Source: Maridesulfovibrio sp.
Lineage (GTDB): Bacteria; Desulfobacterota; Desulfovibrionia; Desulfovibrionales; Desulfovibrionaceae
Direction: 5' to 3'
DNA: 64,000 nucleotides
NCBI RefSeq assembly: GCF_963678865.1
Contig: NZ_OY787459.1
Coordinates: forward strand, 3,629,381-3,693,380
Shown: in pieces, positions 1 through 64,000 of the stretch
How the letters are laid out: each line of letters opens with the position of its first letter
Position numbering within the stretch: position 1 is the first letter of the stretch
Program-made: the position numbers and the translations under genes
Notes under the pieces: generated by a model
Seen by the model: the letters and a program-made list of their open reading frames with translations, nothing else
What the model was told of the DNA's origin: nothing
The model's database searches: none

Positions 1-500
1 ATTGCGATTTCTTCGTATTTGGCAACCCCGAAAGCAGCCTGAAAAATGGCTGAAATAAAAATAGCAACCATATAAGTGGAAAAGGAGAGTTGCACATCGG
101 CAACGCGCATGAGGATCGATTCCACTTTCTTGCCCATGAATCCGGCAACCAGCCCGACCATAATACCCAGAAATGCCTGCAGTGCTACAGCGCCGAAGCC
201 GATGATCAGCGAGACGCGCATGCCGTAGAGCATGGTGGAATAGAGGTCGCGGCCCTGTGCATCAGTTCCGAGCAGGAAGTTCGGGGCCCCGCCGGGAAGC
301 CATGAAGGCGGAATTTCCGCATTCATTATATCGATGTTGTGGGCATCGTAGGGATTGAAAGGTGCGACGAGTGGAGCCGCAAAGCCCATGAACAGAAGCA
401 CGACCAGAATAGCGAAGCTTGTGAGGGCAACCTTGTCGTGCAGAAAGTCGTGCAGAAAATATGATTCTTTGAATCTCTGCCAGCGTGATCTGGTTTTCAT
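1..500 (-). CDS. ABC transporter permease, DppC/OppC-type (5' part only; gene continues beyond the left edge)
   Basis: Truncated, so absent from the ORF track. Reading the minus strand from ATG at 500-498 gives MKTRSRWQRFKESYFLHDFLHDKVALTSFAILVVLLFMGFAAPLVAP...LLGTDAQGRDLYS..., a typical N-terminus of a peptide/nickel ABC membrane subunit. The start abuts the stop (501) of the upstream DppB-type gene. Confidence 0.8.
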   Translation of the reverse strand, partial: MKTRSRWQRFKESYFLHDFLHDKVALTSFAILVVLLFMGFAAPLVAPFNPYDAHNIDIMNAEIPPSWLPGGAPNFLLGTDAQGRDLYSTMLYGMRVSLIIGFGAVALQAFLGIMVGLVAGFMGKKVESILMRVADVQLSFSTYMVAIFISAIFQAAFGVAKYEEIA

Positions 501-1475
501 TTATTTTTGCCCCGTGATTCTGACCTGAGGGTTGACCAGTCCGTAAATGACGTCAACCAGGGTGTTTACTACTACGAAGATCAGCCCGACCACCATGAGG
601 TAGGCTACCATAAGCGGGGCATCTCCGCGCTCCACAGCCTCGATAAACATGAAGCCCATGCCCTGCCACTGGAATACGGTTTCAGTGAGAATGGTAAAGG
701 CGATCATTGTTCCCAACTGTACACCACCCACAGTGATGACTGGAAGCAGGGTGTTCTTGAAGGCATGGACGATCCAGACCCGTCTGGGCATCAAGCCTTT
801 GGCCCATGCATATTTGATATAATCGTTTTCAAGCACTTCCATCATTTCGGAACGGATCAGCCGGATGAAGAGCGGGAGCATGATGGATGAAAGGGCTATG
901 GAAGGCATAATCAGATGCAGCCAGCCGTCAGCGGTAAGAAATCCCGTTCGCCAGCCGCCCAGTGCTACTGTTTCGCCGCGTCCGTAGGATGGCAGCCAGT
1001 GCAGTTCAACCGAAAAGACATAGATCATGAGGATGGCAGTCAGGAATACCGGAATCGAAACCCCGACAATTGATCCGCCCATGACAAACCGTGAAAACAG
1101 GGCCTTCGGCCGGATGGCTGAATAAATACCGAGCGGGACTGAAAAAATAACAATGATAAAGGCGGAACAGATGACCAGCTCCAAGGTGGCAGGGGCCTTG
1201 TTCAGGATTACTTCCAGAGCGGACTTTTTGTAAAAGAAAGAACGGCCTATATCACCCTTGACCGCTCCCTGCATAAAACGTCCGAATTGAACCATGAACG
1301 GATCATTGAGACCGAGTTCGTCCCTGATTTTTTCCCTTTCAGCAGCAGACACGGAAACCCCCGTAATCTCGCGTACCGGGTCACCAAAGCTTTGCTTGAT
1401 GGCAAAGCCGATGAAGCTGATGATCAGCATTACAATGATCGCCTGCGCGATCCTGCGGACTATAAAAGCAAACAT
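501..1475 (-). CDS. ABC transporter permease, DppB/OppB-type
   Basis: ORF 501..1505. Sequence MFAFIVRRIAQAIIVMLIISFIGF...NDPFMVQF... is typical of peptide/nickel permease subunit 1. I prefer the ATG at 1475, which has GGAG 10 nt upstream, over the track start. Confidence 0.9.
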   Translation of the reverse strand: MFAFIVRRIAQAIIVMLIISFIGFAIKQSFGDPVREITGVSVSAAEREKIRDELGLNDPFMVQFGRFMQGAVKGDIGRSFFYKKSALEVILNKAPATLELVICSAFIIVIFSVPLGIYSAIRPKALFSRFVMGGSIVGVSIPVFLTAILMIYVFSVELHWLPSYGRGETVALGGWRTGFLTADGWLHLIMPSIALSSIMLPLFIRLIRSEMMEVLENDYIKYAWAKGLMPRRVWIVHAFKNTLLPVITVGGVQLGTMIAFTILTETVFQWQGMGFMFIEAVERGDAPLMVAYLMVVGLIFVVVNTLVDVIYGLVNPQVRITGQK

Positions 1476-1510
1476 TTTTAAATTACTCCAGACGGACAAA
1501 AACAATTTGT

Positions 1511-1710
1511 GGCGCTGCGCGCTTTTGGCGAAAGATTTCGCCTCCGGCGGCCAAAGGGAATAACCCCCTTTGGAATCCTTAGTTGGCTGTCGCTACATAT
1601 TTTGAAAAGTAGTGGCGAAGCCTTATTGAAAAAGTTTGGGATTCTTAAACCCTTTCCAAAGGGTTTAAGGCCCCCGGCAGGGCTCTCGGAGAATCGCCGG
1701 AGGCATTCTT
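1511..1710. repeat. nested-palindrome intergenic element, copy A (long form)
   Basis: GCGCTGCGCGC at 1512-1522. The outer inverted repeat is GCCTCCGGCGGCC (1540-1552) with CGCCGGAGGC (1695-1704). Inner hairpins are CCAAAGGG..CCCTTTGG and AAACCCTTTCCAAAGGGTTT. Confidence 0.85.
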
Positions 1711-1776
1711 AAAACGCATCAAAGGGAACCCTAAGATAGAGTTCCCTTTGAATTTAGTTTTATGCTGTGATCTCCA

Positions 1777-3390
1777 CTACTTGATGACGAGGTCGCCGAA
1801 GTAGGGGTAGTTCTGTACGTTTACGATTTCTTCGGTGTTCATACCGTCCTTGGAAGCCCAGGACAGGTTCTGCCAGTGCAGGGGAACGAATGCTGCTTCG
1901 TCATAGAGGATTTTTTCCACTTTCTGGAGCATGGCGTTACGCTTGGCAAGGTCGGTTTCAGTCTGGGAAGCGATTATGAGTGAATCGACTTCCTGATTGC
2001 AGTAGTTACCACTGTTGTACTGACCGTAACCGGTTTCCTTGTTGGGGCACATGAGCAGGAATTCAGTGTAGTTGGCGGAGTCTTCGGTGTCAGGATGCCA
2101 GCCGATCATCTGGATGTCGGCAACCTGTGCGTCGAACTGATCCCAGTACTGGGCTTTAGGCATGGTTTTCAGGTTAACCTTGATGCCGATTTTGCCGAGC
2201 ATGGAAACAAAAGCTTCAGAGATTTTTTCATCGTTAACGTAACGGTTGTTGGGTGCGATCATGGTGCACTCGAAACCGTTTTCGTAACCAGCTTCTTTCA
2301 TGAGCTGCTTGGCCTTTTCAAGGTCATAGCGGGGTTTGAGTTCAGCATTGTAGCCGGCTAAACCTTCGGGACCCTGCTGGCAGGCTACGGTTGCGAAGCC
2401 TTTCATTACCTTGTCCACGATACCGGTGTTGTCGGTAGCATATACGATAGCCTGACGAACTTTGGGGTTCTGGAAAGGCTTCTGGCGTTTCTGGTTCAGC
2501 TGGAAGGTGATGATGCGGGAACCGGACATGGTTACCAGCTGCAGACCTTCGGTGGAGTCAACGCGTTTCAGGTCCTGCGGGGGAACGGGCATGATGAAGT
2601 CAACATCTCCGGAAAGCAGGGCTGCTACACGGGTGGCGTCATTTTTAATGGGGGTCAGGATGATGGTGTCAACGTTACCAGCTTTATCCCAGTATCCGGG
2701 GAAAGCCTTGAATACAGTGCGCACGCCCTGTTCACGTTCGGCAACAATGTATTTACCGGTACCGGATTCGTTGACATTGGCAAAAGAGGGGCCGGTCTTG
2801 ACGATGGCGTCTTTGTCCTGTCCGGACTCATCCTTGCCGGTGTAGAATTTGCTGTCCATGGGGAAAATGTAGGTTGCCATGTTCAGCAGCAGGCCGTAAG
2901 GCTCCTTGGTGATGATGTCCACGGTGTTGGCATCAACAACTTTTGCAGGAGAGAAAGGTTCGAAGAGGCCCTTGAAGTCGGCACTTTTCTTGAGGCGGTT
3001 GATGGTCCAGACAACATCTTCAGCGGTGAAGGGATTGCCGGAATGAAATTTTACATCTTTACGCAGGTGAAAACGCATGGTCTTGTCATCAATACGTTCC
3101 CATTTTTCAGCAAGACGGGGCTCGAAAGAACCGTCTTTGGCCCAGCGTACGAGAGGATCGAAAACCATATGGGAGTACTGGAGCATACCACCGGAAAGCT
3201 GTACATGAGGGTCAAGGGAGACAGGGTCGGCATCCATGGCCAGTTTCAGGGTTTTACCGGCTGCAGCTGCGGGAGCTTTTTCAGCAGTTTCCTTTTTGGC
3301 AGGGGCCTCTTCTTTTTTTTCTGCGCTGCATCCGGCAAGTCCTAGGCTCAGGATGGCAACAAGCGCAAGAAACAGTAATGAACGTTTCAT
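1777..3390 (-). CDS. ABC transporter substrate-binding lipoprotein, family 5 (peptide/nickel type)
   Basis: ORF 1777..3456. An internal ATG at 3390 is preceded by AAGGAG and gives the lipoprotein signal MKRSLLFLALVAILSLGLAGC. The length and sequence fit a family-5 SBP, and it sits next to the two permease genes. Confidence 0.9.
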   Translation of the reverse strand: MKRSLLFLALVAILSLGLAGCSAEKKEEAPAKKETAEKAPAAAAGKTLKLAMDADPVSLDPHVQLSGGMLQYSHMVFDPLVRWAKDGSFEPRLAEKWERIDDKTMRFHLRKDVKFHSGNPFTAEDVVWTINRLKKSADFKGLFEPFSPAKVVDANTVDIITKEPYGLLLNMATYIFPMDSKFYTGKDESGQDKDAIVKTGPSFANVNESGTGKYIVAEREQGVRTVFKAFPGYWDKAGNVDTIILTPIKNDATRVAALLSGDVDFIMPVPPQDLKRVDSTEGLQLVTMSGSRIITFQLNQKRQKPFQNPKVRQAIVYATDNTGIVDKVMKGFATVACQQGPEGLAGYNAELKPRYDLEKAKQLMKEAGYENGFECTMIAPNNRYVNDEKISEAFVSMLGKIGIKVNLKTMPKAQYWDQFDAQVADIQMIGWHPDTEDSANYTEFLLMCPNKETGYGQYNSGNYCNQEVDSLIIASQTETDLAKRNAMLQKVEKILYDEAAFVPLHWQNLSWASKDGMNTEEIVNVQNYPYFGDLVIK

Positions 3391-3652
3391 CCTCACACTC
3401 CTTAGAAAGGGTAAAAATAATAATAAAAAGCACCTAGCGCATAATTTCAGGGACATCCTGAAAAAGACGCATATCGAAATGAGTATTATAGCAGATAAAA
3501 TTGCTATAGCTTACGGCTTCCCCTTGCCGTATGCGCTTAATATTATTACTCTTGATTGAGTTTTTTCTCAAATGTTTAACTCGCTGAAATGTTTTGTTAA
3601 AAATTATTTATTAACATGGTTGTCGCAATAGGCACATAAAAATCCAGAATTT

Positions 3653-4096
3653 ATGAAAATAAAAAAATATAATTCGTTTGGCTGCGTATTTTTGCTGTTT
3701 TTATTTATGGTTATGCTTAATGGTTGTTCTTCGTTAAATCCTTTTGCTGATTCCATTACGGAATACGATATGGATGGAAAGCACGAAATCAGCCTCGGAC
3801 TAATGCCCGGAGAGCAGCTCGCTTTCGAAATGCGCAATCCCGGTTCAGGTGGGTATCAGTTTGACGGGGTTTCTTTTGACCCGGATCTGGTGAGTCTGGA
3901 TAAATTCAAGATTATTAAAACGGATTCCGGCCTGATGGGGGATTTCGGGCGCTGGCGATTCGAGTTCACCACCATAGGGCTGGGGGCGGCTCCGGTAATC
4001 ATCAATATTAAAAGGCCGGGGGAAGGTACCCGTGATGCCTACAAGGTCATCAATATGGATATCACAAAAGACGGGCCGCCGTTTTTTCAATGGTAA
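3653..4096 (+). CDS. small lipoprotein, chagasin-family (I42) cysteine-peptidase-inhibitor-like
   Basis: Lipobox LNGCSS after a signal peptide. Motifs NPGSGGYQF, GDFG and RPGEG sit at the spacing of the chagasin/ICP NPTTG, GxGG and RPW/F motifs. The family assignment is by motif only. Confidence 0.6.
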   Translation: MKIKKYNSFGCVFLLFLFMVMLNGCSSLNPFADSITEYDMDGKHEISLGLMPGEQLAFEMRNPGSGGYQFDGVSFDPDLVSLDKFKIIKTDSGLMGDFGRWRFEFTTIGLGAAPVIINIKRPGEGTRDAYKVINMDITKDGPPFFQW

Positions 4097-4247
4097 TTTT
4101 TGTGGTTGGCTATATTTGTAGTATTTATTTAGATAAGTTTATTTATGGTATGTGTGTATTTGTGTCTGAATGTGCAGTAGCAGTGATTCTCATGTGATTG
4201 GCCACTTGACGATTTGTTGAGTGGACATAACTGACAAAGGATTTATT

Positions 4248-4958
4248 GTGAAAAGATATGATTTGAAAAATTGGAAAGGAATTATTCAGTCCGTAAAAGG
4301 TCCAATTGCATTTTTTGCACTTGTTGTTTTGGCTTTTCAGGTAATTCTTTTGGCTCTTGTGTATAAAGGGGGGCCTGAAACTATGAATTATCTGATTTTT
4401 TTATCATCTTTATCGGTAATTATTCCAATTTTGGCCGTTTCTTGGGCTTTTGTCCGTTCTTCTCATAATATTAAGAGTACATCAGATAGCAAGTCTCCGG
4501 TTTTGGCTCGGAAAGTTCGAATTTTTATTACATCGCCAATGTCAACGTATAAATCTGATAAGGAATATCGACAGATTAGGTTAGATCTAATGAGCGTTGT
4601 GAATTTGCTTAGAAGATGTGAATTTGTTGATGATGTTTTTTTCTTTAATGAGAGGTTTGAGTCTCTTGAAAGCTTTGAAAATGCAGATTTAAATGTACCA
4701 GAGTACTTTCATAAAATTAATCAATGCGATTATTTCGTACTTATTGTTGCTGATAGGCAATTCAGCAGCATACATTTTGAATCTGGATTTGCTTTAGCTA
4801 AAGAAAAGAAAGCAATATATTTTGTGCATGATTCTGACTGTCTTCCGTTTTTAACTAAGTTGGCCGTTTTTGCTTATCCTCACACGATACGAAGCTATGA
4901 GTTTTCATCGTTTAATGAAATTGGGAAGATATTATGTAAGCAAGAAAGTTATATTTAA
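4248..4958 (+). CDS. membrane-anchored protein with C-terminal nucleoside 2-deoxyribosyltransferase / MTH538-TIR-like domain
   Basis: ORF 4221..4958. The in-frame GTG at 4248 has AAGGA 7 nt upstream; a start at 4221 is also possible. It has two hydrophobic helices. These are followed by VRIFITSPM ... CDYFVLIVAD ... FESGFALAKEKKAIYFV, the beta1 strand and conserved-Glu pattern of the NDT/TIR-like flavodoxin fold. The gene is strongly AT-rich. Confidence 0.6.
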   Translation: MKRYDLKNWKGIIQSVKGPIAFFALVVLAFQVILLALVYKGGPETMNYLIFLSSLSVIIPILAVSWAFVRSSHNIKSTSDSKSPVLARKVRIFITSPMSTYKSDKEYRQIRLDLMSVVNLLRRCEFVDDVFFFNERFESLESFENADLNVPEYFHKINQCDYFVLIVADRQFSSIHFESGFALAKEKKAIYFVHDSDCLPFLTKLAVFAYPHTIRSYEFSSFNEIGKILCKQESYI

Positions 4959-5018
4959 TCTGTTATGCATGGTCTGAAGTAAGCAGCACCCTAAAAGATA
5001 GATGTGCTGCTTAACTCC

Positions 5019-7532
5019 TTACTCAAACCGTTGATCTGTTTTAGTCAGATTATAGTCCAGCAGCGTTGTGCCGGGACAGATAGCGGCAATCATCTTAACC
5101 GGACTCATGTACATTGATGTCCAGTCAAAAGTCAGTTTCAAAGTCCGCTCATTTATTTCATGGAATTTAATCAGCACGGGGCGGACGTTCTTCTCCTTAA
5201 CCTTTTTCTTGGTGGTGTGGGAGACGATATATTCATCCGATTGGGCATATTCACGCAGACGATCCATTTTGTCTTTGGCTTCATTTTCAGGGCAGGTGAA
5301 GATCAGGGTGAACTCCTCTATTTCAGGATGTTCCTGTTTTTTGGATAAATTCAGCGGATCAGCCCCTACAATCTTCATACCCATGGGCATCTGCCGGTTG
5401 AGGCGGTCCACCAGATCCTGTGCGCTGATTTTGGTGCGCAGCATAATGTTCATCCATTCCTTCATGCTTTCTACGCCTACGGGCAGTGCGCGTCCGAAGG
5501 ACATGCGCGGCATGGGATGGAAACCCTGCGAGAATGTCAGCGGCAGTTCCGCACGGCGCATGGCCCGTTCGATTACCGGTTGCAGGTCCAGCTGCGACAG
5601 GTAGGCTGAGGTCCCTGTTTTGGTGTACCAGAGTCTGAAATGACAGCCTTTGATGCCGAGGTCCGGTTTTTCTGCCTGTACGAAATCAGGGACATCCCCG
5701 GTCTGGTCGCGGGTTTCGAAAACCATTTTGGGGCGCAGGTCCATGGTTTCGGACTGCTTTTTGAGCAGGGATTTTCGACCGTCAAAGTTGCAGACCCCGC
5801 AATTGCGGCACTCTTCGTAACGGCAGTCCCCGGTAATTTTTTCGGATATACCGCGCTTGAGTTCCGCGAGCAGGAAGCGTTTGCTGACTCCGGAGGAAAG
5901 ATGGTCCCATGGCAGGCGGGCATCATGATCCCGTGCTCCGGTGTACTCTTCCGGAGTAAGCCCTTCTTCTTCCATTGCTTCGAGGTACGGCTCAAGTTTG
6001 AGGTGGTCTTTCCAGCTGGAATAGAGCGCTCCTTTTTTATAGGCCTTTTCGATTACCGGGCCGAGCCTGCGGTCACCGCGTGAAAAGATACCTTCGAGGA
6101 AGGTCATGCGCGGTATGTGCGATTTCATCTTGATGCGTTTCTGCTTGTCGAATTTTTCACGCATGTAATCAAGGCGCTCACCTATTTCTTCAAGTGAAAG
6201 CTGGCGTTCCCACTGGAACGGAGTGTGCGGCTTGGGTACGAAAGGCGAAACAGCAGCGGTAATATTCAGTTTTTTAATATGCCTTCCTGCCACATCACGC
6301 ACTTTCACGCACAGATCAACGATGGCATCAAGGTCTTCAAATGTCTCTGTGGGCAGGCCGATCATGAAATAGAGTTTGATGTTCTGCCAGCCGTTTTCAT
6401 AGAGCATGAGTGCGTGGTCCAGCAGGGCTTCTTCGGTGATGCCTTTATTGATGACATCACGCATGCGCTGGCTCCCGGCTTCCGGTGCGAGAGTTGCCCC
6501 GGTGCGGCGAATGGTGGCGATGCGTTCCATTATCGGTTCGGAAAGGGAACCGACGCGCAGGGAAGGCAGTGAAATCGATATCTGCTCGGCAGCACAGTTA
6601 TCGAAGCATTGTGCGAAAAGGGTATCCAGAGCGGAGTAGTCCCCGGTGCTGAGCGAGAGGAACGAGGTTTCCTCATATCCGGTTTCTTTCAACCCATCCA
6701 TAAGGGTTTTGTTCAGGGTTTCCGGTGTGCGTTCGCGGACCGGGCGGTAGATGATCCCGGCCTGACAGAAACGGCATCCGCGGGTACATCCGCGGGCGAT
6801 TTCCATGGTCAGCCTGTCGTGAATGACCTGACCGTAAGGGAGGATTTGTTCCTTGGGAAAGGGGATGGGTTCAAAATCTTCCACCACTGCTTTTTCCACA
6901 AAGAAATCGCCGGGATTCTCGGGATCGAAAAATTCGGGAATGTAGATCCCGGGCAGTTCGGCTAGTTTTTCAAGGCGTGCTTTTCTTCCCAGTCCGGATT
7001 CTTTGCATTCGGCAATGACTTCCATGACCCTGATGATGGATTCTTCCCCGTCACCGAGCATGATTACATCAAAGAAATCCGCCATAGGTTCGGCATTGAA
7101 GCAGGCTCCACCTCCGCCGATGATCAGCGGACAGGAATCGTCTCGGTCGGCCGCTTTGAGCGGGATGCCGGAGAGGTCAAGCATGAAGAGCACATTGGTG
7201 TAGCACAACTCGTGTGTCAGGCTGATGCCCAGTGCATCCACGTCCTTGAGAGGAGTGTCGCTTTCAAGGGTGGACAGCAGTTCGCCGTGTTCACGCATTA
7301 TTTCGGCGGTTTCCTCGCAGGGGGTATAGGCCCGTTCTGCGTAAAAAACATCGTGCTTGTTGACAATTTCGTAAAGGATTTTCTGGCCGAGATAGGACAT
7401 GCCTATCTCGTAAAGATCGGGAAAACCAATGGCGATATGAGCCTTGACCTTAGCAGGGTCCTTGTGGACGGAACCCCATTCCGAACCCAGATAACGGGTA
7501 GGACGGGGCAAAAGGGGGAGCAGCTTTTTCAA
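5019..7532 (-). CDS. B12-binding-domain radical SAM protein fused to a DUF2344-like C-terminal domain
   Basis: 837 aa with the CxxxCxxC motif (ARGCTRGCRFCQAG) and N-terminal PTRYLGSEWGS. The C-terminal third resembles the DUF2344 module usually fused to this radical SAM family. TTG start. Confidence 0.88.
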   Translation of the reverse strand: MKKLLPLLPRPTRYLGSEWGSVHKDPAKVKAHIAIGFPDLYEIGMSYLGQKILYEIVNKHDVFYAERAYTPCEETAEIMREHGELLSTLESDTPLKDVDALGISLTHELCYTNVLFMLDLSGIPLKAADRDDSCPLIIGGGGACFNAEPMADFFDVIMLGDGEESIIRVMEVIAECKESGLGRKARLEKLAELPGIYIPEFFDPENPGDFFVEKAVVEDFEPIPFPKEQILPYGQVIHDRLTMEIARGCTRGCRFCQAGIIYRPVRERTPETLNKTLMDGLKETGYEETSFLSLSTGDYSALDTLFAQCFDNCAAEQISISLPSLRVGSLSEPIMERIATIRRTGATLAPEAGSQRMRDVINKGITEEALLDHALMLYENGWQNIKLYFMIGLPTETFEDLDAIVDLCVKVRDVAGRHIKKLNITAAVSPFVPKPHTPFQWERQLSLEEIGERLDYMREKFDKQKRIKMKSHIPRMTFLEGIFSRGDRRLGPVIEKAYKKGALYSSWKDHLKLEPYLEAMEEEGLTPEEYTGARDHDARLPWDHLSSGVSKRFLLAELKRGISEKITGDCRYEECRNCGVCNFDGRKSLLKKQSETMDLRPKMVFETRDQTGDVPDFVQAEKPDLGIKGCHFRLWYTKTGTSAYLSQLDLQPVIERAMRRAELPLTFSQGFHPMPRMSFGRALPVGVESMKEWMNIMLRTKISAQDLVDRLNRQMPMGMKIVGADPLNLSKKQEHPEIEEFTLIFTCPENEAKDKMDRLREYAQSDEYIVSHTTKKKVKEKNVRPVLIKFHEINERTLKLTFDWTSMYMSPVKMIAAICPGTTLLDYNLTKTDQRFE

Positions 7533-7550
7533 AACTTAAACCCTATATTT

Positions 7551-7652
7551 GATGCGCTATGCGCTTTTTATGAAGATATTTTTTGCCTTCGGCGACCAGA
7601 GAGCCCTTTTGCAAAGGGTTTAAGGCTCCCGGCAGGGCCGCCGGAGGCATTC
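7551..7652. repeat. nested-palindrome intergenic element, copy B (compact form)
   Basis: GATGCGCTATGCGC, then GCCTTCGGCGACC (7585-7597), CCCTTTTGCAAAGGGTTTAAGG and GCCGCCGGAGGC (7637-7648). It abuts the stop of the 7657..8007 gene. Confidence 0.85.
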
Positions 7653-7656
7653 AAAT

Positions 7657-8007
7657 TTATTTTTTCAAAAGATCGGAAATGTTGGAAACGTTACCGCCGC
7701 CCATGCCTGCACCCATGCCGCCGAGTCCGCCTGTGGAGAGTGTCAGGTTGCTGGATGCTTCAAGATACTTGGTGGAAATATCCTCGGGACAGTTTTTGTA
7801 GGTGTAAAGGATGTGGCGTCCTTCGATTTCACCTTCGATTTCGTTATCAAAAGGGTAGCCGAAAGGCAGGATCATCATCTGCACGCCCTGCTGCGCGGGG
7901 ACAGTCTGGAGTACTGCGGGATCATTGATTTTGTTGTTTGCTTCGTCCCATTTGCCGATAACCATGTCGCCGTTGATCAGTTTGAAAAGCTTTACATCGT
8001 AAGCCAT
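7657..8007 (-). CDS. hypothetical protein with a Gly/Met-rich C-terminal tail
   Basis: 116-aa ORF with AAGGAG 7 nt before the ATG. No family recognised. The tail is STGGLGGMGAGMGGGNVSNISDLLKK. Confidence 0.65.
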   Translation of the reverse strand: MAYDVKLFKLINGDMVIGKWDEANNKINDPAVLQTVPAQQGVQMMILPFGYPFDNEIEGEIEGRHILYTYKNCPEDISTKYLEASSNLTLSTGGLGGMGAGMGGGNVSNISDLLKK

Positions 8008-8225
8008 TAAAATTCTCCTTGTCAGGCTGCGCGAAGCCGGGGCGCGTGTGCCTGTTAAAATTTCATAAGAAAAAAAAGACCGGACGGGTTTTATAAAATC
8101 CGGTTCCGGTTCATTGGTTGCGCTTTACGGCAACTCGTAAGAATTAGTGCCTCAAGGACGGTGTGTCAAGGCTTAGGGCGGTATGAGTGTAAATTGGAAA
8201 GCTTGTTTTCAAGCTTTATTTAAAT

Positions 8226-8798
8226 CTATTCAAGTTCAAGCAGTTCCCGGTGGCGAAAGCAGCTCACCAGATGATCGTTAACCATTCCGGTCGCCTGCAT
8301 GTAGGCATAGCAGATTGTAGGGCCTACGAAATTGAATCCCCGTTTTTTCAGGTCTTTGCTCATGGCTTCTGCTTCAGCGGTCTTTGCTGGAACTTCCTCT
8401 AAGGACTTCCATCGGTTTTGAATTGCCTTTCCGTCTGTGAATTGCCATATGTAAGCATCAAAGCTGCCAAATTCTTTTTGCACATCAAGAAATGCACGGG
8501 CATTGCGGACAGCGGAATTAATCTTGAGCTTATTGCGTATAATTCCTTCCTCTTGACGTAGAAGCTCAATTTTATTTTCATCAAACCGTGCGACAATTTC
8601 AGGATCAAAATCCGCAAAAGCAGCGCGGTAGTTTTCGCGTTTTTTGAGTACGGTCAGCCATGAAAGTCCGGCCTGTGCCCCTTCAAGGATGAGAAATTCA
8701 AAATGGAGCCGGTCATCATGTATGGGAATTCCCCATTCGGTATCGTGATAGGCTATTTCAAGATCGTGCTTTGCCCAGGGGCAGCGGGTGTGGTTCAT
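8226..8798 (-). CDS. tag: DNA-3-methyladenine glycosylase I
   Basis: RCPWAKHDLEIAYHDTEWGIPIHDDRLHFEFLILEGAQAGLSW is the classic Tag N-terminus. 190 aa, with an AAGGAG RBS. Confidence 0.93.
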   Translation of the reverse strand: MNHTRCPWAKHDLEIAYHDTEWGIPIHDDRLHFEFLILEGAQAGLSWLTVLKKRENYRAAFADFDPEIVARFDENKIELLRQEEGIIRNKLKINSAVRNARAFLDVQKEFGSFDAYIWQFTDGKAIQNRWKSLEEVPAKTAEAEAMSKDLKKRGFNFVGPTICYAYMQATGMVNDHLVSCFRHRELLELE

Positions 8799-8959
8799 GG
8801 GAAGACTCCTTATTTAGATGAAGTGGGATGATATTAGGTTTAGTAAATATGTTCAAGGAAGTCTGGTTCATTGGTGAACTCTTCCTGATCGAAAACAGAA
8901 TATTCTAGCTTGCCATGTATGGAGTAGTAAACGGCAGGCATTATTTTAGGAGATATTTT

Positions 8960-9736
8960 TTGATTAAGAAAAGTACCAACAGAGATGACTATCAGTATGT
9001 CAGTAACCCTTTTTCCGCTATGTCCAATGAATTCTCAACCGGGCATATTATCGCCGAACACCGTCATGTCAGAGCGCAACTTGTTTTTGCTGAGTCAGGT
9101 GTAATGGAAATATATGCTGACCATAAATGCTGGTTTATCCCTCCCCAACGGGCTTTTTGGCTGCCCTCCAATGTCCCCCATTCTATGCGGGCCCACGGAC
9201 TTGTCGCATTAAGAACGTTTTATGTTGCACCGGATATGTGTCGTACAGATGCTCCAGATCACCCTCTGGCTGTAAAAGTTTCTCGTTTGCTGCATGAACT
9301 TTTGGTCGCGGCAGCCAGTATTCCTGTTGATTATGATCTGAATGGGCGCGATGGATTACTGATGCAGTTGATTAATGAAGAAATCAATTGGGCGGATGGG
9401 GAGTTGTTCAACCTAGCATGGCCAGAGGATGAACGTATCAGGCATATTTGTGAGCAGTTAAAAGATTACCCTGCCGACTCCCGGTCCTTGAAAGAATGGG
9501 GGGAATTGATTGGGTCCTCACATAGAACCTTGTCCCGTTTATTCAGGAAAGAAACAGGGGTTACTTTCATGGAGTGGAGGCAGCAGGCGCGTATTCTCTA
9601 CGCTCTCCCCCTGCTGTTGTCAGGAGTGTCGGTATTGGAAACAGCATTGGCTGTGGGATATGAGACACCGAGTTCTTTTTCAGCTTTGTTTCGGCGTTTA
9701 GTCGGATTGTCTCCCCGTGAATATTTGAAAAAGTAA
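8960..9736 (+). CDS. AraC-family transcriptional regulator (cupin sensor domain plus HTH)
   Basis: ORF 8915..9736. The C-terminal part, SRSLKEWGELIGSSHRTLSRLFRKETGVTFMEWRQQARI...GYETPSSFSALFRRLVGLSPREY, is an AraC HTH. I prefer the TTG at 8960, which has AGGAG 7 nt upstream. Confidence 0.85.
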   Translation: MIKKSTNRDDYQYVSNPFSAMSNEFSTGHIIAEHRHVRAQLVFAESGVMEIYADHKCWFIPPQRAFWLPSNVPHSMRAHGLVALRTFYVAPDMCRTDAPDHPLAVKVSRLLHELLVAAASIPVDYDLNGRDGLLMQLINEEINWADGELFNLAWPEDERIRHICEQLKDYPADSRSLKEWGELIGSSHRTLSRLFRKETGVTFMEWRQQARILYALPLLLSGVSVLETALAVGYETPSSFSALFRRLVGLSPREYLKK

Positions 9737-9860
9737 ATGTGAATTGTCCTGTTTGGCGTTCTTTTTTTCCGTTTAGCGTTCGACGGGACATCGTCTGTAC
9801 TCCTAGTATGCACCGTCTGTAGATCACTTTGTCTGCAGATTCTGTATCGAAGGAGATTAT

Positions 9861-11081
9861 ATGTATAATGTGAGAAAAAGAATGACGCTGGCTTTTATAC
9901 TTGGGCTGGTCATTCTTTGTCAGGCGGCAATTGACATTTACCTACCATCGCTTCCACAAATGGCTCACCACTTTGGTGCTTCTGTGGATCAGGCTCAGAT
10001 GACAGTTTCCATTTATTTGTTTGGATTTGGCGGGTCACAGATTTTTTATGGTCCTCTTGCAGATCGTTTCGGCAGAATGCCGGTTTTATTGTTTGGGTTG
10101 CCTTTGTTCGTAATATCGAGCTTTGGTATAGTGTGGGCACCAACTATTAATTTTATTTTGTTGTTTCGTTTTTTTCAGGGAGCTGCTGTCGGGGCCGCAA
10201 GTGTCTGTGCTCGGGCCATAATGCGTGATGTTTTTACTTCAGAGGAACTTCCTGTCGTTTCGTCATATATGTCAATGGGCTGGGCCTTTGTTCCAATTCT
10301 TGCCCCTACGCTCGGCGGTATAATTCAACAGCATTTTGGCTGGAAATATTCTTTTATACTCTTGGGCCTTTTAGGACTGATCTTAACCGGATGGCTTGTA
10401 ATTTGTGTCGGCGAAACTGGCCGCAACCGTTCTACAGGTCTTTCTCTTACGCGCGTTACGAAAGAGTATTGCGGTCTTTTTAAAGAATCGGAATTTAAAA
10501 AGAACCTGCTTCTGCTGGTACTGCTGTACAGCGTCTTCAGCTGCGTCAATGTGGCAGGACCTGTTATATTTCAACAACAGTACAATGTTTCTGCCATACA
10601 ATATGGGTGGATTATGCTGGTTGTAGCTTCAGGTTATTTTGTAGGATCATTCCTTAATAGCAGGCTTTTACTCAGGATGTATCCTGTCCGTATTATCGGT
10701 ATGGGGGCGTTTCTTCTTTTCATCGCTGCGTTAGGAGGTTTGCTTATTGAATTGTCTGGGGGGGCGACTGTCAGCACTTTAATGTGCTCCCTATTTGTTG
10801 CATATCTTGCTTTGGGGCTTATTTTTGCCAATGCCATTTCGGCGAGTCTGCGTCCGTTTTCTAAGCTGGCTGGTATTGCAAGCTCTATGTACGGGGTTAT
10901 TCTTTTTTGTTCTGGCGCTGTGGTCAGTGCCGGATATGCATTGTTTTTTGAGTCATGCAGCACCAACCTTGCGTATGCATTGTGTCTGATTAGCGGACTG
11001 ATGTTATTTAGCTATTGGTTCTTTTTCTCAAAAAAAATAAGGAGAGATAAATGTCGTCATTTTTTATCGAGAAGTGCCTGA
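9861..11081 (+). CDS. MFS drug-efflux transporter, Bcr/CflA family
   Basis: 12-TM pattern. AIDIYLPSLPQMAHHFGAS and GPLADRFGRMPVLL are typical Bcr/CflA motifs. It lies downstream of the AraC regulator. Confidence 0.87.
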   Translation: MYNVRKRMTLAFILGLVILCQAAIDIYLPSLPQMAHHFGASVDQAQMTVSIYLFGFGGSQIFYGPLADRFGRMPVLLFGLPLFVISSFGIVWAPTINFILLFRFFQGAAVGAASVCARAIMRDVFTSEELPVVSSYMSMGWAFVPILAPTLGGIIQQHFGWKYSFILLGLLGLILTGWLVICVGETGRNRSTGLSLTRVTKEYCGLFKESEFKKNLLLLVLLYSVFSCVNVAGPVIFQQQYNVSAIQYGWIMLVVASGYFVGSFLNSRLLLRMYPVRIIGMGAFLLFIAALGGLLIELSGGATVSTLMCSLFVAYLALGLIFANAISASLRPFSKLAGIASSMYGVILFCSGAVVSAGYALFFESCSTNLAYALCLISGLMLFSYWFFFSKKIRRDKCRHFLSRSA

Positions 11082-11173
11082 TCCCAAAATTGAAAAACTC
11101 CCCGCCTGGCGCAGGGAGTTTTAGGGTACGGAAGAGTTGATTAGTAAAAATTCCGTAATATTTATCCGCTCAG

Positions 11174-12451
11174 CTATGAAACTTCCGGGTTTGCATTTAA
11201 AATCTCGCGCGGTTTTTTGAGCATTAAGATCGCCGCCGCGCCGATAAAACAGCATGTGCCGCAGATTGTGAAGGCCAGCGGGAAATTGTTTATATCCCCC
11301 AGCATTCCTCCGAGCAAGGGACCTCCTATTCCGCCTGCTCCGTAAGCGAGGAAGATATAGGGGTAGTTCTGCCCCACGTTTTTGGTTCCGAAGGTGTCGG
11401 CTGTGATGGTGGGGAAGAGGGCAAAGTTGCCGCCGAAGTTGAATCCGATAATGGTCGCTCCCACATAAAGCAGAAAAGCATTCCCGGCCATGGCGGTGAA
11501 AGCAAGCAGGGTTGCGCCCTGAATTGCGTTCATGAGCAGGATGGAACGCTTGCGGCCCAGCTTGTCACTCATTGAGCCCCAGATGATACGGCCCAGTCCG
11601 TTGGCAAGGCTGAAAAAGACAGCCATGGCTGTTCCGGCTATAGCACTTGCCTCGGCTGCACTATGGCCGGAAGCCTGTAATGCCTCCATGGGGTAGAGTT
11701 TCATCAGCCCGATGGACATGAGGCCGGCGGCGGCACTGAAAGTGAAAGTGGTGAAGATGAGGTAGAATTGCGGAGTCTTGAGCATCTCGGTGGTGCTGAA
11801 GTTCTCTTCTTCTACTTCATTTGCTGCTGCGGGGTTGGTTTCAGGGTGGTAACCTTCAGGTACCCATCCTTCCGGGGGGAAACGCATCCAGATACCACCT
11901 GCTGCAATCATTAAACAGAAGAGCAGGCCGTATAGTGAGAATGTGGCGGAAAGACCGATTGTACCGATCAGATTACCCCATGCTCCGGCCAGCTTTACCC
12001 AGGCCATGGCTCCGAAACCGAATCCGGCTACAGCCAGTCCGGTGATGAATCCTTTTTTATCGGGAAACCAACGCATGCCCACAGCAATGGGAACCACGTA
12101 ACCAAGGCCGATTCCGGCACCGCCGATAAGCCCGATGAAAAAGCACAGGGCTGTGAAGCTGGTTCCTCCGGTAATTCCGGCAAGGGCATAGCCTGCTCCC
12201 AATACAAGGGCACTGAGGAAGGAAAGTTTCATTGGCCCCCACTGGGCAATTTTTTTCCCGGCCCAGACCATGGAAATAGCGAAACTGACCAGCCCGATGG
12301 AAAAAACAACCTGAGTTTGAAACTTGTTCCAGCCAGCCTCAATCAGTGAGGGTGTGAACACCGACCATGCATAGATTGCCCCCAATGCCAGTTGCATGAG
12401 CACCGCTCCCGCAACAGCAAACCATCTGTTCATTACTCTCATGTCACTCAT
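11174..12451 (-). CDS. MFS transporter, oxalate/formate antiporter (OFA) family
   Basis: The N-terminus NRWFAVAGAVLMQLALGAIYAWSVF is characteristic of the OFA family. 425 aa and polytopic. Confidence 0.85.
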   Translation of the reverse strand: MSDMRVMNRWFAVAGAVLMQLALGAIYAWSVFTPSLIEAGWNKFQTQVVFSIGLVSFAISMVWAGKKIAQWGPMKLSFLSALVLGAGYALAGITGGTSFTALCFFIGLIGGAGIGLGYVVPIAVGMRWFPDKKGFITGLAVAGFGFGAMAWVKLAGAWGNLIGTIGLSATFSLYGLLFCLMIAAGGIWMRFPPEGWVPEGYHPETNPAAANEVEEENFSTTEMLKTPQFYLIFTTFTFSAAAGLMSIGLMKLYPMEALQASGHSAAEASAIAGTAMAVFFSLANGLGRIIWGSMSDKLGRKRSILLMNAIQGATLLAFTAMAGNAFLLYVGATIIGFNFGGNFALFPTITADTFGTKNVGQNYPYIFLAYGAGGIGGPLLGGMLGDINNFPLAFTICGTCCFIGAAAILMLKKPREILNANPEVS

Positions 12452-12669
12452 TTCGTCCCCTGGTTTTGAAGTTGATCTTTATCTGTGTCTCCAATCCGGG
12501 TCTTTTCTGCTGTTCTCCTTATCCGTTCTGTCATAAAAGCATGGCCGTGCTTTTGATGCATTCTATTTTCGGTGAACGGGGATACGAAATGAGTTTTTGT
12601 GTTTGGGAACGCTTAGTTACCGCCTGTCTGGAGAAAATCTCCGTTTATGGGAATTTTAAGAGATGTTAC

Positions 12670-13296
12670 TCACTCAATGATCATGTCCTCGAATGATTCA
12701 CGCCAGCCTTTGGGGGGTACTTGAGTTCCCGGCTTCAGATAGCCGATGGCAATAAGCATTGGAATCCAGTAGTTATCAGGGATGTTGAACTCTTTACGTA
12801 CAGCTTCATGGTCGAAACCGTCCATGGGATGAGACTCCAAACCGTTTGCGGTGGCTGCGTACATCAGGGACATGGCGAAAAGACCAGTGTTTTTATTGGC
12901 AAATGCCTGTGCCGCCATTTCGTCGCGTCCGTACAAACCTTGGGTTACCCCGGCAAACCATTCTTTCTGCTCCGCTTGCATTTTTCCTGACTCAACAAAG
13001 TCGTTGAATACATTTTCAACAGTGGATTTTTCCAGCTTCCATCCTTCGCGGTCTGCAAGCAGGATGAGGATTACCGGAGCTTCGGTTACCTTGGGCTGGT
13101 CGAAGGCCAGTGCACGCAGGGCCTGTTTGCGCTCTTTGTCACGGACAACTTTCAGTTTCCACGGCTGCAGGTTGTAGCTGGATGGGGCTTTTGCAGCCTG
13201 CTCGACAATTTTCTTCAGCAATTGCTGCTCGACATCGCGTTCAGGGTCAAAATAATTTACGGCTCTTCTTTTTTCCAAAATTTCAGGGAAGTTCAT
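12670..13296 (-). CDS. nitroreductase family protein
   Basis: RRAVNYFDPERDV...AKAPSSYNLQPWKLKVV is a nitroreductase signature. 208 aa. Confidence 0.88.
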   Translation of the reverse strand: MNFPEILEKRRAVNYFDPERDVEQQLLKKIVEQAAKAPSSYNLQPWKLKVVRDKERKQALRALAFDQPKVTEAPVILILLADREGWKLEKSTVENVFNDFVESGKMQAEQKEWFAGVTQGLYGRDEMAAQAFANKNTGLFAMSLMYAATANGLESHPMDGFDHEAVRKEFNIPDNYWIPMLIAIGYLKPGTQVPPKGWRESFEDMIIE

Positions 13297-14155
13297 TTAA
13301 CAATCCTTGTGGTTTAGGGTGCTTGATAAAAGTGCCTTGCGCATATTCCTGAAAAGCTTTTTCCAGTTCTTCTGCGGTATGCATTACAATAGGACCACGC
13401 CAATAAATCATTTCATTAATGGGTTTTCCGGTAAGCAGCAGGAAACTGAGCGGAGAGTCTCCGGCATTGATTACCAGCTTGTCACCGTCGTCAAAAAGGA
13501 CCAGCGATCGATTTTTTACTTTTTGGCCGTTAACCGTACCGTTGCCGGCGGTTACATAGATAAAGGCCGTGTAACCTCGCTTGGTGGGGTGAGTGAATTC
13601 ATTTCCGGCGGGAATTTTTATATCCAGATATTCCGGGTCAATGCCGATGCCTTTCGCCGGGCCTTTTATACCGTCTACTTCTCCGGCAATAATTTTGATA
13701 AAGCTACCGTCTTCGCGCTTCACAGTTGGGATGTCATCAGCTGGAATTTCACGGTATTCAGGGTTAATCATTTTATTTTCTGAGCTTAAATTAGCCCAGA
13801 GCTGGAATCCGTGCATGGATCCGTTTTCGTCCCCCTTGGGCATTTCCTGATGGATTATTCCACTGCCGGCAGTCATCCACTGTACATTGCCTGCCCCGGT
13901 AACAGCCGAATTGCCGAGACTGTCCCCGTGTTCCACATCGCCCTTCAAAAGGTAGGTAATGGTTTCAATACCCCGGTGGGGATGCCACGGGAATCCTTTT
14001 AAATAATCTTCGGGATTGTCGGACCGGAAGTCATCAAGCATAAGGAAAGGATCGAAAAGGGAGGCTTCAAAGTATCCGAAGGCCCGGTGTAGTTTTACTC
14101 CGGCACCTTCATGTACAGGTTCGCCGTAAAAAATCTGCTGAATTTCACGCCGCAT
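13283..14155 (-). CDS. pirin family protein
   Basis: GFPWHPHRGIETITYLLKGDVEHGDSLGN is the pirin cupin motif. I chose the ATG at 14155 because AGGAGA lies 6 nt upstream; the track start at 14170 is a TTG. Confidence 0.9.
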   Translation of the reverse strand: MRREIQQIFYGEPVHEGAGVKLHRAFGYFEASLFDPFLMLDDFRSDNPEDYLKGFPWHPHRGIETITYLLKGDVEHGDSLGNSAVTGAGNVQWMTAGSGIIHQEMPKGDENGSMHGFQLWANLSSENKMINPEYREIPADDIPTVKREDGSFIKIIAGEVDGIKGPAKGIGIDPEYLDIKIPAGNEFTHPTKRGYTAFIYVTAGNGTVNGQKVKNRSLVLFDDGDKLVINAGDSPLSFLLLTGKPINEMIYWRGPIVMHTAEELEKAFQEYAQGTFIKHPKPQGLLNELP

Positions 14156-14231
14156 TGCTTTCTCCTGCAAAGACTATTGAGTCGACTGATCATGATAGTA
14201 TCAACTCAGAGTGGATTTGCAAGAGTGAGGA

Positions 14232-14312
14232 CAAAAAAATAGACCGGAATACACGATGCTTCCATAGCCACCTTCCAAAATAGATAGAAGCATTTTTCGT
14301 GTATTCCGGTCT
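14232..14312 (-). terminator. intrinsic terminator downstream of acs (long interrupted hairpin)
   Basis: AGACCGGAATACACGATGCTTC (14241-14262) pairs with GAAGCA-TTTT-TCGTGTATTCCGGTCT (14287-14312). On the minus strand the stem is followed by a U7 run (A-run at 14233-14239). Confidence 0.75.
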
Positions 14313-14395
14313 CATCCGGTACAGAGCCAGCTGCTGAATTATTGCCCGGCTCTTTTAAAAGAGCCGGGCAACTTCCGGGCAACCTTTTGCCATAC

Positions 14396-16381
14396 TTATG
14401 GATTCATTATTTCTTCATAACCTTCGATGAGATCGGTCACTACTGAAGGATCAGCCAGTGTCGAAGTATCACCGAGGTTCGAAGTGTCGCCTTCTACAAT
14501 CTTGCGCAGGATACGGCGCATGATTTTCCCGCTACGGGTCTTGGGCAGGGATGGAGCGAACTGGATCACTTCCGGGGCCGCCAGGGGACCGATTTCCTTA
14601 CGGACGTGCATACGCAGATCTTTAATCAGGTCGTCGTCTTCATCGTATTCGGACTTGAGGGTTACGTAGGCGTAAATGGACTGCCCTTTTACCTCGTGAG
14701 GCATGCCTACAACCGCTGCTTCGGAAACTGCCGGGTGGGAAACCAGTGCGGATTCAATTTCAGCGGTTCCAAGCCTGTGGCCTGAAACGTTGATTACGTC
14801 ATCCACACGGCCCATAATCCAGAAGTAACCGTCTTCGTCCCTGCGTGCTCCGTCTCCGGATTCGTATACGCCGGGGAAGCCTTCAAAGTACTGCTGCTTG
14901 AACCTTTCCTGATTGCCCCAGACGCCGCGCAGCATACCGGGCCACGGTTTACGGATTACAAGAAAACCGCCTTCATTGGGACCGACTTCTTCGCCGTGGC
15001 GGTCCACGATAGCCGCATCAATGCCGGGCAGCGGGAGGGTTGCCGAGCCGGGCTTGAGCGGTGTGGCGTAAGGCAGCGGAGAAAGTATATGTCCTCCTGT
15101 TTCCGTCTGCCACCATGTATCAATTATGGGCAGTTTACTTGCACCGATATTTTCGTGGTACCACATCCATGCTTCCGGGTTGATCGGTTCACCGACTGTG
15201 CCGAGAATGCGCAGGCTGGAGAGATCGTATTTCTTGGTCCACTGGTCGCCTTCACGCATGAGGGCGCGGATGGCAGTGGGTGCGGTGTAGAAGATGTTTA
15301 CACGGAATTTTTCACAAACCTGCCAGAACCTTGCCGGGTCCGGGTAGGTGGGAACGGATTCGAACATGATGCTGGTGGCACCAAGAGCCAGCGGTCCGTA
15401 AACAATGTAAGAGTGTCCGGTTACCCAGCCGATATCGGCGGTACACCAGTGAACATCATTATCCTTGAGGTCGAAGACCCATTGGCAGGTGTGGGCGGCA
15501 TAGGTCAGGTAGCCGCCGGTGGTGTGGAAAACGCCTTTGGGCTTACCGGTGCTGCCGGAGGTATAGAGGATGAAGAGCGGATCTTCGGAATCCATCAGCT
15601 CGTAGGGGCAGTTGTCGGTTATTTCCGGGTCTTCCATGAGTTCGGACCAGAGACGGTCACGGCCTTCGACCATTTCAACTTCATTGTTAGCTCTGGGAAC
15701 AACGATGCACTGTTCAATGGAAGGGCATTCCTTAAGTGCTTCGTCGGAATTTGGTTTGAGCGGAATTTTTCGTCCTCCGCGCAATACTCCGTCTCCGGTG
15801 ATGTGTACTTTTGCGCCGCAGTCATTGATGCGGTCACGCAGGCTGTTGGAGCTGAAGCCCGCGAAAATGATGGAGTGGGGTGCCCCGATGCGGGTACAGG
15901 CCAGCATGGCGATAGCCAGTTCCGGGATCATCGGCAGGTAGATGGAAACCCGGTCACCTTTCTGAACGCCCATTTTTTTGAGCACGTTGGCAAAGCGGCA
16001 TACTTCGCGATGAAGCATATCGTAGGTGTATACCTTTACTTCGTGGTCTTCCTCGCCCTGCCATATGAGTGCGGCCTTGTTGCGGCGCCCATTTGCAATA
16101 TGGCGGTCAAGGCAGTTGGCAGAGGCGTTGAGCTTGCCGCCTTCGAACCATTTGATTTCCGGTTTGTAGAAATCATAATCAAGAACATTGTCCCACTTCT
16201 TGTCCCATGTAAGCAGTTCTTCGGCGCGTTCAGCCCAGAAACCTTCCATGTCGTTAATAGAACGGTCATAGATAGCTTTATATTCTTCAAGGCCATTCAC
16301 GCATGCTCCGGGGAAATCGGCAGGAGGATTAAAAAGTCTGTTTTCTTTGGAGAGACTTTCAATTTTTTGTTCTTCAGTCAT
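14396..16381 (-). CDS. acs: acetyl-CoA synthetase
   Basis: 661 aa with [11 protein letters not shown], the AMP-binding core and the C-terminal SGKIMRR motif. Full-length Acs architecture. Confidence 0.97.
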
Positions 16382-16636
16382 AGGTTGCCTCCTGAGAGTT
16401 TTTTAGTGCATGTGTCAGCAGAAAATTTTTACCGGATGTGAAGGTTATATACATTTTCCCGGTTACATGCACATGCTTTTCGATAAGCGGTGGCAGAAAA
16501 TCATTCAGTGGAGCAGAAAACCGTTTGGCGGAAAGTTTGTGCCGTTTACCCGTAGAAGTTACCGTTTGCTGTGAGTGGCGTTGTCTTCAGAGTTGCGGTA
16601 TACCAGTAAAAAATTAACAAAACGAAGCGGCGAATC

Positions 16637-16671
16637 AAAAGGGTTTAAGCCCCCGGAGGGCCGCCGGAGGC
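16637..16671. repeat. nested-palindrome intergenic element, copy C (right half)
   Basis: AAAAGGGTTTAAGCCCCCGGAGGGCCGCCGGAGGC ends 8 nt before the GT9 start codon. Confidence 0.8.
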
Positions 16672-16678
16672 TCTTCCC

Positions 16679-18226
16679 ATGAAAGCGCTAGTCATAAATC
16701 TCACCCGTTTCGGGGATTTACTGCAGACCCAGCCGGTAATTACGGCTTTGGCCGAGCAGGGCTATGAAGTCGGAGTCATGTGTTTGAAAAATTTTTCCGG
16801 GACAACACAGCTCCTACGCAATGTAGCACAAACTTTTCCTTTGCCCGGAGCATCGCTGCTTGCCGCTATTGACAGGGACTGGCGCGAGGCAATCAGTGTT
16901 TTTGAATCTTATTGCGCGGAAATTGAGGGAACTTTTAATCCTGCATTGGTAATCAACCTGACGCCAAGTGTTCCCTCGCGGCTGATTTCCCTCAGGCTTG
17001 GTCAAGGGCGCGAAGTGCGCGGCTTTGCCATGGATGAATTCGGTTTCAACGCGGATACCTCTCGCTGGGCCGGATTTTTGCAAATGGCATCCTCCAACCG
17101 CGGTGCCAGCCCGTTTAATGTCGTGGACCTTTTCAGCAGGGTGGCAGGCATAGATCGTCCGGCAGCCTTTGAACTGGCCGAGCCTGTACTAGAAATGAAA
17201 ATTGCGGCCTTGAAGCTGTTGGAAAATCCTGCTCCGGGGGCCAAAGGTTTTGTCGGTTTCCAGCCCGGAGCCAGTGAGGATCGCAGACGTTGGCCGGTTG
17301 CTTATTTCAGGGAGCTTGGTCACAGCTTGTGGAAACAAAAACGTATGGTTCCAGTTTTGCTGGGGACCGAAAGCGAGAAGGAACTGGGCCAGCGCATTCT
17401 TGAGGGGGCTAAATTTCCCGCCGTAAATCTTATGGGCGTTACTTCCCTGCAGGAACTTGCAGCGGTGTTGCGCCGTCTAAACCTGCTGGTGACTAATGAC
17501 ACAGGGACCATGCATCTTGCCGCCGGGTCAGGTACCCCGCTGGCGGCAATTTTTCTGGCTACAGCCCAGCCTTGGGATACCGGACCGGCTGCAGTCAATC
17601 TGTGTTGCTTTGAACCTGATCTTGATTGCCATCCCTGTCCTTTCGGGCAGAAGTGTATTCATGAAAATATATGCCGCCGGGCTGTAAGCCCTGAGACTGT
17701 TTTTGAAGCCGTCTCATTATTTATTGATAGCGGGGAGTGGCCGCAGCTGGAAAACAGAGGTGTTCGTGCATATCTTACAGGGCGTGACGAGCAGGGCATG
17801 ATGAGTCTGGTTTCCCTTTCCGGTCATGATCAGAGCGACCGCCATAAATGGATTTTTTTGCAGCGTGAGTTGTATCGTCGTTTTCTTGACGGAGAAGATG
17901 TTTCCGCCGCTGATCTGCCCCGGATTGAGCTTTCTACCGAGCTGCGGGAAAGATTGCTGGAATCCCTTGGCAACTGTCGGGATGTTTTGTTTCTGCTTAG
18001 CAGACAGGTGGTGCTTCTAAAGGCTGATCCCATTGAAGCCATGAAGATGAAGTTTTTAGCTAACCTGCAAAAAATACAGGATATTATGTCTTCGTGCCCC
18101 GAACTTTCCGTGCTCTCTTCCATGTGGATGATTGAGTCTCGGACTCACGAAAATCTGGATGGGGTTATGGATCAGTTGGCTCGTTATATGGCGCTTGTCG
18201 GAGCTTTATCTGCTGCTTTGGATTGA
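16679..18226 (+). CDS. glycosyltransferase family 9 (heptosyltransferase-like) with a ~170-aa C-terminal extension
   Basis: MKALVINLTRFGDLLQTQPVITAL and LLVTNDTGTMHLAAGSGTP are GT9 motifs. At 515 aa it is much longer than a canonical RfaF/RfaC. Confidence 0.82.
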   Translation: MKALVINLTRFGDLLQTQPVITALAEQGYEVGVMCLKNFSGTTQLLRNVAQTFPLPGASLLAAIDRDWREAISVFESYCAEIEGTFNPALVINLTPSVPSRLISLRLGQGREVRGFAMDEFGFNADTSRWAGFLQMASSNRGASPFNVVDLFSRVAGIDRPAAFELAEPVLEMKIAALKLLENPAPGAKGFVGFQPGASEDRRRWPVAYFRELGHSLWKQKRMVPVLLGTESEKELGQRILEGAKFPAVNLMGVTSLQELAAVLRRLNLLVTNDTGTMHLAAGSGTPLAAIFLATAQPWDTGPAAVNLCCFEPDLDCHPCPFGQKCIHENICRRAVSPETVFEAVSLFIDSGEWPQLENRGVRAYLTGRDEQGMMSLVSLSGHDQSDRHKWIFLQRELYRRFLDGEDVSAADLPRIELSTELRERLLESLGNCRDVLFLLSRQVVLLKADPIEAMKMKFLANLQKIQDIMSSCPELSVLSSMWMIESRTHENLDGVMDQLARYMALVGALSAALD

Positions 18227-18308
18227 GTATGGCATGAGTCTTGAATGATATATGGCGTACCGGACCAACCGGAAAAAATTACGTACCTAATTCAGGAGGA
18301 GAGTCATT

Positions 18309-18914
18309 ATGATCGTTATTGATGGAACCAAAACTGATCTCGACATCAGAAATTTTGAAAATCTTGAGCAGGTTTTTGATAAGGTGCTGGAATCAGGACA
18401 CCTGACAGACCGCATTGTAACTGATGTCATGGTTAACGATGAACCTTTCAGTGAAATTTATCCCAACCAGTCGGAAGATATTGAAACTTCAGAAATAGAC
18501 CGCCTTGAGATCATAAGTGCTTCCGCTATTGAGATGGCATCTGCTATCACACTTGAGCTGTACAAAGTTGTGCATATCATGTCCGGCGGCGGTAAGCAGG
18601 TCGCGGAACTTTTCAGGCAGGCCGATGATGCTGAAGCCCTTGAACTTTATCAGGATCTTCTTGATGTAGTCAGGGACTTTCTGAGTATGGTCGGTAACCT
18701 GCGTGACCAGTTTTCCCTTAAACACAGCGATGAATTTGAAAAGGTTGTGGAAGATTTTTCCGGTCTTTTTACTGAAATGACCGAAGTTCTTGAAAACGAG
18801 GACTGGATTTTGCTGGCTGATTTACTTGAATATGAATTCCTGCCTTCCGTTGAAAGATGGAAGAATGTTATCTCCGGTATTCGCGAGGATCTCAGGGAGG
18901 TAGCCAAGAGGTAG
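18309..18914 (+). CDS. hypothetical acidic protein
   Basis: 201-aa ORF with an AGGAGGAG RBS and good coding appearance. No family recognised. Confidence 0.65.
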   Translation: MIVIDGTKTDLDIRNFENLEQVFDKVLESGHLTDRIVTDVMVNDEPFSEIYPNQSEDIETSEIDRLEIISASAIEMASAITLELYKVVHIMSGGGKQVAELFRQADDAEALELYQDLLDVVRDFLSMVGNLRDQFSLKHSDEFEKVVEDFSGLFTEMTEVLENEDWILLADLLEYEFLPSVERWKNVISGIREDLREVAKR

Positions 18915-18920
18915 ACTGTT

Positions 18921-19274
18921 ATGGCCGAAACCTTGGAACTTCTGGATCAGGCTCTGGAAATCGGATACGAGGAACTTAGATTTCTTGTGGCAGGCGAGGT
19001 AGATGATGCCTTTGATGCTGCAGAAAGAAGAGGAGTGCTCACCACCCAGGCCCTTGAAACCAAAGAGAGCGTAAGTCTGGACCAGATTCTGGAAAAACTT
19101 AACAAGCTCAAGAATCTGCAGGGACAGCTTACTTCGGAGGCAAAGAAACTCCACGCTTCTCTCAGGGCAGATATCGGGCGGCTTAATAAGGAAAGTACCC
19201 GCTTCAAGGGGTACGGCAATGTCGCACGCGGCACCCCCTTGATCGCTAACCGTTACATCAACAAGGTTGGATAA
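18921..19274 (+). CDS. hypothetical coiled-coil protein
   Basis: 117-aa ORF starting 6 nt after the previous stop. Helical heptad-like sequence. No family recognised. Confidence 0.6.
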   Translation: MAETLELLDQALEIGYEELRFLVAGEVDDAFDAAERRGVLTTQALETKESVSLDQILEKLNKLKNLQGQLTSEAKKLHASLRADIGRLNKESTRFKGYGNVARGTPLIANRYINKVG

Positions 19275-19318
19275 ACCGCAGGACGATGCATAACTGTCCT
19301 TCTGCGTAACCACGGTAC

Positions 19319-19357
19319 AAAAAATCCCCCTGATGCATAAGCGTCAGGGGGATTTTT
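19319..19357. terminator. bidirectional terminator between convergent genes
   Basis: ATCCCCCTGA/TCAGGGGGAT stem flanked by A6 and T5. Confidence 0.8.
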
Positions 19358-19384
19358 GAGTCTGATTTCAGTCAAATTTTTCTG

Positions 19385-20338
19385 CTACATCTTTACCCAG
19401 TCAATGTGCTGCTCATTTTCATCGCGCATCTTGCCGCTGTATGTGAACTCCACGCCAACCCGGCAACTATGTCCGTCCATATTTTCAATGGAGCGGATCT
19501 TGCCCGCATACCAGAATGGTTTAAAAATTTTCTGCCGGAAATTGAACATAAAAATGTTGATCAGCACATCATCATCAGTATTTAATTTTGATTCCACCAG
19601 CCCGGGAGATGCTCCCACCCCGATACCTCCGTTGGAAATATTGATGACCTGATTATCCTCGTGCCCGGTAGAACGGGGATCATAAGAATTGACAGCAAGG
19701 TCCGGAATGCGGTCAGCAAAGGATGTGTCACCGGAGTCGGCAGCTCCAAGCCATAGTTTGACGCGGATGAACTGCTGGTCAACAACCCGTTTGCGTTTGT
19801 GCCTGCGCCGTTTGACCAGTGCAAATTTGCCGGGCGGGGTCAGGGTCATCCTGCCGCAGCCGTCTGTGTCACATTCAAGAGAATTTATGGTGGAGTGAAA
19901 AGAGTTCACTTTTCCGGCCATGCTCTTTTCCGGAGGGAACATCAGAATTATTTTATCATTCTGTTCAAGATGTTTGATGCCGTTTTCTTCAATTATTTCA
20001 AGATGGATACGGTCCGGCTTAACTGCGGTGAGTACCGCCCTGCCCAGAACATCATTATGTTGGCCGGCTGCTGCAATGTCCATAATGGTTCCGCTTTTCT
20101 GAAAAAAATGAACAAAATCAGTCGGCTCTTGGGTTTTCTTTTTCGGGGATTTGGGTCGCAGCCACATAAAGGTGAAAATAGCCGCCAGCAGGGCTGTCAA
20201 TCCTGCCGCAGCCAAAATCAGGTATAGGGATTCCTGAGGTAGGGTCGAAATAATTTTTTCAATGGGACCGACCACTTGTGACTGAATCAGATCAATGATG
20301 TATTGAAAATTTAATTTTTCCATTGTCAAATTTTCCAT
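19385..20338 (-). CDS. PilZ domain-containing membrane protein (YcgR-like)
   Basis: N-terminal TM helix. The c-di-GMP-binding motifs are RRRHKRKR (RxxxR) and INISNGGIGVG (D/NxSxxG). Confidence 0.8.
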   Translation of the reverse strand: MENLTMEKLNFQYIIDLIQSQVVGPIEKIISTLPQESLYLILAAAGLTALLAAIFTFMWLRPKSPKKKTQEPTDFVHFFQKSGTIMDIAAAGQHNDVLGRAVLTAVKPDRIHLEIIEENGIKHLEQNDKIILMFPPEKSMAGKVNSFHSTINSLECDTDGCGRMTLTPPGKFALVKRRRHKRKRVVDQQFIRVKLWLGAADSGDTSFADRIPDLAVNSYDPRSTGHEDNQVINISNGGIGVGASPGLVESKLNTDDDVLINIFMFNFRQKIFKPFWYAGKIRSIENMDGHSCRVGVEFTYSGKMRDENEQHIDWVKM

Positions 20339-20552
20339 AGCGGCTATTATTTACAGTGATAATTTTTTACCATCCATATATGTATGGTCAGTGGCTGTTT
20401 ATTGTCAATGTTATGTAATTGCTGGACTAAGAGAAATATTCTGGCTAATCCTCTCTTTTGCGTACGGTTATTGCCCGTTATGCAGGGGTTTCACTGTGCT
20501 GGGTACGGTGTATATTTATGTTAACTAATTGAAAGCAGGGCTGTTTGATAAA

Positions 20553-21410
20553 ATGCTCGAAAGAACTTTTTGCCATCTCAAAGGAATAGGAAGCAGTACA
20601 GAAGCCAAGATATGGCAGGCTGGCGTGAACAATTGGAATGATATTCTGGACGGTGTAGACACCCCTCTTTCCGATACCAAAAAAAATGATCTGGAAAAGG
20701 GCTGCGGTGAATCAAAGCAGAAACTTGAAGAGTATGATGCCAATTGGTTTGCCGATCGTCTTCCAGCTTCTGACCAGTGGCGGCTGTATTCGCATTTCCG
20801 GGATAATGTAGCCTACATTGATATAGAAACCACCGGAACCGATGCCCACAATTGTGATATCACCACCATAGCGCTCTGGAACGGCAAAGAAATCAAGACC
20901 TACGTACAGGGTAAAAATCTTTATGAATTCGAGGATGAAATTGCCCGCTATCCGTTGATAGTCAGTTTTAACGGAAAGTGCTTTGATGTTCCGTTCATTG
21001 AAAAATATTTCGGCCTGAAAGTTGAGGCTGCCCATATCGACTTGCGTTTTGTGTTTCGTGCCTTGGGCATTACCGGAGGCTTGAAAGGCATTGAACACTA
21101 TTTCGGTATGGATCGTGGTGATGCGGAAGGTTTGGACGGTTATTTTGCTGTCCTGCTTTGGAATGAATATGAGATGAACGGTGATGAACGCGCTCTTGAT
21201 ACTTTGCTGGCTTATAACGTGCTGGACAGTGTTAATCTGGAAAATCTTATGATCAAGGGGTATAATCTTCATATTGAAAGATTTCCCCAGCATGATCTCG
21301 AGCCGATTGCCGAGAAGGTTGAACCTTTGAACCCTTACAAAGCTCACCGGGAGGTGGTCGAGGGAATAAGGGCAAAATATTCCGGGGAAGGATCGTTCCG
21401 CAGATTTTGA
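20553..21410 (+). CDS. RNase H-like (YprB-type 3'-5' exonuclease fold) domain protein
   Basis: AYIDIETTGTD...IVSFNGKCFDVPF...YNVLD is the DEDD-type RNase H-like pattern. I prefer the ATG at 20553 to the TTG at 20529. Confidence 0.78.
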   Translation: MLERTFCHLKGIGSSTEAKIWQAGVNNWNDILDGVDTPLSDTKKNDLEKGCGESKQKLEEYDANWFADRLPASDQWRLYSHFRDNVAYIDIETTGTDAHNCDITTIALWNGKEIKTYVQGKNLYEFEDEIARYPLIVSFNGKCFDVPFIEKYFGLKVEAAHIDLRFVFRALGITGGLKGIEHYFGMDRGDAEGLDGYFAVLLWNEYEMNGDERALDTLLAYNVLDSVNLENLMIKGYNLHIERFPQHDLEPIAEKVEPLNPYKAHREVVEGIRAKYSGEGSFRRF

Positions 21411-21468
21411 TTTTTATAGCGGAACAAAGCCATTTCTTCCACTTGGACAAAATGGAATTTTTTTCCTG

Positions 21469-21505
21469 AAAGGCCGTTTTCAAATCCGAAAACGGCCTTT
21501 TCTTT
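21469..21505 (+). terminator. intrinsic terminator of the RNase H-like gene
   Basis: AAAGGCCGTTTT/AAAACGGCCTTT stem followed by a T-rich tract. Confidence 0.8.
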
Positions 21506-21680
21506 ATATTTTCAAAAATAAAATATATATTTAATTTAGTATGTTATAGTGTTGTGTAGAGTTTTTATACACTCCTGAATCCTCTTGCTTAATAATTGGG
21601 AACAGTCTGTGCATTTCACCGTGCAGTAGGTAAAGCATGCCTTTATGGTTTTAATAATGATGTTCGCAAGGAGTGTTGAA

Positions 21681-22670
21681 ATGCAGGAACAGAGCACAGT
21701 TGAGATAAATAAGATTCACCACGCGTTCATGGGCCCGGAAGAGATGGTCATAGATCCATCGCTATATTCTGACAGTTCGTTGCTTGCAGATGTGGACCGC
21801 ATGAGTGATCCTTCGGTCAGGATCTCAGATTCCATGATTATGGGTATGGTTCTCAAATTTTTCTATTGCTACGTGCATAAGGGCGGTTTTGATCAGCCTG
21901 TTGCCCTTGAAGAAGTGAGCAAGCTGTGTGAAATGTTCAGTCGTCACCGGAGTCTTAATGAGCCTGATGACGACATTGAGCTGATGAATTACCTGCGTCA
22001 GTGGTCTTTTTCTTTGCGTATGCTTGCGGACATAACCAAGACCAGCCATATCATCCGTTCCATCGTGACCCAGAATATTGCTCCTAATCTTCTTGAACAG
22101 GACGAATACGTAGGGCTGGACATAGGTACCGGAACCGGAATCCTGCTCCTTGCCCAGTATATCCATGCCCGCCGCAACGGTTTTAAGGAGATAACCCTTT
22201 ACGGTATTGAATATGATAAAATGGTCGGCTTGCAGAGCTATAAAATTTTTACACAACTTGGAATTGCCGAAATAATTCTCGGTGATGCCCGTGATGCCAA
22301 GAATTATGCACCGCTGGCCAACAAAACGGTGACCTTTGTTTCCAACGAAACCGTGGCTGCCATGCATCAGCCTCTACGCCGTGAACATTTCGTCTCCATC
22401 TGCAAGACTCTTTTTCGCACCATAGGAAAGAATATTAAAGATGCGGCTTTCTTCCCTGAAGGATTAATCGCTTTCTGCAAAGATATGAATGTCTCCGTAC
22501 TGCTGGCGAAAAATACCGCTTTTCAGGGACCCAAAGAATATCATGAGATGAATCTTTTTCCACAAGGCATCATAATTGAAGGAAATATTGTTCCCCTGCA
22601 TCAGCTTGGCGAAGAATTGCTGCCCTATCTTTCCGAATGGGCCCAGCGTAGTCTGCCGCGCAGGTGGTAG
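21681..22670 (+). CDS. putative class I SAM-dependent methyltransferase with an N-terminal domain of unknown function
   Basis: VGLDIGTGTGILLL is motif I, and YGIEYD supplies the acidic end of beta2. The ATG at 21681 is preceded by AAGGAG. Confidence 0.55.
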   Translation: MQEQSTVEINKIHHAFMGPEEMVIDPSLYSDSSLLADVDRMSDPSVRISDSMIMGMVLKFFYCYVHKGGFDQPVALEEVSKLCEMFSRHRSLNEPDDDIELMNYLRQWSFSLRMLADITKTSHIIRSIVTQNIAPNLLEQDEYVGLDIGTGTGILLLAQYIHARRNGFKEITLYGIEYDKMVGLQSYKIFTQLGIAEIILGDARDAKNYAPLANKTVTFVSNETVAAMHQPLRREHFVSICKTLFRTIGKNIKDAAFFPEGLIAFCKDMNVSVLLAKNTAFQGPKEYHEMNLFPQGIIIEGNIVPLHQLGEELLPYLSEWAQRSLPRRW

Positions 22671-22709
22671 AATCCGGCACTTTACACAGCATCATAAATA
22701 TATAATGAT

Positions 22710-22739
22710 CCGCGCGCCTCGCAAGGGGCGCGCTTTTTT
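22710..22739 (+). terminator. intrinsic terminator of the methyltransferase-like gene
   Basis: GCGCGCC...GGCGCGC stem followed by TTTTTT. Confidence 0.85.
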
Positions 22740-22781
22740 GTTTTGAATGCCCCTCTCTTTCAATGATGTTATAGTTCCTTT

Positions 22782-23996
22782 ATGGAGTTCCGTTTGAGTT
22801 TCGACCAGTTTAAATTTGACATGCGCCTTGTTTCCGGTATTCGCAGTGCCGGGTACGAGGTTCCGACCCCTGTGCAGTTAAGGGCTATCCCCGTAGTGCT
22901 TCAGGGACGTGATGTTATGGGGCTGGCTCAGACCGGAACGGGTAAGACTGCCGCTTTTGTCCTGCCTGTTCTGCAACGGTTGCTCAATGCGGGAGCGGAA
23001 AAACGCGGTCCGGCACGGGTGCTTGTTCTATCCCCGACTCGAGAGCTGGCTTTGCAGACTCATGAGGCTTTTATTGAATTGGGTAGGCAGACCGGAATTC
23101 GCAGTGCAGCGGTTTATGGCGGTGCAGGTATCGGCAGACAGGCCAAAGAAGTCAAAAAAGTCACTGTGGTCAATGCCACTCCCGGCAGGTTGCTTGACCT
23201 GCATGAACGGGGCGAGATCGATTTATCACAAGTTGATACCCTTATTTTAGATGAAGCGGACCGTATGCTCGATATGGGCTTCATGGATGAAGTGGAAAAG
23301 ATACTCGGCATATTGCCTGCCAGTCGTCAGAATCTGATGTTTTCGGCTACCATGCCTGATGAAATCAGCAGGCTTTCACAAAATATTCTCCGTGATCCAG
23401 AAGTTGTCCGGGTGGCGGTAACTGTAAGTGCGGACGGGGTAAGCCACTACAGTTGTCCTGTGCCCCTGCATTTGAAGCAGAGTTTCCTGAAAGTTCTGCT
23501 CAAGGAAATTGAATTTGAGCGGGTGCTGGTTTTTGTACGCACCAAACGTTGGGCCAGAAGACTTGCCCAGCGTCTGATCAAAGGCGGTCTGGCTGCTGCG
23601 GACCTGCATGGCGATCTTTCCCAGAGCAAGCGTAACCGGACACTCAGCGGCTTCAAGTTCGGTGATTTCAAAGTGCTGGTAGCTACGGATCTTGCCGCCC
23701 GGGGCATTGACTGTTCTAATATTTCCCACGTCATTAATTATGATATGCCGGACAATGTTGAGATTTTCATTCACCGCACCGGCAGGACCGGACGGGCCGA
23801 GACTAAAGGTATTGCTTATACCTTTGTTGCGGATGAAGACAGAACTCGCCTTACTGAAATAGAGGAATCCCTGGGGTACGGGCTGGAACTTTTTTATCTG
23901 GATAAATTCAATTACAGCGCACCCAAGCCTGACTTCAGCGTTTCAGAAGATACAAAAGGGTGTAAAAAAATCAGCACCCAGTCAAAAAAGAAATAG
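22782..23996 (+). CDS. DEAD-box ATP-dependent RNA helicase (RhlE-like)
   Basis: It has the Q-motif PTPVQ, then AQTGTGKT, DEAD, SAT and HRTGRTGR. Confidence 0.93.
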   Translation: MEFRLSFDQFKFDMRLVSGIRSAGYEVPTPVQLRAIPVVLQGRDVMGLAQTGTGKTAAFVLPVLQRLLNAGAEKRGPARVLVLSPTRELALQTHEAFIELGRQTGIRSAAVYGGAGIGRQAKEVKKVTVVNATPGRLLDLHERGEIDLSQVDTLILDEADRMLDMGFMDEVEKILGILPASRQNLMFSATMPDEISRLSQNILRDPEVVRVAVTVSADGVSHYSCPVPLHLKQSFLKVLLKEIEFERVLVFVRTKRWARRLAQRLIKGGLAAADLHGDLSQSKRNRTLSGFKFGDFKVLVATDLAARGIDCSNISHVINYDMPDNVEIFIHRTGRTGRAETKGIAYTFVADEDRTRLTEIEESLGYGLELFYLDKFNYSAPKPDFSVSEDTKGCKKISTQSKKK

Positions 23997-24036
23997 TTTT
24001 ATATATCGAGGCTCCATGATAAAAGGAGCGGATAAT

Positions 24037-25326
24037 ATGGACATGGTAATGAAAAAATTCTGGATCACCACCTTAGGTTGCAAGATCAACCAGTATGAAA
24101 GCGAATCAGTGCGTGAGCGCTGGCTGCGTATGGGATACGAGCAGGCTGAGAATGATGCCGAGGCCCATGAGATTGTCATCAACTCCTGCGCTGTGACTGC
24201 TGCGGCCCTGCGTGATTTGCGACAGACAGTACGTGGCATCAACCGCCGTAACCCTGAAGGAAAAATTATCATTGCCGGATGTGCTGCACAGGTTTTTGCA
24301 AAAGAGCTTGCTGAACTCCCCGGGGTTGCTGATGTCATTCCGCAGGAACGTAAATTCGAGTTGCTCAAGCTTGAAGATCAGCCTGAAATCTCTGAGGGGC
24401 ATACTCTTTTCCAGCCTTTTGAGATCGATGATTATGAACGCTCAAGGGCGGTGGTCAAAGTGCAGGACGGCTGTTCGCATCGTTGCACCTACTGCATTGT
24501 GCCCATCACCAGAGGGCCGAGTGTGAGCCGTTCGGCTGATGATGTTCTCAATGAAATTTCCCGTCTGCTTGATTCCGGGTTCCGGGAAATGATTATCAGC
24601 GGCATCAACCTCAGTCATTACGGACGCGAGTTTGATGAGAGTTTTGATTTCTGGGATCTCATGAAACTCATCGAAGATGAGTTCGGCGCAGAGTGGGGCG
24701 GGCGCGCAAGACTGCGTATCAGTTCTCTTGAGCCGGGCCAGCTCAATGAGCGGGCGTTGGAAGTTTTTTCAAAATCCAATCTGATCTGCCCTCAGCTGCA
24801 TCTTTCCCTGCAAAGCGGTGACCGTGCGGTGCTTAAACGCATGGGCCGGGGGCATTACAAGCCGGAAGATGTGTTGGTCTTTTTGGATAAACTTAAGGAC
24901 GTATGGCCTGTTTTCGGCCTTGGAGCGGATATTTTGACCGGTTTTCCCGGAGAAACCGAGGAAGAATTTAAAAATACGCTTGAATTTTGCCGTAAACTGC
25001 CCCTATCTTATGCGCATGTCTTTCCGTATTCTGTCCGTCCGGGGACTGCTGCGGCTTCCATGAAAGGGCAGCTGGACGGGCCGACAAAAAAGGAACGGGG
25101 CCGGATTCTGCGTGAAATGATAGAAGAAAAGAAGCAGGAATTTCTGCACCAAATTTCGAAAATGGACTCGCTTAAAGTCCTTTTTCAAAACAAAAACAAG
25201 GGTATCTGCGAATTTTATTCCACCTGTATTCTGGAAGAAGGATTCGAAAACAAAGTGCCCCGTGATTTAATTGAAGTAAAACCCGTCGCTGCAAGCAAAG
25301 ACAGCCTGACGGTAAAAATAAAATAA
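24037..25326 (+). CDS. mtaB: tRNA methylthiotransferase, MiaB-like (MtaB-type)
   Basis: It has a UPF0004 N-terminal domain (LGCKINQYESE), a radical SAM motif (CSHRCTYCIVP) and a TRAM-like C-terminus. The ATG at 24037 has AAGGAG 8 nt upstream. Confidence 0.85.
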   Translation: MDMVMKKFWITTLGCKINQYESESVRERWLRMGYEQAENDAEAHEIVINSCAVTAAALRDLRQTVRGINRRNPEGKIIIAGCAAQVFAKELAELPGVADVIPQERKFELLKLEDQPEISEGHTLFQPFEIDDYERSRAVVKVQDGCSHRCTYCIVPITRGPSVSRSADDVLNEISRLLDSGFREMIISGINLSHYGREFDESFDFWDLMKLIEDEFGAEWGGRARLRISSLEPGQLNERALEVFSKSNLICPQLHLSLQSGDRAVLKRMGRGHYKPEDVLVFLDKLKDVWPVFGLGADILTGFPGETEEEFKNTLEFCRKLPLSYAHVFPYSVRPGTAAASMKGQLDGPTKKERGRILREMIEEKKQEFLHQISKMDSLKVLFQNKNKGICEFYSTCILEEGFENKVPRDLIEVKPVAASKDSLTVKIK

Positions 25327-25334
25327 ACAAATTT

Positions 25335-25419
25335 ACCTCGGCGAAGCCCGATAAGAGTTTTTGGGATTCTTAAACCTTTTTTTAAAAATGGTTTAAGCTC
25401 TCGGATATCCGCCGGAGGC
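25335..25419. repeat. nested-palindrome intergenic element, copy D (degenerate)
   Basis: ACCTCGGCGAAGC...TTTTGGGATTCTTAAACC...GGTTTAAGCTCTCGG...CCGCCGGAGGC, between mtaB and yicC. Confidence 0.75.
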
Positions 25420-25433
25420 AAAAGGAGCAATAA

Positions 25434-26315
25434 ATGCCCGTAAGTATGACCGGATTTGGTCGCGCTGAGACCACCGAAGACAAATGGAGCCATGTTTGGG
25501 AAATCCGTAGCGTTAATTCACGTTTTCTGGATTTGAAATGGCGTCTGCCCAATTCCCTGCGCGGTTATGAATCCCGCTGGGAAAAAATTGTAAGAAAGTA
25601 CGGCTCCCGCGGTCGGGTGGATTTGTCCCTCAATCTGGAAGTTTTCAGCACCGAACTGCTGGGGATAAGCCTGAACCAGCTGCAGGCCAAAGCAATGATT
25701 GATCAGCTTAAAGATATGGCTGTTGCGGACGGCGTGGAATTCACCCCGGACTACAACAGGCTTTTTAATATTTCCGGCCTGTGGCGCGACGCTTCCAGCG
25801 AACCTGATCCTCAGCTCGCCGAGTCCATCAGCGCGGGCCTTGAGAAGGCTTTGGCTAACTGGAAAGAATCCAGAGAAGACGAAGGTGCCGATCTCGTGCG
25901 TGATCTTGAAGAGCGTTTTACCCTGCTCAGGGAATACGCTGAGAAGGTTAAGGTCAAGGTTCCTGAAATTCTGGAGACCAAGCGTGAAGCCCTGATCGAA
26001 AGAGTAAAAGGCAACATGGAGAATCTCGGTGCCGAATACATTGAGGACCGTATGGTACAGGAAGTAGCCATCCTGACCGATAAGCTGGATGTTTCCGAAG
26101 AAATTACGAGACTGGATGCCCATCTGGAGCGTATTTTTGAAGTCCTGCGCGGTAACAAGGATGCCGGTAAGCGTCTTGATTTTCTGCTGCAGGAAACCTT
26201 CAGGGAAATCAATACCTGCGGTAACAAATGTCAGGATTCAGAAGTGAGCAGGATTGTGGTCGAATTCAAGGCCGAACTTGAAAAATGTCGTGAACAGGTT
26301 CAAAACATTGAGTAA
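25434..26315 (+). CDS. yicC: YicC/YloC family endoribonuclease-like protein
   Basis: The N-terminus SMTGFGRAE and the C-terminus EFKAELEKCREQVQNIE are typical YicC ends. 293 aa. Confidence 0.92.
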   Translation: MPVSMTGFGRAETTEDKWSHVWEIRSVNSRFLDLKWRLPNSLRGYESRWEKIVRKYGSRGRVDLSLNLEVFSTELLGISLNQLQAKAMIDQLKDMAVADGVEFTPDYNRLFNISGLWRDASSEPDPQLAESISAGLEKALANWKESREDEGADLVRDLEERFTLLREYAEKVKVKVPEILETKREALIERVKGNMENLGAEYIEDRMVQEVAILTDKLDVSEEITRLDAHLERIFEVLRGNKDAGKRLDFLLQETFREINTCGNKCQDSEVSRIVVEFKAELEKCREQVQNIE

Positions 26316-26321
26316 TCTGGC

Positions 26322-26585
26322 ATGATGCAGAAGCAGACCTTATTAAATATCGGATTCGGTAATTTTGTTGTTTCAAGTCGGGTTATCGCCATCGTCAACC
26401 CTTCTTCTTCGCCCATGCGCAGATTGCGTGAAGACGCAAGGCAGGAAGGCCGGCTGGTGGATGCCACGCAGGGCCGTAAAACCCGTTCCATCATTGTTAC
26501 CGATTCCAATCATGTTATCCTTTCAGCTATTCAGGCTGAAACCATTGGTCACCGTTACACCTCCGAGGAGGGCGACAATGACTGA
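26322..26585 (+). CDS. remA: DUF370 / RemA family protein
   Basis: [19 protein letters not shown]...[28 protein letters not shown] is the RemA signature. 87 aa. Confidence 0.9.
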
Positions 26586-27210
26586 TATCCCGGCTCCGAA
26601 GCAGAAAGGGCAGGTGCTGGTCCTCTGTGCTCCGTCCGGTACCGGAAAGAGTACTCTCGTAAAAAAGCTGCGCGGGGAATTCCCGCAGGTCGGTTTTTCC
26701 ATTTCCTGTACCACACGTAATCCGCGTGAAGGTGAAGAGGACGGCAAGGATTACTTTTTTCTGAGTGTCGATGAATTCAATGAAAAGTTGGAAGCCGGGG
26801 AATTTGCGGAATGGGCCGAGGTCCACGGCAATTTCTACGGCACCCCGAAAAAACCGGTGGAAAAGATGCTCTTCAAGGGCATGGATATTCTGTTTGACAT
26901 TGATTTTCAGGGCTGTATGCAGTTGATGGAATCCATGCCGGAGGGTATTTTTGTTTTCCTGATGCCCCCGTCCTACGGGGAGTTGCGCAAGAGACTTGAA
27001 GGACGCAATACCGACACCGAACATATCATTAATCGCCGTATGCGTAATGCCATGGAGGAAATGGCTTCCGCCCCGAAATTCGAGTACTGGATTGTGAATG
27101 ATAATCTGGAAAAGGCTTACGCGGAACTTAGGGCCATTTACCTTGCCGGAAAAAACCGCCCCTGTAGTAATCCGGGGCTTCTTGAAAGTATCTTAAGTAC
27201 ATGGGAATAA
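26578..27210 (+). CDS. gmk: guanylate kinase
   Basis: Taken from the ATG at 26578 inside ORF 26365..27210. It has the P-loop [24 protein letters not shown] and [11 protein letters not shown]. It overlaps remA by 8 nt. Confidence 0.95.
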
Positions 27211-27220
27211 AGGGAGTAAT

Positions 27221-27913
27221 ATGTCTGAATTAGTTGTTGCCCTCGATTTTAAAGATGCACAAAGCGCAATTGAAATGGCTGAAAAAGTACGCGGCGTGGC
27301 CCCTTGGGTGAAAGTCGGGCTGGAACTTTTTTGCGCTGAAGGTCCTGAGATAATTACACGGTTCAAGGAAATGGGTTTTAAGGTCTTTGTGGACCTGAAA
27401 TTTTTTGACATTCCCAATACAGTGAAAGGTGCGGTGCGTTCCGCCACCCGTGCAGGGGCTGATATGCTCAGCCTGCACGCTCTTGGAGGGGAGCGCATGG
27501 CACTAGCCGCCCGTGAAGGCCGTGCCGAGGGAGCTGGTGGATCCGAGGGACCGCTGCTTATGGCTATTACCATTCTGACCAGCATGGATGAGGAAGATAT
27601 TCCTTTTCCGGTTCCTGATGGATTAGGTTCCGCTGTGCTTGATCTGGCTCTTGCTTCATCGCAGGCCGGGCTGGACGGCGTGGTCTGTTCCGGTCTTGAA
27701 GTCGAAGCCATCAAGGAAAAATGCGGCAAGGATTTTCTGGCCCTTACTCCGGGCATCAGGCCCGCATCTGTTTCCGATGACCAACGTAGGGTGGTTACTC
27801 CATCTCAGGCAGTTGAACGCGGTTCAAATTTTCTCGTAGTCGGCAGGCCGATTACCGGAGCGGATGAACCTGCGAAAGCCGCACAAAGGATTGTTGCTGA
27901 AATGAATTCATAA
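27221..27913 (+). CDS. pyrF: orotidine 5'-phosphate decarboxylase
   Basis: LVVALDF...KVGLELF...VFVDLKFFDIPNTV...VGRPIT are PyrF motifs. Confidence 0.95.
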   Translation: MSELVVALDFKDAQSAIEMAEKVRGVAPWVKVGLELFCAEGPEIITRFKEMGFKVFVDLKFFDIPNTVKGAVRSATRAGADMLSLHALGGERMALAAREGRAEGAGGSEGPLLMAITILTSMDEEDIPFPVPDGLGSAVLDLALASSQAGLDGVVCSGLEVEAIKEKCGKDFLALTPGIRPASVSDDQRRVVTPSQAVERGSNFLVVGRPITGADEPAKAAQRIVAEMNS

Positions 27914-27925
27914 TGAGGGGCGTAT

Positions 27926-28750
27926 ATGGCTGCCAACCGAATTAGCGGTGTTTTTTCTTCAAGTACCGAATCAACTGTAGGAACCGGAACGACCAGCCGT
28001 CAGACCGTGCAGAAAACCTATTGGTTTGTGCAGGAAAAGGATAGTGGTGCTTTGGAAGTGCAGCCCTTGAATAGTAATAATGTTCCTTCCGGTCCGAAAC
28101 TCATGGTCGAGCGCGATAAATTCCTTGATAACTATAACCCTGAGCCGGAGTACTTTATAGAGATTGTCAAGCCGAGCATGGAAGCGCTTGAGGGCAACAT
28201 TAAACGCGGAGAAGGGCACCGCGCAAGCGGTGAAAGCTACAGCGCGGAATATGAATTCGGGCATGCCATTGATATCGATGAAGAGAATGTGCGGGCCAAT
28301 TTCGGCCTCGGGCTGACCTATCTTGAGCGCGGTGAGACCGGGCGGGCGGAGGATGTCTTCCGCAGACTGGTAGGCATCGGGGCTATTTATGAGCCGCAGC
28401 ACAAACATCTTTTTAATGATTTCGGTATCAACCTGCGCCGGAACGGTATGATCGACCAGGCTCTTGAGTATTACCATAAAGCCGAGGAACTCAGTAAGCA
28501 CGATGAGAATCTCTGCCTGAATATTGCCCGGGCTTATTACGAAAAGGGTCAATTTGAGAATTGCATCGAGTATATTAAAAAATCACTGAAGATTAACCCT
28601 GAACTGGAAGAAGCGATCATGTTCTGGGGCTACCTGAAGAACAATGGTTATCTATCTGACGAAGATGATGATCTGAATCTTGATTTTGACGATTTTCAGG
28701 AAAAGCAGGAAAAAGAAGGCCCTATTGCCGGCCTTGAGATTGATTTTTAG
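27926..28750 (+). CDS. tetratricopeptide-repeat protein with an acidic tail
   Basis: TPR-like repeats (NFGLGLTYLERGETGRAEDVF, ALEYYHKAEELS, IARAYYEKGQFENCIEYIKKSLKINP). 274 aa. Confidence 0.72.
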   Translation: MAANRISGVFSSSTESTVGTGTTSRQTVQKTYWFVQEKDSGALEVQPLNSNNVPSGPKLMVERDKFLDNYNPEPEYFIEIVKPSMEALEGNIKRGEGHRASGESYSAEYEFGHAIDIDEENVRANFGLGLTYLERGETGRAEDVFRRLVGIGAIYEPQHKHLFNDFGINLRRNGMIDQALEYYHKAEELSKHDENLCLNIARAYYEKGQFENCIEYIKKSLKINPELEEAIMFWGYLKNNGYLSDEDDDLNLDFDDFQEKQEKEGPIAGLEIDF

Positions 28751-28770
28751 CTGATTTCACGGAGACTGTT

Positions 28771-30504
28771 TTGCCCAAAATATGGAAGCTGCGAAGCGAG
28801 GAAGAATTGCCTTCCTCTATCCCCGCTATTGCCGATGAACTAGGTATCACCGAACTTCTTGCGGAAATTCTTTGGCATCGCGGCTTTCAGAGCCGTGAGG
28901 ATATGAACCTTTTCCTCTCTCCGGGCTTACGTAACCTCTGCAAACCTACTGAAATTCCCGGTCTGGAATTGGCCGCCCAAGTAATTGCCGATGGTCTTGC
29001 CCAGGGGAAAAAAATGGCTGTCTGGGGCGATTATGATGTGGACGGGGTGACCTCAACCGCCGTAGTAAAAACTTTCCTTTCCGACCGTGGCTATAAATGC
29101 GGTCACTACCTGCCTAACCGTCTGGAGGAAGGCTACGGCCTTAATGTGGATGGTATCAAAAAACTTCACGGGCAGGGTATAGACCTGCTTTTGACTGTTG
29201 ACTGCGGGATTACCAACAATGCTGAAATTGCGGCTGCCAATGAGCTGGGCATGACCGTAGTTGTTTCCGACCACCACCTTCCCGGTGAAGAACTTCCCCC
29301 GGCTGCAGCCATCTGCAATCCCCGTCTTACAGAATATAACGGACAGACTTTTGAGGACTGCCCGTGTGCTGCTTTGGCAGGGGTGGGCGTGGCCTTCATG
29401 CTTATGGCGCAGGTTAACAGGCTGTTGCCCGGTGATCCGGTGGATGTACGTGCCTATCTGGATTTTGTGGCCCTTGGTACCATTGCCGATGTGGTGGAAC
29501 TGCAGGGCCAGAACCGTATTCTGGTTAAAAACGGCCTTCTCATGCTCAAGGAGGCCAAGCGTCCCGGACTTGCCGCTCTTAAGGTGGTCAGCGGATATGA
29601 TATGTTTGCTGCTATCGGTGCCGGACAGGTAGGCTTTGGGCTGGCTCCGCGTATCAACGCTTCGGGCAGGATGGGAGATCCCGGCCGGGCGCTCCAGCTT
29701 CTGATGGCTGAGGATATGGAAACCGCCCGTCCCATTGCCAAGGTGCTTGATGATTTGAATACCGAGCGCAGGGCCGAGGAAGACCGTATTCTGCAGGAAG
29801 CAATCGCGCAGGCCGAAGAGCATATCAAGCGTGACAACCGGGCCGGATTGGTCCTTTATTCCAAGAACTGGCATCCGGGCATTATCGGCATTGTGGCTTC
29901 CCGTGTGGTAGAAAGATTTTACCGTCCCACAGTTATGCTTTGTGAAGAGGACGGGATTGTTAAAGGTTCAGCCCGTTCCATCAAGGAATTTCATATCCAC
30001 GAAGGTTTGACCTCCATGTCTGAATTGTTTCTCAATTTCGGGGGCCATAAACTGGCTGCCGGCATGTCCTTCAAAGCCGACCTTCTTTCCGAATTCCGGG
30101 AAAGATTTGATCAGGCCGTAATCGATAAGATAGGTTCCGAACCGCTTAAGGCCTCGCTCAAGGTTGACCGTGAGTTGCCGCTGGAAAAGATTGATTACGT
30201 ACTGCTCAAGGAACTGGAACTCATGCAGCCTTTCGGCATGGGCAACCCGGAGCCTGTTTTCACAACTCCTCCAGTTGAAATTCTGGAACGCCGTCCCATG
30301 GGCAAGGCCCATGTCAAACTCACAGTCACTGATAAAGAAAAGACCCGCCGGATGCCTGCCAAGGCATGGCGCATGGCCGAAGAACTAGGGTCCGAACTTA
30401 TCGGGACCACTATGCGTTTCGCTTTTTCGCCAAAAATCGATAAGTTTAACGGCATCCCGACCATTGAACTTACTATTCGGGATTATACCCGAAGAAGGCA
30501 GTGA
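28771..30504 (+). CDS. recJ: single-stranded-DNA-specific exonuclease RecJ
   Basis: DHH motifs (GDYDVDGVTS, VDCG, VVSDHH) and a DHHA1 domain. TTG start with GGAG 6 nt upstream. Confidence 0.95.
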   Translation: MPKIWKLRSEEELPSSIPAIADELGITELLAEILWHRGFQSREDMNLFLSPGLRNLCKPTEIPGLELAAQVIADGLAQGKKMAVWGDYDVDGVTSTAVVKTFLSDRGYKCGHYLPNRLEEGYGLNVDGIKKLHGQGIDLLLTVDCGITNNAEIAAANELGMTVVVSDHHLPGEELPPAAAICNPRLTEYNGQTFEDCPCAALAGVGVAFMLMAQVNRLLPGDPVDVRAYLDFVALGTIADVVELQGQNRILVKNGLLMLKEAKRPGLAALKVVSGYDMFAAIGAGQVGFGLAPRINASGRMGDPGRALQLLMAEDMETARPIAKVLDDLNTERRAEEDRILQEAIAQAEEHIKRDNRAGLVLYSKNWHPGIIGIVASRVVERFYRPTVMLCEEDGIVKGSARSIKEFHIHEGLTSMSELFLNFGGHKLAAGMSFKADLLSEFRERFDQAVIDKIGSEPLKASLKVDRELPLEKIDYVLLKELELMQPFGMGNPEPVFTTPPVEILERRPMGKAHVKLTVTDKEKTRRMPAKAWRMAEELGSELIGTTMRFAFSPKIDKFNGIPTIELTIRDYTRRRQ

Positions 30505-30508
30505 AGTT

Positions 30509-30577
30509 GATGCGCTACGCGCGTTTTCGATTTGATTTAGCCCCCGGCGTCCAAAGGACCTAAGGCCCTTTGGAATA
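30509..30577. repeat. nested-palindrome intergenic element, copy E (left half)
   Basis: GATGCGCTACGCGC...GCCCCCGGCGTCC AAAGGACCTAAGGCCCTTTGGAATAC, between the convergent recJ and lipoprotein genes. Confidence 0.75.
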
Positions 30578-30597
30578 CATATCAGTGGGTTTGGTTT

Positions 30598-31428
30598 TTA
30601 ACTCAACCGTTCAATATCAATAAATTCAGTAGTAGCCGTATGGACTTTGAAACGGTGTCCGTTGATCTCGATCAGCGGAGTGCCCAGCGGAATTTCCATG
30701 GTCTGGCGGTTAACCACCTTGGGACGGCTGCCCCCTTCCAGATGGCGGATTTCAAAGAGGATGGTCATTCCTTTTTTGCCCAGAAACCTGATCACGTAGT
30801 GTTGCTCTGAATCGGGCAGGACGTTGGTTCTGACTACTTTTTTGAATCTTAGTTTTTTGGGGTTTGTTTCTGTCTGCACCTTTCTGAATACATTTTTTCT
30901 TTCTGTCGGGAGCAGTATTGTTTTGGAAAGAGTTCCGTCTTCATCCAGCGTACCGTAAAATGAATTCAGCAGAATTGCACCGCCGGTCTGGGGAGAGTCC
31001 ATGAACTCGTATGTTACATTGGAATAGCCGTTCAAGGTCAGGGGCGGGTTCTTATCCCTGGTCAGCAGCGTGATTTTGAAATCTCTCGTGCACTGCATTT
31101 TGGGCAGGGTGATAATCTCTTCATCATACTGCAGGAAGCGCAGAATGTCTGCTCCTGCGGGATAGGAAATTCGCGCTCCGGTATTCATGCTCTGGGAACG
31201 TACCTTACGTACCCTGCGTTGGTCCTGCCGGCGGAGCAGTTTTATATTCAGGCGGACCTCATTCCTGCCCAAGGGTGCTTTTTCCTTTGCTATCTTTGCC
31301 GGAAGGGGCGGAGCAGGGGGTATAATAAGTTTAGGCTGCTGTTTGCAGCCTCCCAGCATGCACACCAATCCGAGAATGAGGATAGGGAGCAGGCGTTGAA
31401 TTTTATGATCCGAAATTATCCAATGCAT
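30598..31428 (-). CDS. hypothetical lipoprotein (last gene of the ATP-grasp/transglutaminase operon)
   Basis: Signal peptide plus lipobox LGGCK. 276 aa. Its ATG at 31428 overlaps the end of the upstream ATP-grasp gene by 26 nt. No family recognised. Confidence 0.68.
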   Translation of the reverse strand: MHWIISDHKIQRLLPILILGLVCMLGGCKQQPKLIIPPAPPLPAKIAKEKAPLGRNEVRLNIKLLRRQDQRRVRKVRSQSMNTGARISYPAGADILRFLQYDEEIITLPKMQCTRDFKITLLTRDKNPPLTLNGYSNVTYEFMDSPQTGGAILLNSFYGTLDEDGTLSKTILLPTERKNVFRKVQTETNPKKLRFKKVVRTNVLPDSEQHYVIRFLGKKGMTILFEIRHLEGGSRPKVVNRQTMEIPLGTPLIEINGHRFKVHTATTEFIDIERLS

Positions 31429-32341
31429 ATTTAATCCGTTGAGTTTCAGTGTGCAGGTCCTTATGAACTCGGTCTATTTCATTCAGCCTGTGTTGCAGGC
31501 CACACTTATTTGCAACCTGAATAGCCAGCCCCGGACGGGCATTGAGTTCAAGGATCAGTGGCCCCAGATTTTTGTCCAGCACAATATCTACGCCGAGATA
31601 GCCAAGACCGGTGACGCTGTAGCCCAGTGCGGCCTGCTTGAGCAGTTCCGGCCAGTCCGGGATGGCAACTCCGGCAATGGGATGCAGGGTGTCAGGATGA
31701 TGGGTGCAGTTGTCGTTTTTCCAGACAGCGCTTGTGGTCATACCTGTACGCATGTCTATTCCACAGCCCATGGCACCCTGATGCAGGTTGGCCTTGCCGT
31801 CTGATTCCCGCGTGGGCAGGCGGAGCATAGCCATGGCCGGGACGCCCTTGTAGACGATGATACGTATATCCGGGACTCCTTGATAAGCGATGTCTTTGAA
31901 GACGGGGGCGAACTGCACGCAGTATTCGACCATAGCTTTGTCCGGCATGCCGCCGAGGCTGTACATTCCGCTGAGTATGTTTGAAATATGGAATGAAATG
32001 ATATCTTCTGCGACAAGAGAATCATCTGGTTTGCGAAAGCGCGGGCCTAGCTTTCCGGTAATGACCAGAATACCGTTTCCTCCGGCTCCACGTGCAGGCT
32101 TGACCACAAACGAATCGTATTTTTCCAGCAGCTGGGGAAGTCTTTTCAGCTCGTGCTGGGCCTGGAATACACCGTAAAGCTCCGGCACATTCAGTCCTGC
32201 GGCCAGAGTCAATTCCTTGGTCGTGATCTTGTCATCTACCAGCGGGTAGAGCCTGCGCGGGTTATTGGGCAGCACGTATGCGCCGTTACGGGCATTGAGA
32301 CCCATGACCCCGAATTTTTTTAGTTTACCGAACCAGCCCAT
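31403..32341 (-). CDS. alpha-L-glutamate ligase-like (RimK-related) ATP-grasp protein
   Basis: MGWFGKLKKFGVMGLNARN...FVVKPARGAGGNGILV...LELNARPGL matches the RimK-related ligase family that accompanies 7TM-transglutaminase proteins. Confidence 0.88.
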   Translation of the reverse strand: MGWFGKLKKFGVMGLNARNGAYVLPNNPRRLYPLVDDKITTKELTLAAGLNVPELYGVFQAQHELKRLPQLLEKYDSFVVKPARGAGGNGILVITGKLGPRFRKPDDSLVAEDIISFHISNILSGMYSLGGMPDKAMVEYCVQFAPVFKDIAYQGVPDIRIIVYKGVPAMAMLRLPTRESDGKANLHQGAMGCGIDMRTGMTTSAVWKNDNCTHHPDTLHPIAGVAIPDWPELLKQAALGYSVTGLGYLGVDIVLDKNLGPLILELNARPGLAIQVANKCGLQHRLNEIDRVHKDLHTETQRIKYALDNFGS

Positions 32342-32342
32342 T

Positions 32343-33908
32343 TTACCCCTCCTTGAGGAAAGCCCGGAAACGGATCAGGTCGAGCAGCCGGAATCCTGTA
32401 TAGCGCCCGATCATCAGAGTCAAGCCTAGCAGTACTAGAAACAGTTCAGGGAATACGAAAATAAGGTGCTCGATAAACAGGTTGCTCATGGCGATGTAGG
32501 CCAGCACAGCCACAGCCATTGAGCCGATACATTGCTGGATTGCTTTCCATGCCCCGAGTTCATCCCACATGATGGAGATACGTTCAATGGTCATGCTTAA
32601 AATTACCATGGGAAACAGGCTGACCGAGACTCCGCGAGGAAAACCCAGTTTGAAACTGATGATACTGATTCCGGCCATGAGCAGCACAACAACGATCAGC
32701 ACACAGGCCAGGCGGGGGACCAGCAGCAGTTTCAGGTGTTCCAGATATAAGCGCACTGCCAGCCCGAGGATGATGACAATGGAAAAAAGACACAGCCCCC
32801 AGAGCAGCTGAGTTTCGCGGAAAGACAGGGCGATAAGTACTGGCATGAATGTACCGAAGGTGGTGATGCCGATCACGTTGCGTAGAAAGACCAGCAGCAG
32901 TACGCCGATGGGAATCAGCAGAATGACCCGGTATGTTGCCTGTGCCTGCACCGGAAGGTTGAACAGGGAAAATTCCAGTATAGTCGGTGCGGTGACGGCA
33001 AGACGGTCAACCACATTTCCCAGTGAGCTGACTGTTGCCGGAACAACTGAAAGGGTAACATTCAGGTTGTTTCCTCCGCTTACTGTTGCCAGAGGAGCGT
33101 TGCCGCGCCACCATGTTACAAAGTTCACCGGGGTGCCGAAAGTTCCTTTGGTCACGTCAAACATGTGCCATGTTTCGTTGTGGTAAAGCTCCAACCAGTG
33201 TTTGATTATCGCGTTGTTTGAGGTGGTAAGGGTTATGCCGTGTACGGACTGGGCCGGAATTCCGGAAAAGTGCAGCAGGCGAACAGCCATGTTCACCGCC
33301 CCCAATGTATTCTTGTTGTCTCGCAGCAGGTATGCTGCATCCTGATTTTGTGACGGCGACATAAGCCGGTTCATGAGTTGGGGGACAAAAGTTTCTATGT
33401 CTGCTGATTCACTTCCCACCTCAGTGATCAGCGAGTTGGCGGCAACCTGTTCCGCTTCAGTAAATTGCGGGTCTCGCAGTCTGGGGATTTCTGTGGGATG
33501 AACCCAGCTTTTTTCTTTGTTGCCCTGTTCCGGCCTCAGGCGGGCGGAATAGAACAGGTCCTGTTTGCCTTTGGCAGAACGTCTGGACCAGATTGCGACG
33601 ATATTATCTGAGTTACGGTTCTGCTGTGTTGTACCGTCTGCGGACTGCAGTACATGCAGCAAACCGTAGTCGTCACCGATGTAATATTCGTCGGTGACAA
33701 TGAATTTCGGCAGGCGGTTCAGGGTTTGCAGACTGACTTTGACCGGACTGCCCGTGGCTTCAAAAGAAACATGGGCTTCCACGTTCCATATTTCAGTCTG
33801 CTCTTCCGCCGTTAGGGGGAATCCGAGCACAAAGGCTTTATAACTGAATATGCCAAGCCCTACGCAGAGGAGTATGGCTACAAGTATTTTTAGCTGAATG
33901 GAATTCAT
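32343..33908 (-). CDS. inactive-transglutaminase-like domain fused to a 7TM module
   Basis: 521 aa: one N-terminal TM helix, a ~300-aa extracytoplasmic domain, then about 7 hydrophobic helices. Its stop lies 1 nt from the ATP-grasp start. This gene triad is a conserved association. Confidence 0.78.
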   Translation of the reverse strand: MNSIQLKILVAILLCVGLGIFSYKAFVLGFPLTAEEQTEIWNVEAHVSFEATGSPVKVSLQTLNRLPKFIVTDEYYIGDDYGLLHVLQSADGTTQQNRNSDNIVAIWSRRSAKGKQDLFYSARLRPEQGNKEKSWVHPTEIPRLRDPQFTEAEQVAANSLITEVGSESADIETFVPQLMNRLMSPSQNQDAAYLLRDNKNTLGAVNMAVRLLHFSGIPAQSVHGITLTTSNNAIIKHWLELYHNETWHMFDVTKGTFGTPVNFVTWWRGNAPLATVSGGNNLNVTLSVVPATVSSLGNVVDRLAVTAPTILEFSLFNLPVQAQATYRVILLIPIGVLLLVFLRNVIGITTFGTFMPVLIALSFRETQLLWGLCLFSIVIILGLAVRLYLEHLKLLLVPRLACVLIVVVLLMAGISIISFKLGFPRGVSVSLFPMVILSMTIERISIMWDELGAWKAIQQCIGSMAVAVLAYIAMSNLFIEHLIFVFPELFLVLLGLTLMIGRYTGFRLLDLIRFRAFLKEG

Positions 33909-33954
33909 GACAAGACTCCCGGAATAAACCGGTTTTTATAACTACTGTAATTTA

Positions 33955-34485
33955 TTATTGGTCTGAAGTGCTGAGTCGGTGGTGGCGTGAAGAGTCAATA
34001 AGAATGCCATGACGTAATTCTTTTCTACCGATGAGCATTTTGTATGAAAAATTGGTCCGGTCGGTCAGGTTGACAAGGGCTTCTAATTTTTGGGGTCCGA
34101 TCTGGAGCTGAACCGGTATAACAGGCCTGCGCTGGTAGCCGTAAGGCCGTTTTTTGATACGGACTATACGGGCATAGGGGCAGGTTATACGCTGGGTTTT
34201 GCCGTGCTGGTCCGTGAGGGTAAAAGAAACCTTTTTGTTGTTTTTATTGATGACAATATCAGTGGCATGCAGTGAAGAACTGTCCGCCCCGGTATCCATT
34301 TTGGCTTCCATGGTGATGGGGGTTTCACGGTCCCATATTTTGATGGAAACATTTTCAATGTATCCGGCAACCACAGGCTGGTTTTGAGGTGTTATTTTCG
34401 GGGAGGCATCCTTTGCTGCGGCTACGCAGGAAGTGCCTGCTGTCAGGCTGATCAAGAGCAGAATTGATATGAAGATGGGGCGCAT
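33955..34485 (-). CDS. retropepsin-like aspartic protease (annotated in databases as 'putative ATP-dependent zinc protease')
   Basis: Signal peptide, then GYIENVSI...MEAKMDTGADSSSLHA, which contains the DTGA aspartyl-protease motif. 176 aa. Confidence 0.78.
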   Translation of the reverse strand: MRPIFISILLLISLTAGTSCVAAAKDASPKITPQNQPVVAGYIENVSIKIWDRETPITMEAKMDTGADSSSLHATDIVINKNNKKVSFTLTDQHGKTQRITCPYARIVRIKKRPYGYQRRPVIPVQLQIGPQKLEALVNLTDRTNFSYKMLIGRKELRHGILIDSSRHHRLSTSDQ

Positions 34486-34693
34486 CGTAATCCTCTGATC
34501 GGCACGGAATCACGTGGCATAAACGGGATTCAGGCAGATTTTGTTCTCAATTTATAGTAAAAAAATTAATAAAAAACCAAACCGACCCCGGCAAATCTCT
34601 GCAACAATAAATAGGAAAGGTCAAGGGTACCCATAGATATTTAATTGTTGTTGACATTTGATTTTTGAATTTGTATTTCTCTTTTTAATAAAA

Positions 34694-34710
34694 ATGAAAA
34701 TCATTTTCAT
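34694..34710. promoter_or_regulatory. Fur-box-like operator
   Basis: ATGAAAATCATTTTCAT is a perfect 8-1-8 palindrome. With its flanks, AATGAAAATCATTTTC matches 14 of 16 positions of the Fur core AATGATAATCATTATC. It ends 20 nt before the DUF4198 start. Confidence 0.6.
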
Positions 34711-34730
34711 AATCAATAAGGAGAATGTTA

Positions 34731-35447
34731 ATGAAAAAAATTGTTCTAGCAATGGCATTTGTCCTGGCATTTACCTCAGTTTGCTCTGCCCACGACATGT
34801 GGCTGGAGAAAAAAGGTCGCAAGGCCCATCTCATGTACGGGCATCCCGGTTCAACGGACTCTTATCCCATAAGCCGTATTACAGCTATGACCGGTATAAA
34901 TGAAAATAATTGGAAAACAGCCTTGGAGCCTGTTTACAACAAGGGGGCTGCCTATGCATGGCTCGATGACGCATACACAATGCTGACTGTCGAGTTTGAC
35001 AACAAGTACTGGTATCACACGGAAGAGGGTGGATGGCAGAATTTTGAATTTCCAAGACAGGTTTGCGGAAAAATTCTTGATGAAGGCCGTTCCTACAAGC
35101 TTTCAAAAACAATTCTCGAGTGGAAACCAGAGATGTCGAAACCCATCGGACAGCGCGCTGAAATAGTACCCCTCAAAGATCCAAGCAAGCTTAAAGAAGG
35201 AGATCTCCTTCCGGTTATGATGTTCTATGAAGGCAAGCCCATGCCCGCAGCCGGTGCCCGCATCTCCACAACATCCGACCGCACGGTTGAGCATCCTGAA
35301 CTGGTCAATCTTAAAAATTCAAAACCTGTAAATGTAAAGATCGGACCAGCCGGGCGCCAGATTATTATTGGTAAATATGAAAAGCGTCTCGATGATACCC
35401 ATCGTGTCTGGTACGCATTTTCCCTTACTTTCAGGACCGGCAAGTAG
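34731..35447 (+). CDS. DUF4198-like periplasmic metal-uptake protein
   Basis: Signal peptide ending CSAHDMWL; mature DUF4198 proteins start with AHxxW. The ATG at 34731 has AAGGAGA 6 nt upstream, and a Fur-box-like palindrome lies just before it. Confidence 0.72.
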   Translation: MKKIVLAMAFVLAFTSVCSAHDMWLEKKGRKAHLMYGHPGSTDSYPISRITAMTGINENNWKTALEPVYNKGAAYAWLDDAYTMLTVEFDNKYWYHTEEGGWQNFEFPRQVCGKILDEGRSYKLSKTILEWKPEMSKPIGQRAEIVPLKDPSKLKEGDLLPVMMFYEGKPMPAAGARISTTSDRTVEHPELVNLKNSKPVNVKIGPAGRQIIIGKYEKRLDDTHRVWYAFSLTFRTGK

Positions 35448-35575
35448 CACTTTTCCCGGTTCGCGCCGTCGATTGATTGCCTCCCCCGAATCTGATTCGG
35501 GGGAGGACTTTCTGTGGGTATTCAAATTTTATATTACAACTGTCTTGTAAGGGCTTACCTGTTTCAGCGCAGATT

Positions 35576-38305
35576 TCATGAATCTGTTTTGGAATTGCCT
35601 CCAATGGGCAGCTTGATAATGAAAGTTGTTCCTTGTCCTTCTTCCGATTCAATGTCGATGGTTCCGCCGTGTTTTTCGATAATGATGTCGTGGACTATAG
35701 CCAATCCCTGACCTGTTCCTTTGCCCACCTCCTTGGTGGTAAAGAATGGATCGAATATTTTATTCATGTTTTCTTTTGAAATTCCGCAGCCGGTATCTTT
35801 AATGATTATTTTTGCGAAAGGCGGTTCAAGTTGCGTGCTAACGGAGATTGTGCCTTTTTCGTTTTTATGCGTGTGTTCGGCGATGGCGTGGGCTGCGTTT
35901 ACAATTACGTTCAGCAGCACTTGATTAATAGCTCCGGGCAGGCAGTAAACATAAGGCAGTTCCGGTTCAAGGTCGGTTTCAAGATCTGCGGCATATTTCC
36001 ATTCGTTGCGGGAAACTTCAATGGTATTCTTGATAGCTTTGTTGATGTCTACAGCTTTGGCTTTTTCTTCTCCGGAGTGGGAAAAGTTTTTCATGGCCAG
36101 AACAATTGTAGCCACTCGTTTAACTCCTTCAAGAGCCCGGTCACAGGCCTTGATGGATTCAGCTCCTATGAATTCAAGGTCGATATCTTCTTTGTGCTCT
36201 TCAATTTCTTCAAGAATTTCCTTTCGTCCATCTGCAGATTTTTCGTTTATATACTTTTCATATATTTCAATGAGTTCCGTTATGTCGCTGTATGCTTCTT
36301 TAACAAAGCGAATGCTGTCGCCGACATACTGGATGGGAGTGTTTATTTCATGGGCAATCCCGGAGGCCAGCAGGCCGATTGATTCCAGTTTCTGCGCTAT
36401 GCTCAGCTTTCTTTCAAGGTGTTTGCGTTCCGTAATGTCAAACACAACCTGTACCAGATGGGTCATGCCTCCGATATGAATTTCAAATAGATGGCGTGAT
36501 ACAGGAAGTGTGGATCCATCCTGCATGGTCAGGAGACCTTCTTCGTAAGAACCCTGTTCGTGCCAGTTGGGGCAAAGCAGGTCCTTTTCTCTGTTTGAGG
36601 TAAAGGTGAACTTGCTCTGGCAGGTACCATCGAGGATAGCATTACGGCTCAGGCCCAGAAGCTTTTCACCTACGCAGTTACAATCAACCATGAGGCCTTT
36701 TGTGGGGTCGAAAACGAATACCGCCGCACCGATGCCTTCAAATATGGTTCCAAGAAATTCCTGATGCTCCGCCTGTTGGATGAGTATTTTTTTCTGTTCC
36801 GAAATATCATGAACATTCGCCAGAATAACAATTTTTCCGTCCAGTTCTATTCGGTTTAAGGCCACTTCCACATCAAATTCCTGACCGTCACCGGGGCGTC
36901 TGGTTGTCCAGTCAAAAACAACTTCCTTTCCACCTGTAGTCAGCTGCCATTGGGTGTCCAGAATATCCAGATCCATGCTCGGAGCTGAAAAATCATCTTT
37001 GAAGGACATCTGGATGGCTGATCTCATATCAACTTGATATGTTTCAAGCATAGTGTCATTCACATCCTGTATCCGTCCTTTTGTGTCGTGGATGAATATG
37101 GAGTCGTGAGTGTTGTTGAAGATCATCCTCATGGCTTCTTCTGCTTTATGCCGTACCTGTACTTCGCGGGTTAAGGCCTCCGTGCGTTCTTTCAGGTCAG
37201 TCGTTCTCTGCTGCACTCTTGTTTCCAGCTCGTCATTGATCTGCATGAGGGCTTTTTCAGCGCGGCTGCGTGCTTCAATTTCATTTATCAGCTGATTGTT
37301 TTGCAATTTTATCTTTTGTGCCTGTTTTGCAGATTCATACACCATGATGTTAAGGTCAAGGTTGCGCGAATTGGTTCTAATAACGAAAAGACCTCCACCT
37401 AGAAGCAGTAAGGCCAGCAGGAGTATGAATATAAGTAGATTGAGTGGAGAAACAGCCCCTAATAGTTCTTTTTCGAGAGTTACTGTCAATAAATAGAATG
37501 GAGTCCCTTTTATTTGTGACCGAATAATCAGATTGTTGGTTTTCCCTTCCTCATCAGAAAGTTGCAGAGACAACTTGTATATTTTGTTGGATTGTGGCGG
37601 CCAGCCCTCAGCTATTTTTTGGGAAATTGCATGGGGGATATCATATAATGGTGAAAATATCTGCCTATCGTGAATCAGGTAAATCAGGCCATGGAAGTTT
37701 TTGGGTTCTGCCAGCGACATGAAGGGCATCACTGCCTTGGAATTCAAGCATGCCATAATGGTTCCGATTTGTTTGTTTCTGAATGTATAAGGAGTTACCA
37801 GAATGAAATGTTTTTCACCATCCTTGCTTTTGAATAGAATACGGACTTCTCCGGGCTGAAGATTTTCTGGTATTTTTATCAAACAGCTTTCGTCTTTGAA
37901 AACCGGGCCGTTGTTATCAGCGAGAATTTTTCCAGATTCAGTAACAAATGCTATGCGTGAGTATAACGGAATAGATTCAATTTGTTTGATTTCTTCTCTG
38001 CGTTTGAAAAGTTTGGAGATTTGTATGATATTGGCCTGCGTCCCGCCTGCTCCGGACATGCCCATGGCTTTGTTTTCAAAGTAATTTAAAAGTTCGTTGC
38101 TGGACGATATTTCAAGGAGGTCATTTTTTCTTTCGGAAAAGAAATGGCTGAATGAATCAGCTTCCCGTTTAGAGAATTCGCTGATGTGCTTAAGCGATGC
38201 TTCCCGCAATTTCATCTGCGAACTGTAGTTAATCCAGACAATTGATATAACGAAAATAAATATCAGACCAAGGGATGTCGGTATTGCTTTATTACTTTTT
38301 AACAA
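35576..38305 (-). CDS. sensor histidine kinase (extracytoplasmic sensor, coiled coil, two PAS domains, HisKA, HATPase)
   Basis: 909 aa with two TM segments. The H-box is LASGIAHEINTPIQYV, and the N and G boxes are NVIVNAAHAI, DTGCGI and GKGTGQGL. TTG start with a GAGGA RBS. Confidence 0.9.
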   Translation of the reverse strand: MLKSNKAIPTSLGLIFIFVISIVWINYSSQMKLREASLKHISEFSKREADSFSHFFSERKNDLLEISSSNELLNYFENKAMGMSGAGGTQANIIQISKLFKRREEIKQIESIPLYSRIAFVTESGKILADNNGPVFKDESCLIKIPENLQPGEVRILFKSKDGEKHFILVTPYTFRNKQIGTIMACLNSKAVMPFMSLAEPKNFHGLIYLIHDRQIFSPLYDIPHAISQKIAEGWPPQSNKIYKLSLQLSDEEGKTNNLIIRSQIKGTPFYLLTVTLEKELLGAVSPLNLLIFILLLALLLLGGGLFVIRTNSRNLDLNIMVYESAKQAQKIKLQNNQLINEIEARSRAEKALMQINDELETRVQQRTTDLKERTEALTREVQVRHKAEEAMRMIFNNTHDSIFIHDTKGRIQDVNDTMLETYQVDMRSAIQMSFKDDFSAPSMDLDILDTQWQLTTGGKEVVFDWTTRRPGDGQEFDVEVALNRIELDGKIVILANVHDISEQKKILIQQAEHQEFLGTIFEGIGAAVFVFDPTKGLMVDCNCVGEKLLGLSRNAILDGTCQSKFTFTSNREKDLLCPNWHEQGSYEEGLLTMQDGSTLPVSRHLFEIHIGGMTHLVQVVFDITERKHLERKLSIAQKLESIGLLASGIAHEINTPIQYVGDSIRFVKEAYSDITELIEIYEKYINEKSADGRKEILEEIEEHKEDIDLEFIGAESIKACDRALEGVKRVATIVLAMKNFSHSGEEKAKAVDINKAIKNTIEVSRNEWKYAADLETDLEPELPYVYCLPGAINQVLLNVIVNAAHAIAEHTHKNEKGTISVSTQLEPPFAKIIIKDTGCGISKENMNKIFDPFFTTKEVGKGTGQGLAIVHDIIIEKHGGTIDIESEEGQGTTFIIKLPIGGNSKTDS

Positions 38306-38332
38306 GTGACTTTCCTCTTTATCGGTACTGGA

Positions 38333-39460
38333 TCAGTCAACATATTTTAACGGGACCAGCACCCTTATTCTGGGCGACAGTTTTTTGGACCGATTGAAGT
38401 TATTGATTCTGGTTATGGCTGTTTTGGTTATTTCTGTGCCTTCGGCTACCAGATGGACTTCGTCTTCGCTCCAAAGTCCTTCATCCAGAATCATGCCCGG
38501 TTTGAGGGATTCCAGTTCAATCTCGCGGCGTACGTAACCGTCTTCCCCGGCGGTTCCTTTTTCAAGGACATCCAGCACCTTGGAATCGTAGACACCTTCT
38601 CTGCCTCGCATGATGGCGATGGTATCCATTTTGTTCATGGTCTGTTGGGTCAGGGTGTCATAATCGAGACAGGCTTTTAATACCTTTGATTCCACCGGCA
38701 TGGTAGGGTTATCAACCAGCCTGTCATTCTGGTGTTGGATTATTTCTGAAACTGTTTCCATGCGTGGAATTTGTGAAAGTATACCCGCAGTCACCGCCGG
38801 GTGCAGATCATAGATCTGGCGTTCTTCTGCCGTAAGTTCTTCCCCTGTAAAGACTTTTTGGAGAATTGTGTCCGGCAGGGTTACGCATCCCAACTGCCCC
38901 AGCATGGCCGCAAGATCCAGATAAAGTGTTTGTTTCAGGTTCAGGTTTTGGCCAATGTAACCGGCAAGACGGCGAACCCTTTCACTGCGCCCGAATGCCT
39001 CCGGGTTGACCAGCCCCAGAATGTCCGTAAGGACTTTTACGCTTCCCCGTAATGTTCCGCGCAGGAGTTCCCGCTCGGCTATTATAAGGGAATACTGTTT
39101 CATTGCAGCCTCAAGGGTACGGATCATTTCTTCAATAGCGCTGGGTTTGGTCAGAAAGCGGAAAACAGAACCTTCGTTGACAGCTGATATAGCCGCCTCA
39201 AGGTCAGCATGCCCGGTGAGCATGACCCGTACTGTGTCCGGTGAAAGCTGTTTTACTTTGCTGAGAAAGGTAATTCCATCCATTTTCGGCATTTTAAGGT
39301 CTGAAACAACAATAGCATACGGTTCGGAGGTTTTGAGCATTTTCAAACCTTCTTCCGGGCCGAGTGCGGTTTCTACTTTAAAACGTTTGCGCAGTAATGC
39401 TCTGTATGTGTCCAGTATGTTCTGTTCGTCGTCTACAAAAAGAATTCTACTTTTCTTCAT
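38333..39460 (-). CDS. response regulator with a degenerate HD-GYP-like output domain
   Basis: The REC domain (ILFVDDEQ...VSDLKMPKMDG...LTKP) starts at the ATG at 39460. The output domain aligns with HD-GYP, but LAAMLGQLGC replaces the usual xxLHDIGK metal ligands. Confidence 0.8.
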   Translation of the reverse strand: MKKSRILFVDDEQNILDTYRALLRKRFKVETALGPEEGLKMLKTSEPYAIVVSDLKMPKMDGITFLSKVKQLSPDTVRVMLTGHADLEAAISAVNEGSVFRFLTKPSAIEEMIRTLEAAMKQYSLIIAERELLRGTLRGSVKVLTDILGLVNPEAFGRSERVRRLAGYIGQNLNLKQTLYLDLAAMLGQLGCVTLPDTILQKVFTGEELTAEERQIYDLHPAVTAGILSQIPRMETVSEIIQHQNDRLVDNPTMPVESKVLKACLDYDTLTQQTMNKMDTIAIMRGREGVYDSKVLDVLEKGTAGEDGYVRREIELESLKPGMILDEGLWSEDEVHLVAEGTEITKTAITRINNFNRSKKLSPRIRVLVPLKYVD

Positions 39461-40661
39461 TCTGGCTCTCCAGCAGGGTGTCGCACGCTTCCCTCCAATC
39501 ATTAATGTATGTTAAAACTCCGGCTGCATCCAGCTTATCTATATTAAGTTCTGAAAATTTATAGTCTGAAGCATGTGGAGTAATCTCATGTTGCAGTACA
39601 TCTGCGGCGTGGACAGCATAGATCGGCTGAAACCCATCTCCGCAGTTTTCAAGAGAATGGTGATAGTATACTGTATTTACAATTTCTTCGCTGAAACCCC
39701 ACAGGCCCAGCAGGTAAGCTCCAACCTCCGCATGGCTTACCCCGAGAATCTTTTTTTCCACATCTATGACCGGACCTCCGAATTCCCGAACTCCCTCCAG
39801 TACTTCCCGGTATTTTTTGTTCATCTCGGTGATGAATACAAATTTACCTATGTCGTGGAGTATACCGGATACGAAACAGATAGTCGCGATTTTGTCGCTT
39901 TCATTCATCTGCTTACATATTTTTTTGGCACAGTAGCCTGTCTGCAGGCAGTGTTCCCATAGTTTCTCTATTGAATAGGGGCCAAGGATGTCCGTATCAA
40001 GTTCCTGAAGAAGATGGACTCCCAGAATCAGGCCCTTTAATACGTCAGATCCCAGCAGCACTGTTGCCCGGGACGGACAGCAAACAGAGCCGTAGAAACC
40101 GAAAAAGGAGGAGTTAACCACTTTCAAAAGAGTCGTGGATATGCCGGGGTCCTGCTTTGCAAGTTCCCCTATTTTCTGCAGGTCCGGTTCCGGACTGTTA
40201 AGTTCGCTGGTTATTTTAATATACAAATCCGGGAGAGCCGGAAGAGTAACCAGACCAGTAATGATCTCCCTGACTCCTTTATCCACCAGAATATGTCGCA
40301 TTCCCATCATTCGGCGGATAGTTTCGATCAGGACATCTGTGTTGCATGGTTTGCTCAGGAATTGGTGGATGTGTTTCGCGGACTTCAGAAGTGATTGCAT
40401 CTCTGAATGACCGGAGAGCATTATCCTGATTGTATCTGGTTGAATTTTATCAATTCTTTTGAAAAGCTCGTTGCCGTCCATATCCGGCATTTTCATGTCG
40501 CTGATAACTATATCAAATTTAGTTTTGCCGACCATGTCCAGAGCTTCCTGTCCGGTGGAGGCAAACTTGCTTTTCCACTCTTTACGCAGGCCGTGCATTA
40601 TGGCTTTAAAGCTGTCCAGTATGTTTTGATCATCGTCAACAAATAGAATTTTAGGGACCAT
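39447..40661 (-). CDS. response regulator with an HDOD output domain
   Basis: REC domain (ILFVDDDQNIL...ISDMKMPDMDG...LSKP). The HDOD pattern follows (LPALPDLY...DPGISTTLLKVVNSSFFG...LHDIGK). Confidence 0.85.
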   Translation of the reverse strand: MVPKILFVDDDQNILDSFKAIMHGLRKEWKSKFASTGQEALDMVGKTKFDIVISDMKMPDMDGNELFKRIDKIQPDTIRIMLSGHSEMQSLLKSAKHIHQFLSKPCNTDVLIETIRRMMGMRHILVDKGVREIITGLVTLPALPDLYIKITSELNSPEPDLQKIGELAKQDPGISTTLLKVVNSSFFGFYGSVCCPSRATVLLGSDVLKGLILGVHLLQELDTDILGPYSIEKLWEHCLQTGYCAKKICKQMNESDKIATICFVSGILHDIGKFVFITEMNKKYREVLEGVREFGGPVIDVEKKILGVSHAEVGAYLLGLWGFSEEIVNTVYYHHSLENCGDGFQPIYAVHAADVLQHEITPHASDYKFSELNIDKLDAAGVLTYINDWREACDTLLESQNEEK

Positions 40662-40840
40662 AATTCACCAGAACTTTTTATATGTTTTTAACCATATCTT
40701 AATCTTAATTTAATAATATCGCTTTTTGTTTTTTCTTGTAAAGGCAATAACAAAATATGTTACAGTTCTGCCGATATTTATAATACGTAAGAAGGGTTGT
40801 TGGATAAAACGGCAGCTTATAATCTTTGCGCTAACAGAAT

Positions 40841-40877
40841 AAAAAAACGGAACTTTCGTAATGAAAGTTCCGTTTTT
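40841..40877 (-). terminator. intrinsic terminator of lipA (bidirectional form)
   Basis: AAACGGAACTTTC-GTAAT-GAAAGTTCCGTTT flanked by A7 and T5. Confidence 0.85.
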
Positions 40878-40902
40878 AGTAGTTATTTCAAATATAGTTT
40901 CG

Positions 40903-41778
40903 CTAGAGCTTGTCAAAGGCCTCGGCAGCATTGAACGAACTGCGTACAAGCGGCGCACAGAACATGTGCGGTACACTTATTTTTTGACCGTATTCGGCGT
41001 ACTTGTCAAAAACTGACGGTTCAACGTAGCGTTTCACTGCCGGGTGCGCCTTGGAAGGACGCATGTATTGCCCGATGGTGATTATGTCGCAATTAATTGC
41101 GGCAAGGTCGTTGATTACTTGATAGACCTGATCATCCGTTTCTCCAAGTCCTACCATAAGGCCTGATTTGGCGTGTATGTCGCTGAGTTGTTTGACCCTT
41201 TCGATCAGCTCAAGGCTTTGCCTGTAATCAGCCTGTGGACGGATTTCCGGGTAAAGCGCGGGCGGGGTTTCAACGTTATGGTTGATTACGTCCGGTTTGG
41301 CTGCGATGACTGTTTTCAATGCATCCAGATTGCCTTTGAAATCCGGAATCAGCACTTCCACTTTGCATTCTGGGTGTTCGGCACGGATGCGCTCGATGGT
41401 TTCCGCAAAATGGGCGGCTCCACCATCGGACAGGTCGTCACGGGTTACGGAGGTTACTACCGCATATTTCAGTTCCAGCCGTTTGACTGCTTCTGAAACT
41501 CGGCGCGGTTCGTCCGCATCAAGGGGATCAATCCGGCCGGGAGCGATGTTGCAGAAAGCACAGTTGCGTGTGCAGTTGCTGCCCATGATCAGGAAGGTCG
41601 CCACCTTGCGCGAAAAGCAGTCCCAGCAGTTGGGGCATTTGGCACTCTGGCAGACCGTGTTCAGGTTCAGGTCTTCCAACATTTTGCTGGTGTTGTTAAA
41701 GGTCCTTCCTGTAGGTAGCTTAACCCGCAGCCACGGCGGTATCCGTAAATATTTTTCCGAACTCTTCTCTGAAGACAT
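40903..41778 (-). CDS. lipA: lipoyl synthase
   Basis: CQSAKCPNCWDC and CTRNCAFC are the two LipA Fe-S cluster motifs. 291 aa. Confidence 0.95.
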   Translation of the reverse strand: MSSEKSSEKYLRIPPWLRVKLPTGRTFNNTSKMLEDLNLNTVCQSAKCPNCWDCFSRKVATFLIMGSNCTRNCAFCNIAPGRIDPLDADEPRRVSEAVKRLELKYAVVTSVTRDDLSDGGAAHFAETIERIRAEHPECKVEVLIPDFKGNLDALKTVIAAKPDVINHNVETPPALYPEIRPQADYRQSLELIERVKQLSDIHAKSGLMVGLGETDDQVYQVINDLAAINCDIITIGQYMRPSKAHPAVKRYVEPSVFDKYAEYGQKISVPHMFCAPLVRSSFNAAEAFDKL

Positions 41779-42364
41779 CTTTTACTTCCTCGGTAGAAAT
41801 TTCTTTGCCCGCCTCTCTTGAAAGGGAGGTAGGATGTGCGCCGTGCAGCCCGCAGAGGGTGATGGCGTCGAAAAGTTTCATGTCACTTGAAACATTGAAT
41901 GACAAGCCGTGGTAGGTAATCCATTTCTTTACCCCGATGCCTATGGAGCAGAGCTTGCCGGGGCCGACCCATACTCCGGGCCTGCCTTCGCTTCTGGCTG
42001 CTTCCACGCCGAACCGGGCCGCTGTACGTATCGCAGTCTCTTCCATGTCATGGAAGAATTTCTTGATGCCGCCGCGTCTTTTTTCAATACGCATGACAGG
42101 GTAGACCACCAACTGTCCGGGGTAATGGCAGGTTATGTTGCCGCCCCGCGTGGTCGGGACCACTTCTGCCCCCATCTGCTTGAGGGCTTCTTCGCTGATG
42201 AGCAGGTTTTCCAATCCGCCCTGCCTGCCCAGTGTAACCACCGGCGGATGCTCCAAAAGATAAAGGGCATCACCTGCAGTCCCTTCCATGACCTGATTCA
42301 GCCGTGCCAGCTGGATTTTTTCAGCTTCCCCGTGGGGGATTAATCCAAGATCTATAAATTCCAT
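41720..42364 (-). CDS. lipB: lipoyl(octanoyl) transferase
   Basis: LLEHPPVVTLGRQG, RGGNITCHYPGQLVVYP and KLCSIGIGV are LipB motifs. I chose the ATG at 42364 (MEFIDLGLI...); the track start at 42436 is a TTG. Confidence 0.9.
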   Translation of the reverse strand: MEFIDLGLIPHGEAEKIQLARLNQVMEGTAGDALYLLEHPPVVTLGRQGGLENLLISEEALKQMGAEVVPTTRGGNITCHYPGQLVVYPVMRIEKRRGGIKKFFHDMEETAIRTAARFGVEAARSEGRPGVWVGPGKLCSIGIGVKKWITYHGLSFNVSSDMKLFDAITLCGLHGAHPTSLSREAGKEISTEEVKDVFREEFGKIFTDTAVAAG

Positions 42365-42507
42365 TTTGATACGATTCGCTACTGCGTTTTTTATTGAAAA
42401 GATTTTGTCCCAGACCTCATTTCCACTCTCTTTCAAAGACGTTTTCTTCTGGGTCGCTCTTGGCGCACGAAGACAGATCTTGAATTGAGAGAAGGCGAGG
42501 CCCTACT

Positions 42508-42590
42508 AAAAAGTTTTGGGATTCTTAAACCCTTTTTCAAAAGGGTTTAAGCCTCCGGAGGGTTCCCCGAAAGGGCCGCCGGAGGCATTC
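42508..42590. repeat. nested-palindrome intergenic element, copy F
   Basis: AAAAAGTTTTGGGATTCTTAAACCCTTTTTCAAAAGGGTTTAAGCCTCCGGAGGG...GCCGCCGGAGGCATTC abuts the stop of the Rsm22-like gene. Confidence 0.85.
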
Positions 42591-43760
42591 TTATTTCTTT
42601 TTACGCTTATCGCTTTCCCGTATGGGCAGGGGGACGATCAGAGCACCGGATTTTTCATCCCGTTTTTCCTCTTCAGGAATGGGCATCCCGATAAGTCCTC
42701 CGGGATACAAAGTTTTTGCTCCACCTTGGGCAGAAAGCAGGATCTGTCCTTCGGCTGCGCAACCGTACTGGCCGAATCCTCCTTCATCAAGCCTGAAGGA
42801 TTCTGATACCGCACGGATAAGCATTTCACCTTCACGCGGGCGCTCGGTTTCTTCCTTGCGCAGCCCTACATAGAGGAAGCTAAGGCTTACGTTGTCCTTT
42901 TCAAGACGGCACTCGGCTGAGAGTTTCTGCAACCATGCCGGGGCGTGGTCTGAGTCAAAATTGAAATGACACCATGCCTTGCCTTTTTCGCCGTTCATGG
43001 GACATTCTTCTTCATGGGTACAGGGTCCAAGAATGGGGAAACCAGCTTGCACAAATTCCTGACGGATTACGGAAATGACTCGCCCTGAACGGCGGATGCC
43101 CGGTTCAATGATCAGGATTCTGCCTTCCGGGGCCAGTTTGTGGACCATGGACAGACAGAATTTTTCCGCCCAGACCGGAAGCGGAATACGTGTTCCGGCA
43201 GAAGCTTCGTTGACCATGTTGGCGGTAACCAGCAGGTGTGCTTTCTCGCGCAGCTTGGAGGTTGATCCGCCTTTGACGTTGACCATGCGCCATGGTGATT
43301 TTTCCCCGGCCATTTCTGTGAAAAGCCTGCTGCCTTCGCGCATGGGTTTAGGGGTGCGGTCCACGTTGATGAAAGTCAGTTTTTTTTCGCGCAGATCCGG
43401 TCTTGCAATCCACAGGGCCTGAGCCACGGTGAGCGGCCCGGCGCCGAGATCGACGACGATGCCGTTATCAGGCAGATTGATATCCAGTCCCTGAAACAGA
43501 CGTGCCATACGGTACAGGTTCCACGGCAGAAAGTAACGCAGGTAGGCATTCAGGCTTCGTGGATCGCCCATGTAGTCGTTGGACAGGTTGGAACGTTCCC
43601 CGGTCAGGTCGCGCGAAAGATCGCGGATGGCATATTTCAGTTCCGTGCTGTGTTTGCTCTTCAGGGGAACTGTTTTTTGCAAAATTTTTATGTATTTATC
43701 CAATTCCTTGGATACATCCTTGGTCGGCAGTGGGAAAAGTGAACTTACTTTAATAGACAT
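42591..43760 (-). CDS. Rsm22-like SAM-dependent methyltransferase
   Basis: VVDLGAGPLT is motif I, and the Cys cluster CTHEEECPM...WCHFNF is typical of bacterial Rsm22 homologues. Confidence 0.72.
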   Translation of the reverse strand: MSIKVSSLFPLPTKDVSKELDKYIKILQKTVPLKSKHSTELKYAIRDLSRDLTGERSNLSNDYMGDPRSLNAYLRYFLPWNLYRMARLFQGLDINLPDNGIVVDLGAGPLTVAQALWIARPDLREKKLTFINVDRTPKPMREGSRLFTEMAGEKSPWRMVNVKGGSTSKLREKAHLLVTANMVNEASAGTRIPLPVWAEKFCLSMVHKLAPEGRILIIEPGIRRSGRVISVIRQEFVQAGFPILGPCTHEEECPMNGEKGKAWCHFNFDSDHAPAWLQKLSAECRLEKDNVSLSFLYVGLRKEETERPREGEMLIRAVSESFRLDEGGFGQYGCAAEGQILLSAQGGAKTLYPGGLIGMPIPEEEKRDEKSGALIVPLPIRESDKRKKK

Positions 43761-45315
43761 ATTTGAAAATCATCCTCTCAAGGTATTTCTGTCCGAAGTC
43801 ACTGCTTCCGGCCAGTTCCAGAACTTTGGAACGAGCGGGTAGTCCGGCGGCGAAATCCCTTGCTTCTTGATTGTGCGTTAAAATTATAGATCCCGTCAGG
43901 GATGTGTTGCCTGCGGCGCGTGTTATAGTAGCGTTTTGCGCAGGGATGAATCCGGTTGCTACCAGATCATTAATATTTACATGCTGGCCCATGGCCCCGC
44001 CCAGAATCAGTTCTTTGAGGTCGGATGGCGCAAGTCCGGCTTCAGCCAGCAGGGCGGACATGGCCAGATTGAAAGCCGCCTTGACTTTCAGGATTTCTTC
44101 CACGTCCTGAGCCGGCAGGACCAGTCCTTCATATCCCAGATCAAGCACGGGAGTTCCATTTATTTCTTTCAGCCTGCTTGCCAGTTTTGCGGCGAAGGGC
44201 GTATTGCCGGGGCCGAATTGTCCTTCACGGTTCAGCACACCGGATTTAAGCAGCAGGCCGCAGAGAGACAGGTACCCGGTTCCGGTAATTCCCGGTCTTG
44301 AGGTTTGGTTCTGTCTCGAATTTTCAGTTTTTATCACCGATGGCGCAAGCCCCAGCGGATTCAGGTTGAAGCCGGAAACCGCTCCCGGTCCGGCAGTGCG
44401 TCCATTACTCATGCCTACCCCTTCAAGGGCCGGACCCATGGGCACAGAGCAGACAATGTATTCGTCCTCGGAAAGGCAGAGTACGAATTCCCCGTTAGTT
44501 CCCAGGTCGGCGAAAAGGTACGGAGGCTGTGCTTCTGGTTCAGAAAAATTCAGGGCCACAATACCCGCTGTTATATCCGCACCAACAAACGGGGCCAGAT
44601 GTGGCGGGATGTACGCTTCGGGAAGCTTTGCGTCAAGCTTTACTAATTCTCCGCCTTTGCCGGGCAGGGAGTAGGGTGCTCGGCTCAATCCCTCCACGTT
44701 TTCCTGTGCGAGAATCGTAGTCATGGAAGGGTTGCCGGAGATCACAAGTTTATTTATCGGGCCGGTTTCAGATATAATTGCTTTGAGCCGTTCCGTGACC
44801 AGTTCGGATAGTATCTTGCGCTGCTCCGGCTTAGCGGCAAAAGCCAGCCGGGACATTACTTCGCTGCCAAGCCCGATCTGGGGATTCAGTTCCTGGCCTG
44901 ATTTGATAATTTCGCCATTAAGGGTAAAGGCCCAATGCAGTCCGGTCGTGCCCAGATCCACGGCAAGGGCCAGATTTTCGGGCAGTTTTGATGAAAATTT
45001 GTCTGACACCCGCGGAACCACCCGTTCCGGTTCGGGCAGGAATATTTTTGCCGGTGTGGCAGGGTGCAGGCAGGAAAGCCGCCAGCCTGATTCTATTTCC
45101 GAGACGGATAATTTCAGCAGTTCTTCCTTGCGCGGCTGAGGGGGAGTTGATTCAAAACGCACCTTGCACAGCCCGCAACGTCCCATGCCGGAACAGAGCG
45201 GAACTCCCTGAAAGGCTCCGTTCAGGAAAAGGGTTTGGGCCATGTTCAGTCCGCTTGCGGGTGCAATCTCCATGATTGTTCCTTCATGGCAACGCACTGT
45301 GATTTTTTTATCCAT
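43750..45315 (-). CDS. 2Fe-2S ferredoxin domain fused to an ASKHA ATPase (DUF4445, RACo-like corrinoid-activation family)
   Basis: The N-terminus has CSGMGRCGLCKV. ASKHA phosphate motifs are VDLGTTG and ADLGTNGE. 521 aa. Confidence 0.82.
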   Translation of the reverse strand: MDKKITVRCHEGTIMEIAPASGLNMAQTLFLNGAFQGVPLCSGMGRCGLCKVRFESTPPQPRKEELLKLSVSEIESGWRLSCLHPATPAKIFLPEPERVVPRVSDKFSSKLPENLALAVDLGTTGLHWAFTLNGEIIKSGQELNPQIGLGSEVMSRLAFAAKPEQRKILSELVTERLKAIISETGPINKLVISGNPSMTTILAQENVEGLSRAPYSLPGKGGELVKLDAKLPEAYIPPHLAPFVGADITAGIVALNFSEPEAQPPYLFADLGTNGEFVLCLSEDEYIVCSVPMGPALEGVGMSNGRTAGPGAVSGFNLNPLGLAPSVIKTENSRQNQTSRPGITGTGYLSLCGLLLKSGVLNREGQFGPGNTPFAAKLASRLKEINGTPVLDLGYEGLVLPAQDVEEILKVKAAFNLAMSALLAEAGLAPSDLKELILGGAMGQHVNINDLVATGFIPAQNATITRAAGNTSLTGSIILTHNQEARDFAAGLPARSKVLELAGSSDFGQKYLERMIFKYVY

Positions 45316-45328
45316 TGTTCTCAGCCTG

Positions 45329-45370
45329 TAAAAAAATTAACCGCACCAGCATAATGTATATGCGGTGCGG
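45329..45370 (-). terminator. intrinsic terminator of cbiK
   Basis: CCGCACCAGCATA/TATGCGGTGCGG stem. On the minus strand it is followed by a U-run (A-run at 45329-45337). Confidence 0.8.
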
Positions 45371-45402
45371 AGGACAATCAAGCAGCAAATTTGTTATTGA
45401 GC

Positions 45403-46200
45403 TTATGCTTCAAGTTCACGGATGGCCTTTTCAAGCTTATCCATCCAGCGGCTGGCAAAAATATCAAATTCACCGACTCCCTGCACTACCGGAATGGGCT
45501 CAATACCGCGTGAAGCCACCACGTTCATCCATGATTTTTCGTGATCCCCGGCCATGTCTTTTTTTACATGGTTTCCGGCTCCGAATAGCAGGGGCAGCAG
45601 GTAGGCTTTTTTTATCCCTGACTCCTTTATGCGGTCACTGATTTTTTCAATGCCGTCTTCGGAGTTGAGTTTGCCGAGATAAGCATTTTTGTCCTTTGAT
45701 TCCAGCACTTCCTTAAATCTGTCGTAGAGGGAATTGCCGCTGTCCGAATATTTGGAACCATGGGCAACGAGGATCAGGGCTTCGCTTTGAGGATCGCGCT
45801 CTTGCAGCAGATTCAGGATGATGTCGGAAATTTCATCAATTTCCTGATCATTGGTCAGCAGCGGTTCACCGAGAACTGCTTTTTCGAATTCTATTTCCCC
45901 TTGTTCGACCCTGCCCAGCAGCCTGCTGATATTCGTGAATTCCGTGCCGGGAATTACATGCAGGGATTGGACTACCACATGGGTAAAGCCCTCTGCAGAA
46001 AGATTTTCAAGGTTCTGCTTTACCGTGGGCAGTTTCTGCCCTTGTTCACGGAGCTTTTTGAGCACATGCCCGGAAGTGAAAGCGCTGAAGACCGGAATAT
46101 CCGGGTGGGCCTCTTTAGCCATCTTCAAAATATTGCCCAGAGCCGAGCTTGCGGCCCTGTTTTTTGATCCGTGTGCTGCAAAAAGAATGGCTTTTTTCAT
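45403..46200 (-). CDS. cbiK: sirohydrochlorin cobaltochelatase, CbiK-type
   Basis: ILFAAHGSK...LVAHGS...VQSLHVIPG shows the two-lobe class II chelatase pattern. 265 aa with no signal peptide. Confidence 0.82.
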   Translation of the reverse strand: MKKAILFAAHGSKNRAASSALGNILKMAKEAHPDIPVFSAFTSGHVLKKLREQGQKLPTVKQNLENLSAEGFTHVVVQSLHVIPGTEFTNISRLLGRVEQGEIEFEKAVLGEPLLTNDQEIDEISDIILNLLQERDPQSEALILVAHGSKYSDSGNSLYDRFKEVLESKDKNAYLGKLNSEDGIEKISDRIKESGIKKAYLLPLLFGAGNHVKKDMAGDHEKSWMNVVASRGIEPIPVVQGVGEFDIFASRWMDKLEKAIRELEA

Positions 46201-46356
46201 CTGTTATTTTCCTGCGCTGATGGTTGTCTCGTTCGTGAACTCGCATGCATAGCAGACAAAACCCATGGAGAAAAGTTTTTCCTGAACGGCTGGAAAATTG
46301 CGGGGCATTCTACTTCTTGCTTAATTTGAATAACGGGTTTTACAGAATAAGAATAA

Positions 46357-48141
46357 TCAGAATTCCCTTTCCATATGTGAAGCAATAAGCGTTTCCGAAT
46401 CCACCACAAGTGCATCATGTTCCCCCATCATGCCGAAGCCGAGGATAGGCAGCTTATAAATGGTGTTTACGGGAAGGGTGAATCCGGTGACTACTGCTTT
46501 CTGCTGGCGCAGGACTTCATCAACCATGATTGCAGCTACAGTGTCACCCATCTTTACAAGGATAACTTTTGGAATGACTTCATCATCCGGTTCCGGGAGG
46601 TCAAAAACCTTGTACATGCGTATCAGTGGATGAACCTTGCCGCGAACGGAAACTGTTTCCCGTCCATCGGGCAGGTCTGTGAATTCTTTTTCCACGGGTT
46701 CGTATACTTCAAGGACTTCCCGACTGGGAAAGATGAAAGTTTCAGGTCCGACTGTGGTGACCAGTGCGTCCACAATGCCTTCATTTACAGAACGGCTTAA
46801 GGGAATGGCTATGGTGAAGGTTGATCCTGCGCCAAGTTCGCTGGAGATGGATACCTTACCGTCCAATGTGTTCTGGATAGCAGTCACTACCGCATCCATA
46901 CCGACTCCGCGTCCGGAAATATCTGTTACTGCGCTGGCAGTGGAGAAACCGGACTGGAGGATGAACTCATAAATTTCTTCCTTGGTGTAATCAATTTCAG
47001 GATCGGCTAGCCCACGTTCCAGAGCTTTATTGAGCAGTATGTCCGCATCAAGCCCCTTACCGTCATCTATGATTTCAATGTAGGCGAAATCTCCTTTGCG
47101 GAAAGCATTCAGCTGAACCTTGCCGACTTCGTCCTTGCCGCACATCTGGCGGTCCTCGGAAGATTCTATTCCGTGGTCGAGGGCATTGCGCAGCAGGTGG
47201 ACCAGCGGTTCATTCAGGCATTCCACAATGGTCTTGTCCAAGGCCAGTTCCTCACCGGCGGTGGTAAATTTGATGCGTTTGTTGAGCTTTTGGGAGGTTG
47301 ATTTGACCAGTCTGTGCATGGGCATGAAGATTTGTTTCAGCGGCACCAGTCTGATTTCATCAACTTCTGATTGCAGATTGCGGATTACCTTATCCAGTTC
47401 GGACAGGCTGGAGGAAATTTTGGAAATATTATCCGTTTTGGTCTGGGCAATGACTGCGTAGGTAACCATAAGTTTACCAACTAACTCTATCAGTGAATCC
47501 AGCTGTTGGGTGGAAACACGGATGGATGAAATTGCCTGTGCATCTTTCTTTTTAGCGGAGGCAGGCTGGACTTTGCTGCTTTTTTCCTTTTCCGGAATCT
47601 GTTTGGCTGCTGCAGCCGGGATTTGGTCATTTTGCGGATCAGCAGTTATTTCCGGTTTATGAAGGCTGTCTTCAGGACCACCGGAAGGTTCCTGTGCCGG
47701 CTCTTCGACTTTTTCCCAGCCATCCGCTTCGTCCGGAATTTCTCCGGTCATTGCCAGCATCTCGGCCATCATTTCCTGTTCGTACTGATCCGGCGCATTT
47801 GCGAGGCCTTCACGGGATTTAAAGTCACATTCCGGTTCGGCTTCTTTTTTTGAATCAACGGGCGCGCCGCCATGATCCAGCAGTCCTCCGATGCAGTAGA
47901 AGAATTTTTTCTGGGCTTCACTGATATCCAGCAGGGCGGTGATAAGTTCCGGAGTTATGGTAGTGATGCCGTCAGCCAGCATGTCCATGAGGGCGATTAT
48001 CTGTGCCGACCTCATTTGGGCATTATCAAGGCCCGTAGCCCTTAAGATATCATTAATATCACCTGAGCCGTGCTCAAGAGCGATAATTGATTCTTGAAGC
48101 TGGCTAATGCAACTGGAAATACTGTCCTTCATTCTCTTCAA
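46357..48141 (-). CDS. cheA: CheA-family histidine kinase lacking a functional Hpt (P1) domain (P3-P4-P5 core)
   Basis: The dimerisation region is IRVSTQQLDSLIELVGKL. HATPase boxes are HLLRNALDHGIE, DDGKGL and GRGVGMD. A CheW-like C-terminal domain is present. The N-terminal ~100 aa are helical and have no HxxKG phosphorylation motif. Confidence 0.88.
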   Translation of the reverse strand: MKRMKDSISSCISQLQESIIALEHGSGDINDILRATGLDNAQMRSAQIIALMDMLADGITTITPELITALLDISEAQKKFFYCIGGLLDHGGAPVDSKKEAEPECDFKSREGLANAPDQYEQEMMAEMLAMTGEIPDEADGWEKVEEPAQEPSGGPEDSLHKPEITADPQNDQIPAAAAKQIPEKEKSSKVQPASAKKKDAQAISSIRVSTQQLDSLIELVGKLMVTYAVIAQTKTDNISKISSSLSELDKVIRNLQSEVDEIRLVPLKQIFMPMHRLVKSTSQKLNKRIKFTTAGEELALDKTIVECLNEPLVHLLRNALDHGIESSEDRQMCGKDEVGKVQLNAFRKGDFAYIEIIDDGKGLDADILLNKALERGLADPEIDYTKEEIYEFILQSGFSTASAVTDISGRGVGMDAVVTAIQNTLDGKVSISSELGAGSTFTIAIPLSRSVNEGIVDALVTTVGPETFIFPSREVLEVYEPVEKEFTDLPDGRETVSVRGKVHPLIRMYKVFDLPEPDDEVIPKVILVKMGDTVAAIMVDEVLRQQKAVVTGFTLPVNTIYKLPILGFGMMGEHDALVVDSETLIASHMEREF

Positions 48142-48875
48142 ACTCCGGTGTTGTTCAGGAAGCTTTCCCTGCTTTCAAAAACAGTCAGATACCGTTGGAA
48201 GCCCCATGAATAAAATGTGCTCATGCAATGGCTGTTCATGCCGGTTATACCTATATCACAGGTCTCGGAATATGAAGCTATAAGTTCGAAAAATGCTGAC
48301 CCTACGGAGACTGCTGCTCCGAGATCAAAAAGAAGTCTGTTCTCGTAATTCACGGATTGCAGATTTTGGTCAACTATTTCAAGTTGTTTGGTGTTGTAAA
48401 GCCTGCTTACTTTCAGGTTCAGTATTTGCGCGCCCGGGAAATTTTCAATTTCCAAGGGGTCTATGTCTGATTCATCAACCCCTGCCGCCTTGGGACCGCC
48501 ACCGGAGAGCCGGGCTTCAATCTCGTCCGTGAGGGTCTGGTCATAGCTGCCGGATTCCCGCAGCTGCTCAATGAGCATGAAGATTGTGTTTACGGATTCG
48601 ATGGCGAGGGCGATCTGCATGAGATCATGTTCAACCTCTCCGGCCTGCATTTTTTTTAGAAAATCTTCCACTTTGTGGGTAAAGGTGGAGGCTGGTTCAA
48701 ATCCGGACATAAAACCGGTGACGCCTTTGATGGTGTGCAGTGGGCGTGAAAGAACCTCGATTCCTTCTTCGATGCGTTGTTCGTCAAGGAGATCTATACC
48801 TTCCAGTACCTGAGGATAGTACTTGTCGTTTACTTCTGAGAAGAATTCTTCAACAAGGGAATCATCTTCACTCAT
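48138..48875 (-). CDS. Hpt domain protein with a C-terminal STAS-like domain
   Basis: The N-terminal part, LSRPLHTIKGVTGFMSGF, is the Hpt HxxKG motif. The C-terminal ~100 aa have a STAS-like alpha/beta pattern, a weaker call. Its stop overlaps the cheA-like start (ATGA). Confidence 0.72.
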   Translation of the reverse strand: MSEDDSLVEEFFSEVNDKYYPQVLEGIDLLDEQRIEEGIEVLSRPLHTIKGVTGFMSGFEPASTFTHKVEDFLKKMQAGEVEHDLMQIALAIESVNTIFMLIEQLRESGSYDQTLTDEIEARLSGGGPKAAGVDESDIDPLEIENFPGAQILNLKVSRLYNTKQLEIVDQNLQSVNYENRLLFDLGAAVSVGSAFFELIASYSETCDIGITGMNSHCMSTFYSWGFQRYLTVFESRESFLNNTGV

Positions 48876-48899
48876 CGCGTGTGCTCCGTCAGCCGCTGT

Positions 48900-49295
48900 T
48901 TATTTATTCATCAGCCCGATTTTTTCTAGTTCTTTATACAGTTTTTCACGTTCAACCGGTTTTACTATGAATGCGGATGCTTCAACGTCGTGAAAGGATC
49001 GTATTACTGTTTTGGGATCATCAAGTGCGGTGGTCATAATCACTCTGCAGTGCTTGGTAATCCCTTTTTTCTTTTCATAGGCCCTGATTTCTTCAAGTGC
49101 AGACAGCCCGTCCTGCTTTGGCATCATTATGTCCATAAGTATAAGCGTGTACGGCTCATTTTCCTCGCAGGCCAGTTTGAAAGCTTCGACCGCCTCTTTC
49201 CCGTCTACAGCGATGTCTATCGCGAAAAGCGGGGCAAGAAAGGTTGAGAGCAGTTTTCGTCCTACAAATTCATCCTCGGCAATCAGCGCGCGCAT
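48900..49295 (-). CDS. single-domain CheY-like response regulator
   Basis: ALIAEDE...LILMDIMMPKQDG...VKP is a REC pattern. The ATG at 49295 has GGAGG 5 nt upstream; the track start at 49322 is a TTG. Confidence 0.85.
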   Translation of the reverse strand: MRALIAEDEFVGRKLLSTFLAPLFAIDIAVDGKEAVEAFKLACEENEPYTLILMDIMMPKQDGLSALEEIRAYEKKKGITKHCRVIMTTALDDPKTVIRSFHDVEASAFIVKPVEREKLYKELEKIGLMNK

Positions 49296-49452
49296 TAATT
49301 CCTCCATGCAAAAATAGATCAACTTAAATGATTACATATCATTTTTTTTAAATCAATAAAATGTCAATATCTATGATGATACTTGAAGCATAAATTTACG
49401 TCGACCCCAACTGCCCTTGCAAACTTGCCAAAGGTTGGGTACGCAGTACGCC

Positions 49453-50043
49453 ATGGAAAGACAGAGAACACCTCAAAGAGAAGCAAGGGTCAGGGAAGTG
49501 CTGGCAAAGCGCCAGAAGGATTTCACGCTTATTATTGATAATGTATGGGATCCTCACAATGTTTCAGCCATCCTTAGAAGTTGTGACGCCTTCGGCATTT
49601 ATGGCATTCACCTTTATTATACTGTGTCTCAATGGCCGGAGCTGGCGAAAAAATCTTCCGCTTCCGGCAAGAAGTGGGTTGAGCGGACCAGACATACTGA
49701 TCCTGTAAAGATGGTCGGTGGATTGCGTGAGCAGGGGTATCAGGTTCTGCGTACCGGTTTTTCCGAAACAGCAAGGCCGCTTATGGATTTTGATCTCAGC
49801 ATCCCTTCGGCTGTGATTCTCAGCAATGAACACAGCGGAACCGCCCCGGAGCTTGCCGAGCTGGTGCCTGATGAAGTGTACATCCCCATGCAGGGTATGA
49901 TCCAGAGTTTTAATGTCTCCGTTGCCGCTGCGCTTATTTTGTACCATGGTTTTTCCCAGAGATTCGCCAAGGGCATGTATGACAGTCCGTCTTTTTCTCC
50001 GGAAGAGATGGAGAAACTTACAGCGGAATGGTTAGCACGCTAA
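49453..50043 (+). CDS. SpoU/TrmH-family RNA 2'-O-methyltransferase
   Basis: LIIDNVWDPHNVSAILRSCDAFG, LSNEHSG and IPMQGMIQSFNVSVAAALILY are SPOUT motifs. I prefer the ATG at 49453. Confidence 0.85.
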   Translation: MERQRTPQREARVREVLAKRQKDFTLIIDNVWDPHNVSAILRSCDAFGIYGIHLYYTVSQWPELAKKSSASGKKWVERTRHTDPVKMVGGLREQGYQVLRTGFSETARPLMDFDLSIPSAVILSNEHSGTAPELAELVPDEVYIPMQGMIQSFNVSVAAALILYHGFSQRFAKGMYDSPSFSPEEMEKLTAEWLAR

Positions 50044-50047
50044 AGCC

Positions 50048-51715
50048 TTAAAGTTTTTCAGCCAATTCCGTCCATTTATGCTCGACATCTTTCCAGAGGC
50101 GGGAGATGTCCCGGCTGAAAAGAGTGTTCAGGTCCTGTTCGCTGTATTTGCTCTCCAGTTTTATTTTGTTGCCGAAAACCTGAGCCATGGAACGCACATT
50201 GCTTGCCTTGGCAAGGCTTGAGTGCTGGATGTGTCCGATGCGCAGCTGTCCGGCGTATATGTGCTCATATCCGCCCAGCGCGGCACGCAGGTCCCGTTCA
50301 AGATCATCGAATTGAGTGGGATTGAAACGTACATCAAACGGGCCGCACTTATGGATGGCCTCCATGTTCAGCATGTGGCAGCAGCCCGAAACGTGCATTG
50401 CCGGGCGGGTATATGAAAACTGTCCGTAATCAAAGCCGTTGCGGCAGCTGTCAAAGATCTTGATTCGTTCGGTAAGCCCTTCGATCTGGGAGGTCCCGTT
50501 TCCGGGAGGAAAAAGGTGGTAGTCCGCAGATTGCAGAGAGCGCGGGGTTCCGGTTGAGGTTATGCGGCAGCCTACGGCGCCGGGGTCTTTATATTTGTCA
50601 GCTGTTGCCAGCAATTCTTCCAGCCAGTCGGACTCCAGCTCCACATCATCATCCAGGAATACTGCCCATTTGGCTTTGCGTACTTCCGGGTCTGCCAGAA
50701 GCCAGTTCCGTGCTGCCGGGGCACCCACGTTAACCTGCAGTTGTATTTTCTTGTAGTATCCCTGTTTGAAAAGATACTGAGCTTCATTCATAACCTGCCC
50801 GGTGTTGTCGTCAGAGCCGTTGTTCAAAGCATAAATACGCGCTTTTCCAATTTTTGATGCGGCCAGGTTTTTCAGGGTATTCTCAATGAGTTTTCCGTTA
50901 TTCCATGAGTAGAGCAGTATGGCTGCCTCATCAGATTTTTCAAGGGCGCGTCCGGTCTCAATCGGGTTGAGCTGGCTGTGCAGTTTCTGCCCCCAGTTCA
51001 GGTTCCAGAAGTTGTTTTTCCATAGTTCGGCCAGTATTGCCGTCCCTTCATCTTTCTGCCCGGAGCGCAGCAGCAGTTCCGAATGCATGTAGTCCATCCA
51101 CAGGGACCAGATGTCGTGGTCCAGCTTTTTCAGCTCATGCAGGGTTTCATCAATAGCCCCGTACAAAAAATTGAACTGTACTTTAAGTATTTGTTTAAGC
51201 TGGCTAAAATCATCATCCCATTTGACTAGATCCAAAGCTGTCCGAGGTAGCTCTGCGTTTCCCATGCGCAAAAGGGTGTCCCATGAATGGGCCAGCCAGT
51301 TCAGGCCGTCTGTTCCGCGAAGCAGCGGAAAAAGATGGCGGACAATCAGAGCCTGATCTCCGGCCTGAAGTAGATTGTCAAGATCCTGCAGGGGGATCTC
51401 GCTGACCGGGGCGGATATAATTTTCTGTAAAATTCTGATTAGGGCCGCCGGCAGGCATGCGGAATCGTTAAGACCCATGCATTTTGCCGCAGCACTGCGG
51501 TCAAGCGGGTTCTGTTGCCATGCGAGCAGAGCCAGTCCTGATCCCGCATCCGAGAACATGGGCGTTGCTGTTGAGAAATGCTGGAAAGCATTGATCATGC
51601 CGTTTTGGTGGGATAATTCTTCGGTTCCCAATACCCAGAGAGGGATGGAATCTTTTACAGCTGCAAGAAATGAATTTATTTTTTGTGCACTGAAATTATT
51701 TATAATGGCAACCAT
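50048..51715 (-). CDS. glycosyltransferase family 2 with a ~270-aa N-terminal helical domain
   Basis: A GT-A core (ILLYSWNNGKLIENTLKNL...NNGSDDNT) and a DxD motif (FLDDDVE). 555 aa. Confidence 0.78.
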   Translation of the reverse strand: MVAIINNFSAQKINSFLAAVKDSIPLWVLGTEELSHQNGMINAFQHFSTATPMFSDAGSGLALLAWQQNPLDRSAAAKCMGLNDSACLPAALIRILQKIISAPVSEIPLQDLDNLLQAGDQALIVRHLFPLLRGTDGLNWLAHSWDTLLRMGNAELPRTALDLVKWDDDFSQLKQILKVQFNFLYGAIDETLHELKKLDHDIWSLWMDYMHSELLLRSGQKDEGTAILAELWKNNFWNLNWGQKLHSQLNPIETGRALEKSDEAAILLYSWNNGKLIENTLKNLAASKIGKARIYALNNGSDDNTGQVMNEAQYLFKQGYYKKIQLQVNVGAPAARNWLLADPEVRKAKWAVFLDDDVELESDWLEELLATADKYKDPGAVGCRITSTGTPRSLQSADYHLFPPGNGTSQIEGLTERIKIFDSCRNGFDYGQFSYTRPAMHVSGCCHMLNMEAIHKCGPFDVRFNPTQFDDLERDLRAALGGYEHIYAGQLRIGHIQHSSLAKASNVRSMAQVFGNKIKLESKYSEQDLNTLFSRDISRLWKDVEHKWTELAEKL

Positions 51716-51910
51716 CTATTATCTCCATATGTTCTGATGCTGATTGCATTTTATTAAGCCAAAGCAGAGACAAAGTCATGCAGCTTCTGCGTGTTTTGCT
51801 GTAGTTCTTCAATAATGATAATTCAGGCAGACCAAAAGATGCTGGACATAAGGCATAAAACTGGTATTAGTAGTCGCTCCGTATGCCGTGATGTATTTGG
51901 AGTTAAAGTT

Positions 51911-52519
51911 ATGAGTGAGCAGGAAGCTGTAGACATCATAAGAACTGGGGGAGTTTTGGTTTACCCCACGGAAACCCTTTTTGCCGTTGGCGCCGATGCC
52001 ATGGACGAGAGGGCTGCAAACCGTGTTGCCCGAATAAAGGACCGCCCTGTTTCCAAACCTCTGCCTCTGATAATAGGCAGTATTGAGCAGCTTGATCTGG
52101 TTACGGAAACAATTTCTCCTGAACTTCTGAAGCTTACCCGTATTTTTTGGCCCGGTCCGCTTTCCATTCTGGTCAAAGCCCGTGAAGAGCTTCCCTCCGC
52201 CGTGAAGGATTCCAGAGGATATACTTCCGTGCGTTGGACCGAACATCCTCTGGCTGCCAGCCTTTGCCTCAAGGCCCACACTCCTCTAATTGCCACAAGT
52301 GCAAACATGAGCGGAAAGCCCGGTACCGGGGTTGCCGAAGAGCTGGATGAAGAGTTGACCATGATGGTGGAGGGCGTTTTCAATGCCCAGCCTGGTCCTA
52401 AGGGCGGAGAGCCTTCTACAGTTGTGGAGCCTTTGTCGGGAAACCGGATTAAGATTTATCGGGATGGGGTGGTCTCACGTTTGGCGCTTGCCCGTGCCGG
52501 ATTTGTAATTATAGATTAA
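51911..52519 (+). CDS. tsaC: L-threonylcarbamoyladenylate synthase (TsaC/YrdC family)
   Basis: VLVYPTETLFAVGADA, IKDRPVSKPLPL and ATSANMSGKP are YrdC motifs. The ATG at 51911 has GGAG upstream. Confidence 0.9.
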   Translation: MSEQEAVDIIRTGGVLVYPTETLFAVGADAMDERAANRVARIKDRPVSKPLPLIIGSIEQLDLVTETISPELLKLTRIFWPGPLSILVKAREELPSAVKDSRGYTSVRWTEHPLAASLCLKAHTPLIATSANMSGKPGTGVAEELDEELTMMVEGVFNAQPGPKGGEPSTVVEPLSGNRIKIYRDGVVSRLALARAGFVIID

Positions 52520-52546
52520 AAATTTTCTGGATAATGATTTTTTATG

Positions 52547-52575
52547 GCCTGTCCTCAAATGAGGGCAGGCTTTTT
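52547..52575 (+). terminator. intrinsic terminator of tsaC
   Basis: GCCTGTCCTC-AAAT-GAGGGCAGGC hairpin followed by TTTTT. Confidence 0.85.
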
Positions 52576-52745
52576 GATTTTAGATCGGTAAAAAATATTT
52601 TACTCCCGATCCTGTGTTTTCAGGTTAACCTGCGGTGGGGTAAAAAAATTTAAACCAATAAGTGTTTTTTTAGACTGTAGCTGCTGTTTGTATTTATATA
52701 GTTATTACAGTGTTTTATGTTTGATATTGCGTGCCTTTATGGGTT

Positions 52746-52761
52746 TGGCACGCCAGTTGCT
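52746..52761 (+). promoter_or_regulatory. sigma-54 (RpoN) -24/-12 promoter, copy 1
   Basis: TGGCACGCCAGTTGCT has exact GG-N10-GC spacing and matches the consensus TGGCACG-N4-TTGCW at every specified position. Confidence 0.72.
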
Positions 52762-52770
52762 AGATAGTAA

Positions 52771-52839
52771 TTACCTTCAAACTTTTGCTGATAAAAATGC
52801 TGAAACGGGCCTCGTCGGAATTACCGACGGGGCCTTTTT
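52771..52839 (+). ncRNA. candidate sigma-54-dependent small RNA, copy 1 (~69 nt)
   Basis: The predicted +1 lies about 11-12 nt after the -12 GC. The 5' end is UUACCUUCAAAC, followed by an AU-rich stretch. The transcript ends in the hairpin GGGCCUCGUCGG/CCGACGGGGCC (52807-52834) plus U5. No RBS or plausible ORF is present. The ends are predictions. Confidence 0.55.
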
Positions 52840-53094
52840 CATTTGGGGGTATTTTTTTGAATTTAAATTTTGAAGATGGTCTTGAAACGGCGGTTTCTGA
52901 TTTTTTGAGTTTTTGGCTTTTTTACCGGCTATACCGGTAAAAAATATTTTACTCCCGATCCTGTGTTTTCAGGTTAATCTGCAGTGGGGTAAAAAAATTT
53001 AAACCAATAAGTGCTTTTTCAGATTGTAGCTGCTGTTTGTATTTATATAGTTATTACAGTGTGTTATCTTTGATAATGAGTGTCTTTAGGTGTT

Positions 53095-53110
53095 TGGCAC
53101 GCCAGTTGCT
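53095..53110 (+). promoter_or_regulatory. sigma-54 (RpoN) -24/-12 promoter, copy 2
   Basis: The same TGGCACGCCAGTTGCT sequence. Confidence 0.72.
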
Positions 53111-53119
53111 AGATAGTAA

Positions 53120-53188
53120 TTACCTTCAAACTTTTGCTGATAAAAATGCTGAAACGGGCCTCGTCGGAATTACCGACGGGGCCTTTTT
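53120..53188 (+). ncRNA. candidate sigma-54-dependent small RNA, copy 2 (~69 nt)
   Basis: Identical in sequence to copy 1. Terminator hairpin at 53156-53183 plus U5. Confidence 0.55.
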
Positions 53189-53473
53189 CATTTTGTGAAA
53201 GCGATTTCGGTGCTTTTCAGGCAGCTGTCCGGCTTTGCCGGACAGCCTGATTTCTTGTAAAACTGGGCTCTGTCCTTGATTAGGTAATTATTTCCAGAAA
53301 CGGTTAAATATTTTGAACCTGCGAGAATTGTGTCAACGAAGTGGACTTTAGGAAAAAAATACGGATTCACTTGTAATGAGATTCTATTCGCGGTATTTAC
53401 AAGAAATGATTGTCATTTGTTTTCTATGAAAAAAATAATATATTTGTATCAGATCTAAAGAAAGGCTGTTTTT

Positions 53474-53953
53474 ATGGTCGGCTCAAAACCGTGTCCTCAT
53501 TGCGGAAAAGATGTAGTGCATTACCGCAATCCTGTACCTACTGTTGATGTTGTAATTTATGATCCTGTCCTTGGTGTTGTGCTTATTGAGCGCAATAATC
53601 CTCCCCTTGGCTGGGCCTTGCCCGGCGGATTTGTTGATTATGGGGAGACTCTTGAACATGCTGCCGTGCGCGAGGCAAAAGAGGAAACCGGGCTTGATGT
53701 GGTCCTGACCGGATTGGTGGGGGTCTACTCAATGCCTTGCCGGGATGACCGCCAGCATACCATCAGTATTACCTACAGTGCTGTAACGGCTGATGTTTCG
53801 GCCTTGCAGGCCGGTGATGATGCCGGAGGGGCTCGTTTTTTCAAGTTGGACAGTCTGCCTGATCTGGTTTTTGACCACCGCGATATTCTTGGTGATTTTT
53901 CTTCAAAGCTGATCCGTCTGCAGGATCACGCTGCTGTTGGCAGTAAAAAATAA
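53474..53953 (+). CDS. NUDIX hydrolase with an N-terminal zinc-ribbon motif
   Basis: Nudix box [24 protein letters not shown], plus an N-terminal CPHCG. Confidence 0.88.
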
Positions 53954-53982
53954 TAAGCTGAAAATTGGGGGGAATCTGGGCA

Positions 53983-55431
53983 GTGCATGACATTCTTTAT
54001 GTTACATCTGAAATGTATCCCTTTTCAAAAACAGGTGGCCTTGGTGATGTCATGGGGGCTTTGCCTCCGGCAATCCATGCCAAGGGAGTAAAAACCGCAG
54101 TCATAACCCCTTTTTACGGGCGTATGAATCTTGCCGGTCACAAATTGCGTCTGGTTTATTCCGATCTTCACGTAGGCTATCCGTGGCCCTCCACAACAGC
54201 GGAAATCTACCAGACCGAGTATGAAGGTGTTTCAGTATATTTTGTTTCCCGCGGTGAGTATTTTGACCGCCGACATTATTACAATACCCACACCGGCGAT
54301 TATTTTGATAATTGCGAGCGGTTTATTTTTTTCTGCAAAGCCGTGCTGAAATGGGCGCGCCTGCTGCCTTCGCCTCCGGCAGTGATTCATTCACATGACT
54401 GGCAGTCGGCGCTTGTGCCTCCTTATCTTTATTTTGAGCGGAGGACGGACTCTTTCTGGAAAAATACCAGAAGTGTAACAACGATCCATAACCTTGCCTT
54501 CCAGGGCCGTTTTTCAGAAAGGCTTTTTCATGAATCCGGGTTGCCTGAGGAAGCGTGGGCCATGCACGGGGCAGAATTTTACGGTGACTTGAATATGCTT
54601 AAGGCCAGCGTCGCTTACAGTGACGGCGTGACTACGGTCAGCCCTTCCTACGCGGAAGAGATTCTGGAACCTGAATTCGGTTGCGGACTGGAAGGATTTC
54701 TGAACAGCCAGACCCACAAGCTGCTCGGTATCCTGAATGGTGCGGATTATTCTGTCTGGGATCCTTGTGAGGATATGTTCCTGCCCTGTTGTTACAGTGC
54801 CGAAGATGTTAGCGGAAAACAGGAATGTAAGCGGAGCATGCTACGTGATTTTTACATGTCCGATCAGCTGGAAGATAAGCCGGTACTCGGTTTTATCGGC
54901 CGTTTGCGGGACCAGAAAGGCATTGACTTGCTTATTGACATCCTGCCGAGGCTGATGGAGAAAGATATAGGTGTAATTGTACTGGGCGAGGGTGACCTCG
55001 GTTACGAAGCGCGGCTGCTGGAGTTTATGGAAGAATATCCCGGCCAGTTTTGTGTACAGGTGGGCTATACCGAAGATCTTGCCCATGGAATTCAGGCCGG
55101 TGCGGATATTTTTCTTATGCCTTCCCGTTATGAACCTTGCGGACTGACCCAGATTTATGCTCTGCGTTTCGGCACTCCCCCGGTTGCAACCTCTGTGGGG
55201 GGGCTGCGTGATACCATCACCCCTTACCCGGCAGCGGATGCCACCGGTTTCACTTTTGCAACCCCGGATGCTGATTTGTTTTTTGAAGCGGTGATGCAGG
55301 CCGTGGAGGCTTGGCATGACCGCGAAGAGTGGGAAAAGATGGTTAAGCGGGCTATGCTCAAGGCATTTACCTGGGATAAATCTGCCGGCGAATACATTAA
55401 ACTGTACAGAGAGCTTGGCGCCAGACTATAA
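53983..55431 (+). CDS. glgA: glycogen synthase
   Basis: [20 protein letters not shown] is the GlgA N-terminal signature, and the GT5 C-terminus is [14 protein letters not shown] prefer the GTG at 53983 by alignment to typical GlgA starts; the track start is a TTG at 53965. Confidence 0.93.
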
Positions 55432-55516
55432 TGTCTTCCTGTTTTTCAGAAGTTTAAAAAATTATACAAGCTGTTGAATGTATATAAATTCCAGCAATCC
55501 AGAGGATTTAAACCCG

Positions 55517-57421
55517 ATGCCTGAGACCTTACCTGTTTATATTGCCCCGTTTGATCTGTTCCTGTTCGGCAAAGGAGAGCACTGGGATTTATACCGTATC
55601 TTGGGAGCCCATTTTGACCTGCAGGAAGGTCTTGAAGGCTACCGTTTTGCCGTATGGGCACCCAATGCCCGTGAAGTTTTTGTTACCGGGGACTTCAACG
55701 GCTGGAATAACCGGGACAACAAACTAATGCCTGTTGGTGTATCCGGAATTTGGGCCGGATTCATTCCCGGTGTGAAGCCCGGACAGATGTATAAATACCA
55801 CGTTGTTCAGAGTAACGGGCATGAAGTAACCAAGACCGACCCTCTCGCTTTCCGTACTGAGATGCGTCCCGGTCATGCCGCAGTAACATGGGGACTCGAT
55901 AACTATGAGTGGCAGGATGAAGAATGGATGGCAGAGCGGCGTGAAATCGGATTGCCTTTGGATAAGCCGGTTTCAGTCTATGAGGTTCACCTCGGTTCAT
56001 GGCGCAGGGAAGGTTGGGATTACCGTTCCTACCGCCAGCTTGCCAAGGAGCTGATCCCCTACGCCAAAGATATGGGGTTCACTCATATCGAACTTATGCC
56101 CATTTCCGAGCACCCTCTTGATGAATCTTGGGGGTATCAGACTACCCATTATTATTCACCGACTTCCAGACATGGAACTCCTGATGATCTGCGTTATTTC
56201 ATTGACCAGTGCCATCAGGCCGGGTTGGGGGTTCTTCTTGACTGGGTTCCGGGTCATTTTCCGAAGGATGATTGGGGATTGGGTCGGTTTGACGGCTCCG
56301 CTCTCTATGAGCATGCCGATGCCCGCAAGGGCGAGCATCCCGACTGGGGAACCTATATTTTTAATTTCGGGCGGCACGAGGTCTGTAACTTCCTGCTTGC
56401 CAACGCCCTCTACTGGCTCAAGGAATTTCATATTGACGGTTTGCGTATAGATGCCGTGGCTTCCATGCTTTATCTTGATTATTCACGCCGTGAAGGGGAG
56501 TGGATTCCCAACGAACACGGCGGTAATGAAAATATTGAGGCCATAGAGCTGCTCAAAAGACTTAATACAGTAGTCCATGAACAGTTTCCCGGTGCCATGA
56601 TGATTGCCGAGGAATCAACCTCATGGCCCGGTGTTTCCCGCCCTGTTTACACCGGTGGGCTCGGTTTCACCTTCAAGTGGAACATGGGCTGGATGAATGA
56701 TACCCTTGATTACATTGAAAAGAGTCCTATTCATCGTTCCTACCATCATAACAATCTAACCTTTTCCATGATCTATGCTTTCAGCGAGAATTTTTTTCTG
56801 CCCCTCTCGCATGATGAAGTTGTGCATGGCAAGGGTGCTTTGCTCTCCAAGATGCCCGGTGACATGTGGCAGCAGATGGCTAACCTGCGACTGCTTTTCA
56901 GCTATCAGTGGGCGCATCCGGGTAAGAACCTGCTTTTCATGGGGTGCGAGTTCGGGCAGTGGAATGAATGGAATTGCCGTCAGGAACTGGACTGGATGCT
57001 GCTCGATTTTCCTTCCCATCAGGGGCTGCGCAATACGGTTATCGACCTGAACCGGGTCATGCATGAGAACCCGTCCATGTACAAGCATGATACTGACTGG
57101 TCCGGATTCGAGTGGGTGGATTTTAACGACTACAAATCCTCGACTATAAGTTTTTTGCGTAAAAGCGAAGGGGATGCTCCCATCCTTTGGGTGTTTAATT
57201 TTACTCCTGTCGTGCGTTCAGGATATTGTCTCGGGTGTCCGCAGGGCGGCAACTGGGCGGAAATATTCAATTCGGATGCCGAAATTTACGGCGGTTCCAA
57301 TGTGGGGAATGTCGGCAAGGTCAAGGCCCGCAAGGCCGGAGATCTCGGTGCTTTCCCCTATTATCTGGAATTGACCCTGCCCCCCCTCGGAGCTATTGCA
57401 CTTCGCCCGGAGCAGGCGTAG
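55517..57421 (+). CDS. glgB: 1,4-alpha-glucan branching enzyme
   Basis: GH13 motifs DWVPGHF, GLRIDAVASM, AEESTSWPG and PLSHDEVVHGK. I prefer the ATG at 55517, which has an AGAGGA RBS. Confidence 0.95.
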   Translation: MPETLPVYIAPFDLFLFGKGEHWDLYRILGAHFDLQEGLEGYRFAVWAPNAREVFVTGDFNGWNNRDNKLMPVGVSGIWAGFIPGVKPGQMYKYHVVQSNGHEVTKTDPLAFRTEMRPGHAAVTWGLDNYEWQDEEWMAERREIGLPLDKPVSVYEVHLGSWRREGWDYRSYRQLAKELIPYAKDMGFTHIELMPISEHPLDESWGYQTTHYYSPTSRHGTPDDLRYFIDQCHQAGLGVLLDWVPGHFPKDDWGLGRFDGSALYEHADARKGEHPDWGTYIFNFGRHEVCNFLLANALYWLKEFHIDGLRIDAVASMLYLDYSRREGEWIPNEHGGNENIEAIELLKRLNTVVHEQFPGAMMIAEESTSWPGVSRPVYTGGLGFTFKWNMGWMNDTLDYIEKSPIHRSYHHNNLTFSMIYAFSENFFLPLSHDEVVHGKGALLSKMPGDMWQQMANLRLLFSYQWAHPGKNLLFMGCEFGQWNEWNCRQELDWMLLDFPSHQGLRNTVIDLNRVMHENPSMYKHDTDWSGFEWVDFNDYKSSTISFLRKSEGDAPILWVFNFTPVVRSGYCLGCPQGGNWAEIFNSDAEIYGGSNVGNVGKVKARKAGDLGAFPYYLELTLPPLGAIALRPEQA

Positions 57422-57423
57422 AA

Positions 57424-57535
57424 AAATGCCTCCGGCGGCCAAAGGGGAAGGGGGAACTTTTGCTGACGCCAAAAAGTTCCCCCTTCCCCTTTGGAATCCC
57501 CATCCCCTTCAAAACGCGCTAATAAGCTTCGCATG
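57424..57535. repeat. nested-palindrome intergenic element, copy G (left arm with a 21-bp perfect inner hairpin)
   Basis: GCCTCCGGCGGCC at 57428-57440. AAAGGGGAAGGGGGAACTTTT (57441-57461) pairs perfectly with AAAAGTTCCCCCTTCCCCTTT (57471-57491). GGAATCCCC and a GCGC module follow. Confidence 0.85.
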
Positions 57536-57648
57536 TAGTTTATAGTGCGACTTTTAATAATGATAACGTAATGGCGCGTGAAATCTTGCGAAGTTGAAAT
57601 TTGTCCAACTGGCTGTGCTGTGTGGCGAACCTTAATTAAATTTTCTTT

Positions 57649-57671
57649 GGCCCCGGAGAGCCGCCGGAGGC
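57649..57671. repeat. nested-palindrome intergenic element, copy H (right arm; may pair with copy G)
   Basis: GGCCCCGGAGAGCCGCCGGAGGC, 25 nt upstream of the pdxA start. Confidence 0.75.
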
Positions 57672-57696
57672 AAATTCTTTTCTGGAGATATAACCT

Positions 57697-58680
57697 ATGA
57701 AAAAAAATATATGTATTACTTTGGGTGATCCTAATGGATTGGGCCCTGAACTGGCCTGCCGCCTGCTCGCAGAGCGTCCGGCTGACCGTGCTTACCTGAT
57801 GATCGGACCGGAGAATGGTCTGGAGTATCATCTTGAGCGTTTGGGGCTGGAAAAATTTTATACTGTCCTCGATGATCCCGAGCAGATTGTTGATGCCGAA
57901 CCGGGCTATTATCTTTATTGTCCGGAAGTGTTGAAAGATTTCGAGTTGCAGGTCGGTGTGGCAGACCCTGAAGGGGGACGCTGTGCCGGTGAAGCCATGG
58001 AAACGGCTATGGATCTGCTTAACCGTAAAGTTCTGGCCGGGCTGGTAACCTGTCCTTTGAATAAGGCTATGCTGCAATTGGCCGGGTTCGATTTTCCAGG
58101 TCATACTGAATTTCTGGCTACCCGTTCTGGCGTAGGCCGGGAAAATGTATGCATGCATCTGGGCGGCCCCAGACTCAAAGTCAGTCTGGTAACTACGCAC
58201 CCCAGATTTGTTGATATCCCGGAATTGATTACCAAAGAACGGATTCTGCGCTGCATAGAACTTACTGACGGTCTGGTAAAATCATTGGGGCTTGATAAAC
58301 CTATTGCGGTCTGCGGGCTTAATCCCCATGCCGGGGAATCCGGGCGCATCGGTGATGAGGAAATCAAGGTAATTGAGCCTGCCCTTGAAGAAGCGCGGGC
58401 CAAGGGATTTAATGTTGAAGGTCCTTTTCCAGGTGATACTGTTTTCTACTTTGCGGCTCAGGGTGATTACAGTGCCGTGTTGGCCATGTATCATGATCAG
58501 GGGTTGGCTCCGCTTAAGCTGCTTCATTTCAGCGAGGCTGTTAACATCACTCTCGGGTTGCCTTTTCCGCGTACTTCCCCGGATCACGGGACGGGATATG
58601 ATATTACCGGCACAGGTAAGGCTTCTCTCGACAGCTTCAAGGCGGCTATGGACTGCGCTGTGATGATGGTTGATGCTTAG
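57697..58680 (+). CDS. pdxA: 4-hydroxythreonine-4-phosphate dehydrogenase
   Basis: ITLGDPNGLGPEL, GHTEFLA, GLNPHAGE and TSPDHGT are PdxA motifs. Confidence 0.95.
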   Translation: MKKNICITLGDPNGLGPELACRLLAERPADRAYLMIGPENGLEYHLERLGLEKFYTVLDDPEQIVDAEPGYYLYCPEVLKDFELQVGVADPEGGRCAGEAMETAMDLLNRKVLAGLVTCPLNKAMLQLAGFDFPGHTEFLATRSGVGRENVCMHLGGPRLKVSLVTTHPRFVDIPELITKERILRCIELTDGLVKSLGLDKPIAVCGLNPHAGESGRIGDEEIKVIEPALEEARAKGFNVEGPFPGDTVFYFAAQGDYSAVLAMYHDQGLAPLKLLHFSEAVNITLGLPFPRTSPDHGTGYDITGTGKASLDSFKAAMDCAVMMVDA

Positions 58681-58695
58681 TGTAATATTTTTTTC

Positions 58696-58729
58696 AGGCC
58701 CGCAGATTTCAAGTCTGCGGGCCTTTTTC
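58696..58729 (+). terminator. intrinsic terminator of pdxA
   Basis: AGGCCCGCAGA/TCTGCGGGCCT hairpin followed by TTTTT. Confidence 0.9.
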
Positions 58730-58882
58730 TTATGCAGTTCAGGTATAATGCCGATAATATAGATACTGATGTTTGCAATAGTGTGGACCTAAAGTTGGAG
58801 TTGGGTTATTCTAAATGTCCTTTATTTTTCGACTCAGAGTGAGTGTTCGCATGTGCTGTAAACTTTATTTGGGGGGAAGGAC

Positions 58883-60754
58883 ATGAGTTGGGTTTCCCGA
58901 AGCCTGTTGAGAGTCATTTTGTTGCCGATAATCCTATCCATCATGATTGGAATCGGCAGTCTGGTATTTTATGTACAGAATTCATCATATGAAATGGTCC
59001 TTGATAATTCCTTGGACTCAGCCTCCAGTCAGGCCTCCATTATTGCTTCCTCCCTTGATCTTTTTGTTACTGATACAGTTGCGGCGGTTAAGAGTCTTGC
59101 GGGACAGGAGGCGGTTAAGGATGTTTTTAAAGGCAAAGCCTCATATGCCGGAAAATTGTTCAAGCAAACCATGCGCGACAATGAAGTTATCTGGGCTGTG
59201 CTCACATTTGACCGTAATGGTAAAATCCTGTCTGGATTAACCAGTCAGGGAGGTGTTCTGGATGGACTGGATATCAGTTCCCGGGACTACGTGAAAGCTA
59301 TTTTGAAGGGCAAGGATACTTATATAACGGAGTCTGTTTTCCGGTCCAAAACCGACAAGAGCTTACTTTTCGGTGCCAGTTCTGCGGTTAGGGATACTAA
59401 GGGAAATGTGCTGGGCGGTATAGCGGTTTTCGGTGACTGGCTGAAATTTGCCAATCGTTTTGTGCGTCCTGTCGTTGTAGGAACTGAAGGTTATGGCGTG
59501 ATTACTGACGCTTCCGGTAGGGTTCTTTACCATCCTGCGGAAAAACTTATTTTAGAAGATTTAAGCAAGTACAATTTTATGAAAAGGGCCCTTGCATCCG
59601 GAAACGGGAAAGAATTTTATGACTGGCATGGACGCAGCAAGGCCATGATTTTCAAGACCGACCCCAAGACAGGCTGGATTGTCATGCTTACCGCCTATGA
59701 AAGTGATTTGGCTTCGGCTGCCGTGATGCAACGCAATGTGTTGATTATCGTAGGTGGGCTGATTGTTCTGGTGGTTTGCGGCATTGTTTATTTTTCAGTA
59801 CGCAGACTGGTAATTTTTCCTGTTTCCACCGGAATGCATGTGGCAAGGAAAATGGCTTCCGGCGATCTTACGGATTCCGTTAGCAGTGAATCTCCCAATG
59901 AAATCGGTAAGCTCATGCGTTCTCTCGGTAGTATGATAACTTCATTGCGCGAGGTTGTGCTCGGGGTAAAGTCTGCTGCGGAGCAGGTAGCCGCAGGCAG
60001 TGAGGAAGTTGCTGCATCTGCCCAGCATCTTTCAGCAGGAGCCACAGAACAGGCCGCTTCCGTGGAGGAGGTCTCAGCATCTATTTCCCAAATGACAAGC
60101 AATATTTCCAAAAACACCGAACTTGCCGAGCAGACTCGTGAGATTGCGGTCAAAACCGCTCGGGAAGCTGTGAATGGAGGGGAGGCAGTTTCCCAGACAG
60201 TGAATGCTATGCAGGATATTGCTGAGAAAACTTCCATCATTGAGGAAATTGCCCGCCAGACCAATCTATTGGCTCTGAATGCCGCCATCGAGGCAGCCCG
60301 GGCCGGTGAACACGGTAAAGGTTTTGCCGTGGTTGCTTCAGAAGTGCGCAAACTTGCTGAGCGGAGCGGTTTTGCTGCCGGAGAAATCAGGGAGCTGACC
60401 GGATCAAGTCTGGAAGTTGCAGAGAGGGCCAAGCAGGTACTGAGCTCCATGATTAAAGATATTAACCGGAATGAGGAGCTTGTTGCTGAAGTTGCAGCAG
60501 CCAGCCGGGAACAATTCGAGGGCGGGCAACAGATTTCAAAGGCCATAGTGCAGCTTGATGAGGTCATCCAGCGTAATGCCGCTTTCGCGGAAGAGCTTTC
60601 CTCCACTTCTGAAGAACTGTCAGCGCAGGCGGTAAAACTTCAGGATACAATGGAGTTTTTTACTGTTCCGGCATATGGGACCCGCATGTCCTCCGACATC
60701 CGAAACAATGCCGGACCTGTTATGGCATTGAAGCAGGGGGATGATGATTTTTAA
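58883..60754 (+). CDS. methyl-accepting chemotaxis protein (Cache-like sensor, HAMP, MA domain)
   Basis: Two TM segments flank a ~270-aa periplasmic domain. A HAMP domain follows, and the conserved signalling hairpin reads [44 protein letters not shown]. Confidence 0.93.
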
Positions 60755-61096
60755 ATAAGTGGAGCTGACAATTCATGAAAACGACTTATCTTATAAATAA
60801 GACATCGTTTTTTGATGGATTATCAGGAGGAGATGTTCAGGGCATGGTTTGAAATGTCCATAGCCGCAGTCCTGTTTCCTTATTTGAAGGATAGCGGTTG
60901 CCGGATCCGGGCAGGAGGCAATTGCTCTTATCAGGTTGTCCACTCTTAGTGCGGCGCTATGTAACTCAGGATCTGCTGTTGGGTAGCCGGGTTGTTTACG
61001 GCGAGGACAGGGATCAGTTGCAGAACTTCTTTCGTGTAGCGATGAAGCGGCGGAAAATCTCCTCCTGTTCACATAAATTATGGTTGTGGTTAGAGT

Positions 61097-61135
61097 GAAG
61101 TGCGGTACATCTGATGTGCCGCACTTCTGCTTTGG
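61097..61135 (+). terminator. strong hairpin, terminator-like, with no obvious gene attached
   Basis: GAAGTGCGGTACAT-CTG-ATGTGCCGCACTTC, a 14-bp stem with one G-U pair, followed by a T-rich run. It lies 343 nt after the MCP stop. Confidence 0.45.
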
Positions 61136-61203
61136 TGATTTGCACTTGCCCAACATTTAGAAAAGGTACATATTTAAGTAAAAGCAAGATTGGAGTTCAT
61201 AAT

Positions 61204-61956
61204 ATGAGTGTCGGGCGTTTCAAAATATTTATCACAATATTTATTCTACTGCTCGGTTTGAAGGCTGGAAATGCTGACGCTGACAATGTTGTTTACCTGA
61301 GTTCCCTTGAATGGCCGCCTTATGTAGGGAAACGTCTTCCAGAAAACGGTTCCAGTGCCGAAATTGTTCGTAAAGCCTTTGCCGCCATGGGTTATGAACT
61401 GAAAATATTGTTTTTGCCATGGAAAAGGTCCATGCATATGGTTGAGGTGGATTTTCAGGTCGTCGGTTATTTCCCGGAATATTATTCCCCGCAACGTGCT
61501 GAAAAGTTTATTTTTTCAAAAAGTTATGGGTGTAGTTCGGTCTCTTTGCTGGAACATGTTAAAAGTCCGGTGGACTGGGATACTGTTGACGATCTGGCCG
61601 GGCTGCGGGTCGGTTTTGTCTCTGGATACGTAAATACCCCTGAATTGGATGCGGCCATTGCCAATGGAACGGTCCGTCCAAATTACGCTCCTACAGATAA
61701 GAACAATATTCTGAAGGTAGCCAAGGGCAGAATTGATTGCGCAGTGGTGGATCCCTTGGTTTACAGTTATCTGGCTGCAACAGATCAGGATATAAAAAAA
61801 TATAGCGATACTATGGAGATTAAGCCGAGGGCCTTCGGTGTTAACGAACTTTATGTTGCTTTCAGAAAAGATGAGCAGGGGCGGTATTTTTCAAGGATTT
61901 TGAATGAAGGTTTGAGAAAAATAGGTGTTGGCGGATCCTGTGACCAACATAACTAA
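61204..61956 (+). CDS. periplasmic substrate-binding protein, family 3-like (type 2 PBP)
   Basis: Taken from the ATG at 61204, giving the signal peptide MSVGRFKIFITIFILLLGLKAGNADA. LEWPPYVG...LPWKRS...VGFVSGY is typical of orphan family-3 SBP-like proteins. Confidence 0.72.
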   Translation: MSVGRFKIFITIFILLLGLKAGNADADNVVYLSSLEWPPYVGKRLPENGSSAEIVRKAFAAMGYELKILFLPWKRSMHMVEVDFQVVGYFPEYYSPQRAEKFIFSKSYGCSSVSLLEHVKSPVDWDTVDDLAGLRVGFVSGYVNTPELDAAIANGTVRPNYAPTDKNNILKVAKGRIDCAVVDPLVYSYLAATDQDIKKYSDTMEIKPRAFGVNELYVAFRKDEQGRYFSRILNEGLRKIGVGGSCDQHN

Positions 61957-61972
61957 TTCAAGAGGTTGTTGA

Positions 61973-62593
61973 ATGTCTGGCAGTGAAATTCCCCGGTCAA
62001 GTTTCGAGAAACCATCGCTTTATTTATTGTCGCTGCTGCTGAATCCCGACGGGGCTGCTTCCGGCCAATCCATCCCATCCGATTTCGGGACACTTACTTT
62101 TCGTAAAATGGACCTGTTGCAGGAGCGGGGACGGATTCCGCAGTTGGTACTTGATTATGAGCTTGCGGGCGGTTCATTTCAGGCCGTTTACTTCGGGCAT
62201 GTATCGCCATTCAAGCTTCACCGTACTGAGCTTAAGCACAACGGCGCGGTTGTGAAGCATGTTTTTTCCGAAGCTGCCGGCGGGCATATTCATATGGAAA
62301 CGGCTCTGCCTCCTTCAGGATTGCCGCAGGGATTGGACTGGAAGATTGTTGCCGGAAGCCTTTGTTTGTGGAGGGCCTGTGTCGGGTTGCCTTCGGGGTG
62401 CGATAAATCTCTTGGCAAATATTTTTCCAAGATGAAGTCGGTCTCCCGCTACCAGTGGACCAATGACAGGTTTGAGATACAAGACAGTAATATTCTGGAA
62501 ACATGGTCTTCGGATATACCTTGCGGAGAAGCAGAATGTATTAACTTTTCTATTTTTTTTGCTAATGGATTGATAGCAGGAATTTCGTTTTGA
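61973..62593 (+). CDS. hypothetical protein
   Basis: 206-aa ORF starting 16 nt after the SBP-like gene, with a GAGG RBS. No family recognised. Confidence 0.55.
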   Translation: MSGSEIPRSSFEKPSLYLLSLLLNPDGAASGQSIPSDFGTLTFRKMDLLQERGRIPQLVLDYELAGGSFQAVYFGHVSPFKLHRTELKHNGAVVKHVFSEAAGGHIHMETALPPSGLPQGLDWKIVAGSLCLWRACVGLPSGCDKSLGKYFSKMKSVSRYQWTNDRFEIQDSNILETWSSDIPCGEAECINFSIFFANGLIAGISF

Positions 62594-62716
62594 CTTGCAA
62601 ATAAAATTTTTATACTTCATAAAAAATAGTATACTGTAATTGTATGAAATGCCATATTGCTTGACTTAAGGCGTTGCCGGAGTTAAGTCTGCCCCTCGTT
62701 ATATTTTGGGGGGAAC

Positions 62717-63880
62717 GTGATCAAACGTAATTTTCGGGGCGAGTTTCTAGACACCGAGCTGGAAGAATCGTTTCAACATGATAAATGGCCTTCAGTTCGT
62801 TTCAGGCTGCTTTTTCTATACATTGTAACTATCTCTACGTACCTTTTGGGTGCGTGCAGTGACTTTTATGATCTGGGTCCCGGATCAGAATTTTACACTA
62901 TCTTGATCGGCAGGATAGGGGCCTGCATGATCGGTATATTAGCTTTTGTAGTGCTCTTCGCCAACAGGGTCAGATTGAGTGTGCAATACACTCTAATGTC
63001 TGTCGGTATGTTTTCTTTTCTGCTTGTAGAGTCTTTGGAACTGGTGGTTAAGGCTTCAGCCGTCGGTACACTCAGTGTTCCGACTACGGTATTTATTGTT
63101 CTTGCATACTATATTCTGCTCCCTCCTCGCCTTGTGCCTTCACTTGTCGCCGCTGTTTCAGGATCTGTGCTTTATCTTGGTGCTCTGTCCACTCTCGTCC
63201 CTGTTCAGTCCGGAACTTTTGTTAATTCTGCTATTTATCTTTTTCTGGCGAATGGATTCGGGTTGTTTTTCCTGTTCACGTTCGGCATATCCCTGCGCAG
63301 GGAATACGCAGCGATCAAGGATTTGAAAAGACTGGTGGAGTTTGATGAACTTACCGGGGTCAGCAGCAGGCGAAAGGTGCTGGAGTCCGGGGTCGGTCTG
63401 TTCAGGTCCGCCCGCCGGTTTAACAGTAAGCTGGCAGTGTTGATCATGGATATTGACCATTTCAAAAAGATTAATGATGATTACGGGCACCACGCTGGTG
63501 ATGACGTTCTCAGGGAAACAGCAAAACGCTGTTCCGCAGTATTGCGTGACGTTGATTCTTTTGGGCGTCTGGGTGGTGAGGAGTTTGTGATAATTCTGCC
63601 CCATTCAAGCCTTTATGATGGAATCAAAGTAGCTGAAAGGCTGCGTGGAGCAATTCGTGCGCGGATGTTTCAGGTGGAAGATTACTACCTGTCTTCATCG
63701 GTCAGCATCGGGGTTGCTGAATTGCGGGACCATGGAGATTTTGCCGAATTGTTGCAGGATGCTGATAGACAATTGTACCGGGCCAAGAACAGTGGCCGGA
63801 ATCAAGTTTCTCCGGCTATGTTACGGGCTGTCAAGCCGATCAAGCCCATAGATATTTCGCAAGAGGGTGGAAGAGTTTAG
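62717..63880 (+). CDS. diguanylate cyclase with an N-terminal multi-TM sensor module
   Basis: About 6 hydrophobic helices precede a GGDEF domain. The active site is RLGGEEF, and an RDVD (RxxD) I-site lies 5 residues upstream. GTG start with a GGGGGA RBS. Confidence 0.9.
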   Translation: MIKRNFRGEFLDTELEESFQHDKWPSVRFRLLFLYIVTISTYLLGACSDFYDLGPGSEFYTILIGRIGACMIGILAFVVLFANRVRLSVQYTLMSVGMFSFLLVESLELVVKASAVGTLSVPTTVFIVLAYYILLPPRLVPSLVAAVSGSVLYLGALSTLVPVQSGTFVNSAIYLFLANGFGLFFLFTFGISLRREYAAIKDLKRLVEFDELTGVSSRRKVLESGVGLFRSARRFNSKLAVLIMDIDHFKKINDDYGHHAGDDVLRETAKRCSAVLRDVDSFGRLGGEEFVIILPHSSLYDGIKVAERLRGAIRARMFQVEDYYLSSSVSIGVAELRDHGDFAELLQDADRQLYRAKNSGRNQVSPAMLRAVKPIKPIDISQEGGRV

Positions 63881-63900
63881 CTCTTCCACCCCTTTTTTTT
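63865..63900. terminator. bidirectional terminator between the GGDEF gene and ettA
   Basis: GGGTGGAAGAG-TTTAG-CTCTTCCACCC stem overlaps the GGDEF stop codon and is followed by T8. Confidence 0.85.
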
Positions 63901-64000
63901 ATCTGGTGAGTTTTCTGTATTTAATGCGGTGGGGTTGGTCAGCGTCCTTGCCCAGCCTCTTTCTGCGGTCCTCTTCGTATTCAGAGTAGGAACCTTCGTA
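63899..64000 (-). CDS. ettA: energy-dependent translational throttle protein EttA, C-terminal end only (gene continues beyond the right edge)
   Basis: Minus-strand translation gives YEGSYSEYEEDRRKRLGKDADQPHRIKYRKLTR*, which resembles the conserved EttA C-terminus (xGNxxEYEExKKxxLGxDAxxPxRIKYKxxxx). Confidence 0.7.
   Translation of the reverse strand, partial: YEGSYSEYEEDRRKRLGKDADQPHRIKYRKLTR

Follow-up and report, generated by a model that had tools for sequence, protein, structure and literature searches.

Four tightly packed genes on the minus strand of a 64,000-nucleotide stretch of Maridesulfovibrio sp. DNA (contig NZ_OY787459.1; hereafter the window, whose numbering is used below) raise the question of which system they encode and what the last of them, a lipoprotein gene, contributes to it. 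The gene rloA (33955..34485) encodes a 176-aa secreted retropepsin-like aspartic peptidase with a signal peptide and a DTGA motif (D64-A67); rloB (32343..33908) a 521-aa protein with an N-terminal TM helix, a Cys-less periplasmic transglutaminase-like domain and a C-terminal 7TM region; rloC (31403..32341) a 312-aa cytoplasmic RimK-related ATP-grasp ligase whose motifs look intact; and the fourth gene (30598..31428; working name rloD) a 276-aa lipoprotein with a lipobox Cys28, a Pro-rich linker and a two-domain, almost all-beta body. The four ORFs are spaced as an earlier note had described, with gaps of 46 nt (rloA/rloB) and 1 nt (rloB/rloC) and a 26-nt overlap between rloC and the lipoprotein gene. 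Its three family assignments were borne out by profile searches above the Pfam cut-offs: RloA matched PF05618 (E 5e-23), RloB PF14400 (E 2e-45) and PF14402 (E 4e-99), and RloC PF14397 (E 8e-87) as well as TIGR02291 (430 bits, cut-off 314). RloA and RloB score under the NCBIfam cut-offs, which are tuned to Pseudomonas.

These three genes are adjacent, on one strand and in the same order as the published rloABC operon of P. aeruginosa PA14 (PA14_41690/41710/41730 = PA1768-PA1767-PA1766; Lormand et al., mBio 2025, PMC12239564), and they almost certainly constitute an rloABC operon. The triad is more than the comparative-genomics prediction that the note took it for: crystal structures, in vitro cleavage and epistasis have since characterized rloABC, although the note was right that the ligase product is not established (PMC12239564). 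Our literature search found no later mechanistic work on Rlo. In P. aeruginosa, RloA cleaves poly-alpha-glutamate runs of at least 8 residues in vitro, loss of rloB or rloC suppresses loss of the proteases, RloB/RloC activity does harm in the absence of the proteases, and rloABC has a role in osmotic tolerance (PMC12239564). The core system is therefore already published, and what is new here is the lipoprotein as a co-inherited fourth gene.

The N-terminus of RloA, read from the sequence, combines a basic start, a hydrophobic core and an A-x-A site, a pattern repeated in clade members, and RloC is a predicted cytoplasmic enzyme, in line with the earlier placement of the protease in the periplasm and the ligase in the cytoplasm. 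The DTG(A) active site of RloA is present (D64-T-G-A). The closest solved structures to RloA are 9g58, 9g59 and 2pma, whose lengths, together with the naming of 2pma, fit those of the Rlo paper (PMC12239564). Residues K62, R106, R109, K111, R113, R120 and R143 match poly-glutamate-binding positions of P. aeruginosa RloA; by alignment to 9g58 (numbering offset +20, self-consistent at four positions), K62, R106, R120 and R143 correspond to P. aeruginosa K46, R92, R114 and R137. K62, R120 and R143 are invariant in the clade, as are the equivalents of K46, D48, R99, R114 and R137 among 13 clade RloA sequences; the catalytic and the predicted glutamate-binding residues are conserved here. The disulfide-forming Cys pair of periplasmic RloA orthologues is absent, the mature domain having a single Cys and the 9g58 Cys aligning to Gln131. 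RloB has no Cys between residues 16 and 372, its transglutaminase-like domain keeping H237 and D251, and RloC carries K38, K81 with the Gly loop, D158-x-R160, N185, D252 and E265-x-N267.

Is the lipoprotein part of this system? In a survey of 301 Desulfovibrionales genomes, rloB was present in 27 and the lipoprotein in 14, never without rloABC and in all 14 directly behind rloC, which upholds the earlier idea of a lineage-specific component accompanying the triad. At every homologue locus that we read, in Maridesulfovibrio, Halodesulfovibrio, D. oxyclinae, Desulfobaculum and Mailhella, the lipoprotein gene adjoins rloC with differing flanks. Because the four-gene order is kept in other genera despite different neighbours, the arrangement is not due to chance. 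The lipoprotein occurs in just one RloB clade, within the Desulfovibrionaceae: it is present in 19/19 loci of this clade, which spans at least five genera with rearranged flanks, versus 0/56 outside, and one change suffices to account for its presence on an RloB tree of 75 rows (SH-aLRT 96; a quick tree with SH-aLRT only, from which 13 duplicate or partial rows were excluded). Within the genus, 19 further genomes include 11 that lack both rloB and the lipoprotein and 7 in which this cassette carries both, indicating that the four genes are gained and lost as a unit. One genome (G243) has two rloABC copies, with the lipoprotein only at the copy belonging to the lipoprotein clade. The linkage holds down to ~44% RloB identity and ~23% lipoprotein identity, and the family is narrow, with 1.84 billion proteins yielding six clusters (50% identity), of which one is an unlinked outlier. 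Two weak phylum-level matches, G412 and G504, were rejected as homologues, as one resembles an efflux adaptor and the other a Pal/OmpA protein, both picked up via the signal region. Since one clade represents one evolutionary event, linkage by itself does not separate a functional tie from long hitch-hiking.

The lipoprotein start codon (31426..31428, minus strand) lies within the rloC reading frame, in conserved Tyr-Ala codons (TAT GCx) 26 nt short of its end. The Tyr codon that holds this ATG is TAT in 17/17 core-clade loci, compared with 75 of 157 (48%) other Tyr codons in the same rloC genes, and the embedded ATG is kept even in two loci whose other Tyr codons favour TAC by 8:1 and 7:1. 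Upstream of rloA, a conserved block with TTGACC (34600..34625, minus strand) is a candidate promoter element, near-invariant in six Maridesulfovibrio loci whose flanking intergenic DNA differs. Directly after the lipoprotein stop and before the convergent recJ, an 11-bp hairpin (30550..30574, minus strand; -22.8 kcal/mol, z -2.5) is a possible transcript end; it has no U-tract and its sequence is not conserved. A promoter and terminator scan performed at chance level (11 promoter-like sites versus 10.7 expected) and found no minus-strand terminator above chance between rloA and the lipoprotein start. Always carried with rloABC in one branch of sulfate reducers, the lipoprotein is a likely extra part of the Rlo system, and we think there is a good chance that it is both co-translated with and functionally tied to it.

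As the earlier note had remarked, the lipoprotein belongs to no recognizable family, and no Pfam or NCBIfam family matched it. Its lipobox (LGGC) predicts lipidation at Cys28, which is invariant in 16 aligned relatives, and the gene is under purifying selection (Ka/Ks 0.06-0.12); a 1-nt frameshift in one long-read assembly (L005) is probably a sequencing error. No conserved catalytic-type motif or Cys was found in the mature protein among the aligned relatives. With a net charge of +18 and a pI of 10.1, this lipoprotein ranks in roughly the top 5% of the genome's 68 lipobox-pattern ORFs, and the rlo-linked lipoproteins are net positive in 15/15 cases (range +1 to +20), several only slightly so (+1 to +4); among the invariant residues, basic and acidic ones are roughly balanced. 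Such a charge would suit an anionic ligand. The whole-protein model (pLDDT 84, pTM 0.56; pLDDT 91 for the insert domain, residues 108-198, alone) retrieved nothing from the PDB at E<=0.001 with Foldseek, no match in BFVD and no match in the Atlas search restricted to named families, and in a VIA-wide fold search its best hits were EFF-1 domain I (Z 6.9) and CcsBA (Z 6.1), the level of common beta-sandwiches. The insert domain alone reached a best Z of 4.4, with many weak rows to SH3-like barrels (Z 3.2-3.9, rmsd ~3, ~52 aligned). These weak results do not establish a new fold. A predicted complex of the RloB periplasmic domain, the RloA dimer and the lipoprotein scored 0.16 (mark 0.32), which weighs neither for nor against an interaction.

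The lipoprotein could have been a free-standing gene that landed once behind rloC and shares its transcript and regulation, both serving envelope stress, with no molecular role in Rlo. Its distant relatives lend this account some weight: the lipoprotein profile matches P0024 (E 1.7e-4, in 1.8 billion proteins), P0024 matches the phage protein QNL13345.1 (E 5e-8) and the latter matches phrog_1353 (E 1.5e-12), the link being transitive only, via P0024, as the profile compared directly with phrog_1353 or with the phage protein does not beat shuffles. An Atlas match (TM 0.53) leads to clusters of Pseudomonadota hypothetical proteins. Like the fourth protein, these phrog_1353-related lipoproteins (P0024, QNL13345.1 and the Atlas clusters) have a lipobox, ~250 aa and colinear beta-strands; unlike it, they are free-standing, encoded away from rlo genes where seen, with the P0024 gene adjoining a P450 gene and relatives of P0024 being cargo genes of temperate phages. 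Our literature search found no publication on phrog_1353. The single origin on the RloB tree also fits a single landing, but in 19 loci across the clade the gene is never away from rloC and never missing, comes and goes with rloABC within one genus and has its start codon held inside rloC, and we regard a mere passenger as unlikely.

Alternatively, the lipoprotein might anchor, activate or inhibit the RloA dimer rather than bind a polymer. In 12/12 core-clade loci examined, RloA starts with a cleavable signal peptide without a lipobox, and this genome has only one secreted RloA, as would suit such a regulator or tether. However, two Mailhella-type loci have the fourth gene although their RloA is a lipoprotein too, while four loci (L058, L059, L069 and L082) have a soluble RloA without the fourth gene. 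With counter-examples in both directions, the lipoprotein is not a simple replacement for an RloA lipid anchor, and a regulatory or tethering role is distinctly improbable.

RimK extends acidic C-termini, whereas those of the lipoproteins vary (ERLS, EMIS, TLLR, IIQK), have S, R, K or N as the last residue and are not acidic, making the lipoprotein an unlikely ligase acceptor. That it is glutamylated by RloC/RloB and trimmed by RloA, the substrate option of the earlier note, is hence very improbable even though the RloA substrate is concluded to be free or post-translationally added poly-glutamate (PMC12239564), this genome encodes no long ORF with six or more consecutive Glu, and the protein is predicted to be exported and co-translated, for its last residues form the final strand of a modelled beta-sheet and most rloABC loci (56 in the tree, plus P. 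aeruginosa) lack the gene, so that a universal acceptor must be something else; the note's other option, a lineage-specific component, stands.

On balance, we lean towards reading the locus as rloABC-D, an rloABC operon whose co-inherited fourth gene has an accessory role. Cytoplasmic RloC would consume ATP in assembling a poly-alpha-glutamate chain or tag at the membrane, a step that we infer; RloB would pass the poly-glutamate to the periplasm and hold the chain on its dead transglutaminase domain; and RloA would trim or clear it, tuning envelope and turgor homeostasis, by analogy with synthase-dependent polymer systems that have a periplasmic clean-up hydrolase. The fourth gene may derive from a single capture out of a free-standing lipoprotein family, with its start codon inside rloC fixing it in place; the encoded lipoprotein, without enzymatic activity and anchored in a membrane (probably the outer one), would most likely bind or scaffold either the pathway product or RloA/RloB. 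The function we infer for the lipoprotein is probably that of an envelope-side accessory from that family; that it specifically binds product or serves as a scaffold has somewhat less than an even chance, and that Rlo is a Gram-negative machine for poly-alpha-glutamate synthesis, export and trimming, with the lipoprotein as its dedicated outer-membrane-side receptor or scaffold, is a doubtful extension. If true, it would give a first functional handle on a widespread uncharacterized lipoprotein fold and a bait for the RloC product or acceptor. Narrow as the addition is, it provides the first link between an unnamed lipoprotein family and a pathway, and a clade whose exported fourth protein is locked to rloABC, in genomes with a single secreted protease, offers a candidate binding partner with which to ask what RloC makes and where the product goes.

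Among known systems, RimB-RimK likewise pairs a retropepsin with an ATP-grasp glutamate ligase in poly-glutamate chemistry, but RimB is cytoplasmic and RloB has no counterpart there; rimBK was ruled out as the identity of this locus, as RloC reaches 14 bits on NF007764 (cut-off 331) and a separate rimB-rimK pair lies elsewhere in the genome (C1:1790686-1792080; RimK 458 bits, over the cut-off). In Shewanella vesiculosa HM13, the RloB homologue hm2192 encodes the same inactive transglutaminase fused to 7TM, and its loss yields more, less uniform vesicles; that work studied the single gene and did not describe an accessory lipoprotein (PMC12096838). The P. aeruginosa PA14 operon shares the gene order, the three domain families, a signal-peptide DTGA retropepsin with basic glutamate-binding residues, the Cys-less transglutaminase fused to 7TM and the TIGR02291 ATP-grasp enzyme. 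The locus described here differs in its host, an anaerobic member of the Desulfovibrionaceae, in an RloA flap ~8 residues shorter and without the disulfide pair of the Pseudomonas enzymes, in the added overlapping lipoprotein gene and in having one secreted protease where Pseudomonas has three, which removes the threefold redundancy that has hampered work in Pseudomonas.

An ORF reading of the window placed four minus-strand genes, rloA (retropepsin, 33955-34485), rloB (inactive transglutaminase-7TM protein, 32343-33908), rloC (ATP-grasp protein, 31403-32341) and a 276-aa lipoprotein gene (30598-31428), exactly where the earlier note had described a tightly coupled block, and recovered its 46-nt and 1-nt gaps and 26-nt overlap. 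The block is flanked by a divergent DUF4198 gene on one side and a convergent recJ-like gene on the other, its GC content resembles the remainder of the window, and its closest relatives are in Maridesulfovibrio genomes (89-93% identity for RloB and RloC). Just upstream of the DUF4198 gene (34725-35447), a near-palindrome, GAAAATGA-TTTCAT (34694-34712), is kept in six Maridesulfovibrio loci; it resembles a Fur box, which would suit a metal-uptake gene. Between pyrF and recJ lies a TPR protein gene (27926-28750), of which three loci (L004, L005 and L132) carry a tandem paralogue (about 58-60% identical).

Profile searches upheld the three proposed family assignments, with matches above cut-offs to PF05618 (first gene), PF14400 and PF14402 (second) and PF14397 and TIGR02291 (third); the top NCBIfam names for the first two were RloA and RloB, both scoring under cut-offs that were tuned on Pseudomonas. 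RloB residues 16-372 contain no cysteine, which excludes thiol catalysis by its transglutaminase-like domain; RloC retains the ATP-grasp motifs. We identify the triad as the rloABC operon that Lormand et al., 2025 (PMC12239564) described, in which RloA is a secreted retropepsin dimer that cuts stretches of at least eight glutamates. When all three Rlo proteases are missing, cells no longer grow in low-salt medium and their shape, biofilm and beta-lactam sensitivity change, effects rescued by deletion of rloB or rloC; the paper names neither the product of RloC nor the natural substrate (PMC12239564). A Shewanella RloB homologue likewise influences vesiculation (PMC12096838).

The fourth gene proved genuine, and it is rare. 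Searches of Pfam, NCBIfam and PHROG with its protein found no family, and a profile search returned six clusters among 1.84 billion representatives. There are 19 further homologues (41-83% identical), and lipobox Cys28 is invariant across the aligned relatives. Ka/Ks ranges from 0.06 to 0.12, at Ks values above 1. In one assembly a 1-nt deletion in a C-run (L005:8120-8125) frameshifts the gene, probably a sequencing error because the near-identical locus L132 is intact. In the predicted structure, a signal helix is followed by a Pro-rich linker and then by two beta domains connected by long strands; the mature chain here is strongly basic (+18), and net charge is positive, if slightly in some, in all 15 rlo-linked lipoproteins.

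At every homologue locus read (Maridesulfovibrio, Halodesulfovibrio, Desulfovibrio oxyclinae, Desulfobaculum, a Mailhella MAG and metagenome contigs) the gene lies directly behind rloC, with differing genes flanking the four. Among 301 genomes of the order, rloB occurs in 27 and the lipoprotein in 14, immediately downstream of rloC in all 14, and no credible match was found among 42 other rloB-bearing genomes in a 401-genome phylum sample. In a quick RloB tree of 75 rows, a single branch (SH-aLRT 96) separates the 19 loci that carry the lipoprotein from the remaining 56, none of which has the gene. In Maridesulfovibrio genome G243 there are two rloABC operons, whose RloB proteins fall in distant clades (35% and 91% to the query; L062 and L040/L041), and the lipoprotein stands solely beside the copy of this clade; within the genus, other-clade copies excepted, a genome has either the whole set of four genes or none of them. 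The suggested lineage-specific addition co-occurring with the triad in Desulfovibrionales thus held, and the linkage reflects a single evolutionary gain, so that these counts are not independent. In the other Desulfovibrionales clade, a long stalk, charged or Pro-rich, precedes the protease domain of RloA (L060, L061, L063-L068, L074, L075); the RloA of L070 and L071 is a lipoprotein itself. Mostly gammaproteobacterial rloB-rloC pairs (L083, L086-L092, L094, L095, L098) showed no rloA in the 4 kb upstream of them, and a gcvT-like gene follows many of them.

The lipoprotein ATG is made from Tyr-Ala codons of rloC. The start-forming Tyr codon is TAT in 17/17 core-clade loci (the lipoprotein-bearing clade minus two Mailhella-type loci, whose overlap is of a different kind), whereas the other Tyr codons of these genes are TAT in 75 of 157 cases; it is retained in two loci otherwise favouring TAC 8:1 and 7:1, and loci outside this clade mostly have Phe or Trp there, or else TAC. 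Upstream of rloA there is a conserved TTGACC block, and a hairpin comes after the lipoprotein stop. We infer from sequence that the four genes are co-transcribed. The rloA leader (34507-34531) holds a conserved inverted repeat, GAATC ... GATTC, whose spacing differs by 2 nt among species; it could form a hairpin in the RNA or serve as an operator.

As to origin, the sole distant profile match (E 1.7e-4) was P0024, a lipoprotein on a 7-kb contig where no rlo genes were found. P0024 in turn matched (E 5e-8) a protein of phage vB_MaeS-yong1 (QNL13345.1, L135:4887-5618), a member of phrog_1353, a family of lipoprotein-like cargo; relatives occur in phages of Moraxella, Acinetobacter and Salmonella. 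An Atlas shape search gave TM 0.53 to a Pseudomonadota cluster of 190 members. The lipoprotein profile did not match the phage protein significantly, so the link is transitive and a free-standing lipoprotein family is a plausible rather than a proven source.

The identity of the triad, its residues and the lipoprotein linkage are established here. In Pseudomonas, RloA cuts poly-glutamate, and without it RloB/RloC activity is harmful (PMC12239564). We lean towards an explanation in which RloC would assemble a poly-alpha-glutamate chain or tag, RloB would carry it out and present it, RloA would trim the exported product and, in this clade, the lipid-anchored, basic, non-enzymatic beta protein would bind the product or scaffold the periplasmic parts. 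That the lipoprotein is a passenger of rloABC seems unlikely. A role as tether or regulator acting on RloA is more doubtful, being weakened by counter-examples both ways. The earlier note had offered the lipoprotein as accessory or substrate: a clade-restricted accessory fits, but a glutamylation acceptor is the least probable reading, as the C-terminus is non-acidic and variable.

Aligned to structure 9g58, RloA here keeps catalytic D64, and K62, R106, R109, K111, R113, R120 and R143 correspond to K46, R92, K95, K97, R99, R114 and R137; across 13 clade members, most of these positions vary little or not at all. Relative to 9g58, the flap is shorter and the disulfide pair is absent. The single 4.35-Mb contig of the host genome encodes a separate cytoplasmic rimB-rimK pair (G000 C1:1790686-1792080, equal to L131:3687-5081), and a search of it found no second secreted RloA. 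The triad does not belong with RimB-RimK; of the defining features of rloABC that can be tested from sequence, it lacks just the secondary disulfide. What is new, on good support, is a clade-restricted fourth gene with a putative role in this already known system.

Follow-up and report, generated by a model that had tools for sequence, protein, structure and literature searches.

Two tandem non-coding units with predicted sigma-54 promoters and putative activator sites between tsaC and the NUDIX-glgA-glgB genes of Maridesulfovibrio

Structure of the tandem units

We identified two near-identical candidate genes for non-coding small RNAs (sRNAs), each with its own predicted sigma-54 promoter and putative activator sites, in the gap between tsaC (Sua5/YciO/YrdC) on one side and NUDIX, glgA and glgB on the other. 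The gap lies in a 64-kb window, which is the whole stretch of Maridesulfovibrio DNA that was analysed. Judging from the sequence and from its relatives, these genes probably specify independent, activator-controlled, trans-acting anti-Shine-Dalgarno sRNAs of ~75 nt, whose dosage would be set by tandem amplification. The RNA family is undescribed, with no match in Rfam and no mention in the literature searched.

A repeat search of the window returned two direct repeats, 52581-52844 and 52930-53193, which are 264 nt long, 95% identical and spaced 349 nt apart; a previous sequence-only reading had described the same pair with a unit of 259 nt. Its counts of differences between the copies were reproduced by pairwise alignment, with none from the -24 element to the terminator (52746-52844 against 53095-53193), seven in the ~33 nt next to the promoter and five farther upstream. 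Each unit (~264 bp) comprises two 16-bp palindromes, a sigma-54 promoter and an RNA of ~75 nt, all predicted.

The promoter sequence TGGCACGCCAGTTGCT was found exactly twice in the window, on the forward strand at 52746..52761 in unit 1 (GG at 52747-48, GC at 52759-60) and at 53095..53110 in unit 2, and no position in the window other than these two matches TGGCACN5TTGCW perfectly. In both copies GG and GC stand exactly 10 nt apart within TGGCAC-N5-TTGCW, as had been claimed for an RpoN -24/-12 element, and the sequence fits the Desulfovibrio sigma-54 consensus tGGcacg-N4-tTGCt (PMC4641369). The element is kept in more than 60 related units, around which the flanks diverge. Of 39 units, 15 had the IHF pattern WATCAAN4TTR with at most one mismatch, in 12 cases at -40/-41, compared with 10% of shuffled regions; in the window's own two units the best match has two mismatches and a different position.

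The palindromes (consensus GTAAAAAWWWTTKWAC) occur twice per unit, 52 bp apart, and are putative upstream activator sites. In unit 1 they are located at 52588..52603 (GTAAAAAATATTTTAC, about -158 from the -24 element, PWM score 23.2 bits) and at 52640..52655 (GTAAAAAAATTTAAAC, about -106, 21.4 bits), and in unit 2 the PWM placed them at 52937..52952 and 52989..53004. By chance, 0.05 such sites would be expected in 64 kb, and their positions relative to the promoter are fixed in related units, at -158..-154 and -106..-102. When 39 upstream regions were aligned, only the palindromes and the promoter were conserved, which agrees with the earlier suggestion of activator sites at about -105 to -160, where binding is predicted. 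The pair of GGTAAAAAAT motifs noticed previously is present with its 52-bp spacing, but each motif is only a part of a 16-bp palindrome. The further palindrome CAGGTTAACCTG, also proposed as a site, exists in copy 1, but the stretch surrounding it is conserved in none of the relatives, and a role in protein binding is improbable.

A lone third palindrome (GTTCAAAATATTTAAC on the reverse strand, PWM score 22.7 bits) is located at 53303..53318, in the interval between the last sRNA and NUDIX. Its counterpart was found by PWM at the matching relative place in 13 loci (L001, L003, L006, L007, L008, L010, L011, L012, L014, L017, L019, L022 and L024) and by eye at loci L028 and L031. Palindromes of the same type also occupy the glgA-glgB spacer, again by PWM.

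Both sides of the array carry predicted signals of their own. The tsaC gene ends in a terminator-like hairpin (52546..52571, forward strand, hairpin search), which would block read-through into unit 1. A sigma-70-like promoter, TTGTAA-N17-TATTTA, is predicted for NUDIX-glgA-glgB at 53371..53399 on the forward strand and forms a conserved block in an alignment of seven loci, which suggests that this operon is independent of the sRNA promoters.

The RNA and its conservation in relatives

The predicted sRNA of copy 1 (~75 nt) spans 52770..52844 on the forward strand, with its 5' end at 52769-52773 and its 3' end in the T run 52836-52844, and scored 92.7 bits with covariance model R1. The copy 2 sRNA (53119..53193, forward strand) is identical, as supported by the alignment, the hairpin search and the covariance model. 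Alignment and folding delimit an unpaired conserved 5' region, AUUACCUUCAAACUUUUGCUGA (52770..52791), which is a putative anti-Shine-Dalgarno seed. It is followed by the predicted terminator (52801..52841), whose G+C-rich core stem at 52807-52835 is lengthened by pairing of an A tract with the U tract. The hairpin and U-tail that had been claimed are present in both copies (cores at 52807-52835 and 53156-53184), with 12 pairs, nine of them G-C, and then a T run. A 72-nt version of the RNA folded with -26.3 kcal/mol (z = -4.9).

Across 33 RNAs, the terminator hairpin was 97% paired, and nine of the 12 pairs had changed on both sides in a compensatory manner. This covariation was reached by none of 500 shuffles, and the signal collapsed when the partners were slid. 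With RNAfold, 38 sequences from six lineages displayed a free 5' end and one long terminator, the 5' 20 nt being unpaired in all members. In every member the U tract was predicted to pair with the upstream A tract, which left 3-4 U free. Inspection showed the corresponding pairs as UGAAA/UUUCA, UCGAAAA/UUUUCGA, CCAAAA/UUUUGG or CGAGAA/UUCUCG; the extension is read from such inspection and from per-sequence folds, as the MAFFT columns are one base out of register between subtypes. As modelled, the A tract-U tract pairing is atypical for classical Hfq-dependent sRNAs.

The ACCUUCA core of the seed (52773-52779; A4-A10 of the RNA) is invariant in 33 Maridesulfovibrio sequences and, together with UUUG, both invariant and unpaired in the 33 RNAs. 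The 5' end reads (A)UUACCUUCA..CUUUUGC in Maridesulfovibrio and AUCCUUCCUCCUUUUGC in other genera, the seeds of different genera converging on CCUCC/CCUUC. Conservation in the 5' region reaches further than the anti-Shine-Dalgarno core (ACCUUCA..CUUUUGCUG).

The sequence-level expectations of the earlier reading, multicopy sRNAs driven by sigma-54 and an EBP (enhancer-binding protein), all hold. Comparison with relatives, which that reading had proposed as a check, strengthened it and revealed a family that is conserved across genera, with a covarying hairpin and a copy number of 1 to 7. Every Maridesulfovibrio tsaC-NUDIX gap examined contained 2-3 units. A scan of genomes turned up 10 of the Maridesulfovibrio type (nine labelled Maridesulfovibrio and one Desulfovibrio sp. 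MAG), each with a single locus of 2-7 tandem units; two further matches were attributed to chance. In Pseudodesulfovibrio portus, D. ferrophilus, Desulfocurvus and two further lineages, a single unit occupies the syntenic position. Across sulfate-reducing Desulfovibrionaceae, one to seven units precede the glycogen genes, and conservation between genera is confined to the palindromes, the promoter, the 5' end of the RNA and the pairing of the terminator. In M. frigidus, a gene on the opposite strand separates two copies. The 51-aa gene called in the M. zosterae gap is a spurious ORF call.

Metagenomes were scanned for the layout palindrome-N34-38-palindrome-N84-100-TGGCAN6TTGC, which returned 14 loci. 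All 15 distinct promoters at these loci precede a CU-rich 5' end and a hairpin; as far as the scan reaches, the enhancer-promoter layout is exclusively associated with this predicted sRNA family.

Proposed mechanism and alternative explanations

In the mechanism that we propose, an enhancer-binding protein (EBP) would bind both 16-bp palindromes, whose centres lie ~100 and ~150 bp upstream, and by DNA looping would activate RNA polymerase-sigma-54 at TGGCACGCCAGTTGCT. An IHF-like site may aid looping in some relatives and is weak in the window. Transcription would start ~10-12 nt downstream of the promoter, right at the conserved CU-rich sequence, and stop at the strong intrinsic terminator. 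The free CU-rich 5' end may then pair in trans with target mRNAs at their purine-rich ribosome-binding regions and block translation, and the tandem copies (two here, up to seven elsewhere), being uniform within a genome, would set the RNA dose when the activator fires. Transcription, dependence on sigma-54 and an EBP, action in trans and the anti-Shine-Dalgarno mechanism are all what we infer from this arrangement.

Targets were sought by comparing the first 26 nt of the sRNA with the translation starts of 54 ORFs in the window using RNAduplex. No outlier was detected among these starts (mean -11.7, sd 2.3); the best hit in the window (-16.9) lies inside a gene, and the starts of NUDIX, glgA, glgB and tsaC gave average or lower scores. 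The scan covered one 64-kb window, which is too little sequence for target prediction, and complementarity of a CU-rich seed is weak evidence, as such seeds fit almost any Shine-Dalgarno sequence. A sigma-54-dependent sRNA might also work without occluding ribosome-binding sites, either as a sponge or decoy for an RNA or a CU-binding protein or as an activator of translation. Multicopy decoy RNAs of the CsrB/RsmZ type are known, and such a role would agree with a conserved region larger than the anti-Shine-Dalgarno core and with the lack of a target among the window's translation starts. It is nevertheless unlikely, as no GGA or other protein-binding motif is repeated within one RNA. Moreover, each RNA has one conserved single-stranded stretch, right at its 5' terminus, as is usual for sRNAs that pair through a seed, and different genera have converged on CCUCC/CCUUC in the seed.

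The location of the units raises a different explanation, in which the sigma-54 promoters are conditional promoters of NUDIX-glgA-glgB(-pdxA), the hairpins are regulated terminators and the short RNAs are by-products of attenuation. In every lineage the unit lies on the same strand as NUDIX-glgA and directly upstream of it, and palindromes of the same type are found between the last unit and NUDIX as well as in the glgA-glgB spacer. However, a transcript begun at the first copy would need to run through 2-7 strong terminators (12 bp with nine G-C, extended to ~17 bp), no alternative antiterminator fold was predicted with the 5' 20 nt unpaired in all members, and NUDIX has its own conserved sigma-70-like promoter. 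The convergent gene that splits the M. frigidus copies and the amplification of whole units, which suits the dosage of a product and not a leader, likewise argue against this cis-acting leader, which we regard as quite improbable.

It is highly improbable that the units are unexpressed, either as a duplicated relic or as DNA that works only by binding protein, for example as an activator 'sink'. The compensatory changes preserve the hairpin, the invariant segment lies exactly at the predicted +1, and the hairpin and U tract are kept in all six lineages. The first two of these observations point to selection on RNA and not on DNA sites alone. That the units encode a small protein can practically be dismissed: mechanically called ORFs with TTG starts overlap them (52785-52940 and 53037-53198), but these ORFs lack a Shine-Dalgarno sequence and conserved start codons, and the hairpin changes are compensatory rather than synonymous. 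The earlier view that no credible ORF or ribosome-binding site is present holds. The distance from seed to hairpin differs by 1-3 nt from copy to copy, also inside a single genome, so that any reading frame is broken and no ORF is conserved.

For the preferred reading, an activator-controlled trans-acting sRNA, the cognate EBP was sought by signature and by homology. As stated previously, no EBP gene is found in the 64-kb window, where neither GAFTGA nor ESELFGH occurs in any frame, and no EBP signature was found in any Maridesulfovibrio locus. In some lineages a candidate EBP gene lies beside the locus, the one of D. ferrophilus at 1778-3205 of locus L020, and GTACAAAATATTTTAC is the sequence paired with the D. 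ferrophilus PAS-EBP as its candidate target site. The search for homologues of this EBP yielded no Maridesulfovibrio protein among the best 120 matches of a saturated search that scored 8,000 candidates, and its PAS domain alone gave three matches, none of them a cognate Maridesulfovibrio EBP. The candidate EBP carries an OrpR-type C-X8-C-X3-C motif in its PAS domain, which suggests an Fe-S cluster.

The palindromes before NUDIX-glgA-glgB and in the glgA-glgB spacer hint that the activator, and therefore the sRNA, may belong to a circuit touching glycogen metabolism, which is a weaker inference than those above. A more speculative extension, which we hold only tentatively, is that a redox-sensing EBP drives a tunable dose of anti-Shine-Dalgarno sRNA and acts directly on NUDIX-glgA-glgB through the same palindrome, in a circuit conserved across Desulfovibrionaceae. 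If true, glycogen storage in sulfate reducers would be coupled to their energy or redox state. To our knowledge, sulfate-reducing bacteria have hardly been explored for post-transcriptional regulation, and we know of no function for any of the sigma-54 ncRNAs of D. vulgaris or G20. The family provides a testable blueprint, with an enhancer motif, a promoter, a predicted +1, a seed, a copy number of 1 to 7 and a fixed address by the glycogen genes in several genera. Rfam would gain a covariance model from it, and spurious ORF calls in the gap would end.

Comparison with known systems

Rfam was searched at the gathering score with the window and eight related loci, and no match was obtained at the sRNAs. 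A permissive search of the gap also gave nothing that matched the sRNAs, with no Qrr among 28 sub-threshold matches at E<=10; the statement that the RNA is neither Qrr nor Pxr is consistent with these searches, which hit neither. The sRNA sequence strings were in no paper found, and the keyword finds were only general papers on sigma-54 in Desulfovibrio.

Sigma-54/EBP-dependent ncRNAs are documented in D. vulgaris (four, at positions 724743, 750515, 2456539 and 3458960, in the regulons of DVU0653, DVU0679, DVU2359 and DVU1419) and D. alaskensis G20 (two, at 3627439 and 86651) (Rajeev 2011, PMC3333781; Kazakov 2015, PMC4641369; Kuehl 2014, PMC4045070), which makes this kind of sRNA less unusual in the clade than the sequence-only reading implied. 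The ncRNAs of D. vulgaris Hildenborough and G20 belong to the same bacterial family and share the promoter consensus, the nature of short unannotated transcripts and EBP sites ~100 bp upstream. By description rather than by RNA sequence, the D. vulgaris ncRNAs differ in being single copy and in adjoining their own EBP genes, DVU0653, DVU0679 and DVU2359. The motifs given in the supplement of PMC4641369 for DVU0653 (TGTCCGCGATCGCGGACA) and DVU2359 (TTACGAAATTTCGTAA) are unlike the palindrome described here. None of the motifs in the EBP tables of Kazakov 2015 (PMC4641369) matches the palindrome, and no site of its type is listed there for D. salexigens. The nearest motif in these tables, that of DVU3381 (TGTATAAAAAATATACA), is GT-N11-AC, whereas the palindrome here is GT-N12-AC; with different half-site spacing and no D. 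salexigens site listed there for DVU3381, it is a lead only.

Myxococcus Pxr, an sRNA of the former Deltaproteobacteria, is believed to require sigma-54 together with an NtrC-like regulator, and some relatives carry tandem paralogues of it (PMC5568312). Pxr differs in having three stem-loops and in adjoining its regulator gene, and the sRNAs here have no Rfam hit to it. Listeria LhrC1-5, the streptococcal csRNAs and staphylococcal RsaE are multicopy, partly tandem (LhrC1-4) and under a dedicated signalling system, and their C/U-rich single-stranded motifs pair with ribosome-binding sites. They differ in belonging to Firmicutes, in their sigma-A/two-component control and in having several UCCC/CCUCC motifs per RNA, and share no sequence kinship with the family. 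NsiR1 of Nostoc/Anabaena (~60 nt) similarly forms a head-to-tail array of full units, in each of which a regulated promoter precedes a short RNA with its terminator. Its promoter, which is NtcA/HetR-dependent, is of another class and its host of another phylum, and its Rfam model RF02399 scores 14.3 bits here against a gathering score of 39.

Vibrio Qrr1-5, under sigma-54 and LuxO, are also near-identical sRNA copies that each have a sigma-54 promoter and upstream activator sites, a single-stranded seed and an intrinsic terminator, and vary in copy number between species (1-5 for Qrr, 1-7 here). The Qrr RNAs have about four stem-loops and dispersed copies, whereas the RNA here is ~75 nt with one hairpin, arranged head-to-tail in one locus. 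The activator site here is GTAAAA-N4-TTTTAC (the GTAAAAAWWWTTKWAC consensus) and not the LuxO site of Qrr, for which the consensus TTGCA-N3-TGCAA was used in the comparison. A dose set by copy number is a logic likely to be common to both systems.

The repeated unit between tsaC and the NUDIX gene

The ~950-bp gap between tsaC (51791-52519; Pfam Sua5_yciO_yrdC) and the NUDIX gene (53474-53953), downstream of which lie glgA and then glgB, was found by a repeat search to hold a 264-nt direct repeat (52581-52844 and 52930-53193; 95% identity, 349-bp spacing). By the homologues of its tsaC, the window belongs to Maridesulfovibrio. Pairwise alignment reproduced the difference counts of an earlier sequence-only reading: none from the -24 element to the terminator, seven in the adjoining ~33 nt upstream and five farther upstream. 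When the whole 64-kb window was searched, TGGCACGCCAGTTGCT occurred at 52746 and 53095 only, and it matches the Desulfovibrio sigma-54 consensus tGGcacg-N4-tTGCt (PMC4641369). Each promoter is followed by a predicted small RNA (sRNA; 52770-52844 and 53119-53193) that carries a terminator-like hairpin of 12 pairs, nine of them G-C, with a T run (52807-52835 and 53156-53184). The tandem sRNA-unit feature is real, and the sequence-only reading of it is correct.

Several other elements were observed nearby. An inverted repeat, TTTTTTACCGG-CTATA-CCGGTAAAAAA (52918-52944), is located at the junction preceding unit 2 and is not present before unit 1; its right arm overlaps activator site 1 of unit 2. 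A further terminator-like hairpin with a weak T run, GCTGTCCGGCTTTGCCGGACAGC (53224-53246), lies outside the repeat, 30 nt past sRNA copy 2. A cluster encoding a CheA-like kinase, an Hpt-containing protein and a single-domain response regulator (46357-49322, minus strand) adjoins SpoU/GT2/tsaC in Maridesulfovibrio, Pseudodesulfovibrio and the related locus L022.

RNA structure and distribution of the units

The 72-nt RNA folded at -26.3 kcal/mol (z = -4.9), with the first ~30 nt essentially unpaired. Across 33 distinct RNAs, positions 4-10 (ACCUUCA) and 15-18 (UUUG) were invariant, and the length of the A-rich linker differed by 1-3 nt even inside one genome, a variation incompatible with any conserved reading frame. 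RNAalifold returned one helix only, the terminator, in which 97% of the cells were paired and nine of the 12 pairs showed changes on both sides. Double changes were present in 36 cells, compared with 8.0 ± 2.7 in shuffles (reached by 0/500), and sliding the partners by 1-3 columns reduced the pairing to 27-60%. Folded individually, all 38 RNAs from six lineages left the 5' end free and formed a single long hairpin with the U tract paired to the A-rich 5' flank; by inspection, the pairing types were UGAAA/UUUCA, UCGAAAA/UUUUCGA, CCAAAA/UUUUGG and CGAGAA/UUCUCG. A permissive Rfam search of the gap gave sub-threshold noise only, and no family reached its gathering score at the sRNAs of the window or of eight related loci, including those beyond the genus. 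The public M. zosterae annotation places a 51-aa gene (L004 4836-4991, minus strand; coordinates on L-numbered loci are local) antisense over the first sRNA unit; this gene is probably an annotation artefact.

In all seven relatives whose tsaC loci were retrieved, the tsaC-NUDIX gap carried two to three sigma-54 promoters, each followed by the same RNA. A scan for promoter plus seed over 185,579 species genomes yielded 12 stretches, ten of which were Maridesulfovibrio-type (nine labelled Maridesulfovibrio and one Desulfovibrio sp. MAG). These ten genomes always had a single locus, with 2 to 7 units arranged head-to-tail. The highest copy number, seven units repeating every ~302 bp, of which six hardly differ, was observed in a Maridesulfovibrio MAG (L016 5718-7627, minus strand), and strain FT414 (L011 and L013) had at least four. 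The two other stretches, from Methylotenera and Leptolinea, lacked the remainder of the unit and were rejected as chance matches.

Beyond the genus, Pseudodesulfovibrio portus (L021), Desulfocurvus (L023), D. ferrophilus (L020) and two further lineages (L022 and L024) each have a single unit of the same layout, with NUDIX on one side and tsaC or an inserted kinase gene on the other. A covariance model built from Maridesulfovibrio barely detected them (20-26 bits); nonetheless, they retain all of its parts: palindromes, promoter, CU-rich 5' end and hairpin. A metagenome scan with only palindrome-N34-38-palindrome-N84-100-TGGCAN6TTGC, leaving the RNA unspecified, retrieved 14 loci, in which all 15 distinct promoters preceded a CU-rich 5' end and a hairpin; longer contigs again showed the order tsaC-sRNA-NUDIX-glgA-pdxA. 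The 5' ends outside Maridesulfovibrio were AUCCUUCCUCCUUUUGCC, AUCCUUCUUCUUUUGCAC, UUCUUCCUUUAUUUUGCAC, AUCUUCUUUCUUUUGCG and CAUCCUUCGUUUUC; at the sequence level, the ends across lineages are a pyrimidine tract converging on the anti-Shine-Dalgarno sequence. Duplicated units outside Maridesulfovibrio (L029 1031 and 3068, minus strand; L036 617 and 1050, plus strand) had diverged 5' ends on one contig, e.g. AUAUCUUCUUUCUUUUGCG and AUUACCUUCUUUCUUUGCG, which suggests seed diversification following duplication. The P. portus locus also contains a cobalamin riboswitch (103.5 bits; L021 218-393, minus strand) upstream of a CbiK gene, unrelated to the sRNA units.

Upstream palindromes and the candidate activator

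In an alignment of 39 units, the conserved upstream parts comprised two 16-bp palindromes and the promoter, and nothing else. The palindromes (consensus GTAAAAAWWWTTKWAC) start at -158 to -154 and -106 to -102 relative to the -24 element, 52 bp apart. The palindrome CAGGTTAACCTG, noted in the sequence-only reading, is located between them, where the sequence is not conserved. An IHF-like WATCAAN4TTR with at most one mismatch was present in 15 of the 39 units, 12 of these at -40/-41; among shuffled regions the figure was 10%. The window's copies match it poorly.

A position weight matrix built from the unit sites gave seven window matches scoring 18 bits or more (0.05 expected), four being the sites of the two units. 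The fifth, GTTCAAAATATTTAAC (53303-53318; 22.7 bits), follows the last sRNA and precedes NUDIX. About 55 bp downstream of it is a sigma-70-like promoter, TTGTAA-N17-TATTTA (53371-53399), which is ~70 nt from the NUDIX start codon and invariant in seven Maridesulfovibrio loci with diverged flanks. In nearly all lineages, single-copy ones among them, a palindrome occupies the equivalent position. The sixth, GTTTAAAAAATTATAC (55452-55467; 20.0 bits), is in the 46-bp glgA-glgB spacer and recurs at L001 7952 and L003 7901. These extra palindromes suggest, as a lead, that the activator may also touch the glycogen operon. The seventh, GTACAAAAAATTGAAC (51161-51176; 23.0 bits), is within the GT2 glycosyltransferase coding region (50048-51715, minus strand) and is kept in L001, L003, L004, L008 and L017; its conservation may be due to coding constraint, or it may be a distal site.

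No enhancer-binding protein (EBP) signature was found in any window frame, in agreement with the sequence-only reading. A one-component EBP (PAS-Sigma54_activat-HTH_8) lies 1.5-4.5 kb from the unit, beyond SpoU-tsaC, in D. ferrophilus (L020 1778-3205), Desulfocurvus (L023 1-1186) and L024 (2399-3880), on the minus strand in each, and is a candidate activator there, not an assignment. Its PAS domain contains C-X8-C-X3-C, the same spacing as C52, C61 and C65 of the Fe-S EBP OrpR, all three of which are required for redox sensing (PMC8359166), whereas OrpR's site GGGCGYRTTTTGCGCCC is unlike the unit palindrome. Its DNA-binding helix ILGWGRSTLWRKMK is similar to that of DVU2960, a protein without an assigned motif in the Kazakov 2015 tables (PMC4641369). 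Among the motifs compared from those tables, none is of the unit palindrome type; the nearest, DVU3381 TGTATAAAAAATATACA, has a half-site spacing one base shorter. A Maridesulfovibrio orthologue of the D. ferrophilus protein was found neither among the best 120 of 8,000 candidates nor by PAS-domain search.

Interpretation and known sigma-54 sRNAs

The data fit independent sRNA genes, each of which would be transcribed by sigma-54 upon activation by the predicted EBP, with the conserved 5' end acting as a putative seed. The main rival, in which the units form a cis-acting leader of NUDIX-glgA, would account for the invariant synteny with these genes, but it is opposed by the stacking of strong terminators, the lack of an alternative fold, the separate sigma-70-like promoter of NUDIX and the gene inserted between copies in M. 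frigidus (L006 5013-6632, minus strand), where a thiamine-pyrophosphate (TPP) enzyme gene on the opposite strand lies between two sRNA units. For the independent sRNA genes we infer an anti-Shine-Dalgarno mechanism; a duplex scan within the window returned no target. The window copies are identical across 99 nt despite differing upstream spacers, and this within-genome homogeneity, together with the tandem amplification, argues for selection on the dose of the predicted sRNA.

Multicopy sigma-54 sRNAs are exemplified by Vibrio Qrr. Sigma-54/EBP-dependent ncRNAs are also on record in Desulfovibrio, four in D. vulgaris and two in G20 (PMC3333781, PMC4641369, PMC4045070). The literature searched gave no match for the family, whether for its enhancer motif, its fixed cross-genus address by glycogen genes or its 1-7-fold tandem amplification. 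The family is readily testable and therefore worth attention. Given these precedents its kind is already known, but the family of the tsaC-NUDIX gap, which has no Rfam model, is itself new.
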